Shown: one piece after another, positions 1-64,000 of the stretch | Numbering within the stretch: position 1 is the stretch's first letter | Layout of the letters: every line of letters begins with the position of its first letter | Sequence record: MT129652.1 | Direction: 5' to 3' (one strand) | Length of the DNA: 64,000 nucleotides | From: Escherichia phage MN01 | Program-made: the position numbers and the translations under genes | The notes under the pieces: model-generated | What the model was told of the DNA's origin: nothing | The model's input: the letters and a program-made list of their open reading frames with translations, nothing else | Databases searched by the model: none

Positions 1-82
1 CTCAACTTTTGTCTCCAATGAACCAGGAGGACGGATTGCAATGTTATCGCCTATATTCAGCGGATGGTCGTCGCTTAATACG

Positions 83-574
83 TTAACCGGCTGTTCCATT
101 AATTATTTTCTCTTGTCTTTCCTGAGCTTCGTATGAGTCACCAACCTCATCCATCAAATCAGCAGGAGACCCCATGAAAATAGTTGCATTTTCAATATTT
201 GTCTGTGATGGTGTACCACCTTTTGTGCCGATTTGTTCAGCGGTGATTTCTTTCATTTCTTTATGAAGTTTTAACAGCTCTTTGTTCGTGGTAGTCATTT
301 GCCCCATAAGAGTTGCAAAGACTTCCATATGCCGTGGCGATTCGGCGTTCTTGGCTGCTTCAAGGAATATCTTACCAGCATCCATCAACATCTGCTGTTG
401 GAAGTGCAAGTTTTTACGAACAACAGAATAGTCATCCTCAAGGTCTGGCGTACGGTTATTTGGATTGCTTTCGACTTCTTTTAATACGAGAGGTTCGTAT
501 GCAGTAACTTCCTCCCCGGCAATTCCGGGAAGGTCTGTTATATCCATCAATTTGTTAATATCAAGTTCACTCAT
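83..574 (-). CDS. 16: terminase small subunit (T4 gp16-like)
   Basis: 163 aa; near full-length match to remembered T4 gp16 ([40 protein letters not shown]); lies next to gene 15 as in T4. Confidence 0.9.
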
Positions 575-1446
575 AGTGGTACCCTATTTTTTCTTGGGGC
601 TGGCGGCGCCGGGTCAACCGGTACAGGAATATCCTGCGAATATGTTTGAACAGATTCACCTTGCCAGTCTTCTTGGTCGACGTCTCGTGGAACGGCTTCC
701 GAGTCAACAGATTCGAAATTGCCCTCCGGTGCAAGCTCTCTGGAATTTGCAAAGAAGTCAAGATAGATAGTACGGATTTCCCCGGCTACTTCCTTAACCG
801 GTGGATATAACCAACCGTTAACTTCGAACATAATGGACCATTCGAGTCTACGACGAGTCATTGCATCACCTTCAATTTGCTCATCCATTGCTATGGACTG
901 CAATACGATTCTTATATCACGTTCGAACGTAATTTCATTCGTATAAAGTTCAGTGATGGTTGTATTAAAATGTGGCTGGAAGTAAGGCATGATTTGTTCG
1001 ATAATCTGGAACATATCATCTTGATGCCTTGTATATATTCCAAGCTCGAAAATCATTTTGACCGGCACAGGAGAATATTGAGATATCTGCTTGCGAGGGT
1101 CGTTATTAGCAAATCGCGCCTGTGTGTGATTCTGGAGAGCCGTTTTATATTGCCCGTTATACATCAAGTCAACCATATGTAGGTTCATACGGGGCAATAC
1201 GGTCTCGATTTTGGCCTTCTGAGCAGCACGTTCTTGCGGTGTCATGTCAGGAGTCGGTGTATTCTGAATAGCGGTCCATTTTCCAAGCTGCATCATGAAT
1301 TTTTCTTTTGAAGCGTAAGAAATAGGGACCTTAATATATTTAAGTCCAGTGTCTTCTCTGGTTCTGGCCACTTGTACATGGGAAAATAAATCGCCCATTA
1401 AAACGATATAGCGACGCAGAGACGAATTATAAAAATGCCCAAACAA
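571..1446 (-). CDS. 15: tail sheath stabiliser / tail completion protein (T4 gp15-like)
   Basis: 291 aa; N-terminus [13 protein letters not shown] and internal blocks match T4 gp15; first codon may be a non-ATG start. Confidence 0.88.
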
Positions 1447-1489
1447 AGTAACCTCCAGGCGCCCAATTCGGGCGCATTAATAAATGTAT

Positions 1490-2275
1490 TTATTCATCAA
1501 AGAAACTATCGTCAAAGCTATCCTGTTTTGCCTTTGGAGGAGTCTCAAGTCCACGACCATTCTGCACAAAATATGGTTTAACATATTCAGCTGCTTCTGC
1601 GTTAATCTCATCAGATTCTGCATAAGGGATATCGCTGATATCTGTAAGGCCATCAATATTGTGGATTGGTTGTAAATCGAGCTCGCTGAATTCTGAAATA
1701 TTAATACCTTCATTCCGTTGCAATTCAGGTTTAAGTTCTTCCCCGGAGTAAATGTATTTGCTCGCGGTGATTTTACGAATGGCGTTTTGACCCACCTGAT
1801 AGAACGGGTCATAAGGTTGCACCCATGTAATTTCAAACAGGCTGTTATCGAGAGGGAAATAAATCAAATCCCCCGCGATAGGTTCAGTGCCATTACATTG
1901 ATGTTTAAACAGATTAGGGTTAATCGATATTGTGATTTCGTCATTCACCGTCATACCGAATTTACTAAAGATAGAACCATCACCCTGATAAGCATCAAAC
2001 GTATCCAGATAACCAGCAAATTTCCATGCTTTATCGAATTTACTCTGGAGGTCTTCACCGAATAACAAATCCGGTTTAACGAATTGTCTAGGGATATAAT
2101 AGAGAGACATCCCGCGCATCTGAATACTTTCAGCAACAATAGCATCGGCTAAAGTCTGGGTATTTTCATGATGCATAAAGTTTACATAAGGGTTCAATAT
2201 CTCTGTAGCATTGGTATTGTCATACCCGGTCCCGTCTTCGAGCCGGGCGAATAATCTTGAGTCATAAGTAGCCAT
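1490..2275 (-). CDS. 14: neck protein (T4 gp14-like)
   Basis: 261 aa; position between 15 and 13; size matches T4 gp14. Confidence 0.85.
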
Positions 2276-3213
2276 TAGCCCACCAATATAGGAGTTGGTG
2301 CATCCAGCAGGTCAAGTTCCTCACGAAGACGTTCTTTTTCCATGCGAGCTTCTTCGATTAAACGGACACCATCAACCGTGGTACCACCTGGCATCATCAT
2401 CCCCTGGTGTTTAGCCAATACGTTGCCGTTAACTTCCTTAACGAGCGCTGTGGCATAGTCTTTCACCCAACGGTTGTTGTATGCGCCATCTTGAAGTCCA
2501 AGGTCCTCACCGGCTCTCATACCGCTTATTCTGCGCGCTGGGTTATCCCACTGTGCACCCGCATTCCACGGATTATCACAATCGGCCGAAGCAAAACCAT
2601 AGCCAGCTGTATTGCCTACCATTGAATCCACACCGTTATACGATTTGGTATAAACTTCAATTACAATCACATCTCCCTGACGGAAGTTGCCCATAATTTT
2701 AAGTTGTTCAGTATCGTCATTATACCAGTAATCTGGCAGCGGAACCATCAGGTCTTGCATCATTGAACGGTATTGCATAAGCTGTGTAAAATAACCAAGG
2801 TCTGCACCAAAAGCATTTGGACCAAAGCTGTTACATGAGCTACCCATTCCACCGTTAATCCCGGCCAGCCCCAGAACAAAATCTGTGAACCACGGATATG
2901 TTGCTTGCCCGTCCATCGAAGTTAATGAACCGACGTTAGTACGAATAATCTGCGTTACTGCAAAAATATTACGTCCTTTTAAATCGAAAACACCATCACG
3001 GAATTTCTGTTGTGAAACTTCATCATGACCGATATAAAAAGCCTGATAACCTTTGTTATAACCATTATAATGATATTCACCATATAATTCTAATGCGCGC
3101 TGGATGCAATCATAAACCTGTTCGGTCGTAACTTCGATATTCGTGATTGGAGCACCAAGACGACGAAGGATTGCATCTTTTAATTGTTTCGGGTTGTATG
3201 ATTCAGTTGCCAT
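2275..3213 (-). CDS. 13: neck protein (T4 gp13-like)
   Basis: 312 aa; size and position match T4 gp13; overlaps gene 14 start (ATGA-type coupling). Confidence 0.85.
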
Positions 3214-3231
3214 ATGTTTTCCTCTTTACTG

Positions 3232-3239
3232 TATTTATA
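3232..3239 (-). promoter_or_regulatory. T4-type late promoter (TATAAATA on minus strand) for gene 13
   Basis: exact TATAAATA octamer about 20-28 nt upstream of the gene 13 ATG, immediately downstream of the wac terminator. Confidence 0.5.
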
Positions 3240-3241
3240 CG

Positions 3242-3262
3242 AAAAAAGGGCCGAAGCCCTTT
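3242..3262 (-). terminator. rho-independent terminator after wac
   Basis: GGGC-CGAA-GCCC hairpin flanked by A6/T5 runs directly after the wac stop. Confidence 0.6.
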
Positions 3263-3265
3263 TTG

Positions 3266-5635
3266 TTATGGTGCTGGATTTAATGTCACGAATGTTGACA
3301 AAAGAACCCATGCATTATCAACGAGAACATACGGGAGACCATCATCCGCAGGAGCGACAGGAGGCCTTTTGGAGAGCTCTGTTTCTAAGGCTGATACTTT
3401 ACCTTCCAACGTAGTTATCTTCGTCTCGGCTGCAGTCAGGCGACCAGGAAGAGGAGTTACTGTACCTTCAAGAGTTGTCACACGAGTAGTTAACGGTGCA
3501 ATTTTTGCAGTATCCAATTTAATTGCAGTAATTTCATCTTCAACTGTTGCAACTCTTTCGTCTAGCGGTGCAATTTTTGCGGTATCGAGTTTAATCGTAG
3601 TGATTTCTCCTTCACTTGATGTAACTCTTTCGTCTAGCGGTGCAATTTTTGCAGTATCCAATTTAATTGCGGTAATTTCATCTTCAACTGTTGCAATTTT
3701 TGCAGTATCCAATTTAATCGCAGTGATTTCATCTTCAACTGTTGCAACACGCGTAGTTAATGGAGCAATTTTTGCAGTATCCAATTTAATTGCGGTAATT
3801 TCATTTTCACTTGATGTGACACGCGTAGTTAATGGAGCAATTTTTGCAGTATCCAATTTAATCGCAGTGATTTCTCCTTCCGCCGAAGTCATTCGACCGG
3901 TCAAGGTTACCAAACCACCTTTGTTTGTTTCGATATTTGCTTTAATGGTAACCAGCTCGCCCTCAACATTGCTAACGTCTAAAGCCAAAGCAGTGACATC
4001 ATCATCAGTCGCCGCTGTTTTGGTTTCCAGTGCGGTTATTTTACCGTCAACAGTCGTATCCTTCGTTTCTAATGCAGTGAGTCGACCATCTTGTTCTGTA
4101 TCTTTATTTTGCAGAGCAAGAACATCTGCCTTAACACCGGTGACGGAAGTATTCAGTGCACCATAACGAGTATCTAATGAACTAATTGCCGTATCATTAT
4201 CATCAACACGACCTGTTAATGTTGTTACGCGTCCATCGGTTGTTGCCAATGAAGCTTTAACCGCGTCAACTTCAGTTTTGGAATCGATAATTTCAGCCCA
4301 AGTTCCTTGCTTGCGGCCATATAACTTATTATCTAGTGGTGCGTCGTTCAGCTTGGACGCCATCATCATATCCAAGTTAATTACAACCGGGAGAACACCA
4401 CGTTCAGCCACAGTAGCACCGTTAGGGTTGGTTCCGTTCATCTGACTAGTTAAAGTCAAAATAGAGCCTTTCATACCGGTGGTATTTGTACCGATTTCGG
4501 CCTGTACATCCTGAAGACCCGATGCAGTTTCGTTAGCCAGCGTAGTGGTTGCATTCAACTTATACGTGATAGTGTTTGGCTCCGGAGATTGCTCTGTACC
4601 GATTCTCTGAGAAAGCCATGCAGTGGTTCCGCGTAAACCAGAGCTTGAATCCTGACCAACAACAACCTGTAAGCCATTAACATCCGTCCGCAAAGCACCA
4701 ATTCGACCATTAATTGTCAATGGCTCCAGCGCTGTTCCAATATCGGTTTCAACCTTCGTGAGTCTTGGTTTGATATCAGCAATATCTGTTTCATTGGCTA
4801 AAACACGTCCACCAAGATTTTCAACGCGGGTTGTAATTGCAATCCCTGTACCAAAACCAATAGCTTCTTGAATGTTGACAATATCTTCGTCAATTTCAAC
4901 TGCTTTATCATCAAGAGTATTCAGTCGAACAAATACAGCCGGTTTATCTGTTGCTAAAGTAGACTCACCTAATTCTTCACGAATTTTAATTACTTTTACG
5001 TTAAGAGAACCAACATCAGAATCATGATAGTTATCTTCAAGAGTCTTAATACGAACTCCATGCGCAACAATAGCCGAACTGTTATCGATGATGCGGCGTT
5101 TCATGCCTTTTGACGGATTTCCAATAACCTGAAGACCATTTATATCTTGGTCAACATACTGACCTAATTCATTTTTAATCCATACGAGGTCATTACGAAC
5201 TGTACGATAATATGAATCGGTTAACGGGTCATAAGCACCAACATCTTCCTTTAACTTTTTAAGACCTTCGGATGTTTCGCTTGATAGTAATTCGGTATTA
5301 AATTGACGTTCATCAAGGTCAAGAATATCCGTACGGTTTTTTTCAATTTGTTTAACAACTTCCGTGTTAGTTGTTATATCCAAAGCTTCCTGAATATTAT
5401 TGACGTTATCAATAATTTCGTTGATTTTTTCTTTAGATGCATTTGAGTTGTCGTCGAGTGTATCTACGTTTGTTTGAACGCCAACTGCAGCGGCGTTCAA
5501 ATTACCATCATGACCATATTTGGTACTGGCCGCAGTCATACAATCGCCGTTTTGTATCCAACGAATTCTCTGTTGACCTTCGTCTGGAATACCGATGCTA
5601 TACGGCAGTTCTTTGAGACTGAGTTTATTAATCAT
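3266..5635 (-). CDS. wac: fibritin (whisker/collar protein), expanded coiled-coil
   Basis: N-terminus LPYSIGIPDEGQQRIRWIQNG matches T4 fibritin N-domain; C-terminal foldon-like LPYVLVDNAWVLLSTF; about 790 aa versus 487 in T4; start set at the Met following the gene 12 stop with an AGGA Shine-Dalgarno. Confidence 0.88.
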   Translation of the reverse strand: MINKLSLKELPYSIGIPDEGQQRIRWIQNGDCMTAASTKYGHDGNLNAAAVGVQTNVDTLDDNSNASKEKINEIIDNVNNIQEALDITTNTEVVKQIEKNRTDILDLDERQFNTELLSSETSEGLKKLKEDVGAYDPLTDSYYRTVRNDLVWIKNELGQYVDQDINGLQVIGNPSKGMKRRIIDNSSAIVAHGVRIKTLEDNYHDSDVGSLNVKVIKIREELGESTLATDKPAVFVRLNTLDDKAVEIDEDIVNIQEAIGFGTGIAITTRVENLGGRVLANETDIADIKPRLTKVETDIGTALEPLTINGRIGALRTDVNGLQVVVGQDSSSGLRGTTAWLSQRIGTEQSPEPNTITYKLNATTTLANETASGLQDVQAEIGTNTTGMKGSILTLTSQMNGTNPNGATVAERGVLPVVINLDMMMASKLNDAPLDNKLYGRKQGTWAEIIDSKTEVDAVKASLATTDGRVTTLTGRVDDNDTAISSLDTRYGALNTSVTGVKADVLALQNKDTEQDGRLTALETKDTTVDGKITALETKTAATDDDVTALALDVSNVEGELVTIKANIETNKGGLVTLTGRMTSAEGEITAIKLDTAKIAPLTTRVTSSENEITAIKLDTAKIAPLTTRVATVEDEITAIKLDTAKIATVEDEITAIKLDTAKIAPLDERVTSSEGEITTIKLDTAKIAPLDERVATVEDEITAIKLDTAKIAPLTTRVTTLEGTVTPLPGRLTAAETKITTLEGKVSALETELSKRPPVAPADDGLPYVLVDNAWVLLSTFVTLNPAP
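3470..3880 (-). repeat. tandem 72-bp (24-aa) coding repeat array inside wac
   Basis: six near-identical units EITAIKLDTAKIAPLTTRV(T/A)xx (one truncated to 17 aa) visible in both the protein and the nucleotide sequence. Confidence 0.85.
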
Positions 5636-5643
5636 TTTGGTCC

Positions 5644-7194
5644 TTAGTAATGAATTTTGATAATATAGTTTAAAGACATATTCCATGGGCGAGTTTCATA
5701 TCCAATAAGACCTTCACGGTTTAATGTACCTAAAGCATCTCTGCCGCCACCGAGTTCAAATCCATCGTTAGTAAAATATGAAGCGTTATCCCAGTCCGCA
5801 TATTTTCTTGTGCCCAGATAACCCTGATAAACTGATGCACCAAATGGAGCTTCGTTACGTTGGTATTCACCCCAACCACCCGCGTGTTTATGATATGACA
5901 TTTGCTGAGCTTGTACACCACCAACCCATGAACCATCACAACCAACACCTAAACGGTCTTTGCCATAACCATCTTGACCGCGGTTATTCAGAATATGCCC
6001 ACCGGTACCAGCACCACGAACAAACAAACCACGCATATCAGGAATACCGACGTTGGTCCAATCGCCACCGAAACGAGTTCCAACAGTATTTCGATAGTCA
6101 GGGAATTGGTCACCATTAACAGTGCCGCCATGACACATAATCCAGCCAGGAGGAGCATTATCACCTGCGAACATCATCACCGTTCCAACTGGAACCCGTT
6201 CAGAAGCATAACGCTGTGTAGAAAGTAATTGACCGCCCATATGAGCTGTATTGGAATCAAAATTGCCGGTGGAAATATAATCTAAAGAAAGACTTCCATT
6301 AATTCGTTGACCACCGCGAGTGTTGATTACATCAGCATTCCAAGCCAGCGCACCGGCACCATCACCACCAGGAGCAACCCCAGCCTGAGTGGTTAATCGA
6401 ACGACACCGCGAATATCGGTTGTAGCACCACGACCATTAAGAGTTGCTCCGGTTACCGCAACACCATCAGCACTGTTATTAATCTCTGACTGATTACCAA
6501 GACGAATAATCCCAGCGCGGTCTTGTGTTGCTGTACGAGCATTTAAACCTGCTGGAGAAATTGCCACACCGTCACCCAGGGTTCCTGCTTGCACTTCAGC
6601 ATTTGTAGCAATTCGTACTAAACCAGAAACAGTTTGTGTGGCAGTTGAATAAGTCGGAAGAGCCGCAGTTGCCTTGCCAATTGCCAGAGCAACTTTCAAC
6701 GGAGACATAGCGGTTGTATCATCTGTACCAGCTAACGCTGCATCCTCGGTACTAATACGAAGAACACCCAAATTATTTTCGGTACCAACACGAACAGTAA
6801 AAACATCATCAATTGTTGCTTTTAATGAAGATGGAACAATAGCTGCATCGGTTACTGTCCCGGCAATTGCTTCAGCATCGGTTGCATAACGGGTAATACC
6901 TACATAAGTTTCTGTGGCTTGCGTAGGGATGTCTAAACGAGCTTTTAAGGTCGCTGGAGTAACTGCAGAGTCTGGACTAATACCATCAATAACTTCTTGT
7001 GTGGTGGCTAGTCTGATGAGCCCTGCGGTCGTTTCGGAAGAGGCTGGGATATATCCATCTAACGCAATTTTATTAAGAGACCCTAAAGCCTCTTGTACGT
7101 TGGTAACAGTCGACGGGAAGGCTGTCCCCGTCGGGTCGAACGTTTTATATTCGGATTTATCGCTAATGTGTTTTAGCGTGTTAGTCGTTGTCAT
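5644..7194 (-). CDS. 12: short tail fibre protein (T4 gp12-like)
   Basis: 516 aa; strong collinear similarity to T4 gp12 including C-terminal ...MSYHKHAGG.GEY...TRPWN.SLNYIIK. Confidence 0.9.
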   Translation of the reverse strand: MTTTNTLKHISDKSEYKTFDPTGTAFPSTVTNVQEALGSLNKIALDGYIPASSETTAGLIRLATTQEVIDGISPDSAVTPATLKARLDIPTQATETYVGITRYATDAEAIAGTVTDAAIVPSSLKATIDDVFTVRVGTENNLGVLRISTEDAALAGTDDTTAMSPLKVALAIGKATAALPTYSTATQTVSGLVRIATNAEVQAGTLGDGVAISPAGLNARTATQDRAGIIRLGNQSEINNSADGVAVTGATLNGRGATTDIRGVVRLTTQAGVAPGGDGAGALAWNADVINTRGGQRINGSLSLDYISTGNFDSNTAHMGGQLLSTQRYASERVPVGTVMMFAGDNAPPGWIMCHGGTVNGDQFPDYRNTVGTRFGGDWTNVGIPDMRGLFVRGAGTGGHILNNRGQDGYGKDRLGVGCDGSWVGGVQAQQMSYHKHAGGWGEYQRNEAPFGASVYQGYLGTRKYADWDNASYFTNDGFELGGGRDALGTLNREGLIGYETRPWNMSLNYIIKIHY

Positions 7195-7859
7195 TACGAT
7201 ACTCGCTTATAATGGTAAAGTGAAATTGCGCCATTTGCTGTGCCACCTGATAATGTCTGGGTTGAAGTTCCAAGATATTCCCAGGAACCATAACCACCAC
7301 GCGGTTGCTGTATAATAGTCTGGCTAAGCGTACAACCATATTGAGCAAAAGGTGCAAAATTATGGTTTTGGTAGTCGTTATATGTAATATTTAATATAGA
7401 CTGGTCTACACTATCAATTGCAGAGCTTGACACAATTAAACTATCAGCAACAGCCGCCAGCAAAGCATCGTTAACCTTGGAAGCAACTAATACAGCCGAA
7501 TCCCCGACAATAACCTCAACTGGAATACCAAAAATGAAAAATAAAACAGTATCACCAACCCCAGCACCAGAAATAGACCCGGTGAATTTAATTTTATCCG
7601 ACTGGCTAATTGCCGCAGGAGAAAGGTTATTCGTATTAGTAATTACACTGCCAACCGGAAGCTCATATCGAAACGCAATATCATCTATTGCGCTCTGAAC
7701 TGTTGGATAAAAAATACCCTCGGTTGTTTGTGTTGCGGATGGGCCGCCGATTGCTCGTTGACCCATGACAGCCGTAATATTTTTTGATGTATTTTGAAAT
7801 TCTAAGTAACTAGCAAGGCGGGAAATTACTCCAGCCTTTTTATTCGTTAATGTTTTCAT
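7194..7859 (-). CDS. 11: baseplate wedge / short-tail-fibre attachment protein (T4 gp11-like)
   Basis: 221 aa; position and size match gp11. Confidence 0.85.
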   Translation of the reverse strand: MKTLTNKKAGVISRLASYLEFQNTSKNITAVMGQRAIGGPSATQTTEGIFYPTVQSAIDDIAFRYELPVGSVITNTNNLSPAAISQSDKIKFTGSISGAGVGDTVLFFIFGIPVEVIVGDSAVLVASKVNDALLAAVADSLIVSSSAIDSVDQSILNITYNDYQNHNFAPFAQYGCTLSQTIIQQPRGGYGSWEYLGTSTQTLSGGTANGAISLYHYKRVS

Positions 7860-9670
7860 TAAGCAATCCTTACCCAGCGATGAGCAATCAAATATGGAGG
7901 CATTGTATAAACCGGTTGAGCTTGAGGGTCTTGCGCCTGATTAATGGTGGCTTTGTCTTCTCTGTATTTGGTATAGGCTGGACCTTGTACGTCTGGGTCT
8001 ACCTGACAACCACCGACAACAATCGGGCCATTATCATCAACAACTAAAACCTTCTCATCGGTTTCAAGTTTAGGTACGTTTATATCTTTAATATGAACTT
8101 CAACGCTACCACCTGTACCACCTGCTGTCGCTTGTGGGTTACCACCAGAATCCAGGTCATTATTGTTTGTATGGAAGTTTGAGGCAGGGTCGTCTGACCA
8201 GGCAACAATTACACGTTCTTTCAAACGTTTCCATGAACCAAATCCCATATAAGTAACCGGGTTATTTGGGTTAACCGTATTTTCGTAAATTGTACCGACC
8301 GGATAGAATAATTCAAAGATAGCGCCAACAGAAGATGGAACAACTTCCTGAAGACCGACTGGCTCAACGTTTGGTGCAAACGGATTATCAAAATCTGTGA
8401 TACGCACACGTCCGGTTAGACTCAACGTATTTCCCTGAGAAACATAAAGAGTATCAGTCTCATCACGGATTTCATCCATGGTCATAGTTGTGCCGATATC
8501 GTTATTGTACCAAATGACCGACAGAATATCACCGTCCTCAAATTCACGATAAATGCTAATGCCTTCGATACGGTTATCATCATCAAATTGCAGCAAATAA
8601 TCCTGGGTCGATTCAGACCAGCTACCACCATTTGCACTACATTCTGCAGCAGTAGAACCTTGTGCACCTTCACAATAAAATACCGGAGTTCCCGCAGTAC
8701 CAGCTTGATGCTGTAAAATACTGTTAATGAATACCTGGCATGCGTTTGGGTTAATTGGGCTACCTGGGGAAATACCAAGTTCTTCAATTGTAAAGGTGTG
8801 TTTGGTTGTCAAATCCGTAACAATCAAAGAACCATTAATTGTTGTTTCTTTGGTCCTGTCTTGACTACGAACAAGTACATCGCGGCGATTATACGAACTA
8901 CGCCATTGAGCAATACCATCATTAAATGTTCGGATGATAACAGTATCACCTTCAGCACATGGCATTTTCAGACGGATGCTTTTACCATCAAGCGCAACGA
9001 TTTCACCAGGGTTTGCACCAGGGGAACCAAATTCAGCATTCACCGGGTCGAAAATATCATCTTTACCATAAAACAGGTCGTTACCACGGTGTTTGACTTC
9101 CAAGTTCGATACGCTATATGGAATAGCACCAAACACATTGATAAAGTCAGTTTGTCCTTCGGTAGCAATAAACTGTTGGGATGCAACTGTAGCAACGTCG
9201 TTATTTGAAATTTTATCGACTTGTTTATTATCGATATATTCCCAACGACCTGGTGAACAATATACAAGTTCAAGGTCAGCTAAGTTGCGTTTAATTTCTA
9301 CTGGATTCGGTGAGCCTTTAATCGTATCCCCGACTGCAGGAACAATTGTCACCGGGTTGATTTGCCAGGTAGCAAACACATCACGCAAGCGAATTACATA
9401 ATTGTATTCTTGAGTTGTTCCTTTTGGAAGGATAACTCGAACTGCACCGGCTGATGTATCGATGGTATAGCTTCGACCCATAACAGCGGACAACTCGGTG
9501 CCTTCTTGCGTAGTCCAAGTTTTCCATGCACCAGCTGCATGAGGATTTTCACCGTCCCCTAGCTGATAATAAAGGTCGTCAAAGTTATTGTTTATTTTTT
9601 GACCGCCAAGACGAAGGTAATCACCAGTACCATCATCAACCATATTGCCAATTTTTAAATTCTGTTTCAT
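7859..9670 (-). CDS. 10: baseplate wedge subunit (T4 gp10-like)
   Basis: 603 aa; position and size (T4 gp10 602 aa). Confidence 0.85.
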   Translation of the reverse strand: MKQNLKIGNMVDDGTGDYLRLGGQKINNNFDDLYYQLGDGENPHAAGAWKTWTTQEGTELSAVMGRSYTIDTSAGAVRVILPKGTTQEYNYVIRLRDVFATWQINPVTIVPAVGDTIKGSPNPVEIKRNLADLELVYCSPGRWEYIDNKQVDKISNNDVATVASQQFIATEGQTDFINVFGAIPYSVSNLEVKHRGNDLFYGKDDIFDPVNAEFGSPGANPGEIVALDGKSIRLKMPCAEGDTVIIRTFNDGIAQWRSSYNRRDVLVRSQDRTKETTINGSLIVTDLTTKHTFTIEELGISPGSPINPNACQVFINSILQHQAGTAGTPVFYCEGAQGSTAAECSANGGSWSESTQDYLLQFDDDNRIEGISIYREFEDGDILSVIWYNNDIGTTMTMDEIRDETDTLYVSQGNTLSLTGRVRITDFDNPFAPNVEPVGLQEVVPSSVGAIFELFYPVGTIYENTVNPNNPVTYMGFGSWKRLKERVIVAWSDDPASNFHTNNNDLDSGGNPQATAGGTGGSVEVHIKDINVPKLETDEKVLVVDDNGPIVVGGCQVDPDVQGPAYTKYREDKATINQAQDPQAQPVYTMPPYLIAHRWVRIA

Positions 9671-10539
9671 TATACCGGTACTCCGATTGTTTGGGTGGAA
9701 ATTACTTTAACAGCGAGCTTCATGGCAGTGGGTGAGCTTATAGCCGCCTGAATGATATCTTGGTTATCAATTCTAAAATCGATGGCATATATCTCATCAT
9801 CTTCATTAGTTTGTCCACGTTTGATTACAGCGTATTCTGTGCTATATACCTTGCGGTCCTTAAGGTCGATGTAAAGTAATATTTCTGATGCTTTGTATTT
9901 AGTTTCGTCTGTTGAAATAGCTGTCAGCATCAATTTGATAGTTTTATAATCTGCGCGGAAAGCAAGCGGAATATCACGAACAACCGAGCTCATATTGTAT
10001 GTTTTGTCGAGCAATACAGATTGGTTACCAAACATACTTTCAATTTTGTAGTCCCAGGTCCCTACGCCGTTAGCATCGTCAATACACCACAATGTAATTT
10101 TTGTATAAGGCTGAGTAAATTTCATTTTGTTCGTTGCGGCGGTCAGGAATGAATCCGTGCCTTGCAGTTCAACTTCCAGAGGCATCGAGGTGGATAATGA
10201 ACCATTGGAGTTAATAAAGATAACACCTTCGCCTGCTTTACCTTTTGCAATTCTTGCGGTGATAACACCTTCGGCAGTATTGACATCCCGCATAGAACCG
10301 AGAGCAACAGTCGAGTTCCATTCGATGATATTTGTAGCTTTTTGATAGTAGCCAGTCGCATGAAGTACCTGGGAGTTTTCTCCATTGTTCACAGAGTACA
10401 GACGCTGGTCGCCGAATGTATTATACAAACTGTCTAAATCCACGTTCAGTTTACGACCGCCTTCATATAGAATATCACCGGTGCTGGCGTTACCAATCTC
10501 GCCGATGTCTACTAATAATTTTGGGGTTTGATTAATCAT
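9670..10539 (-). CDS. 9: baseplate wedge long-tail-fibre connector (T4 gp9-like)
   Basis: 289 aa; position and size (T4 gp9 288 aa). Confidence 0.85.
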   Translation of the reverse strand: MINQTPKLLVDIGEIGNASTGDILYEGGRKLNVDLDSLYNTFGDQRLYSVNNGENSQVLHATGYYQKATNIIEWNSTVALGSMRDVNTAEGVITARIAKGKAGEGVIFINSNGSLSTSMPLEVELQGTDSFLTAATNKMKFTQPYTKITLWCIDDANGVGTWDYKIESMFGNQSVLLDKTYNMSSVVRDIPLAFRADYKTIKLMLTAISTDETKYKASEILLYIDLKDRKVYSTEYAVIKRGQTNEDDEIYAIDFRIDNQDIIQAAISSPTAMKLAVKVISTQTIGVPV

Positions 10540-10566
10540 AGGTAAGCCTCGTTATTGATATAGCTA

Positions 10567-10574
10567 TATTTATA
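10567..10574 (-). promoter_or_regulatory. T4-type late promoter (TATAAATA) for gene 9
   Basis: exact TATAAATA on minus strand about 28 nt upstream of the gene 9 ATG. Confidence 0.5.
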
Positions 10575-10578
10575 GAAT

Positions 10579-10600
10579 AAAAAAGGGACCCGAAGGTCCC
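10579..10600 (-). terminator. rho-independent terminator after gene 8
   Basis: GGGACC-CGAA-GGTCCC hairpin followed by T-run on minus strand, just downstream of the gene 8 stop. Confidence 0.6.
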
Positions 10601-10603
10601 TAG

Positions 10604-11608
10604 TTAGAATTCAAAAATAATGTTAACTTCTTCTGTCTGGTCCATTGCACGAATAATTGGTGGACGGTTTTCCATATAAATCATTTCCCCAGAATGACGG
10701 TCCAAATCAATTGCATCATAGTATTCTTTGATTGCTTTGATATTTGGGTCATTAGGATGTACTTTAACTTCAAGCGGGTTGGATATAATCGATAGCTGCC
10801 GGAAGCCTTTATTCCCCGGGAGACTGAACTCTGGGAAGTAAATGGAATCCATAAATGCTTTAAATCTGATTGTATATCCTTTGATTCTGTATATTAAACC
10901 GAAATCATCTTGTTGCCAGCTGATATTGTCTTCGTAACCCCAACGTGACGGGTCTTCTTCGATTTCTTCAGGCCATGGAACAACAATATATTCGTTAGTA
11001 CAACGGTTGATGGATACATCAGGCGGAATCTCATACAAATATTCCCATAGATAACCATCGCCCATATCAACTCGTCCTTCAGTGTCACCAGTCCCTGCTG
11101 GGGCTCTCGTCGAGTTGTATTCTGCCGTCCATTTACCACCGAGTTTTAAGCACTCTTCTTTATTGATAATGGAATAAATGGAGCAAGTCCCAACATCAGG
11201 AACATCCACACAACGATAAACCATCCAACCTTTACCAACATCAGTTCGGTTATATGGAGCACTGTTAGCTACAACAATTTCCCCTACCTGGAAGTTAAGC
11301 GGATTAGGATATCTGATATCGCCCCAGTCTTTCCGTGGGACAACACAATCAAGCATTGATTTATAAACTTTGACTGCCCCCATCATATTGGTCCAAGTAT
11401 CTTCAACACCTTGTGCTGTATCAACCGGATAAGGAGGGGCGAACCCCGGGTCATTCTCATTCGAAGCCCAGGGTTCAGCACGACCGAATGTTACATACAT
11501 CGTATTCTGGTCGGGCTCGTTACCAATCATTTTATAAAAGTTATACATTTTTTCAGTTCGAAATTTCGAGGTAATTATCGAACGATAAACTACAGATGAA
11601 TTATTCAT
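10604..11608 (-). CDS. 8: baseplate wedge subunit (T4 gp8-like)
   Basis: 334 aa, identical length to T4 gp8; position. Confidence 0.85.
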   Translation of the reverse strand: MNNSSVVYRSIITSKFRTEKMYNFYKMIGNEPDQNTMYVTFGRAEPWASNENDPGFAPPYPVDTAQGVEDTWTNMMGAVKVYKSMLDCVVPRKDWGDIRYPNPLNFQVGEIVVANSAPYNRTDVGKGWMVYRCVDVPDVGTCSIYSIINKEECLKLGGKWTAEYNSTRAPAGTGDTEGRVDMGDGYLWEYLYEIPPDVSINRCTNEYIVVPWPEEIEEDPSRWGYEDNISWQQDDFGLIYRIKGYTIRFKAFMDSIYFPEFSLPGNKGFRQLSIISNPLEVKVHPNDPNIKAIKEYYDAIDLDRHSGEMIYMENRPPIIRAMDQTEEVNIIFEF

Positions 11609-14600
11609 TTACCTTTACCTGTGTAGGGTCTTTCGGGTCGCGTGGATTACCAATATCATCCTTAAGACGTTGATTAACCAAATTGCGCCAGTTAGCAAAA
11701 GTCACGGCAGACTGGTCAAACAATGGACTGTATTTTTTACGACGTTCAGACGGGAGAGTCCCATGAAAATCTGAAAAATCGTTTTCGGCATCATAATCTG
11801 CTGGTAATGGGAATGGTAAACCTGCATTAGGAGCAATATTATATACTGCTTCACCTGTAACAGGACTATGCTCAATGTTTCCATCGGCCCCAATAACTGC
11901 GATACGGTCACACCATTCTGACGGAATACCCGACGACCAACGATAGTTGTTCAGTTTATTGATAATGGTTTCTGTATGTTTTAATGACAGACCAGCATTA
12001 ACAAACATTGTCAATAATGTAATTCCAACGAATCCAAATCCAACCGGATGAACAAATCGCAATACGTCATTACGATAACGAGATGTTGGGAGACTTGATT
12101 TAATGGTCATTACATAGTAAGAACGATTTCGGTTGATATAATCGATGTTGTTGCTAAGTAATTCTTTCCCACGAACACCCTGAACAATCATGCCTTCAAA
12201 GGAAGTCCTTTCGGATTTAATTTCTTGCCCAACAATAAAGCGACCAAGTAAGTTATGAATCGTGATACGCCATCTCAATTTACCCTGTTTATAGTCACGT
12301 TCCATATAAGTAACGTTACTGCGACCAGTTGGTGTGTAAATTGTTTGTCCAACAATATCTTCGCTGATGTTATCAGATTCGACGATTATGTCATACTCGG
12401 TTCCGTTCTTGGATTCAATATCGATTTCAACGTCTTCATTATATAACAATTTGAACAAAAACTTATAGGATGCTTCAGTCCCCTTAGTTGCCCAAAAATC
12501 AGACTGTCTTGCTTCAAAGAAACGAACTACTTCGTCACGCTTGGTCTTTGACAAATATATGTTTCTTTTGTACATTTCGCTCCAAAGGTATTCCCATGCA
12601 TCTTCCTCGCGTGGGTACTGGTTGCGAATTAAGTTCAAAAGGTTGTTATAATATGTGCCAGAGCCATCACTGATAAACTGCAAATAATATTCACAGAATT
12701 TTTCAAAGTTGCTATCCTGGAGCAAATAACTATCCGGAACCATCTTTGTTAAAAGAGGACGCAAGTCTGGGTCTTTCTCTTGTTCGTCATTATCTGGGGT
12801 CCATGGAATATCATGTTCCTGGTTCTGTAATTCTGCAGTAAACATAACTTCTTTCGGTTTCCAGATTAATCTAACTTCATCACGCATACGATAGTCAAAT
12901 TCAAAATAACCAATAAGCTCTCCAGTATTTTTGTGTAACATAATACCCGAGGCGTATTTTTTAAATCCATTGAATTCGATGTTAGGAGAAGTAACTTTTA
13001 CTTGACCTTTATTCCAGTATTCGTGTACAATACGTTCAGGGGATGAACCACCAAAGGTATCGATAATCTTTTGATACAGCATGTCATTATATACAACCAG
13101 AGCTCTGTCTGATGTGGTAATCCAACAACGAGTATCATCACGACGAGACCAGTTAAAGAACGGTTCAGCATAATATGACATACGTCCAGGTTTAAACTCT
13201 TCCCAACCTGAATCTTTATTCGACCTAAAACTCATCATCAAATAATGCTTGTCGTGTATCCATTGTTCATCATACACATATTTGACTGCTTCGTTAACTT
13301 CTTCAGGATACTTAATGGGGAGTTCGGTATCTGGTTCAACGGAATAACGGAAATTACTTGAACTGATAAAAAGTTCAATTCCATCAGTTGACATGCTTGT
13401 GTAGCCATGTTCAATACGACGGCGTTCATCCTCTGTATTGCCAAAAACTCGTGTCCATGTATCAGTATCGGTATTTAATTTATAAACGCCCTTTGATAAT
13501 GAATCAATAACGTTTTCGGGTTTAGTCGGGTCTTGGCGTTCTTCCTTTACTTCACCCGTGATTAATGCAAACACTTCACCGTCAATTGAATCCATCTTAT
13601 AACAAACAGCTTTTGGGTTACCACTTATTGTGCTATATCCAGCTTCAAATAATTTTTCACCAAACGTTGGGGAGTTAGGGTCATTATCAATTGGAGCATC
13701 CGAAGATTTAGCTTTGTACACGCGGTCACGGCCGGCAACGTAAATCATGGAATCGGTGGTAGTAATTGCTTCGGCAATTGTCGAGATATATGCCGGGAGT
13801 CTTGCGTATGTGCCAAATATTTCAATATCAAATCCGAGATTGATATCCGAACCAATTTTTGCAAATGTTATATCTTGAGAACTGAATCGAACATCATCAG
13901 CAGACCATCTTATGTCACTTGATTTGCGGCCGTAAAAAATTCGGTCATATCCGAGTACGTAAGTTGTCGTATCTGATTGATAATAAATTGTGCGCGATAC
14001 CGGGTTACCGATACGGTCATTAAACAATTTTACATAATACCAGTTCTGCCCTTTATCATTGGAGACTTTGACAGTTGTCTGGAATCGTTCAAACAAATAC
14101 AGTACGCCACCAAGTTCAGCAATCATTGTACGATTAACATCATTACACACCGGCTGAATACTACCCTGAATTTCGTGATATTGGTCTTCTTTTAATACAT
14201 AGTTTGAAATTGAAGACAAATGAGAATAAGCAGGAGTAAAGCTAAAATCTTCAGACATCAGCGATGCCATAATTGCATCATTATTAAAGTTGATATAAGC
14301 CTGGTTATTGTTTGTGAATTTTTCTTCGATGAATTTATTTGTTAATGTAAATTCACGCATGTGCTCAAATGTGTATGCGTTAGTTGCAAAGGTTTCAAAT
14401 TCTTCGGTATAAACCCAATCAGATTGTTCAAAACCCATTGCTGCAACAGCAACACGCATTTTGTAAAATGATACTGGACGAATAAAATCTTGTTCGAACC
14501 ATTCATTGTCTGGAGTATAACCTAAATTCCTCCATAAAAGATTTTCTTCTGGAATAGCAACACCATTTTCTTTTGTCGTAGCAATCTCAACAAAATAATA

Positions 14601-14699
14601 AAAGTTGGCGCCAACATTATCCCATTTTATGCTAACCTGGTTAGCAGATAGTTTATCAATCCGTAAGCTGGTTACATAAGGGGCTTTAACACTCATCAT
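11601..14699 (-). CDS. 7: baseplate wedge initiator (T4 gp7-like)
   Basis: N-terminus MMSVKAPYVTSLRIDKLSANQVSIKWDNVGANFYYFVEIA matches T4 gp7; start moved to the Met preceded by AAGGA. Confidence 0.88.
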   Translation of the reverse strand: MMSVKAPYVTSLRIDKLSANQVSIKWDNVGANFYYFVEIATTKENGVAIPEENLLWRNLGYTPDNEWFEQDFIRPVSFYKMRVAVAAMGFEQSDWVYTEEFETFATNAYTFEHMREFTLTNKFIEEKFTNNNQAYINFNNDAIMASLMSEDFSFTPAYSHLSSISNYVLKEDQYHEIQGSIQPVCNDVNRTMIAELGGVLYLFERFQTTVKVSNDKGQNWYYVKLFNDRIGNPVSRTIYYQSDTTTYVLGYDRIFYGRKSSDIRWSADDVRFSSQDITFAKIGSDINLGFDIEIFGTYARLPAYISTIAEAITTTDSMIYVAGRDRVYKAKSSDAPIDNDPNSPTFGEKLFEAGYSTISGNPKAVCYKMDSIDGEVFALITGEVKEERQDPTKPENVIDSLSKGVYKLNTDTDTWTRVFGNTEDERRRIEHGYTSMSTDGIELFISSSNFRYSVEPDTELPIKYPEEVNEAVKYVYDEQWIHDKHYLMMSFRSNKDSGWEEFKPGRMSYYAEPFFNWSRRDDTRCWITTSDRALVVYNDMLYQKIIDTFGGSSPERIVHEYWNKGQVKVTSPNIEFNGFKKYASGIMLHKNTGELIGYFEFDYRMRDEVRLIWKPKEVMFTAELQNQEHDIPWTPDNDEQEKDPDLRPLLTKMVPDSYLLQDSNFEKFCEYYLQFISDGSGTYYNNLLNLIRNQYPREEDAWEYLWSEMYKRNIYLSKTKRDEVVRFFEARQSDFWATKGTEASYKFLFKLLYNEDVEIDIESKNGTEYDIIVESDNISEDIVGQTIYTPTGRSNVTYMERDYKQGKLRWRITIHNLLGRFIVGQEIKSERTSFEGMIVQGVRGKELLSNNIDYINRNRSYYVMTIKSSLPTSRYRNDVLRFVHPVGFGFVGITLLTMFVNAGLSLKHTETIINKLNNYRWSSGIPSEWCDRIAVIGADGNIEHSPVTGEAVYNIAPNAGLPFPLPADYDAENDFSDFHGTLPSERRKKYSPLFDQSAVTFANWRNLVNQRLKDDIGNPRDPKDPTQVKVNE

Positions 14700-14707
14700 G
14701 GTTTCCT

Positions 14708-14728
14708 TAAAAAGCCTCCGAAGAGGCT
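14708..14728 (-). terminator. hairpin/attenuator between genes 6 and 7
   Basis: AGCCTC-CGAA-GAGGCT hairpin plus T5 directly after the gene 6 stop and before the gene 7 Shine-Dalgarno. Confidence 0.4.
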
Positions 14729-16674
14729 TATAGTGTAATTGGTTCAAGGTCAATCTTTGTATATTGCGGACGAAGGTCATTCTCAAATACAATCAGTGAA
14801 CCATCTTGCGTGTATATATTATCTTGGTTGGGACTTGCATAAAGTTCGATTGATTGAACTTCAAAGCGTTCGGAGGTCAATCCAATCGCGGCGATATCCC
14901 AAAAAATATAATCAGAGTAATAGTCAATTTCGCCAATTGCGTAATAAACTGTTTGGTCAGCCGGAGCTTCCATTTTATTAAAGTCATCTTGTAGGTAAGG
15001 CTGGATGTTTACGTTTTCAATAACATCGCCAGGACGGAATGGACCAATTACCATTTTACCATCACCACGAGAATCTTTATCAGTTGCAACAATGCGGACG
15101 TTATAGGCTTCACCCGTGGTCGGAACAAATTCAAATTCACTTGATTCGACTGAACGGTTGCCATACTGGTTATAGTATTTAATGCCAGATTCCGGAGTCT
15201 TAAAGAAGTTCAGGACTTCACGCACCATCGAAATGGTTGCAGACGAGCCAAGAATACTATGGTCGGTATTATCCACATATGTAAGCATTTTTGACTTAGC
15301 AAAACTTCTGTTAAAGATTTCAACTTCATCGATATAATAACGGTCAATCTGATTAATGATTTGTGCTTGCAACCATTGTTCAGATTCTTGTAATTTGTTC
15401 AGCGCATAAGACACTTTGATATTATGTTTAAGGAACAAATAATCCGGAGAAATTACCGATGGTGTAATTGTTGATACGTTGAACTCGCTAAGGTAGTTCT
15501 GGATGTCCTCACGCTGCACTGCAGTGAGATACAAGCCCGATTTAGGCTTAACTGATATAAACGCATACCCAGGTTTATTTGCGTCTGTAAACGTCTGTAC
15601 GGCTTGCACGATTGAGCCAAATCTTTCGGATACGAAGGTATCATAATCCGTTCCGGTGACAGCACGCATCTGCGCCTCACGTTTAACAACAGCCAGTTCA
15701 CGGATACGTTCGATATCTTCTGGGTCACCACCGCCATCGGCACCGACATAATCAGGGTCGTTATTATAGTTTTCGGTAATTTTATCCACTGTAATATAAG
15801 ACAAAGTATCAGCATAACTGAAATCAACAGCGCCGTTTGCATCTGCCCCGGAGGTACGGAGATACTCAATAACAATTGTTGAATCTTGTACAGGTTTAAG
15901 ACCGCCAATATAGTTGGCTTCCATAACGCCACCGGCCACAGATTTGGTGGATTCACCTTCACCGAAGAAAAATTCGGTATAGCCATCGATTGTTTCACGC
16001 ATATAAAATATGGTGGAAGTCGAACCAGCGTGAACCATTGATTTGTTCGTCCAGTCATTCCACTCAACACCGTTCACGTATAACTTAACTTCTTTGCGGT
16101 CGATATCCGGGTCGCGAATAAGAATAGGTTGTTTTGGGTCATATAAAAGTTCTGTACGAATAATACGGCCCTGTGCCAGAGATACAATCGGAAGGTATTG
16201 GTTGTTAATATCTTTAACCGCGATAACGTTTGCCGTGGTAACAAAAACATAGGGGTCAGCTGATGTATCACGAGCATAAGCCAGGAATTTAGTTCCTCGT
16301 GGGATTTCAATATTCGATGGTTGCAGAGCATGAGAACATGTCAGCATAACCGAAGTTTTTGCAGCCGAGCGAGAAGATGGAAGATAACCATTATCCTGTG
16401 CAGCCTGAACAACTGAAGACCTTAAGTTTGCAGTTCCGATAAATGATTCGTAAACTGCCGTGTTAGCAAACTGTTGCATATACAATGTATTATATGCAAG
16501 CATATCAATCAGGATATTCATTCGCGAACCTACGAAATCATAATCCTTAAATTCATCCTGGCTTGATAACCAGTCGATGATGTTCTTTTTAATTTCTTCA
16601 AACGTAGCTCCCACAAATACTTTTGGGATAGCGTTAACGGTTCTTGTTAATTGGTAATTCGTAGGAGTAGCCAT
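14728..16674 (-). CDS. 6: baseplate wedge subunit (T4 gp6-like)
   Basis: 648 aa; position and size (T4 gp6 660 aa). Confidence 0.85.
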   Translation of the reverse strand: MATPTNYQLTRTVNAIPKVFVGATFEEIKKNIIDWLSSQDEFKDYDFVGSRMNILIDMLAYNTLYMQQFANTAVYESFIGTANLRSSVVQAAQDNGYLPSSRSAAKTSVMLTCSHALQPSNIEIPRGTKFLAYARDTSADPYVFVTTANVIAVKDINNQYLPIVSLAQGRIIRTELLYDPKQPILIRDPDIDRKEVKLYVNGVEWNDWTNKSMVHAGSTSTIFYMRETIDGYTEFFFGEGESTKSVAGGVMEANYIGGLKPVQDSTIVIEYLRTSGADANGAVDFSYADTLSYITVDKITENYNNDPDYVGADGGGDPEDIERIRELAVVKREAQMRAVTGTDYDTFVSERFGSIVQAVQTFTDANKPGYAFISVKPKSGLYLTAVQREDIQNYLSEFNVSTITPSVISPDYLFLKHNIKVSYALNKLQESEQWLQAQIINQIDRYYIDEVEIFNRSFAKSKMLTYVDNTDHSILGSSATISMVREVLNFFKTPESGIKYYNQYGNRSVESSEFEFVPTTGEAYNVRIVATDKDSRGDGKMVIGPFRPGDVIENVNIQPYLQDDFNKMEAPADQTVYYAIGEIDYYSDYIFWDIAAIGLTSERFEVQSIELYASPNQDNIYTQDGSLIVFENDLRPQYTKIDLEPITL

Positions 16675-16682
16675 TTTATTTC

Positions 16683-16976
16683 CTATTTTATAAAGACTTT
16701 TGACGAGGCTTGAGCCACAGTATCACCACATGAAATCGGGTCTGCCATTTGAACAGCTTTCTTACCGGTAACAAATACCTTTGATGTGCGCGGTTGTGTT
16801 ACTCCGCCATGAGTTTCATATGGTTTTTTAATTTCGGTATGCTCGGTAATAGGGTCTCCGGCAACTAATACTGGAATTCCCCCGGTGAATACTTTACCTT
16901 GAGTTGCATTAATTACAGTCGGCGGCCATGCTTCGTGACCTGCTGTAACACATTGATTAAAACTTAATCCAGCCAT
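16683..16976 (-). CDS. 5.4: baseplate spike tip PAAR-repeat protein (T4 gp5.4-like)
   Basis: 97 aa, same length as T4 gp5.4; position between genes 5 and 6. Confidence 0.8.
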
Positions 16977-17557
16977 TAATCCCTCGCGTATACGTATGAA
17001 CGCAATTTATCCGCCCATCTTGACCAGTTGCCAACGATAGTTTTTGTGTAAACTTTTGTCATTGTCTTTCTTACTGGAGCAGGAGGTGGGTCGGTCTCAT
17101 TAACTGTACGGCTATTACTGCCCCCAGAGTTCCCTGTGTCTCCACCAGAGCTCTCTTCTTGAAAGTCATAGGTTAGGGTTACCGTGTATGAAAAGACCTT
17201 CTGGAGACTCGCTGGGGCCCTCCAGAGATACAATTGAGTACTCTTATCGGTAGGAAGGTCTTCCCATGAACCAGCAGTTTTGAATTCATCATTAAGCCGA
17301 TATTTAAGTGCATCATCTGCAAATCCGAACACGGATTCATAAACACCATAAAGATGATTTCCCTCAACATTAATGCCAGGGGTGGCCTCATATTCAGTTA
17401 TATTTATTTCGACTAATGTTTCGTTTGTTTCTAATTGAGCTGTAAACGTAACATCGATTGAGGCTCCTTCCATGGAGTCTCCTAAGTCAGTGCTCATTGG
17501 AAGTATATTAGCCAATGTCAATCCTCGAACCATCAATAGTATATTGTCCAGACGCAA
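16976..17557 (-). CDS. conserved hypothetical protein (T4 5.1 position)
   Basis: ORF between gene 5 and 5.4; track start overlaps the gene 5 end, true start probably the internal Met near 17473 that has an AGGAGA Shine-Dalgarno. Confidence 0.6.
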
Positions 17558-19250
17558 TAGAACTCATTGTGGACATTGTTTCGGACCAGTTGCCAGCTAC
17601 AGTCATATCAACGTTTCCGTTAACGGACCATTTGACATTACCGTTTACCGTATAATCATGGTTACCTTCGACCAAAGTTTTTGCATCACCTTTGACAGTT
17701 ATTTCAGCATTACCTTCGACAAGAATACTTACATTACCTTTGACAATAATTGTACCATCGCCTTCGATAGTTTTGGTTTCATTCCCTCTGATATGAATAC
17801 TTTCGTTTCCATCGGTCTGACGACGAACGTTAGCCATATTATAATAGGTTTCATCACCGCCAACGTTGACTTTATTATTCCCGCCAACATAAGTGCTTGA
17901 ATCGCCCTGGGTCATATAATAGCCATCGGCTACCGTCTTCGAAGTCTTACGACCATCTGGGGCAACTTCCTCATAGGAACCGGTCGGGTGAATCAGTCGA
18001 TAACGTTCTTGTCCTGGAGTGTTATCGAATTCCTGAACATGTCCGCCTTCAGTTTGCATTGTCTGCACGTAAGGATATTCGCCCTTGTAACTTGATTCTG
18101 GCTCTTTAAACAGAATCCTCGTATCTTCTGGAGTCCACGGGTCGGCTGGGTCGGAATTTGTAGGGGCTGCAAAGGTTTGAATCATTCTATATGAACGCCC
18201 GTTAAATGACCTTTCTTTAGGGGCCATAATACCATATGATTCCATGTTACCTGTGAGGATAATCATTGATACCCTTGATGCACGGCCTTTAGTTTGGTTA
18301 AACCATACAGAATCACGAGCGGCATCAAATGCTTTCTTATAATCTCCGGCTAACATTGCAGCGAGCATCGTTTTAAATTTAGCAAGCCCACCCAATCCCA
18401 TTTGGAAAGCCATGTTTTCAAGAGCCATTTGTCTCGAACGGTTTTCTTTATTGTAAACTGGACCCACAACACTATGCCGACCTATATCGTTTTGGACTTT
18501 TTTAAGGTCTTCTTGGAATAATTTAGAGGCCTCGTCCATTGATATTGCACCAGGGTTACCTTTAACTTCACGACCTATTTGATTAGATAATATTTTGTTT
18601 ATCTGATTCATATCTCTAATAGGTTGTGGTGCAATTAAGTGCCCTATACCTATAGTAGGATAACCTTCAGTGTCCCAATATACTTTCAGACGAAGACCTT
18701 CATCGCGGTGAAGCATATTTTCAATTGTGAAATTAGGATTATCATCTGGCTTAACTTGACTCAAATCAAGGCCGTCAGGGTTAATACCAAGGTCAAGGTT
18801 TGCATCCTGAATTACGTTCGAAGTTGCATCATAACCGACCTCACCGCCTCGGTTAAGCGCAGCAGCATCATTACCTACATAAAGTGGATATTGCCCTGTG
18901 GGGTCACTAAAACCTTCTGTTGTGTTTGCCTTCTGTCTTGATGCTGAGCCATATGTACCAAGGACCAATCCATTGAGCTTCCACTTGTCCAAAAAGTGAC
19001 CATATACTTGAGTACCCGGGACCATACCAGTCATGGCAGTTTGAATACCGGAAACCGATGCAGATGATGTTGGCATCAATACGGACATCCATGGCAGGTC
19101 TTCAGTTCTGATACCTTTTACAGGCCCTTGTGATTTCTCATATGGATGCATACCCCATACACGAACACGAACACGACCTTGTTGAAGTGGGTCCATTCGG
19201 TCTTCGACAACACCGACGAACCAACTTACACTATCTGACATATTAATCAT
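17508..19250 (-). CDS. 5: baseplate hub subunit with tail lysozyme and beta-helix (T4 gp5-like)
   Basis: 580 aa; N-terminal WFVGVVEDRMDP..GRVRVRV; central lysozyme-like block (YWDTEGYPTIGIGHLI); C-terminal repeated VxGN units. Confidence 0.9.
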   Translation of the reverse strand: MINMSDSVSWFVGVVEDRMDPLQQGRVRVRVWGMHPYEKSQGPVKGIRTEDLPWMSVLMPTSSASVSGIQTAMTGMVPGTQVYGHFLDKWKLNGLVLGTYGSASRQKANTTEGFSDPTGQYPLYVGNDAAALNRGGEVGYDATSNVIQDANLDLGINPDGLDLSQVKPDDNPNFTIENMLHRDEGLRLKVYWDTEGYPTIGIGHLIAPQPIRDMNQINKILSNQIGREVKGNPGAISMDEASKLFQEDLKKVQNDIGRHSVVGPVYNKENRSRQMALENMAFQMGLGGLAKFKTMLAAMLAGDYKKAFDAARDSVWFNQTKGRASRVSMIILTGNMESYGIMAPKERSFNGRSYRMIQTFAAPTNSDPADPWTPEDTRILFKEPESSYKGEYPYVQTMQTEGGHVQEFDNTPGQERYRLIHPTGSYEEVAPDGRKTSKTVADGYYMTQGDSSTYVGGNNKVNVGGDETYYNMANVRRQTDGNESIHIRGNETKTIEGDGTIIVKGNVSILVEGNAEITVKGDAKTLVEGNHDYTVNGNVKWSVNGNVDMTVAGNWSETMSTMSSIASGQYTIDGSRIDIG

Positions 19251-19849
19251 AATGACTTCTCCATTTCACGAATTAATGCCGAAATAAATGATTCGATATC
19301 ATTAGGGTCGATTATCTTTATTTCTCGTTTATATTCATTTTTGCGAATAGCATCTTCGTAGATATCCACTGCAGCTAATGGGCCTTCATACTGTGGGTAT
19401 AATTTGTTCTTATCACCTTTATCGTACCATGTGTATGGATTATCAGGATAAGAAACAAGATTCCAGAATTTTTCACCGTCTTCATTTACATGATAAAGAA
19501 CCTGATTACCACCTATATTCGAATAGCGTTGAATTGATGCCTGATACGATGATTCTTGCGAACATATCCAACCATAATAAGGGTCATAGATATTATTAAG
19601 CATAAGGAGAACCCAATAGAGTTGAGTATTACCATAGAGCTGATATGCAAGTTCTTCAGGTCTCGGAGCTCCGGCGATGTAATATGTTTTCGGTGTATAA
19701 TTAACCGCGACCTTATCAAAATATGCACGATAGTTTCTGAAGATGTCAGTCATTGGGATGCTTAAGACGTCTTCTTTCGTTAATGATGCCGAGTTTTTTC
19801 TGATTGTTTTAGCATCATAATCAATTGGGTTAAAAAATGAAAAAAGCAT
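19247..19849 (-). CDS. 53: baseplate wedge subunit (T4 gp53-like)
   Basis: N-terminus MLFSFFNPIDYDAK matches T4 gp53 MLFTFFDPIEY; start moved to that Met. Confidence 0.85.
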   Translation of the reverse strand: MLFSFFNPIDYDAKTIRKNSASLTKEDVLSIPMTDIFRNYRAYFDKVAVNYTPKTYYIAGAPRPEELAYQLYGNTQLYWVLLMLNNIYDPYYGWICSQESSYQASIQRYSNIGGNQVLYHVNEDGEKFWNLVSYPDNPYTWYDKGDKNKLYPQYEGPLAAVDIYEDAIRKNEYKREIKIIDPNDIESFISALIREMEKSL

Positions 19850-19861
19850 AAAGCCTCCATT

Positions 19862-19870
19862 TATAAATAA
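19862..19870 (+). promoter_or_regulatory. T4-type late promoter (TATAAATA) for gene 4, in the divergent 53/4 intergenic region
   Basis: exact TATAAATA about 28 nt upstream of the gene 4 ATG; an AATAAATA variant on the opposite strand faces gene 53. Confidence 0.5.
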
Positions 19871-19897
19871 GTATATCAATATTTATTAGGAGGCTAT

Positions 19898-20347
19898 ATG
19901 GCATACTCCGGGAAATTTAAGCCCACTAATATAGAAAAATATAAGGGCGACTGGAAGAAAATACAATACCGGTCAAGTTGGGAGGCTTGGCTGATGAGAT
20001 GGCTCGACAACCATCCGAACGTTGTTCAATGGGGTTCTGAGACTGTCATTATTCCCTACTTTAGCAATGCCGATGGTAAAAAGCGCAGATATTATATGGA
20101 TTTCTGGGTTAAGTTCGATACGGGACAACAGTTCTTTTTCGAAGTTAAGCCATTAAAAGAAACAAGACCTCCAGCCAAGCCAGTTAATAATACAGCCGCG
20201 AGTAAAAAGAGATTTATTAACGAGATGTACACCTGGAGCGTTAACTCTGACAAATGGAAAGCTGCGCAAGCTACCGCAGATAAAATGGGTATAACGTTCA
20301 GGATAATCACTGAAAACTCACTGAAAAAATTAGGATGGAAAGGATGA
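19898..20347 (+). CDS. 4: head completion protein (T4 gp4-like)
   Basis: 149 aa; [18 protein letters not shown] resembles the T4 gp4 N-terminus; position. Confidence 0.8.
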
Positions 20348-21168
20348 GTATTTTTACATTTATCAATGAATCTGCAGATAAACCAGGTCCGAAACCCAGT
20401 AAATCCGAACAACAATGGGTTGAGATAGGGGTTGAATTTTATACAGCAAAAGAAAAAGGAATGACCTCGAAGAAGTTTGCTGAAGAGAAAGGAATCAACT
20501 ATTCGACCTTTACCAAAAGCATGTCAAGATATCATTCGAGAATTCAGACTGCTTATAAAGTATCCAAGCTCAAAAAGAAACCTGCTGGTAAACTTACGAA
20601 GGCTGAACGCCAGCTGATAATGGTGAATAGCTTTAGGAAGAGCATAAGAGATAAGATTGCCAACGAAGGCGCTGCAAGCAACACCAAATCTGCCAGATGG
20701 TTCGCAGAGACAATTAAGAAATCAGTTCGCGGACACGTAACGGCTAAACCTCAACCAGGTAAACTTTATGCTTATATCTATGATGCAAAGCATAAGGATA
20801 CTCTTCCATACTGGGACAAATATCCGTTAATCATTTATCTTGGTCTAGGTAAGCATAATTTGATGTATGGTTTGAACTTGCACTATATTCCACCAAAGGC
20901 ACGTCAAGAGTTCCTTGAGGAACTTCTTAAGCAATATGCTAATACTCCTACGATTACTAACAAGACTCATCTGAAGATTGATTGGTCAAAGGTGAAGGGA
21001 TTTAAAGGGGCTGACCAGATGATTAAAGCATATATACCTGGCAATATAAAAGGTACTATCACTGAAATCAAGCCCAGCGACTGGGCAAACGTTGTTATGC
21101 TTCCGTTGCAACAATTTATGTCGAAAGGCAAAAGATTCTCTTCACAGAAAGTATGGAGAAATTCATAA
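20344..21168 (+). CDS. 2: DNA end protector protein (T4 gp2-like)
   Basis: about 274 aa basic protein; position between 4 and 3; start at the ATGA overlap with the gene 4 stop. Confidence 0.75.
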
Positions 21169-21253
21169 TCTATTATCGGTCAGTGTTATTGGTAAGGACA
21201 AAAGGTCTAGAACCATTATAACACTGATTGTTTTAAAGCAAACAAGGTGCATT

Positions 21254-21853
21254 ATGTCAGGTTTATATAATCAAACTAACACGACTAACTTTATATTAGA
21301 GGTAAGCGATTCAAACCTCACACAGACCTTTAAACTCAACGTTCAAGACGTTACCCTCCCTGGAGTTCACATCCCTGTGACAGATGTCCCTGGTGGAACA
21401 CAAGGTATAAATCGCTCCAGTCTTCCTGGTAGTACAATAGAATTCGACCCGCTGATTGTTAACTTTCTGTGTGACAAAGACCTAAGAGCATGGCTTGACA
21501 TTTATAAATGGATGCTCTCGCTCAACAACTACATCACACACGAATCAAAAGCATGGCATCCGAAGGGTCGCCCCGAAGCGGTCACGCTTCATATCTTAGA
21601 TAATAACAAGGACAAAATTGTCATGTCAATCCATTACTATGGGGCATGGCCGTCCGACCTGTCAGAGATTCAGTACTCATATAAAGAAGATTCTGACCCG
21701 GCTATCAATGCAACAGCAACTTTTAACTTTAAGTCTTTTGCTGTAGAAATTGATGGTATAATAATAGAAGGTAGACCACAGATTGATAGTAATGCAGCAA
21801 TGCAACAGGAAATCAGGTCTAAGTCAATGCATCCATCTATGAGAAACGTATGA
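21254..21853 (+). CDS. 3: tail completion / tail tube terminator (T4 gp3-like)
   Basis: start moved to MSGLYNQT; position between 2 and 1. Confidence 0.75.
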   Translation: MSGLYNQTNTTNFILEVSDSNLTQTFKLNVQDVTLPGVHIPVTDVPGGTQGINRSSLPGSTIEFDPLIVNFLCDKDLRAWLDIYKWMLSLNNYITHESKAWHPKGRPEAVTLHILDNNKDKIVMSIHYYGAWPSDLSEIQYSYKEDSDPAINATATFNFKSFAVEIDGIIIEGRPQIDSNAAMQQEIRSKSMHPSMRNV

Positions 21854-31362: not shown

Positions 31363-31702
31363 TCTTGCATCGCATGTTTATCAATTGGCTGAATATAATA
31401 TTGGTGCCAATTTATTATTGGGGATTGTCACCGCCATGCTTGGTGGTTTGGTTGGTCTGGTAATGACCACGGTTATGGCTGCAATTGAGGGAGTCATGCC
31501 TATTGAGATGGGCTTCTTTATGATAATTGCTCCGGCTGTTGTGGCTTATTTTATCCCGGTTGTGTATGATATCTGTCACACAAATGCCGTGAATGCTCCC
31601 AGCCGTAAGAGATATGCTTTGGCAATGGCTGAGTATAATAAGTTCCTAGACAAAACAAAACGTAATGACCTTGAAACCTTTATTAAGGAATGTAAATCAT
31701 GA
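31349..31702 (+). CDS. membrane protein, FIxEC-tail family
   Basis: start at MERPSL after AAGGAGG; multiple transmembrane segments; C-terminal ...LETFIKECKS. Confidence 0.55.
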   Translation: MERPSLASHVYQLAEYNIGANLLLGIVTAMLGGLVGLVMTTVMAAIEGVMPIEMGFFMIIAPAVVAYFIPVVYDICHTNAVNAPSRKRYALAMAEYNKFLDKTKRNDLETFIKECKS

Positions 31703-31989
31703 ATAAAATTGAAATTGAAATCCCTGAATACAACGACGAGAAATCCGCAGAAAAAGCCATCTATGACTTGCTGGGTAAAGTAGACACCATCGAATCCAAA
31801 TGTGAAGAAATTGCCGATAAGTACGGTATCCAATTCGGTACCGGCGATTACGGCACTGGCCGTACATATCATCCAGTTGGTTATGAATGTTCTGAATGGT
31901 TCGCCCACCATATTGAAAACAACGGTGGCCAGGTTGAAAACGGAATCGTTACTGTTGGCGCCTGGGTTTCCTCTTCTGAGGTGTGTTAA
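31699..31989 (+). CDS. small acidic protein, W-x-x-S-S-x-E-C C-terminal family (member 1)
   Basis: 96 aa; ends GAWVSSSEVC; shares EEIADKY with member 2. Confidence 0.55.
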   Translation: MNKIEIEIPEYNDEKSAEKAIYDLLGKVDTIESKCEEIADKYGIQFGTGDYGTGRTYHPVGYECSEWFAHHIENNGGQVENGIVTVGAWVSSSEVC

Positions 31990-31990
31990 T

Positions 31991-32272
31991 ATGATGAATG
32001 ATAACCATAACCAACCAGATCTTCTGGCCGCAGTAAAAGAAATCCATGAAGCCATTCGCCGTGCTGAGGAAATTGCAGACAAATATGAGACTCATTTTAA
32101 TATATACCCTGCTCGCGGTATGGGCGGTGACTATTATTCTCCTGGCGCCTTGAAAGCTGACCTTGCTCATTGGGAAGAAGATGGTCATCCTGAATGGGCC
32201 ATTGTTAATACTCATGACTACACAACCGACCTGGAAAATGGCGGTTGGGTGTCCTCTTCTTCTGAATGTTAA
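31991..32272 (+). CDS. small acidic protein, W-x-x-S-S-x-E-C family (member 2)
   Basis: start at the ATG two nt after the upstream stop; ends GGWVSSSSEC. Confidence 0.55.
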   Translation: MMNDNHNQPDLLAAVKEIHEAIRRAEEIADKYETHFNIYPARGMGGDYYSPGALKADLAHWEEDGHPEWAIVNTHDYTTDLENGGWVSSSSEC

Positions 32273-32280
32273 GGAATTAT

Positions 32281-32478
32281 ATGTCTCGTGAATTAGATTG
32301 TGCAATCCGTACTGCCGCAGCAGCTATTGAAAACGTTATCCAGATTTGCAAAGAAGAACGCGAAGAAGCTGATATCTATATCGATGGTGTTCGTGACCTA
32401 GACCGACATATTACGCTTTATAATGGTTGTATTACTATTAGTGGTACCTCTTGGGTGTCCTCCTCTTACGAATGCTAA
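32281..32478 (+). CDS. small acidic protein, W-x-x-S-S-x-E-C family (member 3)
   Basis: ends TSWVSSSYEC; AAGGAA Shine-Dalgarno. Confidence 0.55.
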   Translation: MSRELDCAIRTAAAAIENVIQICKEEREEADIYIDGVRDLDRHITLYNGCITISGTSWVSSSYEC

Positions 32479-32487
32479 GGAAATAAA

Positions 32488-32706
32488 ATGACTACTAAAA
32501 CTGTTAAAGAAATCGAAGACCAAATCCGTGCACTAATCTGTGAAGGTCTGACTGCGGCGGATGAAACCGGCGAACACTTCCGCGCCGGTGGCGAAGAATA
32601 TATTCCAGCTTCTAGCCCGGAATATGACGATTATGAATGGGTTCGTGATGAATATTGTATTCCAGAAGGTGAAGGTTTCTGGTTTAACTCCTCTATGTCT
32701 TGCTAA
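32488..32706 (+). CDS. small acidic protein, W-x-x-S-S-x-x-C family (member 4)
   Basis: ends GFWFNSSMSC; AAGGAAA Shine-Dalgarno. Confidence 0.5.
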   Translation: MTTKTVKEIEDQIRALICEGLTAADETGEHFRAGGEEYIPASSPEYDDYEWVRDEYCIPEGEGFWFNSSMSC

Positions 32707-32715
32707 GGTGATAAA

Positions 32716-32949
32716 ATGACTACTACTGTTGAACATGCTGAATTAGAAAAAGCTGCCCTTGAACTGGCCGCGCTGTATAAGAAAGTAAAAGATATGGCTT
32801 TTGCTCAAGATTTCGGTGTCGAGCTTGATGATTATGACGGCGAAGTCCGTCTTGAAGACTGGTTGAACAGCTCTTGTTATGGTGAAGAAGCTGGGCGTAC
32901 CTTCGTTGCTCGTGCCGATGGTAAAATCTGGTACCCAAGTTCATGTTAA
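32716..32949 (+). CDS. small acidic protein, W-x-x-S-S-C family (member 5)
   Basis: ends KIWYPSSC and has internal WLNSSCYGEE; AAGGTGA Shine-Dalgarno. Confidence 0.5.
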   Translation: MTTTVEHAELEKAALELAALYKKVKDMAFAQDFGVELDDYDGEVRLEDWLNSSCYGEEAGRTFVARADGKIWYPSSC

Positions 32950-33170
32950 AATTAAAGAAAAGATATATTCGTAAAATAAATGGTCTTCGTGATTACGCCA
33001 AAGGTTGGCCGTTAAGTATTATTATGGCTGATAGACATCCACGTTACAATACCGAGTTGACTTATTACAAAAAGTATGATTCGTATTGTCGGTCTAAAGC
33101 GGGTCGTTTAGATGGTTCCTATGAAGAATATTTCGGTAAAAAACCTACTCGTATTTCGTTAGGAAAATAA
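32943..33170 (+). CDS. small basic protein, hypothetical
   Basis: 75 aa Lys/Arg-rich ORF overlapping the upstream stop. Confidence 0.4.
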   Translation: MLKLKKRYIRKINGLRDYAKGWPLSIIMADRHPRYNTELTYYKKYDSYCRSKAGRLDGSYEEYFGKKPTRISLGK

Positions 33171-33273
33171 TTTAATCACAAGGATGTGATAGGAGGACTT
33201 ATGCGCAGAAATTTAGTGTACAAGCTCAAAGAAACGTAGTATCATTATCTTGTCAACTAATGAGGAAACCATT

Positions 33274-33504
33274 ATGTGGTATTATGCCCCAATGGCTGAT
33301 GAGCCTGTAAAAATTAGCCGTGCTAAGTTTACAAAGATTTACGGTCTCGTTTATAAAAAGTCTGATTACGGTGTGCGTTTTGAAGATGCACACTGTATCA
33401 ACGACCCTTATAATGAAGACCTCTATGGCAAATTGGTTCCTATCGTTAAGGGGTCCGCCTCTGAGATGATAGATGAATCTAATATATCTGCTGCTGAAAT
33501 TTAA
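33274..33504 (+). CDS. hypothetical protein
   Basis: start moved to MWYYAPM after GAGGAAA; promoter cassette upstream. Confidence 0.45.
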   Translation: MWYYAPMADEPVKISRAKFTKIYGLVYKKSDYGVRFEDAHCINDPYNEDLYGKLVPIVKGSASEMIDESNISAAEI

Positions 33505-33523
33505 GTTATCTGAGGAAAATATT

Positions 33524-34483
33524 ATGATGTTAGTTATTGGTTCTCGTGCATTACATAACGCTGGCCTGATTGAAAGTCAGAAAATTGAAAACTCTGATTG
33601 GGACTTCATCGCTGACCAAGGTTCCTGGAACCACTTTAAAGCACGTATGTTCGGTGCTCATGTTCCTGTGGATAACCCTGATGTCCAAGCTTTTAAATGT
33701 ATGTACAATGGCAAAGAAACTTATTTTGAAGCTTATATTGTCCGTGCCCTGACCAACGTACGAGAAATTACTGGTGAGCTTCAAGACGAAGATTTCACCT
33801 CAAGTTATCGTCTCTTGAAATACGCTGAAAATCATATTAAGAAAGACCGTCTTACAGGTTTCTATTGGGCAACTCCTGATATTTGTCTGGCAATTAAACT
33901 GTCTCATCGTTACCTGAAGAACAATCCATTCTTCCTGAAGACCATGAGCCATATTAATTACCTTCGTAATAAGGGTGTTGTTCTTAATGATGAACTGCAG
34001 AAAATCATGCTGCAACGGCAGGCAGAAACACTGTCATACAGCCACCCTAAACTAGACGTGGGCAAGAAAACTTTCTTTAATGATACAATCTATACCCTTG
34101 ACCATGACTCCATCCACGAGGCCGTGGCGCTTGCTGATAAGCCTGCATATAAGTTCTATATGAAGGATGATTCAGAAGTCATGACCTCGCGTGAAAAATT
34201 TGAAGCACTCCCTGATGTTATTAAACTGGCAGGTGTTTATGAAGAAGCATGTGTACTTGCTCTGGAGCGTTCGCAGGTTCCCAATGAGTTTAATATCTCT
34301 CCATCCGTGAGCTTCCATATTGCTCTGGAAAAAGTCTGCACCTCCATTACTTCTGGATGGTTCCGTGAGTATGCCTGGGAACATTACCAGGAAGTGGTTA
34401 ATATGTACAACACCCTGGGTCGCGAAGACTATGTTAAACGTTTCAAGGCTAACCAACATTTAATTCGTCCTTTCACAAAATAA
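33524..34483 (+). CDS. hypothetical protein with GS...DxD motif (possible nucleotidyltransferase fold)
   Basis: start moved to MMLVIGSRAL after GAGGAAAA; N-terminal IGSRAL...SDWDF loosely resembles the pol-beta nucleotidyltransferase signature but with long spacing. Confidence 0.5.
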   Translation: MMLVIGSRALHNAGLIESQKIENSDWDFIADQGSWNHFKARMFGAHVPVDNPDVQAFKCMYNGKETYFEAYIVRALTNVREITGELQDEDFTSSYRLLKYAENHIKKDRLTGFYWATPDICLAIKLSHRYLKNNPFFLKTMSHINYLRNKGVVLNDELQKIMLQRQAETLSYSHPKLDVGKKTFFNDTIYTLDHDSIHEAVALADKPAYKFYMKDDSEVMTSREKFEALPDVIKLAGVYEEACVLALERSQVPNEFNISPSVSFHIALEKVCTSITSGWFREYAWEHYQEVVNMYNTLGREDYVKRFKANQHLIRPFTK

Positions 34484-34542
34484 GTGTGTACATCCAAGTG
34501 GGACTATGACACAATGGTCCCACAATCAATGAGGAAAATATT

Positions 34543-35229
34543 ATGAACGGTCCAAAAACTTTTAATTCTCAAGCTCATGCAGTAGGCAGTTTCGCTGGTA
34601 AAATTTCTAATGATAAAATCAAAAACGAAACTATGTTCTTTAACAGCTCATTGGCTTTCGCTTTTGACAATGGTGGCCCTATTACTCGTAGCTTTATCAT
34701 GAGTCTGCCGGATGATTGGAACACTGACCAGGTTGTATTTGATTCTCGGGTTCATATGCTTATGCCTGGTTGGTATCCTGCTATCCCAGGTTATCACCAT
34801 GATGATGTACCACGCCCGGATATTCCGGTTGGTCAACACTTTATTACTGCAGGGCAACCTGATTATGATAATCCTCGTTACCATTCTGAACATATTCTTG
34901 GTCTTGTTAACGCTGATGTGTGTCCTACTTATTTTGCAACCGGAACTGCGCAATTTAGTCAGATTCCTGAAGGCGAACTTATCTATCGCCAGTGGCATAA
35001 AGAAGTTCTGGAAAAAATTGAGTCCAATGAATTAACCAAGTGGGATGCTCCTGACCGCACGTTGCTCCAGTTTGATTGGCAGACATGGCATACAGGTTCT
35101 CGCGCAGTAAGTAATGGTTGGCGCTGGTTTGGTCGTGTGTCTCGTAATACTGACCGTGTTAAAAAGATTACAAATGAAATCCGCGTCAATGCTCAAGTAT
35201 ATCTGGAATTCCCTATGGAGGGCTGGTAA
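34543..35229 (+). CDS. hypothetical protein
   Basis: 228 aa; GAGGAAAA Shine-Dalgarno; preceded by promoter cassette and stem-loop. Confidence 0.5.
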   Translation: MNGPKTFNSQAHAVGSFAGKISNDKIKNETMFFNSSLAFAFDNGGPITRSFIMSLPDDWNTDQVVFDSRVHMLMPGWYPAIPGYHHDDVPRPDIPVGQHFITAGQPDYDNPRYHSEHILGLVNADVCPTYFATGTAQFSQIPEGELIYRQWHKEVLEKIESNELTKWDAPDRTLLQFDWQTWHTGSRAVSNGWRWFGRVSRNTDRVKKITNEIRVNAQVYLEFPMEGW

Positions 35230-35816
35230 TGGCCCTTTATGAACCCGGCTGCATGGGTGTTGATGTAAACTTCATCCGCCGGGCAGAAAATACAGGTATA
35301 ATTGTATCAAGAGACGAATTTATGATTACCAAAAAATATTGGGCGAACCTTGATGATGGTGATGAAGGAATCAAGGTGGAAAATGTTGATTGGTCGCGAT
35401 GCAATCGTCATGTGAAAGAGCTTTTAATTAAGGAATATAAAATGGGATACATCATTAATGGGCATCAACCAGAACCGCTCAAAGAACAGACACCCGACCC
35501 ATTAATTTCTTATAGCAAGAAATATGGATTTCGTACCTGGAGTGATGAATTTGATAAGTTGATTTGTTCCAGGTTTTATGCCTGGGCTGGAATCTTATTT
35601 TTACCATTCCTGTGGTTTTTCTTGACAGGCAAAAATGAAGCACCCGTAGCTGTAATGGGCGCGTGCTTTTCTACTGCTCTTGCTGGGCTTATTGCATCAT
35701 TTTTATGGACTATGGTTATTGAAGTACCTTTTCGTATTTCTAAAGTTAAAAAGGTATATGACGATATCACTAAGAAAAATACATTGAACTCCTTTATTGA
35801 GGAATGCCGTAAATGA
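35229..35816 (+). CDS. membrane protein, FIxEC-tail family
   Basis: 195 aa; C-terminal transmembrane segments then ...TLNSFIEECRK; ATGA overlap with the next gene. Confidence 0.5.
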   Translation: MALYEPGCMGVDVNFIRRAENTGIIVSRDEFMITKKYWANLDDGDEGIKVENVDWSRCNRHVKELLIKEYKMGYIINGHQPEPLKEQTPDPLISYSKKYGFRTWSDEFDKLICSRFYAWAGILFLPFLWFFLTGKNEAPVAVMGACFSTALAGLIASFLWTMVIEVPFRISKVKKVYDDITKKNTLNSFIEECRK

Positions 35817-36049
35817 GTATTGCAATTTATATTAAATCCGAGTCATGTGATTCTTATCTGTATTCCTATGACACTGGAACACCAGAAGAGAAAATCAAAG
35901 ATGATTTAGAAACTGATTTAGATATGTTCCGCCCGATTTCTGAATACAGAATTCAAACTTCTGATAGTGAATCTCCTTCATTGGAAAACAGACTTGAATT
36001 TTTAATGAGTGATATTTTTAACCAATCATGGAAACGTGACGATGAGTAA
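35813..36049 (+). CDS. small acidic protein, hypothetical
   Basis: 78 aa ORF translationally coupled to the upstream gene. Confidence 0.45.
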   Translation: MSIAIYIKSESCDSYLYSYDTGTPEEKIKDDLETDLDMFRPISEYRIQTSDSESPSLENRLEFLMSDIFNQSWKRDDE

Positions 36050-36500
36050 GAAAAACAAGGTGAAAGAATTATCTGCTGGCATTATTTTCATGACTGAAGA
36101 TAAAGAGTTATTCATGGGTCGTGTGACTGGTTCTCGTAAACCAGGTATGCCTGCACACAAATGGGACATCCCTAAAGGTCATGTTGAAGCTGGTGAATCC
36201 CCGATTGAAGCGGCTATCCGTGAAACCGAAGAAGAAACCGGGTTTACTCAATACGACCCGGCATTCTTAAAGGACCTGGGCGAATTCCGTTATTCAGATA
36301 ACAAAAATCTTCACCTGTTTTTGTACACGGTTCCGGTCGAGCATGAGCAGTTCAGACATAGTAAATGCTCTGCCTATCATACCTTCCCGGATGGTAGTTC
36401 GATTCCAGAGTTCGATGCATTTGCTCTGATTAAACCAAGTCAATGGCAGTATGTGATGGGCAAATCGATGTACAAGGTACTGACTCAAATTTTCGGATAA
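36042..36500 (+). CDS. nudE: Nudix hydrolase (T4 NudE / e.1-like)
   Basis: Nudix box GHVEAGESPIEAAIRETEEETGF; immediately upstream of lysozyme e as in T4. Confidence 0.85.
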   Translation: MSKKNKVKELSAGIIFMTEDKELFMGRVTGSRKPGMPAHKWDIPKGHVEAGESPIEAAIRETEEETGFTQYDPAFLKDLGEFRYSDNKNLHLFLYTVPVEHEQFRHSKCSAYHTFPDGSSIPEFDAFALIKPSQWQYVMGKSMYKVLTQIFG

Positions 36501-36505
36501 TAAAT

Positions 36506-36523
36506 ACCCCTATATAAGGGGGT
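36506..36523 (+). promoter_or_regulatory. hairpin sequestering the gene e Shine-Dalgarno, with late-promoter-like AATAAATA just upstream
   Basis: ACCCCT-atata-AGGGGGT with the AGGGGG Shine-Dalgarno in the 3-prime arm, 4 nt before the e ATG. Confidence 0.5.
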
Positions 36524-36526
36524 ATT

Positions 36527-37018
36527 ATGAATATATTCGAAATGTTACGCATAGATGAAGGTTGTAAGTTGGATTTGTATAAAGATACTGAAGGCTATTG
36601 GACCATTGGTATCGGGCAACTGATAACTAAGAACCCATCAAAAGATGTTGCTCGTGCCGAGCTCGACAAACTCATGGGTCGCGTCTGTAATGGTCGCATA
36701 ACCCAGCACGAAGCTGAAACATTGTTTAACCGTTCGGTCGAAAAAGCTAAAGCCGGAATCTTGAGACACCCTGTCTTAAAACCTGTTTATGATGTGCTAG
36801 ATGAAGTTCGTCGTTGTGCACTCATTAATATGGTATTCCAGATGGGTGTTGCTGGTGTTGCTGGTTTTCCTAAGGGTATGCGACTTCTGAAGTCTAAATC
36901 ATGGGAAGCAGCTGCTAAGGAACTGGCGGACTCAAGATGGTATAAAGTCCAGACTCCGAACCGAGCCAAACGAGTTATAGAAACGTTCCGTACTGGAACT
37001 TTTAGCGCATACAAATAA
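36527..37018 (+). CDS. e: endolysin (T4 lysozyme e)
   Basis: 163 aa; [23 protein letters not shown] nearly identical to the T4 lysozyme N-terminus including catalytic E11/D20 context. Confidence 0.95.
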
Positions 37019-37026
37019 GGTAAAAT

Positions 37027-37329
37027 ATGAAAACGTATAAAGAATTTATCACCGAAGCGCGCGTAAGTGCAGGTAAATTAGAAGCCGCTGTAAATAAAAA
37101 GGCCCATTCATTTCATGATTTACCAGATAAAGACCGTAAGAAACTTGTAAGCCTTTATATTGACAAAGAGCGTATTCTAGCTCTCCCTGGCGCTAACGAA
37201 GGTAAACAGGCCAAGCCTTTGAATTCTGTCGAAAAGAAAATTGATAACTTTGCTTCTAAGTTCGGCATGTCTATGGATGACCTTCAGCAAGCGGCTATCG
37301 AAGCAGCTAAAGCAATTAAAGGTAAATAA
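37027..37329 (+). CDS. ipII: internal protein II-like (CTS-bearing)
   Basis: 100 aa; [40 protein letters not shown] matches remembered T4 IPII. Confidence 0.75.
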
Positions 37330-37360
37330 CAGTTTACTTCCACGATACGTGTGATATAAT

Positions 37361-37384
37361 GTTCTCCTACAAACATAGGAGAAC
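37361..37384 (+). promoter_or_regulatory. early promoter plus 9-bp hairpin sequestering the denV Shine-Dalgarno
   Basis: GTTTAC, 17 nt spacer, TATAAT at about 37333-37360, then GTTCTCCTA-caaaca-TAGGAGAAC hairpin whose 3-prime arm is the AGGAGAA Shine-Dalgarno. Confidence 0.45.
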
Positions 37385-37388
37385 AAAC

Positions 37389-37805
37389 ATGACTCGCATT
37401 AATTTGACCCTGGTATCTGAACTTGCTGACCAACATCTTATGGCCGAATATCGTGAACTTCCTCGCGTGTTTGGCGCTGTTCGTAAGCATGTGCAAAATG
37501 GTAAAAAGGTTTCTGACTTTAAAATCCCATCATCTTTTCTTTTAGGGACTGGTCATGTCACCTTCTTTTATGATAAGCTTTTGTTCCTTAAAAACCGACA
37601 TCAAGAACTTATTGCGGAATGTTTAAAGCGAGGGTTTAACATAAAAGATATTTCTACCCAAGACTTAACTGATATTCCTGATGAATGGAAGAATGATTAT
37701 CAACCATCAATCTGGTCAATTGAAATCAGTCAAGCTAGGCTGAATGAGAAAATTTCTCAAAAGCCCGCTTGGTACAAATACTATGGGAAAGCTGTGTACG
37801 CTTAA
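37389..37805 (+). CDS. denV: endonuclease V, pyrimidine dimer DNA glycosylase (T4 DenV)
   Basis: [34 protein letters not shown] matches T4 DenV; start moved to this Met. Confidence 0.92.
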
Positions 37806-37853
37806 CTACAAAGGTTGTATAATGATTTTATCAACCAAACAATGGAATATAAA

Positions 37854-38153
37854 ATGAAAACTTATCAAGAATTTATTACTGAAGCCAAAGCTCCTAAAGC
37901 ATTTCAAATTGGGGTTCAGGGTAATTTAGACCAACAATATGTTGATGCTATTGTAGCAAGCCTCGGTAAACAGGGTGTACAAGTGGATTTGGTTGATTTT
38001 ACTAAAGGTAATACTTTTAATATTGTTACATCTAAAGGTTCTTTAGCTAAAGTTAAAAAGGCCTTTGGTGTAGCACAAGCATACGAAATCGACCATTCTG
38101 AATTAGAAAATAAAGGTCGCCAGAACACAATTAAAGGTTCTGGTTCTTTCTAA
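37854..38153 (+). CDS. internal-protein-like protein (CTS-bearing; ipIII position)
   Basis: start moved to MKTYQEFITEAKAPKAFQ. Confidence 0.6.
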   Translation: MKTYQEFITEAKAPKAFQIGVQGNLDQQYVDAIVASLGKQGVQVDLVDFTKGNTFNIVTSKGSLAKVKKAFGVAQAYEIDHSELENKGRQNTIKGSGSF

Positions 38154-38313
38154 TAAAGGCAAGCCGGCCCTCTCCTCATGAACGTCGCGTCCTCTGAGTG
38201 ATGGACCTTTCCCTACCTGTAATAAGGTCGAGCCCAAGTGCGGTAAAGGGTTTACATACGGATACATGGATGAATTATGTGCCAAGGAACGGCCCCACAA
38301 TTAAGAGACAACT

Positions 38314-38841
38314 ATGAAATTTTTAACTCCAATTTATCTAACCTTAATGCACGCCTTCGCTGAACGCGCCATTGAACGCTTAGATTCAGACCAATACGCC
38401 TGGTATGAACCCGCTTCAAGAATGCAAGAGTTTGGTACTCTTAGACTTGATGGTGGAAGACAAACGGGTAAAACAAGTGCCATTGCGCAGTTTGCTGCGG
38501 ATTGGGTTTCTAAGGGTAATGATGTGATTGTTATGTCAAGTTCTTCGCATCGCTCACGAGAAATCTGTGATATAATAAAGCGGGTTTCTAAGGCACAGCC
38601 GCATCTTAATGTTGAACGACCTGGTTTTGTTGTATATGATACTGTTCGTTCATTTTTAGATGAAGATCATTTTCACAAGTATCGTGGACTGTCTGTTACC
38701 CGATTATTGATTATTATTGAAGAGCCTATTCGTCTCCCAGCGATGGATAAGTTCTATGAAGCTTATCAGACAATGATGAATAAATTTATGCGTCAGGGTT
38801 CTAAACCTCTGCCACTGTTCTTTGTGGTAGGAATGCAATGA
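38314..38841 (+). CDS. P-loop NTPase-like protein, hypothetical
   Basis: Walker A-like GGRQTGKTS; hydrophobic beta-strand LLIIIEEP consistent with Walker B. Confidence 0.5.
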   Translation: MKFLTPIYLTLMHAFAERAIERLDSDQYAWYEPASRMQEFGTLRLDGGRQTGKTSAIAQFAADWVSKGNDVIVMSSSSHRSREICDIIKRVSKAQPHLNVERPGFVVYDTVRSFLDEDHFHKYRGLSVTRLLIIIEEPIRLPAMDKFYEAYQTMMNKFMRQGSKPLPLFFVVGMQ

Positions 38842-39137
38842 TGACTGATGAAGAACTTTTTGACAAAATCTACTTTATTCCAAAGGTTAGGTCTGAAGAT
38901 TTCGTAAAGAACTATGAAATCTTTAATAAAGCTAATTTCTTTGAGTATGTGTTTTTGTCTGGGCCTTTTATTGGGTCCAGATTTCGTTGCACTGCTCCGA
39001 GTATTCGCTTGATGAAGTTGGTTCCTTACTTTACTCTGGAATTTATTTCTGGACCGTGTAAGGGTATTATCACTCGTAGCCTCCTGACCTATGACCAGGA
39101 TGTGCGATTAATTAGTGACTGGAAAAAATATGTCTAA
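38838..39137 (+). CDS. hypothetical protein
   Basis: 99 aa ORF, ATGA coupling. Confidence 0.45.
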   Translation: MMTDEELFDKIYFIPKVRSEDFVKNYEIFNKANFFEYVFLSGPFIGSRFRCTAPSIRLMKLVPYFTLEFISGPCKGIITRSLLTYDQDVRLISDWKKYV

Positions 39138-39344
39138 ATTGACTATTGAAGGTTCTGAAGAAGCTCTGAAGATGTTTGTTGACTGGTTCCACGAACAGGG
39201 CGAACAAGGCTTTATGGAATGTTGGGACGGCGGCCAATGGAATGGTAAAGAAATTGTTTACCCAACTACGTATATCTCCGTGCAAGGTTTGACTGAAGGC
39301 CTTCGTTTGGTAGAATACGATATCGCAACTGGCGAGGAAGTGAA

Positions 39345-39348
<4 letters not shown>
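39130..39348 (+). CDS. hypothetical protein
   Basis: start moved to MSKLTIEG. Confidence 0.45.
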
Positions 39349-39928
<580 letters not shown>

Positions 39929-39984
39929 TGTACAAGCAGATTGAAATGAGTTATGATTATCCCATCAAACAAAAGGAGATAATC

Positions 39985-40443
39985 ATGACTACTATCGATT
40001 CAAGTGTTTACATTCGCCGCAATAAACTTCGTCGCATTTTTGAAACGGAGTTCCTCAAAATTAATAATGCTATCAACAAGGCTTGTAAAGAAGCAGGCCT
40101 TGAAGCATTCTTCATTAAGTACAGTCCGCACCTGTTGGACCGTGCAATCCAACGTGAAATTGATGAACAATATGTTTTTGACTTGTTTGGAAAAATCACA
40201 CCACATGTAAAAGAAATCGTTGAATTCCTGGAGATGAAACCACTCCCGGAAGTTGAAGCACAAATTGACCCGAATGTGAACTACCGTCCACTTCGTCTGG
40301 AAATCACAGACAAGAACCTGTGGTTAGGAATGACAGTTAACCCGGCTCTTCCTGGGAAGTCTCCAACCATGTGTTGTCGTATGGCGTTTGTTAACTCTAA
40401 TCGTCTGGAAGGAAAAATTAGCACAAAAGTAATTTATATCTAA
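39985..40443 (+). CDS. regB: RegB-like sequence-specific endoribonuclease
   Basis: start moved to MTTIDSSVYIRRNKLRR; blocks IRRNKLRR, SPHLLDRAIQREIDE, RLEITDKNLWLG match my recollection of T4 RegB; AAGGAGA Shine-Dalgarno. Confidence 0.7.
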   Translation: MTTIDSSVYIRRNKLRRIFETEFLKINNAINKACKEAGLEAFFIKYSPHLLDRAIQREIDEQYVFDLFGKITPHVKEIVEFLEMKPLPEVEAQIDPNVNYRPLRLEITDKNLWLGMTVNPALPGKSPTMCCRMAFVNSNRLEGKISTKVIYI

Positions 40444-40453
40444 TGGGGAATTC

Positions 40454-40996
40454 ATGAAAAAAGTAATCGCCACCTTACTATTGACAGTTAGTATGTCTGC
40501 CCATAGCGTAGAGCCTACTTTCAGTAATGAACAAATGGGAAACCTCCAATATGCTTATGCGTTTGGAGAACAGTTCCAGAAAAATGGTAAGTACAAAGAA
40601 AATCCGCACCAACATAATGGTTTGGGATATATCATGGCTGGTTTAGCCTGGCAGGAAAGTTCTGCCGGGATTAATACTGGATTAAATAAAGATAAGCACC
40701 ATGCATATGGTATATTCCAAAATTATCTTCCAACCATTCGCGAACGCGTGAAACAGGTTGGGTGGACAATGACAGATAAAGAAATAATCAAGATGATAAG
40801 CAAGAGAGAGAACAGCGCACGTTGGGCTTACATTGAGCTTTCATACTGGTTGAATATTCATAAGGGGGATATAAGAAAAACACTATCATCATATAACGCA
40901 GGGTGGAATGTGAAAGCTGGTAATACGTATGCTTCGCAGGTCCTAGAAAAAGCTAACTACTTAAAATCACGAGGCCTATTAAAAACGGTGGATTAA
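40454..40996 (+). CDS. secreted lytic transglycosylase-like protein
   Basis: signal peptide MKKVIATLLLTVSMSAHS; SLT-like motifs (AWQESS, YGIFQ, SYNAG). Confidence 0.5.
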   Translation: MKKVIATLLLTVSMSAHSVEPTFSNEQMGNLQYAYAFGEQFQKNGKYKENPHQHNGLGYIMAGLAWQESSAGINTGLNKDKHHAYGIFQNYLPTIRERVKQVGWTMTDKEIIKMISKRENSARWAYIELSYWLNIHKGDIRKTLSSYNAGWNVKAGNTYASQVLEKANYLKSRGLLKTVD

Positions 40997-40998
40997 AA

Positions 40999-41358
40999 AT
41001 GGTAAGAGTTATCACTTTAGCCATAGGGTTAGTATTCAGCATGGGAGGAATAGCTTCAGTACAGAGCGACGACAACAACAGCATCATAGAATATGCAACG
41101 AGGACGGCTAAAGATTATTGCGCAGCAAGCAATGTGGATTGTGTAATCCAGTTCAGCGCCAAGCTCACCGCAGCCTATAAAGACGGCCAAAATGATGTTG
41201 AACACACGCTTTTGAAAAAGAATGTATTGTCCAACAAATATGAAAAGAAATTATTTGAAATGGATTGCATTCTGTCAAGTGCAAAATATAAGGCGGCCTG
41301 CACCAGTATGGTGGACAGGTTAGTGGATTCATATAATAGAGGATTGAACTCTAAATGA
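40999..41358 (+). CDS. secreted/periplasmic protein, hypothetical
   Basis: N-terminal signal-anchor; six Cys. Confidence 0.45.
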   Translation: MVRVITLAIGLVFSMGGIASVQSDDNNSIIEYATRTAKDYCAASNVDCVIQFSAKLTAAYKDGQNDVEHTLLKKNVLSNKYEKKLFEMDCILSSAKYKAACTSMVDRLVDSYNRGLNSK

Positions 41359-41828
41359 TTACCCAGTATATTAAGGGCGATATCGTCGCCCTCTTTCTTC
41401 AAGGCAATATTATTGCACATGGTTGCAACTGCTTCCACACAATGGGTTCTGGCGTAGCTGGACAGTTGGCGAAGGCTTATCCAAAAGTTTTAGAAATAGA
41501 TAAAACCACTACTGAATACGGTTCCAGAGAAAAACTCGGTGATATGTCTATTGTTTTTAAACATAAACCTATTGGGTTTGGTATGTGCTATAATTTGTAC
41601 ACCCAATATGAACCGGGCCCTAATCTTGATTATGGTGCTTTAGTAAATTGTATGATAGAATTAAATCTACAGGCAGAAACCCTTTTGTTTAAACCTGTAA
41701 TTTATATTCCTCGTATTGGTTGTGGTATTGCCGGTGGGGATTGGGAAAAGGTCTCTGTATTAATTGACATGTTTACTCCTGACATTGATTTAATAGTGGT
41801 GGATTATGAGCCAAGCTCGAATTCTTAA
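41355..41828 (+). CDS. macrodomain protein (TARG1/DarG-like ADP-ribose hydrolase fold)
   Basis: N-terminal IAHGCNCFHTMGSGVAGQLAKAYP resembles the TARG1/DarG macrodomain signature (AHCxS..MGAGIA..FK); C-terminal IPRIGCGIAGGDW matches the phosphate-binding G-x-G-x-A-G loop. Confidence 0.6.
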   Translation: MITQYIKGDIVALFLQGNIIAHGCNCFHTMGSGVAGQLAKAYPKVLEIDKTTTEYGSREKLGDMSIVFKHKPIGFGMCYNLYTQYEPGPNLDYGALVNCMIELNLQAETLLFKPVIYIPRIGCGIAGGDWEKVSVLIDMFTPDIDLIVVDYEPSSNS

Positions 41829-42012
41829 AACGGCCAAATGTGAAAAATGCGAATGGCCAGTAATCGCAGCTTTATGCAACGATGAAATGAATTGCGAATA
41901 TGATTACTGGTGGTACTGTTCTAATAAAGGATGTTCTAATCATAAGGGTGAAGGTTTTCATTCTGGTTATTGCGAACATCCTAAATTTGTGCGATATGGT
42001 GAACCGAAATGA
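41806..42012 (+). CDS. Cys-rich small protein (putative zinc-binding)
   Basis: 68 aa with CxxC, CNDEMNC, CSNKGC, C..H spacing. Confidence 0.45.
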   Translation: MSQARILKTAKCEKCEWPVIAALCNDEMNCEYDYWWYCSNKGCSNHKGEGFHSGYCEHPKFVRYGEPK

Positions 42013-42194
42013 GTTTAAGTATTAGTCAGAAAAGTAGATTATTTGAGCTTATTCATGAGCTTTTGGATGAGCATGCAGAAGCAAACGCTTTTTACGATGA
42101 ATATGGCCCGATAGATGCCGAACATCAGGAAGAATTTGCTAATCGATTTGATGAGAAAGAAAACGAATTAATAGCTTATGTGAATACACTTTAA
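42009..42194 (+). CDS. small acidic protein, hypothetical
   Basis: 61 aa, ATGA coupling. Confidence 0.4.
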   Translation: MSLSISQKSRLFELIHELLDEHAEANAFYDEYGPIDAEHQEEFANRFDEKENELIAYVNTL

Positions 42195-42203
42195 GAAGGT
42201 GAT

Positions 42204-42776
42204 ATGGCGAGTTTAATTTATCATTACGCAGCAATGAATGCAGGCAAAACAGCTTCATTGCTGACTGCAGCTTATTCCTATAAAGAGCGTGGAATGAGTG
42301 TGCTTTTGCTAAAACCTGTTATTGATAATCGGGACTCGGAATCTGAAATTAAATCACGCATCGGTATTAGCCAGGAAGCAAACCTGGTAACGGCCGACAT
42401 GAACCTGTTTGAATTCTATAAATGGGCCGAGTCTCAAAAGGATATCCATTGTGTCCTGGTCGATGAAGCTCAATTTTTGTTACCAGAGCAAATTGACCAG
42501 TTAGCTCAAGTGGTTGATAATTACAATATCCCCGTTATGTGTTACGGGCTAAGAACAGATTTTCGGGGCCAATTATTTCCCGGTTCGGCCAGACTTCTGG
42601 CTATTTCAGATAAACTGGTTGAATTAAAAGGCGTCTGTCATTGCGGCCGGAAAGCAACCATGACCGCTCGAGTAATCGACGGTGCTGCTGTAAAGGACGG
42701 CGAGCAAGTATTGGTCGGTGGGAATGAATCGTACGTATCTTTATGCAGAAAACATTGGCTCGAATTAACAAGCTGA
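42204..42776 (+). CDS. tk: thymidine kinase
   Basis: P-loop MNAGKT; C-terminal zinc ribbon CHCGRKAT...C; length matches T4 Tk. Confidence 0.92.
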   Translation: MASLIYHYAAMNAGKTASLLTAAYSYKERGMSVLLLKPVIDNRDSESEIKSRIGISQEANLVTADMNLFEFYKWAESQKDIHCVLVDEAQFLLPEQIDQLAQVVDNYNIPVMCYGLRTDFRGQLFPGSARLLAISDKLVELKGVCHCGRKATMTARVIDGAAVKDGEQVLVGGNESYVSLCRKHWLELTS

Positions 42777-42783
42777 GGTTCGC

Positions 42784-43059
42784 ATGGTATACAAGGTTTG
42801 GACGTATATCTCTATTTTGATATTTCTGGTTCTGGTTTTTGTTCCTATGCAACAGGACCAGGAAAGGTATGAGCGCGAAGTCGAAATCGTGGCAAGTACC
42901 TATCACTCGTTCAATAAAGAGTGTCCTAATAAAAATGGAATAAGCCTGCAACAAGCATACTATTTGTCAACGGTCACCAGTCCAAAACAACGGGTCTGGG
43001 TCGAACGTAATTTTGCAAGTTTATTTTCAGAGTACTGCTTTAATTTTAAACGTTTATAA
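42784..43059 (+). CDS. membrane-anchored protein, hypothetical
   Basis: 91 aa; N-terminal transmembrane segment. Confidence 0.45.
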   Translation: MVYKVWTYISILIFLVLVFVPMQQDQERYEREVEIVASTYHSFNKECPNKNGISLQQAYYLSTVTSPKQRVWVERNFASLFSEYCFNFKRL

Positions 43060-43131
43060 ATACAGTTGCTAACTAGTATTCCGCTATGTTAAGGCTGCAA
43101 AGCGTAATCATGACCAACAATAGGAGTCCTT

Positions 43132-43425
43132 ATGGACCTTATTCGAGGACTTTCATTAAGTCTAATAATCCTGGGCTGTTTAGGTCCAAATCTGTCCTCT
43201 GCAGCAGAGGGGAAGTTTACCCAATATGCAGATAGTGCGATGAAGATTTATTCGCAATTCAAAGAACCAAGCGTACATCAATCCGAACAGTTCTGGGCAT
43301 TTATCAAGACTGAATGGAACAACAAAAGCCAATGCGAAACCGAAATCACCTGCAAAAGCGATGGTAAAGCTGCGGCGAGAGAGTATGCTAAATTAATGAA
43401 GGTAAAATTGGAAGATGAAATTTGA
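43132..43425 (+). CDS. rI: lysis inhibition regulator RI-like (antiholin)
   Basis: 97 aa, same length as T4 RI; signal-anchor N-terminus; FWAFIKTEW..C..C..KLMKVKLE resembles the T4 RI periplasmic domain. Confidence 0.65.
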   Translation: MDLIRGLSLSLIILGCLGPNLSSAAEGKFTQYADSAMKIYSQFKEPSVHQSEQFWAFIKTEWNNKSQCETEITCKSDGKAAAREYAKLMKVKLEDEI

Positions 43426-43798
43426 TGATTTCGTAACGGGTCGTGGGTCTGAGGTGGATTCATACATTGGGTGGTTGTTAGTCTCTTTGGCTTATTTTAA
43501 GTCTGCCCATCTTGAAACCAAAAGTTACGCCCGCCATAAAGCTTATGATTTCTACTTCACAGAAATCCAAGGTCCACTCGACCAGTTCAGTGAGCAATGG
43601 TTAGGTTACAGCGGGAAACAATACAAAGCTGCATTACCGTCCGCCTCGGACTTGCCGAAAGATACAATTTTGTTTTTAGATGAAATGATTAAAAGCTCGG
43701 AAAGAGTCTATAAAGTTGTACCCAAGGCTATTCAATCGACTCTGGACGATATCGTTGGAGTTTTCTTTCAGACTAAGTATCTGTTAACACTAGAGTAA
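43415..43798 (+). CDS. hypothetical protein
   Basis: 127 aa ORF followed by a terminator. Confidence 0.45.
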   Translation: MKFDDFVTGRGSEVDSYIGWLLVSLAYFKSAHLETKSYARHKAYDFYFTEIQGPLDQFSEQWLGYSGKQYKAALPSASDLPKDTILFLDEMIKSSERVYKVVPKAIQSTLDDIVGVFFQTKYLLTLE

Positions 43799-43803
43799 TT
43801 CAA

Positions 43804-43831
43804 AAGGTCTGCCTTCGGGTGGACCTTTTTT
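43804..43831 (+). terminator. rho-independent terminator followed by an early promoter cassette
   Basis: AAGGTC..GACCTT stem plus T6; downstream GTTTAC and conserved leader before the ATG at 43900. Confidence 0.6.
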
Positions 43832-43899
43832 CATTTAGGGGGTTTACATCCTCATAAAAAGGGTGTACTATTATCCCATCAACTACTGAGGAGAACACA

Positions 43900-44103
43900 A
43901 TGAGAATTAAAAATATTAAGATTGATGCAGTTAATACTGGTGATGAGGTTGTTATCTATCTTAATGATTATGCAATCTTTATGGACAGTGCCACTGATGA
44001 AGAAGTGGTTGAACTCTTACAGAAAGCTCCATTTGAACTGTGTGAAGAAGATGCTACTCATCTTTCATCAGCAATTTTCTCATTATCATATGTGGTGGAA
44101 TAA
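43900..44103 (+). CDS. hypothetical protein
   Basis: 67 aa; GAGGAGAA Shine-Dalgarno. Confidence 0.45.
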   Translation: MRIKNIKIDAVNTGDEVVIYLNDYAIFMDSATDEEVVELLQKAPFELCEEDATHLSSAIFSLSYVVE

Positions 44104-44339
44104 TGAAACTTACAAATACCATGGTTTCATTGGAATATGAAACCAATAATCATATTCTTGAAATTAAGATATTTGATGACGGAAGCATATTTGCTGATTA
44201 CCGCGGATATAGAATTCGTCTGGAAAAGGACGAGCTCAAAGAGCCATGGCTCCTTAAAGACACTTTAAAGGGTTGTGGGTGTAAGCTGAAGACCACTCAA
44301 GCCCAAGAATTAATTTCTACCATCAAAAAATACTGGTGA
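44103..44339 (+). CDS. hypothetical protein
   Basis: 78 aa, ATGA coupling. Confidence 0.45.
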   Translation: MKLTNTMVSLEYETNNHILEIKIFDDGSIFADYRGYRIRLEKDELKEPWLLKDTLKGCGCKLKTTQAQELISTIKKYW

Positions 44340-44343
44340 TATT

Positions 44344-44526
44344 ATGTTAACTACTGAACAGATTGAACAAATCCTTAAACTTGCTACTGCTATTGAACGC
44401 GATTCTTATGATAGTGCAGTAGAACATTGTGAAGGCTATTCATATTCCGGAATAGAGCAGTGTAAACGAGATTTAGCGAATTCTAAAGCAGCATTGGTTG
44501 AGTATCTGAATGAGTTGAAAGAATAA
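44344..44526 (+). CDS. hypothetical protein
   Basis: 60 aa ORF. Confidence 0.4.
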   Translation: MLTTEQIEQILKLATAIERDSYDSAVEHCEGYSYSGIEQCKRDLANSKAALVEYLNELKE

Positions 44527-44783
44527 TGGCTGTTGGATTTGCAAAAGATGGTGCTGAACAGTTAGAGATGGAAGCGGTTGTACAAGCCGCTATCATCCAT
44601 GCGAGAGCACAGGTTACAGTTGAAAGGGAGTCTGCTGAATTCTGCTTTGACTGCGACGAAAAAATTCCTGAAGCGCGGAGACAAGCGATTAAAGGTGTGA
44701 TATATTGTGTTGGTTGTCAATCAATGCATGATGAAATTTTTAAACGTGAGCCACGTAACTGCTGGCATAGGAGCATGAGATGA
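44526..44783 (+). CDS. TraR/DksA-type C4 zinc-finger protein
   Basis: CFDCDEKIPEARRQAIKGVIYCVGCQ matches the TraR/DksA zinc-finger pattern Cx2Cx17Cx2C with the conserved IPEAR. Confidence 0.6.
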   Translation: MAVGFAKDGAEQLEMEAVVQAAIIHARAQVTVERESAEFCFDCDEKIPEARRQAIKGVIYCVGCQSMHDEIFKREPRNCWHRSMR

Positions 44784-44874
44784 TTTACTATCTTGAACCT
44801 TGGGCTTGGCTTACAATGCTTATTGGTCCAGTTTTAATAGGTTTATTCTTTTCATGGTTAGCGAGGAAACTGTA

Positions 44875-45072
44875 ATGTTATACGACCCAAGTGGTAATTC
44901 TGAAGACGGTATTATTGTCCTTTTGGCAGATGTTGAAGAGTCTGACGATGACATTTTTGTTAAAGATTGGGAAGAAAAAGGCGGAATAACAATCCAGCAA
45001 GAAAATGATATGATTTGTCTGAATGCGAGCCAAGTCGAAGAACTGTACAGTATTTTAAAACACAACCGTTGA
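44875..45072 (+). CDS. small acidic protein, hypothetical
   Basis: start moved to the Met after GAGGAAA. Confidence 0.4.
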   Translation: MLYDPSGNSEDGIIVLLADVEESDDDIFVKDWEEKGGITIQQENDMICLNASQVEELYSILKHNR

Positions 45073-45082
45073 GGAACAGAAA

Positions 45083-45643
45083 ATGATTATTGAAACAACT
45101 GAATTGTTTGGCGAACTGACCGCTGAAGTAGTTAATAATGCAATTGAGCTTTGTCAAGAAGACGATAAAATCGTACTGACTATCCAAGATATTAAACCAC
45201 TTTATGATTTAAAGGTTTTGGATAAAGATGAATATCTTAGCGGTAGTTTTAGTGGTGTATTTGATATTAACGATGATGTATGTGCTCGCATTTATAAGAA
45301 CGATGGCGGGTTTAATATTGAAACAGATGAAAAATGCCTGAGCATTAGTAATTCTGATAAATTCTTTAAATGTATTTTCAAACTGTTCCAGGAAGAATGC
45401 AAGCCAGAAGTCGAATGGAAAGTCCCTGGACAAGATGCACTGATTCGCTCTAGTGAAACCTTTGACGGTGACGAAGAGGAATTGAATTATAATACCGAAC
45501 TGACTGTTGTTCAACATGACGGTCGTGACCAACTATGTATTACCCAAGTACACGATGGTTTTAATGAAGTGGTATTTACTAAAGACGAGCTAAAAGTTTT
45601 AGTCTCTTATCTGAACTCTGTTATCCCAACTATGAACTCTTAA
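45083..45643 (+). CDS. hypothetical protein
   Basis: 186 aa acidic ORF. Confidence 0.5.
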   Translation: MIIETTELFGELTAEVVNNAIELCQEDDKIVLTIQDIKPLYDLKVLDKDEYLSGSFSGVFDINDDVCARIYKNDGGFNIETDEKCLSISNSDKFFKCIFKLFQEECKPEVEWKVPGQDALIRSSETFDGDEEELNYNTELTVVQHDGRDQLCITQVHDGFNEVVFTKDELKVLVSYLNSVIPTMNS

Positions 45644-45653
45644 GGAAAATATT

Positions 45654-46106
45654 ATGATTATCAATTCAAACTCTTGGCACGTTAAATTACACGACCGTTT
45701 TTATGACCGTCATTCTCGACCACACTCTTTGTGTGCTTATTTCTGGAAAATGATTTGGGCTTGTTTTGCTTGTGCTATTGTTGCAGGTAGTACGCTTTTT
45801 GGATTAACTGTTGCAGGCGCTGGTGTATTAGAACATTTCTTTGTATTAAGTACTCCTGTTCTGTTGAGTCTAGGGTTTGTTTTAGGGTTGGCTGCAATAG
45901 CTCTTATTATTGCGCTATCCATTGGTTTGGCATTAGGTGCGATGAATTTACACGCATGGTATGATGCACGTATAGAAGAAAAGGAATGGCAACGTATTCA
46001 AGCTGAGCGGGAAGGCCGAGAAATTAAAGAAAATATCGTTATTCAATACATTAAAGCTCGTAAATCTAAGATGTGCCCGGTAATCCATTTTGAGGCGAAG
46101 AAATGA
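45654..46106 (+). CDS. membrane protein, hypothetical
   Basis: 150 aa; two or three transmembrane segments. Confidence 0.5.
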   Translation: MIINSNSWHVKLHDRFYDRHSRPHSLCAYFWKMIWACFACAIVAGSTLFGLTVAGAGVLEHFFVLSTPVLLSLGFVLGLAAIALIIALSIGLALGAMNLHAWYDARIEEKEWQRIQAEREGREIKENIVIQYIKARKSKMCPVIHFEAKK

Positions 46107-47113
46107 GAACAGTTATGAAAGGCTACTTCGGTAGCCATCTTTATGGGACAAGTACTCCGGAATCTGATGTCGATTTTAAAGAAATCTTTGTTCCTCATCC
46201 GCGAGATATCCTGCTCGGAACCGCGATGAACCATACCAACCTGAACACAAATAACACGGCTACCAAAAATACAAAAGATGATGTTGACCATGAACTTTAT
46301 AGCCTGAAATATTTCTTTAAACTGGCAGCCGAAGGTGAAACCGTTGCCCTGGATATGATTCACACACCGGCTGACCTGGTAGTCAAATCCGATTTACCAG
46401 ATGTATGGAAGTTTATTCAAGACAACCGTTCGCGGTTCTATACAACTAACATGAAAGCCTATTTGGGGTATGTCCGTAAGCAAGCTTCCAAATATGGTGT
46501 TAAAGGTTCTCGATTGGCTGCACTGCGTGGTGTACTGGCAATCGTTAACCAGATTCCTGAACAGTGGGTCGACTATCAAGAAGGAATCCCTGATAAACTT
46601 CGTCGTACTAAGGTAGAAGATATCAAACATCGACTTCCTGAAAACGAGTTCTGTGAATGGGTATTCCATAACCATGAGAAAACAGGTCCTCAAACGTTCT
46701 ATACTGTCCTCGGACGTAAGTACCAAACTACTCTGTCATTGGTCGAGCTTAAGCAATCTCTGAATAAACTTGATGCCGAATATGGCGAACGTGCTCGTAA
46801 GGCTGAAGCTAATGAAGGTATTGACTGGAAAGCACTGAGCCATGCATATCGTGCAGGGTATCAATTGATGGAAATCTACCAAACAGGTGACTTGGTATTC
46901 CCATTGCGTGAAGCCTCTATCATTAAGCTGATTAAAGCTGGTGAATTACCATTTAAAGAAGTTCAAGAACTTCTTGAAGATACTGTCGATTTAGTTGAAG
47001 TTCTGGCCATCCAGGCTGCTAAGAATGGTATGCCTGCGAAGGTGGACATGAAGTTCTGGGACAAGTTTGTTGAAGAGGTATACCTTGACAACCACAATTC
47101 CTATTATCGTTAA
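46103..47113 (+). CDS. pol-beta superfamily nucleotidyltransferase, hypothetical
   Basis: N-terminal GSHLYGTSTPESDVDF is the canonical hG[GS]x9-13Dh[DE]h nucleotidyltransferase signature; 336 aa with helical C-terminal domain. Confidence 0.6.
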   Translation: MRTVMKGYFGSHLYGTSTPESDVDFKEIFVPHPRDILLGTAMNHTNLNTNNTATKNTKDDVDHELYSLKYFFKLAAEGETVALDMIHTPADLVVKSDLPDVWKFIQDNRSRFYTTNMKAYLGYVRKQASKYGVKGSRLAALRGVLAIVNQIPEQWVDYQEGIPDKLRRTKVEDIKHRLPENEFCEWVFHNHEKTGPQTFYTVLGRKYQTTLSLVELKQSLNKLDAEYGERARKAEANEGIDWKALSHAYRAGYQLMEIYQTGDLVFPLREASIIKLIKAGELPFKEVQELLEDTVDLVEVLAIQAAKNGMPAKVDMKFWDKFVEEVYLDNHNSYYR

Positions 47114-47308
47114 CAAAGAAATCAAGGTCTTCTTATCATACGGAAGACCTCATAAAGGCCGCCGATGGTATCTCGAAGCAGTCTGTCGAGAAACTGGTCG
47201 TCGAATCAATATCAAGTACACATGCAAACCAACACCCAAGCAAACTCGCAGGTTTGCTAATTGGGCTATCAATAATATCAGATTCCATAATTTTTGGAGT
47301 GCAATCTA

Positions 47309-47335
47309 AGGACCCTTCGGGGTCCTTTTTTATTT
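47309..47335 (+). terminator. rho-independent terminator
   Basis: AAGGACCC-TTCG-GGGTCCTT plus T-run. Confidence 0.65.
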
Positions 47336-47393
47336 TAAAGGTGTACAAACTTGTCTCTGTTGATGCATAATGAATTTTTACTAAGGAGCCATT

Positions 47394-47570
47394 ATGAATC
47401 ATATGAGACCTCGCGTATCCAAACAAACGCGAGAAGAAGCGATTGAACATTTTAAACGCCATCATGGAAGTCAATCATGCGAGGTGATTGTTGGTATCGA
47501 CATAGAAAAGATGAAGGAAACTGCCAAGCACTACCAGGGCAGGATTGATATTAAAAATTATATAAAGTAG
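47394..47570 (+). CDS. small basic protein, hypothetical (58 aa, below ORF-track cutoff)
   Basis: ATG preceded by AAGGAG Shine-Dalgarno and GTGTAC..CATAAT promoter; read by eye. Confidence 0.4.
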   Translation: MNHMRPRVSKQTREEAIEHFKRHHGSQSCEVIVGIDIEKMKETAKHYQGRIDIKNYIK

Positions 47571-47639
47571 TGTACATCAGTATGGGGATAGACGTATAAT
47601 GTTCCCATACTGAGTTACCAAATAAAAACGGAGAATAAA
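47570..47639 (+). repeat. promoter/leader cassette, direct repeat copy A
   Basis: GTGTACAT..TATGGGGATAGACGTATAATGTTCCCATACTGAGTTACCAAATA..GGAGAATAAA; near-identical to the copy at 48158. Confidence 0.8.
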
Positions 47640-47846
47640 ATGTTAGAATTAATCAAAGCTGCTGGTGAAAAAGGTCTGATGGTTAACACTCGTGACCCTG
47701 AACAACGTCAAGCATTTGGTGAGTTAAAAGCTAAAGGTCTGGTTAAAGCATCCCTTGGTATTGGTAATGCTTTGCGTGTGACTTTGACCCCTGCTGGTAA
47801 AGCAATGTTCTTCCCTAAACCATTACCAAAACGTCGTCGCAAGTGA
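47640..47846 (+). CDS. small protein with basic C-terminal tail, hypothetical
   Basis: 68 aa; C-terminal KPLPKRRRK. Confidence 0.45.
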   Translation: MLELIKAAGEKGLMVNTRDPEQRQAFGELKAKGLVKASLGIGNALRVTLTPAGKAMFFPKPLPKRRRK

Positions 47847-47852
47847 GGAATT

Positions 47853-48155
47853 ATGAAAAAGTATGAACTTGACATGATTGACGCATGTCTGAAATCTGCT
47901 GACCATTTTAAGTTGAAAATGCACAAGTTAAGAGGAATGGTCAAAACTCCAGAAGAGAAGAAGCGTTATGCTCTGAAGGAGAAATGTAAAGCTCTTATCA
48001 TGATGGATAAGATGCAAATGGTCGCCGCAGAAGCTCACAGAACACGTAAAGCTGAGGCCCTTGGTGTTTATATGGCGGAGCAGCTCCATCGCGCCCAGCA
48101 AGCCGTTAAGAGCGTCTGGTTCAGCGGTGAAAATACTGAAAGAACTTTTAATTAA
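47853..48155 (+). CDS. hypothetical protein
   Basis: 100 aa; AGGAA Shine-Dalgarno. Confidence 0.45.
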   Translation: MKKYELDMIDACLKSADHFKLKMHKLRGMVKTPEEKKRYALKEKCKALIMMDKMQMVAAEAHRTRKAEALGVYMAEQLHRAQQAVKSVWFSGENTERTFN

Positions 48156-48157
48156 AT

Positions 48158-48223
48158 GTGTACATAGTATGGGGATAGACGTATAATGTTCCCATACTGA
48201 GTTACCAAATACTGGAGAATAAA
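48158..48223 (+). repeat. promoter/leader cassette, direct repeat copy B
   Basis: about 90 percent identical to copy A. Confidence 0.8.
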
Positions 48224-48748
48224 ATGGAAGCCAAATCAATCTTTAATCTGATTAATTACAATAATGGTAATTTTAAATCAGAAGCACAAAGCAAGTTCTT
48301 TAATGATGTTGCTTGTGCAGGTGAGATTACAGTATCAGGTGGCCAAACTTATAAAAACGCCTGGAACTGGATTGTGACTGTTGATTCAGTTGGTATTGTT
48401 GATGTGTATAAAAACACCAATAAAAACCGCTCTTTGTTCTGGTCAAGAGAGACTAATGCTGAGTATCAGGCAACAAGAGCAAAGAAAAATATGCCTACTG
48501 AATCTGATGTACAAAACATCAAATCAGATATCCAGTATTATGATGGTCTGATTGCTGAACAACAAGCGGTGCTTGATAAGTTCAATGAAATCAAAGCATG
48601 CAAAGAAATTCCTGAATTCATGCGGGAATCAGTTAATGAACAATACAATCTCACTTCAGAGCGTATTGAAACCTATACCAAACAAAGAGCAGAGCGCCAG
48701 GTACTCCTTCAGAAGTTTGAAGAGCGTTTAAAGACGGTTCTCGCATAA
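48224..48748 (+). CDS. hypothetical protein
   Basis: 174 aa ORF behind a promoter cassette. Confidence 0.5.
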   Translation: MEAKSIFNLINYNNGNFKSEAQSKFFNDVACAGEITVSGGQTYKNAWNWIVTVDSVGIVDVYKNTNKNRSLFWSRETNAEYQATRAKKNMPTESDVQNIKSDIQYYDGLIAEQQAVLDKFNEIKACKEIPEFMRESVNEQYNLTSERIETYTKQRAERQVLLQKFEERLKTVLA

Positions 48749-48811
48749 ACGCTTTATACCAAGGATGGTATAATGGTTCTGACCTTTGATTAATCTATTG
48801 AGGAAATTATT

Positions 48812-49660
48812 ATGTCACAAGCAATTAATGAAATTCGTTCTGAAGTTAAAAAAGCTATTAAATTTGGTCGTATTCCAAGCACCAAAGATGTGGTTTTAAA
48901 TGTTCTATATATGATGTGGAATAAGTTCAATGTTTGTACTAATTCCGCTGAATTCACTAAAATCTTTGAAAAGACCACTGGCCTTCTTACATTAGAAGAC
49001 CGAGTCATGAAAACTCTTCATCGTTCAGGTATGTTGTCTCGTGCTAATGCCAAAATTTTACTTAAAAATTATAACAAAGGCTATGACCTTTATGGTCGTG
49101 CGATTAGCACCATGACGTTTGATGAAGTGGTTAAAGACCTTTGGAAAAACCAGCGTCGTTTACTGGCATTAGGTGCTCGTTTAGCAAGCGGTCAAGATAA
49201 ACAAATGACCTTTAAAACCAATAATTCTTTAGATTATAAACTATTTAATGTTATTAAAGGTCAAAAAGAAGGCGAATACAGTATTTCTTCTTTTAGTGGC
49301 TGCCAATATGATAATTGGAAGTTCCATCTTCGTTTAGCATTGTCTGAACTGGAATGCCAGGGTGTTCTTACCTTTTATGATGTTCAAACTGGAGGTGTCC
49401 AGCGTATTAAATTATGTCAAATTAAAGACCAAGTTGAAGTCGAGAGCCCCATTGAACAAGCTCCTAAAATGGAACCTGTTCCAGTGCGAAGCAATGAAAA
49501 ATATTCAGAGCAAATTGAGCTTTTCACTAAACAGATTGAAGAGCTTAATATCACCATCCAGCAACAAGATGATGAAATTTTCCGTCTGGCGGGACTGAAT
49601 AACGCGGCGAAAGCCGAACGTCAGAAACTGATGAACGTTATTGAATTGCTTAAGGATTAA
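48812..49660 (+). CDS. hypothetical protein with C-terminal coiled coil
   Basis: 282 aa; GAGGAAA Shine-Dalgarno; TATAAT-type promoter upstream. Confidence 0.5.
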   Translation: MSQAINEIRSEVKKAIKFGRIPSTKDVVLNVLYMMWNKFNVCTNSAEFTKIFEKTTGLLTLEDRVMKTLHRSGMLSRANAKILLKNYNKGYDLYGRAISTMTFDEVVKDLWKNQRRLLALGARLASGQDKQMTFKTNNSLDYKLFNVIKGQKEGEYSISSFSGCQYDNWKFHLRLALSELECQGVLTFYDVQTGGVQRIKLCQIKDQVEVESPIEQAPKMEPVPVRSNEKYSEQIELFTKQIEELNITIQQQDDEIFRLAGLNNAAKAERQKLMNVIELLKD

Positions 49661-49744
49661 TAATGGAATGGCTTGCTGTTCTTGGTTATGTAATCGTCGC
49701 CACAGGTATTCTGTGGCTTATATTCTCAAATATTGTAGGTTAAT

Positions 49745-49960
49745 ATGACCATTTTGAGTATCAGTATTATTTTTGGCTATCTTGTGGTAGGATTTATTAC
49801 TACCCTGTTGCTCCACAAGTTTGATAGTCCCTACGAAAGTGGGGACGAGTATGATGCGGCGTTCACAACATTTTGCTGGCCTATATTCTGGGTAGTCGCT
49901 GTTATAATGTGTGTGACCTGGCCTATTGCTAAATTCTATGAAAAATTATTTGGACTATGA
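49745..49960 (+). CDS. small membrane protein
   Basis: 71 aa with two hydrophobic segments. Confidence 0.45.
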   Translation: MTILSISIIFGYLVVGFITTLLLHKFDSPYESGDEYDAAFTTFCWPIFWVVAVIMCVTWPIAKFYEKLFGL

Positions 49961-49961
49961 T

Positions 49962-50861
49962 ATGAAAATTAAAACTCGTGCTGAATATGCTAGTAGTTAT
50001 GAACCACATGACGGTCGTGTGACTCGTCTTATCGCAATGAATTCTTTGGTTAACTTTGGCAAAATCAAATCAGGTTCTGCTACCCAGGGGTATGGTCAAC
50101 GTATTGTAAGAATTAACTCTCTGAATGATTACTGCCGCCGCCCAGCGTTTTTGTTTGGTGCCACGGTTCGTAAGAGTATCAAGGAAATTCTGGCCGGCGG
50201 ATTTCGTATTCGCAAAGCTCCGGTTAACATCAAGAACTATAATTTTAACTCTGACAACTTGATTATCAATATCAAGAATGATGGTGTACAGATTAAGTTC
50301 AAACCAACCACCAAGGGCGATGTTGCTCTTTGTCATAACTTTAAAGAGGTTATGGGTATTGCGCTGTTTTATATGCGCCATGCTGTTGAATCGTACACGT
50401 TTGATGAAGATACAAATTATATCCACCAAACGGAAAAATTCCTCAAAACTATAGCTATTGATATTAAATTAACTAAAGAATATCTTTTGTCTTATGCTCC
50501 TTATCAAGAGAAAAATGAACCAGAAGATAAAAAGGAACCAGAAATGGAACGTATCCCTACCGCATCATATGGCCCAGCATTTGCAGGTCAGTTTAAATCT
50601 TACGACCAGACTAAAATTTCACCACTGGAAGTTAAAAATATGTATCAATGGAAAATCCAGCCCGACAGCTCTCTTGAAATCTTTAACCCACCAATGAAGC
50701 CTATTGAGAGCTATCATGCTGATGCTATCCGGGAATCGGTTAACCGCTTAAATGGTCTGATTGAAGATGAGAAAAAGGGTATCCAGGATGTTCTGAATCG
50801 CATCAAGAATATGGAAAAACAACGCAATAAATTGCAAGCTGCAATCAAAGCATTAAAATAA
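49962..50861 (+). CDS. hypothetical protein with C-terminal coiled coil
   Basis: start moved to the Met just after the upstream stop. Confidence 0.5.
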   Translation: MKIKTRAEYASSYEPHDGRVTRLIAMNSLVNFGKIKSGSATQGYGQRIVRINSLNDYCRRPAFLFGATVRKSIKEILAGGFRIRKAPVNIKNYNFNSDNLIINIKNDGVQIKFKPTTKGDVALCHNFKEVMGIALFYMRHAVESYTFDEDTNYIHQTEKFLKTIAIDIKLTKEYLLSYAPYQEKNEPEDKKEPEMERIPTASYGPAFAGQFKSYDQTKISPLEVKNMYQWKIQPDSSLEIFNPPMKPIESYHADAIRESVNRLNGLIEDEKKGIQDVLNRIKNMEKQRNKLQAAIKALK

Positions 50862-50919
50862 TGTTTACTTCCAAGGATGGAGGGAGTATAATGAATTCCT
50901 ACTTTATGAGGAGAACACT

Positions 50920-51912
50920 ATGACGCGTAACGAATATATCCAGGCCTTTAATACCACTATTGATGCAAAAGTAAAACCATTAATAGGTGAATCGGCTATC
51001 CTTTTAATTATCAATTACTGGTTAAATCAGATTGACTCGACGATTGTTGCATCCGGTCGCTTCAAGAAAGACATTGCGACTATTGCGAGTCGTGCCGGTA
51101 AAGATGATATCAAGAAAACTTTTAAAGGTTCCCGAGTCCTGGCATACCTAGTTAATAAAGACCTTCTTAATAAGTTTGGTGTTGAATCCAGACGTGGTAA
51201 AGGTACAATTGGATATCATTGGTTTGGTGATGTTGAAAAATACTACCTTGATAATCAAGGCTATACTGTTTCTGAATTCGCAAATTGCTGGGCTCGTGAA
51301 TTCAGAGATAACAAAATGTCTATCATCAAATCAGCGACAAAATTGATGGGTGGCGATTATCGCACTATCTCCCATTTGGCTGAGCACATGATAAAGGTTA
51401 AAGAGTCTGGTGCAAACCAGGTAATTATTACAGCTAAGTATGGATTCTTTACGCCAGTGGCTACCCCAGAAAATGTCAAAAAGTATTTTGATGCTGCAAG
51501 TACGCTTACTTCACAGATGCAGTGTGCCCTTAATTATATGCGTACTGTTGAAAAAATTAAAGTAGACCCTATCACCAGTACTCATGGTTGGAAAGGTTGG
51601 AAAATTGTGGTGACATTACGCGAAGTTAAATGTGCAAAGCAACCAACTGTTGCAGAAATCCATAAAAAGAAAAATGAGGAAATTATGAACGCTCCGCATG
51701 AAGTTACCACCCTTGAAGACCTGATTGATAATCTGAATAATGAGCCAGTGAAACAAAAAGCGCCTGAAATTGTTGCCCTGGAAACAGCGTATAATGAAGC
51801 TCTTGCTGTTAATAAAAAAGCAACTGAAGACTATACAAAAGCCAAGCGACTTTGGGAAGAATCAACCAATCGTCTGGATAAACTGGAACAGGCCCTGGAG
51901 CTGCTGAAATGA
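50920..51912 (+). CDS. hypothetical protein with C-terminal coiled coil
   Basis: 330 aa; GAGGAGAA Shine-Dalgarno; promoter cassette upstream. Confidence 0.5.
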   Translation: MTRNEYIQAFNTTIDAKVKPLIGESAILLIINYWLNQIDSTIVASGRFKKDIATIASRAGKDDIKKTFKGSRVLAYLVNKDLLNKFGVESRRGKGTIGYHWFGDVEKYYLDNQGYTVSEFANCWAREFRDNKMSIIKSATKLMGGDYRTISHLAEHMIKVKESGANQVIITAKYGFFTPVATPENVKKYFDAASTLTSQMQCALNYMRTVEKIKVDPITSTHGWKGWKIVVTLREVKCAKQPTVAEIHKKKNEEIMNAPHEVTTLEDLIDNLNNEPVKQKAPEIVALETAYNEALAVNKKATEDYTKAKRLWEESTNRLDKLEQALELLK

Positions 51913-52247
51913 AACAACGTTTAGCTGAAGATATTGCAGAAACTGCATTTCCAGAATGGACCCCCGCTGTGGGGGTTAATAAAGGTCTTTTAAAATTTAT
52001 TGAAAACGCCGAAGGCGAAGACCTTGTACAGTTAGGAAAGATTCATGGCTGTGATGATTATAGTCAGGTTCCCGATTGGGATATGGTAATGGCTATGGTT
52101 CGCCGCCGTGAACGCGCTTCTAAGAGCGTTCCAAACTGTCCAGAATGCGGAACTGAACAGGTCCAGTTGGTCCATTGGCAGACTAGCAATCTTCGTTATA
52201 AATGCAGACATTGTAAACACAAATTTGAGCGAGAAGAAAATGATTAA
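51909..52247 (+). CDS. zinc-ribbon protein, hypothetical
   Basis: C-terminal CPECG...CRHCKHKF. Confidence 0.45.
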   Translation: MKQRLAEDIAETAFPEWTPAVGVNKGLLKFIENAEGEDLVQLGKIHGCDDYSQVPDWDMVMAMVRRRERASKSVPNCPECGTEQVQLVHWQTSNLRYKCRHCKHKFEREEND

Positions 52248-52419
52248 TTTAGACGAATTAAAAAAGCTTAAAGAAAAATGTGCTTTGGATATAAATGACT
52301 TCGCAAAACAAATTTGTGAAGTCCAGCCCATGCCGGATAATTTAGTGTCAGACATCCTGGAAGCACTTGATGGTAAATCACTTGTAATCAGTCCGCGAGA
52401 AGAAAATGGCAAAGCGTAA
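52240..52419 (+). CDS. small protein, hypothetical
   Basis: start moved to [10 protein letters not shown]. Confidence 0.35.
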
Positions 52420-52648
52420 AGAATATCTTGAGACTGCTGATAAGGTGGTCCGTGAATTAACTCTGGCCTATTATAAAGAACACGGTAAACTTCCGGATAG
52501 TTATTCAGTATTGAAATCTGCTTTAACTCGTTCATATAATAATATGCGTTCAGAAGTTTATGGTATTATGGTCAAACATAAAGAACAAACCGGTCAATAC
52601 CCCGATTATACTGAGACCTTCAAACAAGTATTAGGAATTAAGGAATAA
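52406..52648 (+). CDS. hypothetical protein
   Basis: 80 aa ORF. Confidence 0.45.
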
Positions 52649-52649
52649 T

Positions 52650-52913
52650 ATGTTTAAAGTATATGGTTATGATTCATCTATTCATCGCTGCGTTTTCTGC
52701 GATAATGCAAAACGTCTACTTGACGTTAAAAAACAACCTTACGAATTCATCAATGTTATGCCGGAAAAAGGTGTGTTTGATGATGAGAAGATTGCTCAAC
52801 TCCTGGCTGCACTTGGTCGCGAATCCCAAATTGGTTTGACCATGCCGCAAGTATTTGCCCCTGACGGAAGTCATATTGGTGGCTTCGACCAACTGCGAGC
52901 ATATTTCAAATGA
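52650..52913 (+). CDS. nrdC: thioredoxin/glutaredoxin (T4 NrdC-like)
   Basis: 87 aa; MFKVYGYDS..CVFCDNAKRLL..GLTMPQVFAPDGSHIGGFDQLR nearly identical to T4 NrdC. Confidence 0.92.
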   Translation: MFKVYGYDSSIHRCVFCDNAKRLLDVKKQPYEFINVMPEKGVFDDEKIAQLLAALGRESQIGLTMPQVFAPDGSHIGGFDQLRAYFK

Positions 52914-53077
52914 TTGAATTATTGTTGGGTATTTTGTATCTTATCATCGGTATTGGTTATGCTAAGACCCTAGCTAAATTAGATGATTTCGGTGCAGGTG
53001 ACTTTTGCTGGTGGCTAACGTCTATGATTTGTTGGCCTTTATTTCTGGTTGGTGCTTCATTCTGGAACTTTAAATGA
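52910..53077 (+). CDS. small membrane protein (55 aa, below ORF-track cutoff)
   Basis: ATGA overlap with the nrdC stop; two hydrophobic segments; read by eye. Confidence 0.35.
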   Translation: MIELLLGILYLIIGIGYAKTLAKLDDFGAGDFCWWLTSMICWPLFLVGASFWNFK

Positions 53078-53099
53078 TTGACAAATTTATGGTGGAATT

Positions 53100-53408
53100 A
53101 TGAGTGAATTAGACGGACAAACAATTTATCTGGGTGACGGTAAAGAAGACGACCTGGAATATAAACTATACGAATACATGGTAGCCCTGGCAAAGGAAGA
53201 AGGTATTGACTTTGCTGTGGCTAACCCGTATGGTGAGAACACTGTTGTAATTGGCGGCACTGCTTATGAAGTCCAATGGCAATACGTTGGCCTTGAATCT
53301 GAAGTATATGAAGAAGATAAGCATGGCGATTGGCATCCCATGGGCCCTTGGTACTGGGACGACGGCGAGCCTGATTTTGAAGTATCAAGCTATTGGAGTG
53401 ACCAATGA
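53100..53408 (+). CDS. acidic protein, hypothetical
   Basis: 102 aa ORF. Confidence 0.45.
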   Translation: MSELDGQTIYLGDGKEDDLEYKLYEYMVALAKEEGIDFAVANPYGENTVVIGGTAYEVQWQYVGLESEVYEEDKHGDWHPMGPWYWDDGEPDFEVSSYWSDQ

Positions 53409-53725
53409 CTATTGAAAATGAATTAGATGTTGATGCTGTTTTAAGCGAAATCATTGAAGACCATGATGCGTTTACTGAATCATACGAGTTTGAATTTTCG
53501 GACTACCTGGTTCCGGTTGAATTAGGCGAATGGACACAAACCGGCAAATACCAATATCGCCAAGCAATTTATTTCAGCAAGAAACATAACGTGCATGTGG
53601 CCGTAAACGAAACTCGTACTGGTTCTTATCATACTGACTGGGACCATATGGTCCCGACTGTTGAACTGGTCAAGCTCCAAGAACGTGTCGTAACCCAAAC
53701 TATCAGAGAATGGATTACGCTATAA
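53405..53725 (+). CDS. acidic protein, hypothetical
   Basis: 106 aa, ATGA coupling. Confidence 0.45.
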   Translation: MTIENELDVDAVLSEIIEDHDAFTESYEFEFSDYLVPVELGEWTQTGKYQYRQAIYFSKKHNVHVAVNETRTGSYHTDWDHMVPTVELVKLQERVVTQTIREWITL

Positions 53726-53842
53726 AACCATGGTATACCGCTCGATGGGAAACCGTCGAGCCAGAGGAACCTGTTTACAACGATTCCGAAATAGATTATA
53801 ATGAACCTTCAAACAATGATTTAATCGATATGGAGTTTGGAT

Positions 53843-54016
53843 ATGAGTACCAAAATTGAAATCGGCCGTCATAAAGGCCGTCTGATTGAACATTCGCTTT
53901 ATGAATTGTCGGATTCTCGTAAGTTACCCGATGAAGAATCTGCTTTGATTTTTGCCGCAGCTGACTACATTCATTGGCTTGAAGCCCAACTCCGCTTTTC
54001 TGATGAGGCCTTCTGA
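53843..54016 (+). CDS. small protein (57 aa, below cutoff), hypothetical
   Basis: ATG after GGATAT; stop overlaps the next ATG; read by eye. Confidence 0.3.
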   Translation: MSTKIEIGRHKGRLIEHSLYELSDSRKLPDEESALIFAAADYIHWLEAQLRFSDEAF

Positions 54017-54318
54017 TGAATTTATTTGAATTTGAAGGTAAAACTATTCGTATTACTGAAGAAGATGTCGACCATTATGTTGACTGGCCTGAATTAAACG
54101 GCAATCGCGGTTTTGAGTCAGGCGAGCTCTGTGAAGGTGCTGAAGTTAAAATCTTGAAGGTGGAGATTTCTCCATGGGGCAATCCTGAAATCATTGGCGT
54201 AACTGCTATCGAATTCAATGGTAAGGTATACGAATACACTAAAGAAATGTTTGAAGATACTAAAGCTTCATTCTGGTGTTTTTGGACTAACGATGATAAT
54301 GAATTTGAGGTCGCATGA
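54016..54318 (+). CDS. hypothetical protein
   Basis: 100 aa ORF. Confidence 0.45.
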   Translation: MNLFEFEGKTIRITEEDVDHYVDWPELNGNRGFESGELCEGAEVKILKVEISPWGNPEIIGVTAIEFNGKVYEYTKEMFEDTKASFWCFWTNDDNEFEVA

Positions 54319-54491
54319 AAACTGCATTAGTCTATACCGAAAAGTTAAACGGTGACAAGGTCTGGAAACTTCTTATCAAAGGAAGCCCTACTGACCAGTT
54401 TATGGCCACCTGTGTGGGATTGTATACTCGTCCTACCAAAAAGATGATTCGTCAATTTAAACGGTTGCACCGTTCGTTCTACGGGGTCTGA
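54315..54491 (+). CDS. small basic protein (58 aa, below cutoff), hypothetical
   Basis: ATGA overlap with the upstream stop; read by eye. Confidence 0.3.
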   Translation: MKTALVYTEKLNGDKVWKLLIKGSPTDQFMATCVGLYTRPTKKMIRQFKRLHRSFYGV

Positions 54492-54590
54492 TATGGATGC
54501 TCTTATTACGGTATTTTGGGTCGGAGTTGTTTTATTCGGATTGTTGTTAGTGCTAAGTTGCACTGCTAAACTATTAGGATATTAATAAAT

Positions 54591-54615
54591 ACCCTTATCT
54601 AATAATGGTAAGGGT
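54591..54615 (+). promoter_or_regulatory. hairpin sequestering the gene 49 Shine-Dalgarno, with late-promoter-like AATAAATA upstream
   Basis: ACCCTTA-loop-TAAGGGT with AAGGG Shine-Dalgarno in the 3-prime arm 6 nt before the ATG; same GGATA(T)TAATAAATACCC context as gene e. Confidence 0.5.
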
Positions 54616-54620
54616 TTATT

Positions 54621-55094
54621 ATGTTGTTGACTGGCAAATTATACAAAGAAGAAAAACAAAAACTTTATGATGCACAAGCTGGTAAGTGTCCAATTTGCCA
54701 CCGTGATTTGGACTCTGATGTTCAGGCCAACCATCTTGACCATGACCACGAATTGAACGGGCCAAAAGCCGGTAAGGTTCGCGGGTTACTATGCAATCTG
54801 TGCAATGGAACAGAAGGGCAAATGAAGCATAAGTTCAGCCGTTCGGGTCTGAAAGGTCGTGATGTTGACTACCTGGAATGGTTAGAGAGTTTGCTTGTCT
54901 ATCTGAAATCTGATTATACCGAAAACAATATTCACCCTAATTTTGTGACAGACAAAGCTAAAGAGTTCGGTCGCCTGGGGAAAGAAGAAATGATTCAGGA
55001 AATGCTTTTGAACGGCATGACTTATAATGAATCTGATACGAAGCCTAAACTACAAGCTTCATTTAAAAAACAACTGAGGAAATCGCTTAAATGA
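54621..55094 (+). CDS. 49: endonuclease VII, Holliday junction resolvase (T4 gp49)
   Basis: 157 aa; MLLTGKLYKEEKQK..DHDHELNGPKAGKVRGLLCNLCN nearly identical to T4 endonuclease VII. Confidence 0.95.
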   Translation: MLLTGKLYKEEKQKLYDAQAGKCPICHRDLDSDVQANHLDHDHELNGPKAGKVRGLLCNLCNGTEGQMKHKFSRSGLKGRDVDYLEWLESLLVYLKSDYTENNIHPNFVTDKAKEFGRLGKEEMIQEMLLNGMTYNESDTKPKLQASFKKQLRKSLK

Positions 55095-55179
55095 TTAATT
55101 TTTATGGAATTATTGTATATTGTATTGGCGAAGCTATAAACAATTTAATACGATTGATGGGTGAGGAGTATCCTTCTCA

Positions 55180-55431
55180 ATGGCTATTCCTCGTAACCAA
55201 TACAGGACCTTTCTAATGAACAAATTTCGTAATGCTGTTTCTGATATCCTGGCCAATATTACATTTGTCTTGTTTATTGTGTGCCTTTTAATTCTGGTCG
55301 TCCCATTTGGATTGCTGTTTGTGATGATTGGCGCCCTGAGTACTGAAAAGGGCCTTGAAGGGTCTGAGTTCGACAAACGAATCCAGGCTGTCCATAGTGT
55401 TATTGCTAAAATGATGAAGGTGAAAGAATGA
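55180..55431 (+). CDS. small membrane protein
   Basis: 83 aa; one long hydrophobic segment. Confidence 0.45.
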   Translation: MAIPRNQYRTFLMNKFRNAVSDILANITFVLFIVCLLILVVPFGLLFVMIGALSTEKGLEGSEFDKRIQAVHSVIAKMMKVKE

Positions 55432-55727
55432 AACGTTTTGAAGAATATGTAGCTACTAATTGGACTGCATGGGACAAGTTCGGTGATGAATGGTACTTCC
55501 ACGACTGTGACCTGGACCCGAAATTCTTTGCTGATAAAGAAGAAGACCTTAAAGATATCTATGCTCTATCTGAGATTCATGGAATCAAACCGACGGTTTA
55601 TTTCTCTTTCGATGACACAGGTTTCCTTATTCAGATTTATGTCCCGTACGCAACTTCCAGCGATGAAGAAGTTATTAAAACCTGGAACTACCAAGGAGTG
55701 ATTTCCTGTGGGCCAAAACTCGACTAA
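55428..55727 (+). CDS. hypothetical protein
   Basis: 99 aa, ATGA coupling. Confidence 0.45.
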   Translation: MKRFEEYVATNWTAWDKFGDEWYFHDCDLDPKFFADKEEDLKDIYALSEIHGIKPTVYFSFDDTGFLIQIYVPYATSSDEEVIKTWNYQGVISCGPKLD

Positions 55728-56025
55728 GATTGAAATCTATGGTATTCCCGAAGAAGTCGGTCGATGCCCAGGTTGTATGCACGTCAGGAGCCTTCTGGGC
55801 TCCTTAAACCTTCCTTATACATTCTATTCAGTCCTTAACAAACAAGGCTCTGAAATCGCTTATGACAGGCCTTTAATCGTGTCTCTGGCCAAGCGTGCTG
55901 GATATCCTACCCTTAACATTCGTTACCCGGTGATTTTTGTCAATGATGAAAAAATGACCAATATTCCTGCCTTTAAAACAAAACTGATATCCCTGGGGTA
56001 TGACCAGGACTTAATTGAAGATTAA
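55708..56025 (+). CDS. glutaredoxin/thioredoxin-fold protein (NrdH-like)
   Basis: KIEIYGIPEEVGRCPGCMHV: beta-strand then C-P-G-C redox motif. Confidence 0.6.
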   Translation: MGQNSTKIEIYGIPEEVGRCPGCMHVRSLLGSLNLPYTFYSVLNKQGSEIAYDRPLIVSLAKRAGYPTLNIRYPVIFVNDEKMTNIPAFKTKLISLGYDQDLIED

Positions 56026-56061
56026 AAAGGGGTGTACAAGCCCCTTTGAATGATGTATCAT
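56026..56061 (+). promoter_or_regulatory. stem-loop plus early promoter cassette
   Basis: AAAGGGG-tGTGTACaag-CCCCTTT hairpin with the -35-like GTGTAC in its loop, then TATCAT and the conserved leader. Confidence 0.45.
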
Positions 56062-56092
56062 TATCCCATCAACTACTGATGAGGAAAACATA

Positions 56093-56269
56093 ATGACTAT
56101 CCAAGATAAAGAAATTAAAGTCAACCAGTATTATTCAATCAACGGCAAAGCTGTTCTAGTAACTGAAATATCTAGCCTGGATGTGTGGTATACCATAATT
56201 GACCTTAATATTAAAATGATTTGTGACCGTGGTGTATTTTGTTCGATAGCTAAGGAAATTAAATTATGA
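56093..56269 (+). CDS. small protein (58 aa, below cutoff), hypothetical
   Basis: ATG after GAGGAAAA; stop overlaps the next ATG. Confidence 0.4.
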   Translation: MTIQDKEIKVNQYYSINGKAVLVTEISSLDVWYTIIDLNIKMICDRGVFCSIAKEIKL

Positions 56270-56520
56270 GCCTGAAATTACACTCAATGAAAAATATCAT
56301 TACCCTTAATCTGGATGATGAGCGCCTAATTTTTCTCACCGTCACTGATAAGAATATTGAAATTGCAAATGGTCCTAAGACTTATTGCTGCCCAGTGAAG
56401 AATTGGAAGCATGTAACCTTTTTGACCCTGTGTGACCGTCTGAAAGACCTTAAGTTGGATTTGGATGTCAAAGATATCCAGTACATTAAAAATCTTATTG
56501 GATACAAACTGTTGAGGTAA
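56266..56520 (+). CDS. hypothetical protein
   Basis: 84 aa ORF. Confidence 0.45.
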   Translation: MSLKLHSMKNIITLNLDDERLIFLTVTDKNIEIANGPKTYCCPVKNWKHVTFLTLCDRLKDLKLDLDVKDIQYIKNLIGYKLLR

Positions 56521-56522
56521 CT

Positions 56523-56816
56523 ATGGGTAAAACTATTCGTCGTAAAGATTTGTCTTCTAAAGATTTTAATTGCATAGCTAGACGTAAAGCGCCTGATGGT
56601 GTATCAGAAGAAACTTTAAACGAAAATATCTTCCGTTCAGACAAATGGAAGCGCATGAGCGGTGTTGATTCTGAAGTTAAGAATGAAATGAATCGTCAAC
56701 TGCGTAAAGAAGTTCGTCAGTTGAAAAAAGATGTATACGTTGAGGATGATTTGGATTATAATACTTCTCACCGTGTTGCAAAGCGTAAATCAAACGAATG
56801 CTATCGTTACAGCTGA
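56523..56816 (+). CDS. basic protein, hypothetical
   Basis: 97 aa Lys/Arg-rich ORF. Confidence 0.45.
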   Translation: MGKTIRRKDLSSKDFNCIARRKAPDGVSEETLNENIFRSDKWKRMSGVDSEVKNEMNRQLRKEVRQLKKDVYVEDDLDYNTSHRVAKRKSNECYRYS

Positions 56817-56823
56817 GGAAAAT

Positions 56824-56955
56824 ATGAATATCAAACGTATGCTTTTTAAACAAGGGTTATACACTTTAAATTCTGCTCCAAAAGGCGATACAACCAAGTG
56901 GTCAGTAAATGACTGGATTGAATTTATTGATGAAAACGGTAACTGGAAAATTTAA
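56824..56955 (+). CDS. small protein (43 aa), hypothetical
   Basis: start moved to the Met after GAGGAAAA. Confidence 0.3.
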   Translation: MNIKRMLFKQGLYTLNSAPKGDTTKWSVNDWIEFIDENGNWKI

Positions 56956-56956
56956 A

Positions 56957-57154
56957 ATGAATCCACAATCTAAATTGTCACAACGTATTGCAGAAGAACG
57001 TGCCAAATTTTTCCAGAACATGAAACACTCTGGCATTGAGGATGAAGTTTTTCTGAACTGGTTTTGGAATAATAAGTATGCAGCATGTGAAGGCGCACTG
57101 CTTTTGTCCGTTGCAATGATGTATGAAGGCTGGAAAGCGGCTAAAGCGCAATAA
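56957..57154 (+). CDS. small protein, hypothetical
   Basis: start moved to MNPQSKL. Confidence 0.35.
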   Translation: MNPQSKLSQRIAEERAKFFQNMKHSGIEDEVFLNWFWNNKYAACEGALLLSVAMMYEGWKAAKAQ

Positions 57155-57226
57155 AAACCAACGGGGTCATGGTATAATGACCCCAGGATAATAAAATTTT
57201 AATTTAATGAGACTGAGGAATATATC

Positions 57227-57553
57227 ATGACTGCATCTATCACTAACATCATCGCTAATTTCGCATTTGCTAAAGTTAACACTCTGATGAAATCTGGTTT
57301 TGTTACCCCTGAGATTCTGGACCAGTGGGAAGGCGATGTACAGAAACTGATTATTGCGGAAGGTCAGACAATGGGTAAAGCGCGTATTCGTGAAAGCCTT
57401 GTCCAGTATATCCTGAATGAATTTGATGTAGTAGCGTTTGGTTTACCGCTTCTGCGTGAAAACAAAGAAGTTTCTGATAAAGCTATCAAGCGTATGAAGT
57501 CCCAACGCAAGAAGGGGTTTGTTGACCTGAAAATTGTTAAGGGTGCAAAATGA
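57227..57553 (+). CDS. hypothetical protein
   Basis: 108 aa; GAGGAATA Shine-Dalgarno and TATAAT promoter upstream. Confidence 0.5.
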   Translation: MTASITNIIANFAFAKVNTLMKSGFVTPEILDQWEGDVQKLIIAEGQTMGKARIRESLVQYILNEFDVVAFGLPLLRENKEVSDKAIKRMKSQRKKGFVDLKIVKGAK

Positions 57554-57813
57554 TGTGCCCTGCTATTGAATTACCTGAAGGTGTTGCGGTAATAGTATCT
57601 TACAAACATACGTATGCTAATGGAATTCGCCGAGCTCATAAAATTAGTCACGGTTACTATTTACAAAGGACTTTAAATTATTTCATTTCAATGGGATATG
57701 AATTCAGAATCTATCCTATGTGTACTAAAACCAAGTACACTAAAATCGATGCTTGGGAAGCTTGGGCGGAAGGCATGACATTAGACGAATTCCTGGACTA
57801 CTTAAATGATTAA
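57550..57813 (+). CDS. hypothetical protein
   Basis: 87 aa, ATGA coupling. Confidence 0.45.
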   Translation: MMCPAIELPEGVAVIVSYKHTYANGIRRAHKISHGYYLQRTLNYFISMGYEFRIYPMCTKTKYTKIDAWEAWAEGMTLDEFLDYLND

Positions 57814-58072
57814 AATAAAACTCTCTAATTACGATAAAAACCTGGAAATGATTACTATGAAAGAAGAACTCCTGAATGATGTCCGCTTTACGGGTTATGC
57901 AGTTCAATTTAATAATGCTGGTGTTCTCCAGATTGAAGGTGACCACTTTATTATCGAATATGAATTTAAACAGTATTGGTTGTATGCCAAAGATGAAGTA
58001 GGTGGGATTGATTATGTTGACCAGTTTGATAAGCTTGACGATGTTTTAGAAGCTGCTCAGATGGTGTACTGA
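57806..58072 (+). CDS. hypothetical protein
   Basis: 88 aa ORF. Confidence 0.45.
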   Translation: MIKIKLSNYDKNLEMITMKEELLNDVRFTGYAVQFNNAGVLQIEGDHFIIEYEFKQYWLYAKDEVGGIDYVDQFDKLDDVLEAAQMVY

Positions 58073-58338
58073 TGCACATCAATCATACAATGATATCCAT
58101 CCAGGACCTGGGAACGTTTTGTGTGGATGAATTCATGAAAATAACATTCTTCCCGCATGCAGAAGGATATGGCTCTTGGGAGTCTCATATCGGCATGTTG
58201 AATGAAGGACAATACCGCAACGAGCATGACCGTCTGATGGAATTCATTAGTGATGCCGAGGTTATTCCTTATATTGACATTCATGAATTTAAGGCAATTA
58301 TGGAGAAGGTCTTTCAGGCTTACTGTTTACTTCGCTAA
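58072..58338 (+). CDS. hypothetical protein
   Basis: 88 aa ORF. Confidence 0.45.
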   Translation: MHINHTMISIQDLGTFCVDEFMKITFFPHAEGYGSWESHIGMLNEGQYRNEHDRLMEFISDAEVIPYIDIHEFKAIMEKVFQAYCLLR

Positions 58339-58386
58339 TGCTTTGTATCAAGGATGATATAATATTCATATACTAAGTGAGGCGAT

Positions 58387-58944
58387 ATGAACGAAATTAA
58401 ATTAACTAAGAATAACTATGTAAATAATAAAGAGCTTTTGAAAGCTATTTCGGAGTGGAAACAGAAGCTGAATGCGAACACCGACCCGAATAAAATTATT
58501 CGCCAGAACGATGTTATTGGTCTGGCAATTATGCTTATAGCCGAAGGTCTTAGCAAACGTTTCAACTTCTCCGGATATACCCAATCTTGGAAGCAAGAAA
58601 TGATTGCAGACGGAATTGAGGCCGCAATAAAAGGTCTTCACAACTTCGACGAAACAAAATACGATAATCCACATGCTTACATAACAATGGCTTGCTTCAA
58701 TGCTTTCGTTCAGCGTATCAAAAAAGAACGTAAAGAAATGGCAAAGAAATATAGCTACTTCGTCCATAACGTGTATGATTCACGTGACGACGATATGGTG
58801 GCTCTGGCTGATGAAACATTTATCCAGGACATCTATGACAAAATGACACAGTACGAATCCTCTTTAGTTAAAGCGCCAGGGTCTGATAAGAGCGCCAAAG
58901 ATAAAGAAGGTGATTTGGATTTTTTATATGGAACATCAATTTGA
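58387..58944 (+). CDS. 55: late-transcription sigma factor (T4 gp55)
   Basis: 185 aa; [65 protein letters not shown] matches T4 gp55. Confidence 0.93.
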
Positions 58945-59161
58945 TATTACCGATTTTTTAGATAAAATCGAGGAAGACTTTACTGCGCTCCCATATTTCA
59001 TTAAACTTTATCTGCGAGACATAAAAGGTCTTCCAATTGATATCGACCCTTTAAACGTCCGGAATCTGGAATTTACTTCACCGGATAATAACGTTGATTA
59101 CCGTTATCATGTGGATAATGCTAATCTATATTTTACAATTGAGTTAACTCCCAAGGATTAA
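58928..59161 (+). CDS. hypothetical protein
   Basis: start moved to MEHQFD; overlaps the gene 55 end. Confidence 0.4.
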
Positions 59162-59162
59162 T

Positions 59163-59474
59163 ATGCAAGCTCCAGATATTTCTCAACTGACCGATAAGCA
59201 GATTGAAGAAGCACAGGAACGTCTCGAAGAAGCGAACGCGCTCGAAGCACAGAGTCAAGCAGCAAAGATTCTGAAAAAGAATGCTCGTGAAATTGCACGA
59301 CTGAATAAGCATGCTCAAGGGGCAGTGCTGGAAAACAATTTTGAAGCATACAAATACGCTTTAGCTAAACTGCGTGGGATTTACCGCCAACCCGTTACGG
59401 AAGACCTGATTAAGTTGATGTGGGATTCTACTCGCAAACAAATTTGGGAAATCGTAAATGGCATTAGTAAATAA
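59163..59474 (+). CDS. hypothetical protein
   Basis: 103 aa helical ORF. Confidence 0.45.
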   Translation: MQAPDISQLTDKQIEEAQERLEEANALEAQSQAAKILKKNAREIARLNKHAQGAVLENNFEAYKYALAKLRGIYRQPVTEDLIKLMWDSTRKQIWEIVNGISK

Positions 59475-59658
59475 ACCCTTTAAACGGCTTCTTATTGGAG
59501 CCGCTTTCAGACTTCGCTCATATGGTAATATCTGTATCAAGCAGACTGAAACCGAATATAAAATGGTTGGGCAGTATTCCGATGAAATTTTTCGGATTGA
59601 ACCTGTGGCCAAGGTTTGGGTGGATTCACATCAACTTAAGAAGTGGTGGCAACGATGA
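59458..59658 (+). CDS. small basic protein, hypothetical
   Basis: 66 aa ORF. Confidence 0.4.
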   Translation: MALVNKPFKRLLIGAAFRLRSYGNICIKQTETEYKMVGQYSDEIFRIEPVAKVWVDSHQLKKWWQR

Positions 59659-59747
59659 TAACGTGGACAGGTGGCTAATGAAAGACGAACATCCGGATTT
59701 TTAAGCTTATGAATGACGAATACGAAAAAGTTTAAGAGGTCATATGA

Positions 59748-59921
59748 ATGACGAATTCGACGGATTTTGATAAGATTAAATCTGACAAAAATGAGATGAT
59801 ACTTCAATTTGAAGCCGCTCGCATTAAAGCAGAAAATGAAGGTACTATTACCTATAAGCCTATCAAGTTCAGGTCTTCTCATGAACCTCTGTATGGTGTA
59901 TTAATTGGAAAGGAAGCCTAG
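59748..59921 (+). CDS. small protein (57 aa, below cutoff), hypothetical
   Basis: ATG after AGAGG; followed by a terminator; read by eye. Confidence 0.3.
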   Translation: MTNSTDFDKIKSDKNEMILQFEAARIKAENEGTITYKPIKFRSSHEPLYGVLIGKEA

Positions 59922-59934
59922 TGCTTCCTTTTTT
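59911..59934 (+). terminator. rho-independent terminator
   Basis: AGGAAGC-ctagt-GCTTCCT plus T6. Confidence 0.6.
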
Positions 59935-60118
59935 GCTTTATATTCGGGATGATAAAATGAACCAACTGAGGAGATTATATGGAATTATTTTTAGGATATG
60001 TTGTGTTATTCATGGCATTCTACACATTCACACGAGCTTGTTGGATAGGATTCTTTTCTACTCCTGACGGGTTCATTTCAATAATTTTATTTTGCACTGC
60101 GATAACGGCGCTTGGCTT

Positions 60119-61138
60119 ATGAAAATTTTAAATTTAGGTGATTGGCACTTGGGTGTCAAAGCTGACGACCCATGGGCTCAAAACATTCAACGTGATGGTA
60201 TTTTACAGGCGATTGCATATTCCAAAGCGAATGGAATTAAAGTCTGGATTCAATATGGTGATATTTTTGACGTCCGTAAGGCCGTAACGCATAAGACGAT
60301 GGAATTCAGCCGTGAGATTATGGAACTCCTTCGTGAAGCAGGAATTACTATGCACACGATAGTCGGGAACCATGACATGAATCTGAAGAATAAGATTCAT
60401 CCTAATGCTATCACTGAACTCCTGAATAAGTATGACCATGTTAAAATCTACGACAAGCCAACGACTGTTGATTTTGACGGTTGTCAGATTGATATGATTC
60501 CATGGATGTGTGACGAGAACGCGACTGACATTCATCAACACATCAAAACTTCTGGTGCCGAATATTGCATCGGTCACTGGGAATTAACCGGGTTTTATTT
60601 CTATAAAGGATTGAAATCCCACGGGCTTGAGCCTGATTTCCTTAAGAAGTACAAGCAGGTTTGGTCTGGACACTTCCATACCATTTCAGAAGCTGCAAAC
60701 GTTAAGTACATCGGGACACCATGGACATTAACGGCAGGTGATGAGAACGACCCGCGCGGGTTCTGGGAATTTGATACCAAAACCGAAGAGATGAAATTTA
60801 TTCCGAATGAAACCACCTGGCATCGGAAGATTTTCTATCCAAACGAAACTATTAACTACGACGACTTCAAAGACTTATCAGTCCGTGTTATTGTAGAAAA
60901 AGTCGATAAAGACCTGACCAAGTTCGAATCCGAATTAGAAAAGCGTGTGCATGAATTGCGTGTTGTCAATAAGGTTGATAACAGTGTTGATACGACTGAC
61001 TCCGAAGAAGAGTTAGATATAAAACGCTTAACTGATATGATGGCAGAATATATCGATGCATTACCTGACGCCAATGAGAAAGAATCAAAAGCTCTCAAAG
61101 CATTGGCCAACAAATTATACCTTGAGGTGCAACCATGA
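60119..61138 (+). CDS. 47: recombination endonuclease subunit, Mre11-like (T4 gp47)
   Basis: start moved to MKILNLGDWHLG; phosphoesterase motifs GDIFD, GNHD, GHFH; collinear with T4 gp47. Confidence 0.93.
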   Translation: MKILNLGDWHLGVKADDPWAQNIQRDGILQAIAYSKANGIKVWIQYGDIFDVRKAVTHKTMEFSREIMELLREAGITMHTIVGNHDMNLKNKIHPNAITELLNKYDHVKIYDKPTTVDFDGCQIDMIPWMCDENATDIHQHIKTSGAEYCIGHWELTGFYFYKGLKSHGLEPDFLKKYKQVWSGHFHTISEAANVKYIGTPWTLTAGDENDPRGFWEFDTKTEEMKFIPNETTWHRKIFYPNETINYDDFKDLSVRVIVEKVDKDLTKFESELEKRVHELRVVNKVDNSVDTTDSEEELDIKRLTDMMAEYIDALPDANEKESKALKALANKLYLEVQP

Positions 61139-61398
61139 GACTTTATGATTTTAATGAAGCGGGGCTTGAGCATATCCGCGAATGTGATGTGGTTGACGAC
61201 GATAATCAACCGAATACTATTAAGTATTGGTTTGAAGCTATCACTGACCGGGAAACCGGTCAACTTATCAAAGTCTATGTAGTCACCGATTGGGCCGTGG
61301 AATTTAGCTTTAATGTAATGGAAGATGATACTCCAGAGACATTAATTCATATGGCTGAATCATGCATCAAGGATGCTTATTATGATGAAGACTTTTGA
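61135..61398 (+). CDS. hypothetical protein (T4 46.1 position)
   Basis: 87 aa ORF between 47 and 46. Confidence 0.5.
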   Translation: MRLYDFNEAGLEHIRECDVVDDDNQPNTIKYWFEAITDRETGQLIKVYVVTDWAVEFSFNVMEDDTPETLIHMAESCIKDAYYDEDF

Positions 61399-61591
61399 AT
61401 TTAATCTTGACGATGAATTTGTAGCAAATATTGATTATACCGAAGAAGATTCTAGATATATCGGAATAATTTATATCACATCAAAAACGGCGCAGGGAGT
61501 GGTTTGCATGGCTGAATTTGATGAATGCTTTTTAGATTATGATGATATGATAGAATGGTCTAAAAGATACATTAAAAGGAATCTTTTGTGA
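61373..61591 (+). CDS. hypothetical protein (T4 46.2 position)
   Basis: 72 aa ORF between 47 and 46. Confidence 0.45.
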   Translation: MLIMMKTFEFNLDDEFVANIDYTEEDSRYIGIIYITSKTAQGVVCMAEFDECFLDYDDMIEWSKRYIKRNLL

Positions 61592-63270
61592 AGACTTTTA
61601 AGCTTAAGAAAGTTATCTATAAAAATATTATGTCGGTTGGTGCTCAACCGATTACTGTTGAACTGGATAAAGTCCAGAAAACTCTGGTCACCGGCAAGAA
61701 TGGTGCGGGTAAATCTACGTTCCTTGAAGCGGTTACTTTTGCTATGTTCGGTAAGCCTTTCCGTGATGTAAAGAAAGGCCAGTTGATTAACTCGAGCAAC
61801 AAAAAAGATATGCTCGTTGAATTGTGGATGGAATATGATGGAAAAGAATACTATATCAAACGCGGGCAAAAACCCAATGTTTTTGAAATCTCTTGTGGCG
61901 GTAAACGTCTTGATGAATCTGCCAGCAGTAAAGACTTCCAAGCGGAATTTGAACAGCTTATCGGAATGTCATACGCCAGTTTCAAACAAATCGTCGTACT
62001 CGGCACAGCTGGATATACCCCTTTTATGGGCCTATCCACTCCTGCAAGAAGAAAACTCGTCGAAGACCTGTTAGAGGTTTCTGTACTGGCCGATATGGAT
62101 AAGCTGAACAAATCTCTTATCCGCGAAGTCAATAGCCAAATCCAGGTTATGGATGTACAGCATGACGGTATCGTTCAACAGATTAAAATCTATCAGGACA
62201 ATGAAGACCGTCAAAGAAAATTGTCAGGTGATAATCTGTTGCGACTGCAAACGATGTATGATGAACTTGCCACAGAAGCACGTGGAATCAAGGCAACTAT
62301 CGAAGAAGCAACGACAAGACTGACTGAAATAATCTTGGGAGAAGACCCCGAGCATGAACTCACGAAGTTAAAGCAGGAATCATTCCTGATTAAATCGAAG
62401 ATTGACGATTATCGAAAGGTTGTCAGCCTGTACGAGAAAGGTGGTTGTTGTCAGACTTGTGCTAGTCAGTTGCATCCAGGAGACCCTATTGTCGCCAGGA
62501 TTGAGTCAAAGATTGAAGAATGTAATGCATCGGCTGATAAGCATAAAGCTCGTCAGAATGCTGTTCAGGAGCAATTTGATACGTATTCTGCTGCAAGACA
62601 AAACCAGCGTACAATAGCACAAGACATTCAAACTAAGAAACAAACCTTAGTCCAGACTGTCGAAAAGGCTAAAAAGGTTAAAGCATTAATCGAGCAAGCC
62701 AAGTCAGAATTCATTGACCACGCAGCAGACATTAAAATGCTTCAAGACCAGCTTGATAAAATAGTCAAACAGAAATCTGACCTTGTGATGGAAAAATATC
62801 AACGTGGTATCCTAACGGATATGTTGAAAGATTCTGGTATTAAGGGCGCGATTATTAAGAAATATATTCCTATCTTTAATAAGCAGATAAACGCTTATCT
62901 TAAAGTTATGGAAGCTGATTATAGCTTTACGTTAGATGAAGAGTTCAACGAAACGATTAAATCTCGTGGTCGTGAAGACTTCAGCTATGCATCATTTAGC
63001 CAGGGTGAAAAAGCTCGTATCGATATTGCATTGCTGTTTACATGGCGCGATATTGCTGCAAAAGTATCTGGTGTGCAAATTAGTACGTTGATTCTGGATG
63101 AGGTCATGGATTCAGCCACTGACGCCGAAGGCATCAAAGCTATCCAGGCAATTATCAATAAATTGGAAGGTCAAAACGTGTTTATCATCAGTCACCGAGA
63201 CCATGACCCAGAAGCATATGGACAGCATCTTCAAATGAAAAAAGTCGGTCGATTTACTGTTCTGGAATGA
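61588..63270 (+). CDS. 46: recombination endonuclease subunit, Rad50-like ATPase (T4 gp46)
   Basis: 560 aa, same length as T4 gp46; Walker A GKNGAGKST; zinc hook CCQTC; C-terminal LILDEV..D and IISH. Confidence 0.93.
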   Translation: MKTFKLKKVIYKNIMSVGAQPITVELDKVQKTLVTGKNGAGKSTFLEAVTFAMFGKPFRDVKKGQLINSSNKKDMLVELWMEYDGKEYYIKRGQKPNVFEISCGGKRLDESASSKDFQAEFEQLIGMSYASFKQIVVLGTAGYTPFMGLSTPARRKLVEDLLEVSVLADMDKLNKSLIREVNSQIQVMDVQHDGIVQQIKIYQDNEDRQRKLSGDNLLRLQTMYDELATEARGIKATIEEATTRLTEIILGEDPEHELTKLKQESFLIKSKIDDYRKVVSLYEKGGCCQTCASQLHPGDPIVARIESKIEECNASADKHKARQNAVQEQFDTYSAARQNQRTIAQDIQTKKQTLVQTVEKAKKVKALIEQAKSEFIDHAADIKMLQDQLDKIVKQKSDLVMEKYQRGILTDMLKDSGIKGAIIKKYIPIFNKQINAYLKVMEADYSFTLDEEFNETIKSRGREDFSYASFSQGEKARIDIALLFTWRDIAAKVSGVQISTLILDEVMDSATDAEGIKAIQAIINKLEGQNVFIISHRDHDPEAYGQHLQMKKVGRFTVLE

Positions 63271-63290
63271 GCCTCTTATTGAGGCTTCAT
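63271..63290 (+). terminator. terminator hairpin after gene 46
   Basis: GCCTC-ttatt-GAGGC then T-rich tract; the hairpin overlaps the stop of the convergent HNH gene. Confidence 0.5.
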
Positions 63291-63992
63291 TTTGCAGTTA
63301 TCAAAATGCCAACGTTTCATATTAGCTGGCATACCGACTACATTACAGTGTGGACACTGAATTTTGGGGTCCACCTTTTTCTTCCGGTTTGGATTGGATT
63401 TGCAGAATTGTTGGTGAGTGGATATAACACACTTTTTACCTTCAAGCCCGCAAAATTCACAATTTAAAATTTCATGTTTAGCTTGTTTTAAACCTACTGA
63501 AATTTTTTGCTTTTGCTTTTCCGGAATAGTATGAACAACCTTGTTTGGACCTTTGGAACAGTTATCAAAATGCCAACGATTCATATTGCCAGCGAGACCG
63601 GTTTTTCCACAGTGTGGACATTCGACTCTCGGTTTTAATTTGGCGGATTCTGACATTTTCTTTCTGGTTTCATCGGAGAAAATTTTATTTTGTTGAGCTT
63701 CCAAGTTTTTACGACGAAGCCATCCAAATAATTTGTTTTTGCTTCTGTCGGCATTTGGTGCAGAAACTGTCATCATGCGCGCGGCATAGACCAAAGAAGC
63801 GTTATTTGGATGCATTTTGACCAACAGTTGATGGCAAACGAAATGTTCCTCGGGAGTTAAATCAACAAGATTTGAAGCGTCGTCAGCCCCACCCATACAA
63901 CGGGGTATAATGTGATGGCTTTCAGAGTATGTGGTTAATTTGCGATTCAATGCTCTGCTAATAAGCTTTTGGTAAATGATGTTATAATTCAT
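63276..63992 (-). CDS. HNH homing endonuclease-like protein with duplicated zinc-finger modules
   Basis: HNH motif HHIIPRCMGGADDASNLVDLTPEEH; repeated CPHC....NM.RWHFDNC modules; opposite strand to all flanking genes. Confidence 0.7.
   Translation of the reverse strand: MNYNIIYQKLISRALNRKLTTYSESHHIIPRCMGGADDASNLVDLTPEEHFVCHQLLVKMHPNNASLVYAARMMTVSAPNADRSKNKLFGWLRRKNLEAQQNKIFSDETRKKMSESAKLKPRVECPHCGKTGLAGNMNRWHFDNCSKGPNKVVHTIPEKQKQKISVGLKQAKHEILNCEFCGLEGKKCVISTHQQFCKSNPNRKKKVDPKIQCPHCNVVGMPANMKRWHFDNCKMKPQ
63276..63992 (-). mobile_element. putative free-standing homing endonuclease insertion between genes 46 and 45
   Basis: antisense HNH gene in an otherwise unidirectional block, at a site where I do not recall a homing endonuclease in T4. 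Confidence 0.45.
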
Positions 63993-64000
63993 ATCAGACC

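Follow-up and report, generated by a model that had tools for sequence, protein, structure and literature searches.

In the window, the whole 64,000-nt stretch of Escherichia phage MN01 DNA that was analysed, we identified the last part of a T4-type (Tevenvirinae) early operon, in which a membrane-protein gene, the ortholog of phage T4 nrdC.11, a gene for a small basic protein and a terminator follow one another (Table 1). NrdC.11 is a member of the RlaP family (PF10127). We consider it fairly probable that the operon ends with a long-form RlaP that rebuilds RNA 3' ends, together with a co-expressed gene of the DUF7279 family. The locus is ordinary and largely known already, since nrdC.11 is an RlaP-family gene and the stretch downstream is the gene of a conserved small protein; the start codon of this small gene is a minor oddity.

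NrdC.11 is among the conserved proteins of T4-type phages that have long lacked an assignment. The idea that it rebuilds RNA ends is a prediction already in print, and the biochemistry of the family is now available in a preprint. Our analysis adds that phage NrdC.11 belongs to a distinct long-form clade, whose bacterial members are found inside Pnkp/Hen1 and RtcB/Ro60 operons, often by a short-form paralog. It also adds that a small basic protein gene, often unannotated, is tightly coupled to nrdC.11 in many phages.

Table 1. Features at the end of the operon (positions in the window)
Feature	Position	Strand	Basis or remark
Membrane-protein gene (phrog_944)	45654..46106	+	phrog_944, E 1.7e-53
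nrdC.11 ortholog	46103..47113	+	Long-form RlaP (PF10127), Pol-beta-fold nucleotidyltransferase; PF10127, phrog_388, AF2 pLDDT 94
Nucleotidyltransferase signature codons G10-F25 (GSHLYGTSTPESDVDF)	46130..46177	+	Invariant residues in 96-sequence alignment
GAGG Shine-Dalgarno-like site	47075..47078	+	Inside nrdC.11 coding sequence (codons E-E-V)
Small basic protein gene (DUF7279 / phrog_8921)	47085..47309	+	74 aa from TTG 47085 or 62-aa core from 47121
Hairpin AGGTCTTCT-(8 nt)-GGAAGACCT	47125..47150	+	-12.3 kcal/mol
Palindrome	47239..47258	+	Within codons K-Q-T-R-R-F-A of DUF7279 gene
Intrinsic terminator	47308..47337	+	8-bp stem, UUCG loop, T-run (T6)

NrdC.11, an RlaP of the long form

Translation of the nrdC.11 ORF yields a 336-aa product that is 100% identical to a protein of Escherichia phage MN01, shares 81% identity with the NrdC.11 cluster of T2/T4 and matches phrog_388 with an E-value of 9e-131. 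The match to PF10127 reaches 48.4 bits for a cut-off of 23 (E 1.3e-12) and covers residues 8-135 only; a precomputed match to the same model is present in all listed homologs. Database labels such as "thioredoxin" on this protein are errors. The ortholog is annotated nrdC.11 in the record of phage SP18, where the gene order is the same, and the synteny of the locus is kept with SP18, VR25 and T4. Its position in the nrdC-tk early region is conserved as well, with a mobD.1/y05I-like flank upstream and nrdC.9/nrdC.8-like genes downstream. The TGA of the membrane-protein gene overlaps the ATG of nrdC.11 as ATGA, and in a distant phage contig a homolog of the membrane protein (28% identity, E 4e-14) adjoins a 47%-identical RlaP.

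The original prediction had described the 336-aa protein as a Pol-beta-type nucleotidyltransferase with a helical domain after the signature, and both statements proved right. The signature consists of F9-G10-S11, ten residues and D22-V-D24-F25, which fits hG[GS]x9-13Dh[DE]h. In an alignment of 96 sequences sharing 33-81% identity, G10, S11, D22 and D24 are invariant, while D60, D62 and D84 are each conserved in at least 90% of the sequences. In an alignment with a canonical short RlaP, D60 falls on the I-D-L strand. D60, D62 and D84 are candidates for the third catalytic acid, and the lack of this residue, which had been named as the sign of an inactive fold, is not indicated for NrdC.11.

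The AF2 model of NrdC.11 obtained with a diverse alignment has a pLDDT of 94. It was used in place of a model based on a shallow alignment (65-96% identity), which was poor on the NTase domain (pLDDT 69.5). Strands and helices are predicted over residues 2-95, helices over residues 99-307 and a final helix over residues 316-335, and a beta-rich stretch is predicted at about residues 150-210. This order, with an N-terminal NTase domain, a helical region and a terminal helix, matches the description of PfRlaP. A PDB sequence search with NrdC.11 alone and with the 96-sequence profile gave only chance-level matches, in a PDB set from which the PfRlaP structure was absent, and a Foldseek search of the model against the PDB gave no match below an E-value of 1e-3.

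RNA-end repair as the best-supported proposed function

RNA-end repair is the best-supported function that can be proposed for NrdC.11, because the characterised RlaP enzymes act on RNA 3'-OH ends and bacterial relatives of NrdC.11 are found in RNA-repair operons. According to a December 2025 preprint, PfRlaP and PaRlaP from Pseudomonas add 1-2 NMP to RNA 3'-OH and prefer Mn2+; the assayed RlaPs are inactive on DNA or protein, and E. coli protein and DNA were left unlabelled (PMC12776372). T4 NrdC.11 was placed in the PF10127 similarity network of that study as an untested member, and the assayed enzymes come from family cluster 1a, a different one from cluster 5 of NrdC.11 (PMC12776372). The Pol-beta assignment stands, and the substrate is less open than was stated with it, since characterised members of the family add nucleotides to RNA 3'-OH.

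Bacterial full-length relatives of the long form share 35-41% identity with NrdC.11 and are for this reason placed in the same subfamily. RNA-repair genes lie within 5 kb in 13 of 80 loci, and a second, short RlaP paralog is often found 3' of the bacterial long form (13/80 loci). Two examples are the operons Ro60-RtcB-RtcA-RlaP(long)-RlaP(short)-Hen1 and Pnkp-RlaP(long)-RlaP(short). One short-form RlaP has only 25% identity to NrdC.11, over 118 residues. No RNA ligase gene was found in the local operon of nrdC.11; in the close relative SP18, pseT and rnlA are located about 88 kb from nrdC.11. The nrdC.11-mobD.3 block is absent from a viable genome-reduced T4 (PMC9825161).

We propose that NrdC.11 would restore the nucleotides trimmed off tRNA halves by host RloC-type anticodon nucleases. 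The polynucleotide kinase and RNA ligase 1 of the phage, which require 3'-OH and 5'-P ends, could then reseal a functional tRNA. If NrdC.11 does rebuild RNA ends, it makes the classic repair of tRNA by T4 Pnk and Rnl1 complete against nucleases that not only cut but also remove a nucleotide.

NrdC.11 could instead use this fold on a non-RNA substrate. Like MntA, it could AMPylate a protein of the host, for instance an anticodon nuclease or a HEPN-type toxin; like HalB, it could make an oligonucleotide signal; or, like kanamycin nucleotidyltransferase, it could modify a small molecule. We regard this as unlikely. The original prediction had named MNT, CCA-adding and CD-NTase/OAS enzymes as possible subfamilies, and by threshold NrdC.11 falls outside all of these models and into RlaP. 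The MNT/MntA equivalog model of NCBIfam scores 15.8 bits, far from its cut-off of 60, and matches an 18-residue motif only. No CD-NTase, cGAS or OAS-type or defence-system model rises above threshold, none of these types was found among structural neighbours, and PADLOC and NCBIfam give motif-level matches only. Pfam at E <= 0.1 yields only RlaP, DUF1409, NTP_transf_2 and PRESAN, and thus no CCA-adding/poly(A)-polymerase family. The absence of labelling of E. coli protein and DNA by the assayed RlaPs (PMC12776372) and the RNA-repair operons that house the bacterial orthologs of the clade also argue against a non-RNA substrate.

A conserved small gene between nrdC.11 and the terminator

The 190 nt that follow nrdC.11 had been described as structured and as lacking a clean ORF, the only frame being Arg-rich and devoid of a start. 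They are in fact a conserved protein-coding gene and not a spacer, since the frame matches both Pfam PF23945 (DUF7279; 34.3 bits, cut-off 24.5) and phrog_8921 (E 2.3e-39), the latter end to end over the whole profile. The encoded protein, of 62-74 aa, has a pI of about 11. Homologs were detected by tblastn in 211 phage records. In each of the 12 records of relatives that we examined, the gene comes directly 3' of nrdC.11, and all genomes examined have it overlapping or abutting the nrdC.11 stop. Its dN/dS of about 0.06-0.12 indicates purifying selection; differences among relatives fall mostly on third positions, and first and second codon positions are conserved. We found no publication on DUF7279 in the literature. 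A WYL identity of the small protein was rejected (E 0.024, below threshold), and the genes 3' of RlaP in four distant contigs are unrelated to DUF7279.

The codon at 47121 is ATC in the window; of 18 distinct relatives, 11 carry ATG there and six carry ATC or ATT in its place. No good Shine-Dalgarno site precedes this position. The frame upstream of it is open in 13/13 genomes, and an in-frame TTG is found at 47085, inside the end of nrdC.11, with GAGG 6 nt upstream. The frame thus lacks an ATG, as originally stated, but not every candidate start. GAGG and TTG are kept in relatives, yet they are also fixed by the conserved C-terminus of NrdC.11. On sequence grounds, translation most likely starts at TTG 47085 with GAGG, and/or by termination-reinitiation at AUC 47121. 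With either start, the small protein would be co-expressed with NrdC.11, for which it might serve as an RNA-binding accessory.

A 5' hairpin begins 2 nt past the ancestral start codon (47121-47123). Its stability exceeds that of synonymous recodings, with z = -1.8 in the window and p < 0.05 in only 8 of 18 genomes, which are related and non-independent, and it may act as a translational-coupling element. One can go further and imagine that in some T4-like phages NrdC.11 and the translationally coupled 7-9 kDa DUF7279 protein constitute a counter-defence module of two parts. In it, the small basic protein would be the specificity subunit that binds RNA (tRNA), the hairpin near its start and a non-AUG or reinitiation start would couple its synthesis to the translation of NrdC.11, and both would jointly rebuild RloC-trimmed tRNA ends. 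This is a speculative extension to which we assign a low probability.

The ATC could also denote a decaying pseudogene whose ATG has mutated. The replacement of ATG in a third of the distinct relatives, the lack of annotation in several records (including SP18, RZ, QL01 and dhabil) and the complete absence of the gene from T4 would fit such decay. We nevertheless find it quite improbable, as the frame is intact and purifying selection acts between the ATC genomes themselves (dN/dS 0.084 for the window against SP18, 0.055 for SP18 against dhabil); the in-frame TTG with its GAGG and the open frame 5' of the ATC also speak against it.

It is more improbable still that the small ORF is a C-terminal extension of NrdC.11 made by +1 ribosomal frameshifting in the overlap. 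In 13/13 genomes a +1 shift from nrdC.11 would lead into the ORF, whose frame stays open over the 31-64 nt (10-21 codons) ahead of the nrdC.11 stop, and the lack of a good Shine-Dalgarno site before the ATG/ATC position would agree with such a shift. However, conservation of the frame is weak evidence, because it rests on about two independent indel events only, and we recognised no slippery or shift-prone motif. Moreover, most relatives have their own ATG, and the Serratia phages 4S and 92A1 use a separate ATG that begins 24 nt before the end of the nrdC.11 stop.

The original prediction had further pointed to a palindrome as a possible RNA element. The palindrome GCAAACTCGCAGGTTTGC is indeed present at 47240-47257, and extends to 8 bp (47239-47246 with 47251-47258, -8.8 kcal/mol). 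An intact copy occurs in the window and VR25 alone, and a G-U pair weakens the SP18 copy; in the covariation analysis 66.9% of the cells are paired. Since it is broken in close relatives, dhabil and QL01, as it is in all more distant ones, we rejected its role as an RNA element. By eye, Klebsiella phages have not retained the second hairpin at about 47165-47195, and a promoter-like site at 47110-47139 is attributable to chance (20 sites found, 13.7 +/- 3.5 expected).

That the 190 nt are mainly a structured RNA element is very improbable: the region is more stably folded than its shuffles (z = -3.6) and has three hairpins, one of them the 5' hairpin with its somewhat higher stability, but the terminator contributes much of this z-score, the palindrome is unconserved, covariation of the 5' hairpin and palindrome does not exceed shuffle controls (values as high as those observed arise in 60-112 of 500 shuffles, positional alignment), Rfam covariance models give only two matches, at E ~0.9 and far under gathering scores, and conservation follows codon positions.

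The small gene is followed by a real intrinsic (Rho-independent) terminator, which bears out the strong terminator originally predicted. Its stem, AAGGACCC-TTCG-GGGTCCTT at 47308-47327, has a stability of -13.8 kcal/mol (z = -3.8), precedes the T-run and overlaps the stop codon of the DUF7279 gene. One compensatory change, from GGACCC/GGGTCC to GGAACC/GGTTCC (C-G to A-T), is found in QL01, IME281 and IME341.

Comparison with known systems

T4 NrdC.11 (NP_049709) has the same length as the protein of the window, the 81% identity of its cluster and the same position, between a mobD.1-type gene and the nrdC.10/9/8 block; a similar hairpin terminator, with a TTCG loop and a T-run, lies 3' of the T4 gene. 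In T4, however, the mobD homing endonuclease gene lies upstream, where the window has the membrane-protein gene, and in the absence of a DUF7279 gene the terminator starts 2 nt past the nrdC.11 stop.

PfRlaP and PaRlaP (PMC12776372) share with NrdC.11 the Pfam family, the GS...DxD active site with candidates for the third Asp and, as judged from our model, the succession of NTase domain, helical domain and terminal helix. They also have a predicted role in common, namely nucleotide addition to RNA 3'-OH ahead of ligation. NrdC.11 differs from them by its family cluster (5 instead of 1a), by its length, which exceeds the 249-position Pfam model, by the beta-rich stretch predicted at about residues 150-210, and by the location of its gene, which is not beside RtcB. 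The bacterial long-form RlaPs, for example those of Nitrosospira and Asticcacaulis, belong to the same subfamily as NrdC.11, to which they are related over their full length. They are embedded in RNA-repair operons (Pnkp/Hen1, RtcB/RtcA/Ro60), often followed by a short RlaP paralog, whereas the phage has the long form only, followed by DUF7279.

Hailong HalB and the kanamycin nucleotidyltransferase ANT(4') are only 9-14% identical to NrdC.11, with Foldseek E-values above 1e-3, and their substrates differ from that of RlaP: HalB oligomerises dATP and ANT(4') acts on aminoglycosides. The small ORF, finally, resembles the DUF7279 (PF23945)/phrog_8921 family in scoring above the Pfam cut-off and in aligning with the PHROG from end to end, and it departs from the family in its start, the usual ATG being ATC in the window genome.

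Identity and predicted structure of NrdC.11

The 336-aa ORF and the Pol-beta nucleotidyltransferase signature near its N-terminus, both claimed in the original prediction, are present, the latter as F9-G10-S11, ten residues and D22-V-D24-F25. The nucleotidyltransferase call is correct, and the gene itself is the known T4 nrdC.11, encoding an RlaP. The source of the window is a T4-type phage (Tevenvirinae); over the 2-kb region, identity is 87.9% with Shigella phage SP18 and 93-95% with several Escherichia phages. The SP18 record annotates the gene as nrdC.11, with a mobD.1-type gene and a membrane protein upstream and nrdC.9/nrdC.8 downstream; T4 nrdC.11 occupies the same genomic place. NrdC.11 shares 100% identity with a protein of Escherichia phage MN01 and 81% with the cluster that includes the T2/T4 protein. 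It matches Pfam PF10127 (RlaP) with 48.4 bits (cut-off 23) and phrog_388 at 9e-131, while the MntA, defence-system and CCA-adding families gave no match at threshold. GenBank/UniRef name the protein "thioredoxin" in many entries and "HNH homing endonuclease" in one. Both names are mistakes passed on between records of what is an RlaP nucleotidyltransferase; the first presumably derives from the gene name.

Among 1.84 billion cluster representatives searched, 3212 relatives scored E ≤ 1e-3 and 830 scored E ≤ 1e-30; most are full length. In an alignment of 96 sequences (33-81% identity), G10, S11, S21, D22, D24, Y131, K243, H247, R250 and P267 are invariant, and conservation at D60, D62 and D84 is 90% or more. 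Candidates for an acidic third ligand (D60, D62 or D84) are therefore available in NrdC.11, which in this alignment speaks against the absence of a third catalytic acidic residue, proposed earlier as grounds for rejecting the call. D60 aligns with the I-D-L strand of a canonical short RlaP. The AlphaFold2 model built from a diverse alignment (pLDDT 94, pTM 0.83) comprises a strand-helix NTase domain (2-95), a helical domain, a beta-rich stretch (about 150-210) and a final helix (316-335). Many phage and giant-virus nucleotidyltransferases among predicted viral structures match it, with query-normalised TM-scores up to about 0.7. The beta-rich residues 150-205 or so (window 46550-46720) vary more than any other part of the protein and look mosaic between T4-like clades; one protein, P0073, has both ends of the window type and a middle of the Klebsiella-phage type, a pattern suggesting recombination within nrdC.11.

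A small basic gene downstream of nrdC.11

The 190 nt following the nrdC.11 stop had been described as a structured region without a clean ORF, its Arg-rich frame lacking a start of its own. That description was wrong: the frame is a conserved small gene, with an in-frame TTG at 47085 and a GAGG (47075-47078) 6 nt upstream. It matches Pfam PF23945 (DUF7279) above threshold and phrog_8921 end to end (E 2.3e-39). Searching with the 62-aa core by tblastn yielded 211 phage records, with identity down to 42%, and the DUF7279 match lies directly 3' of nrdC.11 in 12/12 relatives' records examined. Pairwise dN/dS is 0.06-0.12, genomes without the ATG included; between such genomes it is 0.084 (window vs SP18) and 0.055 (SP18 vs dhabil). 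Invariant alignment columns are mainly codon positions 1 and 2, and third-position differences predominate. The protein has a pI of about 11; its core contains 14 basic against 2 acidic residues. The family is restricted to T4-like phages, and no literature on it was found. SP18, RZ, QL01, dhabil and others leave the gene unannotated.

Features of the nrdC.11 region (window positions) and of two bacterial RlaP loci (positions in the fetched locus, as noted for the long-short pairing)
Feature	Position	Strand	Remarks
T4 y05I/MobD.1-like gene	45083-45643	+	two upstream of nrdC.11; T4_y05I_N E 1e-41, T4_y05I_C E 7e-18
Membrane protein (phrog_944)	45654-46106	+	ATGA-coupled to nrdC.11
nrdC.11	46103-47113	+	long-form RlaP
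Small gene (DUF7279)	47085-47309	+	74 aa from TTG
Hairpin	47125-47150	+	9 bp; starts 2 nt after ancestral start codon (47121-47123)
Palindrome	47240-47257		
Terminator	47308-47327		followed by T-run
Promoter-like site	47342-47371	+	after terminator; TGTACA, 18 nt, CATAAT
58-aa ORF	47394-47570	+	preceded by AAGGAG ribosome-binding site
Nitrosospira locus (L064)	5001-6743		Ro60 (TROVE + vWA), RtcB, RtcA, RlaP (long), RlaP (short), Hen1, AAA ATPase
Asticcacaulis locus (L087)	2338-6802		Pnkp (kinase-phosphatase-ligase), RlaP (long), RlaP (short)

The membrane-protein stop and the nrdC.11 ATG overlap, with a GAGG 8 nt upstream of the ATG; at its 5' end the small gene overlaps or adjoins the nrdC.11 stop, and at its 3' end its stop codon runs into the terminator stem. 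On a distant phage contig (L028, 7036-7479), a 28%-identical phrog_944 homolog (E 4e-14) adjoins a 47%-identical RlaP in the opposite order. The T4_y05I Pfam domains are described as putative transcription factor. The segment 47342-47570 varies between close relatives, and RZ carries there a 747-nt reverse-strand gene annotated "tail needle knob"; it is therefore an insertion hot spot.

In 11 of 18 distinct sequences an ATG follows the nrdC.11 stop at a distance of 5-11 nt; ATC or ATT takes its place in 6, including the window, SP18, dhabil and Moon. The small-gene ATG of Serratia phages 4S and 92A1 begins 24 nt before the end of the nrdC.11 stop. All Tevenvirinae examples also have an in-frame TTG, preceded by a GAGG/AAGG site, that starts 30-33 nt before the end of that stop; as this TTG and its Shine-Dalgarno-like site fall within the codons of the conserved NrdC.11 C-terminus (E-E-V-Y-L-D), their conservation is no proof of use. 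In our preferred reading, translation of the small gene begins at UUG 47085, or ribosomes that terminate at 47111-47113 reinitiate at AUC 47121, or both. Relative to nrdC.11 the small ORF occupies the +1 frame in 13/13 genomes examined, and this frame is open over the 31-64 nt that precede the nrdC.11 stop. Its synthesis as a NrdC.11 fusion by frameshifting is unlikely, because no frameshift motif was found in the overlap.

The predicted palindrome and terminator both exist. The stretch 47114-47335 folds more stably than shuffled sequences (z = -3.6), a value that includes the terminator; the terminator itself gains support from a double change, C-G to A-T, in QL01, IME281 and IME341. A search of Rfam found nothing. 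A hairpin involving the G-R-P codons is found again in most genomes; the changes to it in IME523, CHI14 and EcS1 seem to compensate each other. The hairpin is modestly more stable than synonymous recodings in 15/18 related sequences (z -0.8 to -2.8), with p < 0.05 in only 8/18, which are related and hence not independent. In the positional alignment neither hairpin nor palindrome exceeded shuffle controls, the observed values being reached in 60-112 of 500 shuffles. The palindrome survives intact in the window and VR25 only; in SP18 a G-U pair weakens it, and in dhabil, QL01 and more distant relatives synonymous and non-synonymous substitutions disrupt it. Given these recoding, covariation-control and conservation results, we reject the palindrome as an RNA element and retain the hairpin as a possible translational-coupling element. 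EcS1 (L009, 1507-1535) differs from CHI14 (L008) by GTC to CTC (V to L) and CCC to GCT (P to A); this double change turns a G-C pair of the hairpin into C-G, keeping the pairing though both amino acids are altered.

RNA-repair context of the NrdC.11 clade

RlaP was predicted to put back nucleotides lost from cleaved RNA, ahead of ligation (PMC7824862). According to a December 2025 preprint on two Pseudomonas RlaPs, RNA alone is labelled among E. coli macromolecules; one or two NMPs, or dNMPs, are added to RNA 3'-OH, with Mn2+ or Co2+ preferred and no activity on 3'-P ends or DNA (PMC12776372). These enzymes act preferentially on the 5' half of a cleaved-tRNA mimic and partly restore aminoacylation of a tRNA without one anticodon-loop nucleotide (PMC12776372). 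The RlaP crystal structure comprises an NTase domain, a helical domain and a terminal helix, and T4 NrdC.11 is explicitly placed in the family, in similarity-network cluster 5, the assayed enzymes belonging to cluster 1a (PMC12776372).

Scanning prokaryotes at one genome per species gave 156 confirmed relatives, and the loci of the best 80 were analysed by ORF calling, clustering and Pfam checks. These 80 are full-length, long-form proteins, 34-52% identical to NrdC.11. RNA-repair genes lie within 5 kb in 13 of these best 80 of 156, as at the Nitrosospira and Asticcacaulis loci; the short RlaP of the former has 255 aa (PF10127 3e-51). These loci of long-form relatives tie the NrdC.11 clade itself, beyond the Pfam family, to RNA repair. 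A tandem of long and short RlaP occurs in 13/80 loci, which suggests that the two forms are not redundant; the bacterial long RlaP is 40% identical to NrdC.11 over 330 residues, the short one 25% over 118. Further long-RlaP loci were noted for pairing (L043, L044, L053, L065, L077, L086, L089, L107, L108). In the bacterial pairs a long RlaP of about 310-330 aa is directly followed by a canonical short paralog of about 255-277 aa, inside Pnkp/Hen1 or RtcB/RtcA/Ro60 operons.

No RNA ligase was found adjoining nrdC.11 in phages; polynucleotide kinase (pseT) and RNA ligase 1 (rnlA) lie about 88 kb from it in SP18. Both enzymes require a 3'-OH, which is the end expected on an RlaP product. Distant phage homologs sit among early genes, where no consistent partner was found. 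On a metagenomic phage-like contig (L029, 6001-12969, and L030), an AcrVA2-like protein (PF26125) comes after a 38%-identical RlaP, and about 5 kb downstream there is a CCA-adding-type enzyme (PolyA_pol + HD), another tRNA-end repair theme.

From the family biochemistry and the clade-specific operon context, we infer that NrdC.11 may rebuild RNA 3' ends for tRNA repair. A genome-reduced T4 without the nrdC.11-mobD.3 block is viable (PMC9825161), which fits an accessory, host-dependent role. The gene being already known as T4 nrdC.11/RlaP, the remaining interest lies in the long-form clade, its bacterial tandem pairing with the short form, and the coupled DUF7279 gene with its non-ATG start. 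T4 differs from the window in having the mobD homing endonuclease in the slot of the membrane protein and in lacking the DUF7279 gene, a similar TTCG-loop hairpin terminator starting 2 nt after its nrdC.11 stop. T4-like phages carry the long RlaP form alone, whereas bacteria often have the long and short pair.

What the first reader, a model, noticed from the sequence alone, without database searches (positions are those of the whole stretch)
47570..48223. Two-gene cassette bracketed by near-identical 66-70 bp direct repeats
The promoter/leader element upstream of 47640 is repeated almost exactly about 590 bp downstream, upstream of 48224. The repeats flank two small genes (47640-47846 and 47853-48155). 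Such direct repeats allow precise deletion or duplication of the intervening cassette by homologous recombination, so this is a likely currently mobile module.
Basis: seen in the sequence. Interest (0 to 1): 0.45.

Follow-up and report, generated by a model that had tools for sequence, protein, structure and literature searches.

The report
Repeated early-promoter cassettes (PeSLs) in T4-like phage
The two near-identical repeats are copies of a phage early promoter plus leader, a known "PeSL" element scattered through this T4-like genome; one copy arrived with a small inserted gene just upstream, so this is an ordinary but clear example of how such phages shuffle accessory genes.

Summary
A 46-nt exact direct repeat (47579-47624 / 48166-48211) extends to 68 matches in 74 aligned columns from the -35 box to the ATG. 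It flanks two small genes: a 68-aa ORF and nrdC.9.

The window comes from a Gaprivervirus, an SP18/VR7-like T4-type coliphage, in its nrdC accessory region. Each repeat is a complete early expression cassette:
- an AT-rich tract
- GTGTACA, a 17/18-nt spacer and TATAAT
- a 13-14 bp hairpin overlapping the -10 box
- the conserved leader CCCATACTGAGTTACCAAATA
- GGAG and the ATG

About 18 related elements lie on the same strand of the window. They match the published PeSL elements (Arbiol 2010; Comeau 2014), including the hairpin over the -10.

The "mobile cassette" reading is only partly right. All 33 related GenBank records and one metagenome contig keep the two genes, and no deletion junction was found. 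In 28 records the upstream promoter has a different spacer. Only SP18, VR26 and this window carry the nrdC.8-type copy there, and only they carry an extra 58-aa ORF just upstream. That ORF with its bounding elements is SP18-like, while its flanks are not. So the module that moved is the 58-aa ORF, and the repeat is its footprint. This is a new member of a known kind.

The parts
47308..47333 (+). Intrinsic-terminator-like hairpin (AAGGACCC-TTCG-GGGTCCTT) followed by a T-run. It ends the nrdC.11/DUF7279 transcription unit and is the left border of the variable slot.
   Evidence: Terminator scan and RNA fold. It is conserved at both empty and occupied sites.
47341..47371 (+). Promoter-like element of the 58-aa ORF: GTGTACA, 18 nt, CATAAT. 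This is the left PeSL of the inserted module.
   Evidence: Profile hit 47332-47413, E = 6e-6.
47394..47570 (+). 58-aa ORF (phrog_12120, function unknown). This is the inserted, horizontally exchanged ORFan. Its stop codon TAG overlaps the first G of the -35 heptamer of copy 1.
   Evidence: ORF list and PHROG match at E = 8e-32. Among the genus it occurs only in SP18 and VR26; the next-best homologs are 71% identical, in unrelated 45-48 kb phages. It is 99% identical to SP18 while the flanks are only 82-93%.
47570..47639 (+). Repeat copy 1, a PeSL-type early promoter plus leader. -35 GTGTACA at 47570-47576; -10 TATAAT at 47595-47600; inferred transcription start near A47607; conserved leader CCCATACTGAGTTACCAAATA; Shine-Dalgarno GGAG at 47630-47633.
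47577..47613 (+). Hairpin in copy 1: a 14-bp stem (arms 47577-47590 and 47600-47613) with a 9-nt loop, overlapping the -10 box.
   Evidence: RNA fold gives -22.5 kcal/mol, z = -4.0, and 0 of 200 shuffles fold as well. Inverted repeat I8.
47640..47846 (+). 68-aa gene (RB69ORF102c homolog, phrog_6001, function unknown). First gene of the flanked cassette.
   Evidence: Present in all 33 related records.
47853..48155 (+). nrdC.9 homolog (100 aa, DUF7203 / phrog_1931, function unknown). Second gene of the cassette, 6 nt after the previous stop codon.
48158..48223 (+). Repeat copy 2, the resident PeSL-type early promoter plus leader of nrdC.8. -35 GTGTACA at 48158-48164; -10 TATAAT at 48182-48187; inferred transcription start near A48194; GGAG; ATG at 48224.
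   Evidence: It is conserved at this position in the eight Gaprivervirus loci examined. T4 and RB69 have a promoter-like site at the same position.
48165..48199 (+). Hairpin in copy 2: a 13-bp stem (arms 48165-48177 and 48187-48199) with a 9-nt loop, overlapping the -10 box.
   Evidence: RNA fold gives -19.9 kcal/mol, z = -2.4.
48224..48748 (+). nrdC.8 homolog (174 aa, phrog_2274, function unknown). This is the gene served by copy 2.

Best explanation
The two repeats are neighbouring members of a dispersed family of early-gene expression cassettes, the promoter-early stem-loops or PeSLs, in a T4-type Gaprivervirus.

Inferred function. Each element is read by the host sigma70 RNA polymerase soon after infection. 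Each supplies a ready-made 5' leader and ribosome-binding site to the small accessory gene or genes downstream: copy 1 to the 68-aa gene plus nrdC.9, and copy 2 to nrdC.8. Each also forms a hairpin over its -10 box in transcripts reading through from upstream.

Shown by comparison. Copy 2 is the resident, orthologous nrdC.8 promoter. Copy 1 is a second copy of that same promoter type. It replaced the ancestral, differently spaced promoter of the 68-aa gene when a module of promoter, 58-aa ORF and nrdC.8-type promoter was recombined into the slot between nrdC.11 and the 68-aa gene. The crossovers fell inside conserved PeSL segments: the terminator/AT-rich/-35 region on the left, and the CCATACTGAGTTACC leader on the right. 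That module has since been exchanged among Gaprivervirus lineages.

Inferred by analogy with RB49/phi1. The resulting 46-nt perfect homology, 587 bp apart, could let the phage recombination system loop out the 68-aa gene plus nrdC.9 as a 587-bp circle at low frequency. No such deletion is fixed in any sequenced relative.
For: Genome and region:
- The window matches SP18/VR7-group T4-type phages in the nrdC.11-nrdC.6 region.

Element anatomy:
- Hexamers TGTACA-N18/17-TATAAT score 10 of 12.
- AT-rich upstream tract and GGAG-N8-ATG.
- 13-14 bp hairpin over the -10 box, z = -4.0 and -2.4.

Family:
- About 18 same-strand members lie upstream of ORFs between 23 and 56 kb.
- The published PeSL definition has the same components. 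[quoted passage not shown]
- The T4/PST PeSL promoter consensus is TTTACW-N17-TAYWAT.

Derived nature of the identity:
- 28 of 33 related records carry a different copy 1 (GTGTACAACCAGATGGTCATGATGCATAATGATTCC), matching it at 94% or more over the full query. Only SP18 and VR26 deviate. PSD2001 is cut by the end of its record and is uninformative.
- SP18 and VR26 are also the only relatives with the 58-aa ORF.
- The longest exact run shared by the two copies is 46 nt in the window, 33 in SP18, 16 in VR26 and 13-20 in the others.

Insertion junctions:
- The empty and occupied sites align cleanly.
- UPEC07's single element aligns to both window elements.

Mosaic pattern:
- Window 47306-47639 is 96-99% identical to SP18.
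- The nrdC.11 3' half is 82% to SP18 but 96-97% to UPEC07 and RZ.
- The 68-aa gene is 93% to SP18 but 98% to VR26 and 99% to the other six.

Variable slot:
- The slot left of copy 1 has at least five states among relatives.

Precedent:
- Mini-circles of about 400-1400 bp form between tandem PeSLs in RB49/phi1, at roughly 1 per 100,000 virions for one species.
Against: - No promoter, terminator or recombination activity was measured here. Everything rests on sequence.
- A simple single-crossover integration of a one-PeSL mini-circle into a VR20-type resident promoter does not reproduce the observed pair, because both flanking elements carry non-ancestral spacers. A double crossover with an unknown donor has to be assumed, and no donor with the 58-aa ORF next to an nrdC.8-type promoter was found.
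- The three genomes carrying the module probably reflect one event, so the association with the 58-aa ORF is effectively n = 1.
- The hairpin has no following U-tract and was not called by the terminator scan. Its assumed attenuator role is therefore uncertain.
Confidence: 0.8

Rival explanations
1. The 68-aa gene plus nrdC.9 cassette is itself a currently mobile module, gained, lost or duplicated through recombination between its flanking repeats.
For: 46 nt of perfect homology and 92% identity over about 70 nt, in direct orientation 587 bp apart. T4-type recombination acts on short patches of homology (under 50 bp), and PeSL pairs produce mini-circles of similar size.
Against: The cassette is present in 33 of 33 related records and in one metagenome contig. 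No deletion junction appears in GenBank phages, IMG/VR or the metagenome scan. Both genes keep their ancestral order in RB69, and in the part of T4 that was read. In most relatives the two promoters share only 13-20 nt exact runs. The cassette is 93-99% identical across all relatives and shows no mosaic break at copy 2.
Confidence: 0.12
2. Intragenomic gene conversion. Copy 2 simply overwrote the old promoter of the 68-aa gene within one genome, independently of the 58-aa ORF insertion.
For: Dispersed PeSLs share enough homology to convert one another. Copy 1 and copy 2 are nearly identical in the window and in SP18.
Against: The nrdC.8-type copy 1 occurs only in the genomes that carry the 58-aa ORF, across the 32 informative records. 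In VR26, copy 1 keeps the VR7-like spacer (CATCAGTAT-GGGATAGACG) while VR26's own copy 2 has diverged (GGGAGCGTGACATAAT). The two copies are therefore not being homogenised within a genome. Copy 1 also travels with the SP18-like block.
Confidence: 0.08
3. The inverted repeat over the -10 box is a palindromic operator for a dimeric phage or host regulator, and the repeat identity reflects selection for that binding site.
For: The 9-14 bp inverted repeat is centred on the -10 box. Similar bracketing occurs in about 8 of 17 family members.
Against: The arm sequences differ between promoters (GTGTAGG, TGGGATA, GTGGGAC, TGGAAT, CAGTATGGG), which fits a structure rather than a sequence-specific site. 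Two orthologue variants keep pairing only as G-U on the sense strand. The ancestral promoter of the same gene has no such repeat, z = -0.4. Stem-loops overlapping the -10 box are already a described PeSL subclass.
Confidence: 0.04
4. The similarity is convergent and due only to functional constraint on strong early promoters. No copying event took place.
For: The -35, -10, leader and Shine-Dalgarno segments are conserved across the whole family.
Against: The 17-18 nt spacer is not conserved in the family. It is nevertheless identical between the two copies apart from one indel. Orthologous copy 1 in 28 records has a different spacer.
Confidence: 0.02

Closest known systems
PeSL (promoter-early stem-loop) regulatory cassettes of T4-type phages RB49/phi1, PST/T4 and nt-1/KVP40 (Arbiol et al. 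2010, PMC2839356; Comeau et al. 2014, PMC4122927)
   Same: - Same component order: upstream stop codon, AT-rich tract, sigma70-like -35 and -10 boxes, a stem-loop (here overlapping the -10, one of the two commonest published positions), then Shine-Dalgarno and ATG.
- Dispersed in many copies, upstream of small ORFs of unknown function in a hyperplastic region.
- Located at indel and replacement breakpoints between close relatives.
- Tandem pairs flank one or two ORFs at a spacing of a few hundred bp.
   Different: - A different genus (Gaprivervirus) with its own consensus: -35 GTGTACA rather than TTGACA (RB49) or TTTACW (T4/PST).
- A longer conserved transcribed leader (CCCATACTGAGTTACCAAATA, or TATCCCATCAACTACTGAGG).
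- The stem arms here are not G-tract/C-tract.
- No experimental data exist for this phage.
- The event reconstructed here fits a double crossover better than the published single mini-circle integration scheme.
Bacteriophage T4 early promoters
   Same: - Host sigma70-type promoters with an AT-rich upstream tract and a GTTTACA-like extended -35 box, placed before early accessory genes.
- T4 has GTTTACA-N17-TACTAT at the orthologous position upstream of nrdC.8.
   Different: - T4's orthologous element differs in its spacer and in the segment after the -10 box (ACAACTATCAACTACGGAGG).
- It lacks the 14-bp hairpin.
- The T4 RefSeq feature table for the stretch shown lists no promoter, so identity of function is inferred.
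Integron gene cassettes (attC / attI with an integrase)
   Same: Small promoter-proximal gene cassettes bounded by repeated structured elements that can loop out as circles.
   Different: No integrase or other recombinase lies in or next to the cassette. The repeats are promoters in direct orientation. They are not attC sites. Exchange would depend on general homologous recombination.

Membership tests
PeSL (promoter-early stem-loop) cassette | Sigma70-like -35 and -10 hexamers with a spacing of about 17 nt | tested here: met
   TGTACA-18-TATAAT and TGTACA-17-TATAAT, each matching 10 of 12 consensus positions. Consistent with the T4/PST PeSL consensus TTTACW-N17-TAYWAT.
PeSL (promoter-early stem-loop) cassette | AT-rich tract upstream of the -35 box, usually containing the stop codon of the upstream gene | tested here: met
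   Copy 1: attaaaaattatataaagTAG, where TAG is the stop codon of the 58-aa ORF. Copy 2: aacttttaatTAAat, where TAA is the stop codon of nrdC.9.
PeSL (promoter-early stem-loop) cassette | Stable stem-loop within or next to the promoter (five positional subclasses, including one overlapping the -10 box) | tested here: met
   14-bp and 13-bp stems overlapping the -10 box; -22.5 and -19.9 kcal/mol; z = -4.0 and -2.4. Definition taken.
PeSL (promoter-early stem-loop) cassette | Shine-Dalgarno sequence and start codon of the downstream gene at the 3' end | tested here: met
   GGAGAATAAAATG in both copies.
PeSL (promoter-early stem-loop) cassette | Many dispersed copies concentrated in hyperplastic regions, upstream of small ORFs of unknown function | tested here: met
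   About 18 profile hits, all on the + strand and upstream of ORFs, between 23 and 56 kb. The served genes have only DUF or PHROG 'unknown function' matches.
PeSL (promoter-early stem-loop) cassette | Located at insertion, deletion or replacement breakpoints between closely related phages | tested here: met
   Homology with relatives breaks at 47570 or at 47305-47373. Empty and occupied sites align. The mosaic block is bounded by the elements.
PeSL (promoter-early stem-loop) cassette | Demonstrated promoter activity, and terminator/attenuator activity of the stem-loop | not testable with these tools
   Requires reporter fusions or transcript mapping. The hairpin lacks a U-tract and is not called by the terminator scan.
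PeSL (promoter-early stem-loop) cassette | Formation of mini-circles or deletions by recombination between neighbouring elements | tested here: inconclusive
   No deletion junction was found in 33 GenBank records, 3 IMG/VR contigs or 1 metagenome contig. The published frequency is about 1 in 100,000 per virion, far below what genome surveys can detect.
Site-specific recombination cassette (integron-like or att-flanked element) | A recombinase or integrase gene associated with the repeats | tested here: not met
   The four ORFs from 47394 to 48748 have no recombinase domain. The neighbours are an RlaP-type nucleotidyltransferase and a DUF7279 protein.
Homing-endonuclease-driven mobile gene | A homing endonuclease gene inside or adjacent to the variable segment | tested here: not met
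   No Pfam hit for the 58-aa, 68-aa and nrdC.8 ORFs, only DUF7203 for nrdC.9, and only DUF7279 and RlaP for the neighbours. VR26 has mobD, but it lies upstream of nrdC.11.
Known structured RNA family (Rfam) | Match to a curated covariance model | tested here: not met
   Only two sub-threshold chance hits in 46500-49500, at 20.8 and 15.9 bits against gathering scores of 50 and 167.

The most novel reading that the evidence does not exclude
The nrdC.8-type element, with its unusually long 14-bp hairpin around the -10 box, may be more than passive homology. It could be a preferred recombination site, for example a cruciform or hairpin cut by the phage junction-resolving nuclease. That would let this promoter copy itself to new positions together with hitch-hiking ORFans. 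In this particular phage it would also generate packaged 587-bp circles carrying the 68-aa gene and nrdC.9 at a measurably higher rate than in relatives, whose promoters share only 13-20 nt.
Probability: 0.1. Interest if true: 0.55.

Novelty: new member of a known kind. Interest (0 to 1): 0.25.

Why it matters
This locus is a clean natural example of PeSL-mediated modular shuffling in a phage genus where I found no published description of it. About 27 sequenced relatives show the empty site, the occupied site, and the later lateral spread of the inserted module. The example supports the idea that conserved promoter/leader cassettes act as portable homology, letting T4-type phages gain and swap small accessory genes without disturbing neighbouring transcription units. 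It does not reveal a new mechanism. It also shows that a striking pair of direct repeats can be the scar of an insertion next door, and need not mark mobility of the DNA they enclose.

Tried and rejected
- Deletion variants. I built a synthetic junction (left flank, one repeat, nrdC.8) and searched the phage collection. No record holds it contiguously.
- Junction scans. A junction-specific pattern found 0 hits in IMG/VR, while the wild-type control found 3 contigs, which by length are VR20, VR25 and VR26. The single metagenome scan found one contig, and it has the cassette intact. Sampling outside GenBank is therefore too thin to be informative.
- Rfam. Only chance sub-threshold hits.
- Pfam and PHROGs on the four ORFs. 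Only families of unknown function, so gene content gives no mechanistic clue.
- The -10-bracketing hairpin as something new. It is significantly enriched: mean best stem 5.41 against 3.75 ± 0.21 for shuffled spacers, with 0 of 2000 shuffles reaching it. However, the 2010 PeSL paper already lists stem-loops overlapping the -10 box as a common subclass.
- The hairpin as an intrinsic terminator. Rejected, because there is no U-tract and the terminator scan does not call it.
- Single-crossover integration of a one-PeSL mini-circle into the VR20-type promoter. This does not reproduce both observed spacers, so a double crossover with an unknown donor is preferred.
- Donor search. A tblastn search with the 58-aa ORF found no phage in which it sits next to an nrdC.8-type promoter outside SP18 and VR26.
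- Literature on PeSLs or early promoters in VR7 or SP18. Nothing specific was found in the held library. One search call failed on term syntax.

Full report
**1. Observation**

The repeat finder reports an exact 46-nt direct repeat at 47579-47624 and 48166-48211, 587 nt apart. A 41-nt core occurs only at these two sites in the 64-kb window, with none expected by chance. Aligned from the -35 heptamer to the start codon, the two copies share 68 of 74 columns, or 92%. Copy 1 is 47570-47642 and copy 2 is 48158-48226. The ORFs are as described: 47640-47846 (68 aa), 47853-48155 (100 aa), and the next ORF from 48224.

**2. Genome context**

The region matches T4-type coliphages of the SP18/VR7 group, genus Gaprivervirus, at 89-96% identity. 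It corresponds to their nrdC.11 to nrdC.6 accessory region.

The local gene order in the window is:
- nrdC.11, an RlaP-type nucleotidyltransferase
- a DUF7279 ORF
- a terminator-like hairpin
- a 58-aa ORF (phrog_12120)
- repeat copy 1
- a 68-aa gene (RB69ORF102c homolog, phrog_6001)
- nrdC.9 (DUF7203)
- repeat copy 2
- nrdC.8 (phrog_2274)
- nrdC.6

None of the small genes has a known function.

**3. Anatomy of the repeat**

Each copy contains, in order:
- an AT-rich tract that holds the stop codon of the upstream gene
- the heptamer GTGTACA
- a spacer of 18 nt (copy 1) or 17 nt (copy 2)
- TATAAT, giving 10 of 12 matches to the sigma70 consensus
- the segment GTTCCCATACTGAGTTACCAAATA
- GGAG, eight bases, and ATG

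The spacer and the segment just after the -10 box are complementary. As RNA they fold into a 14-bp stem for copy 1 (-22.5 kcal/mol, z = -4.0) and a 13-bp stem for copy 2 (-19.9 kcal/mol, z = -2.4). The -10 box lies in the loop and the 3' arm. No Rfam family matches.

**4. A dispersed family, not a unique pair**

A profile built from the obvious copies finds about 18 members. All lie on the + strand between 23 and 56 kb, and each is immediately upstream of an ORF.

There are two leader classes:
- CCATACTGAGTTACCAAATA..GGAGAATAAAATG, with six copies near 27974, 28493, 28861, 29389, 47570 and 48158
- TATCCCATCAACTACTGAGG

A second pair, at about 28.5 and 29.4 kb, shares a long identical leader stretch. 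It flanks two ORFs at about 0.9 kb spacing.

In about 8 of 17 members the spacer pairs with the post-(-10) segment over at least 6 bp, using at least five different arm sequences. The mean best stem is 5.41, against 3.75 ± 0.21 for shuffled spacers, and none of 2000 shuffles reached it. Other members instead have a G-tract/C-tract hairpin around the -35 box.

**5. Comparison with the literature**

This matches the PeSL elements of Arbiol et al. 2010 and Comeau et al. 2014. Those papers describe an AT-rich tract, a sigma70-like early promoter, a stem-loop in one of five positions, and a Shine-Dalgarno sequence plus ATG. [quoted passage not shown] Those authors showed promoter and terminator activity for selected elements. 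They also detected 400-1400 bp mini-circles formed between neighbouring PeSLs, at roughly 1 per 100,000 virions for one species. PeSL-like sequences were mentioned for JS98. I found no description for the SP18/VR7 genus.

**6. Is the flanked cassette mobile?**

The comparative data say no, at least not visibly.
- All 33 related GenBank records (27 distinct phages) hold the whole 671-nt interval contiguously, at 92.6-96.9% identity.
- A synthetic deletion junction is not contiguous in any record.
- A junction-specific pattern is absent from IMG/VR, where the wild-type control finds only three contigs.
- The single metagenome hit also has the cassette.
- RB69 has ORF102c, nrdC.10, nrdC.9 and nrdC.8 in the same order. 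The T4 stretch that was read shows nrdC.9 next to nrdC.8. The two genes are therefore ancestral residents. Gaprivervirus has merely lost nrdC.10.

**7. What did move**

In the six no-ORF relatives examined locus by locus (VR7, VR20, UPEC01, RZ, UPEC07, pEC-M719), the promoter before the 68-aa gene has a different spacer and -10 box: GTGTACAACCAGATGGTCATGATGCATAATGATTCC. It has no significant hairpin, z = -0.4. The metagenome contig, which is cut just before that -10 box, shows the same -10 and leader. A search with that sequence shows it at 94% or more over the full query in 28 of 33 records. Only SP18 and VR26 deviate, and PSD2001 is cut by the end of its record. SP18 and VR26 are also the only relatives with the 58-aa ORF. 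The next-best homologs of that ORF are 71% identical in unrelated 45-48 kb phages and 52% in RB49/phi1-type phages.

Aligning empty and occupied sites gives:
- Empty: terminator-TTTTTTATTTTAA|AAAGTAGTGTACA-ancestral spacer-CATAATGATTCCATACTGAG
- Occupied: the same terminator, then GTGTACA with its own spacer and -10 box, a leader, the 58-aa ORF, and AAAGTAGTGTACA followed by the nrdC.8-type spacer and -10 box, rejoining at CCCATACTGAG

UPEC07's single element aligns to both window elements.

The longest exact run shared by the two promoters is 46 nt in the window, 33 in SP18, 16 in VR26 and 13-20 in the others. The high identity is therefore a derived state created by this insertion.

**8. Lateral spread of the module**

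Segment-wise identities are mosaic.

| Window segment | Identity to SP18 | Identity to other relatives |
|---|---|---|
| 47306-47639 (terminator, P58, 58-aa ORF, copy 1) | 96-99% | not conserved |
| nrdC.11 3' half | 82% | 96-97% (UPEC07, RZ) |
| 68-aa gene | 93% | 98% (VR26), 99% (the other six) |

The block from PeSL through the 58-aa ORF to PeSL has therefore been exchanged between lineages, with junctions at or near the elements.

VR26's copy 1 carries the VR7-type nrdC.8 spacer, while VR26's own copy 2 has diverged. This argues against within-genome homogenisation.

The slot left of copy 1 has at least five states among relatives:
- empty
- the DUF7279 ORF only
- two ORFs
- a reverse-strand gene with an Sf6-type tail-needle-knob domain
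- the 58-aa ORF

**9. Mechanism**

Shown:
- the anatomy of the elements
- their family membership
- the breakpoints
- the mosaicism

Inferred from established T4/PeSL biology:
- Each element is an early sigma70 promoter with a built-in leader and ribosome-binding site. Expected transcript starts are near A47607 and A48194.
- The hairpin forms only in read-through transcripts, because its 5' arm lies upstream of the element's own transcription start. It may attenuate or process those transcripts. It has no U-tract, so it is not a classical intrinsic terminator.
- The conserved segments provide homology for the phage recombination system.
- The observed arrangement fits a double crossover with a donor carrying the 58-aa ORF in front of an nrdC.8-type element. 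The left crossover would fall in the terminator/AT-rich/-35 segment, and the right crossover in the CCATACTGAGTTACC leader.
- A single mini-circle integration into the ancestral promoter does not reproduce both spacers.
- Recombination between the two copies would remove 587 bp, taking out the 68-aa gene and nrdC.9 and placing nrdC.8 directly after the 58-aa ORF. This is plausible at low frequency but has not been observed.

**10. Verdict**

The repeats are promoter/leader cassettes of a known recombinogenic class, but the enclosed cassette is a fixed ancestral gene pair. The mobile unit is the adjacent 58-aa ORF. This is a new member of a known kind. Interest is low to moderate, mainly as a well-documented natural example.

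Noticed in passing
window 23218-56032 (17 promoter-like elements, e.g. 23218, 24151, 28493, 28861, 34486): In about 8 of 17 early-promoter-like elements the spacer is complementary to the segment just after the -10 box, so the -10 sits in a hairpin. The arm sequences differ between promoters (GTGTAGG, TGGGATA, GTGGGAC, TGGAAT, CAGTATGGG). This is more than chance gives (0 of 2000 shuffles). Two orthologue variants keep pairing through G-U on the sense strand. The trait is a known PeSL subclass, but its function is still unexplained.
   Followed up: partly
window 28400-29467: A second PeSL pair, ending at the ATGs at 28563 and 29460, shares a long identical leader stretch. The 3' ends of the ORFs upstream of each element are also about 97% identical over 31 nt (28439-28469 / 29332-29362). 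Those two ORFs are paralogues that share a C-terminal ...SVQSYASNFRK motif. This suggests a duplicated module of gene 3' end plus PeSL.
   Followed up: partly
L006 2208-2954 (- strand; phage RZ), also pEC-M719-6WT.2 and, by its annotation, Yersinia phage P8: In some relatives the variable slot between nrdC.11 and the 68-aa gene holds a reverse-strand 248-aa gene with an Sf6-type tail-needle-knob domain (Pfam PF16532, E = 3e-32). This is an unexpected structural-type domain in an early accessory region of a T4-like phage.
   Followed up: partly
window 47846-47853 compared with L010 (RB69) 3710-4770 and L002 (IME281): Gapriverviruses lack nrdC.10, which lies between ORF102c and nrdC.9 in RB69 and upstream of the nrdC.9-like gene in the Dhakavirus IME281. 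IME281 in turn shows no ORF102c homolog in its annotated gene list. In Gaprivervirus the junction sits at the conserved TGAGGAA(A)TTATG ribosome-binding site of nrdC.9.
   Followed up: partly
window 23611-24572, 37014-37056 and 37841-37910: Six small ORFs begin with nearly the same coding sequence, ATGAAAAC(T/G)TATCAAGAATTTAT(T/C)A(A/C)CGAAGC (families D3 and D5). They form a paralogous family of small early genes with a shared N-terminus, and several are preceded by PeSL-type elements.
   Followed up: no
window 26241-26393: Two adjacent tRNA genes on the + strand, tRNA-Met (CAT) and tRNA-Arg (TCT). They first appeared as a 58-nt direct repeat (family D12).
   Followed up: yes
window 3455-3888: Six copies of a roughly 72-nt (51-72 nt spacing) imperfect tandem repeat, 66-82% identical (family D1). 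It probably encodes a repeated peptide module in a structural gene.
   Followed up: no
window 47630-47642, 48214-48226 and other leader-A elements: The conserved Shine-Dalgarno context GGAGAATAAAATG contains GGAG. From my own recollection, not checked here, this tetranucleotide in early-gene ribosome-binding sites is the target of the T4 RegB endoribonuclease. Early mRNAs from these cassettes may therefore be RegB-sensitive. I did not check whether this phage encodes regB.
   Followed up: no
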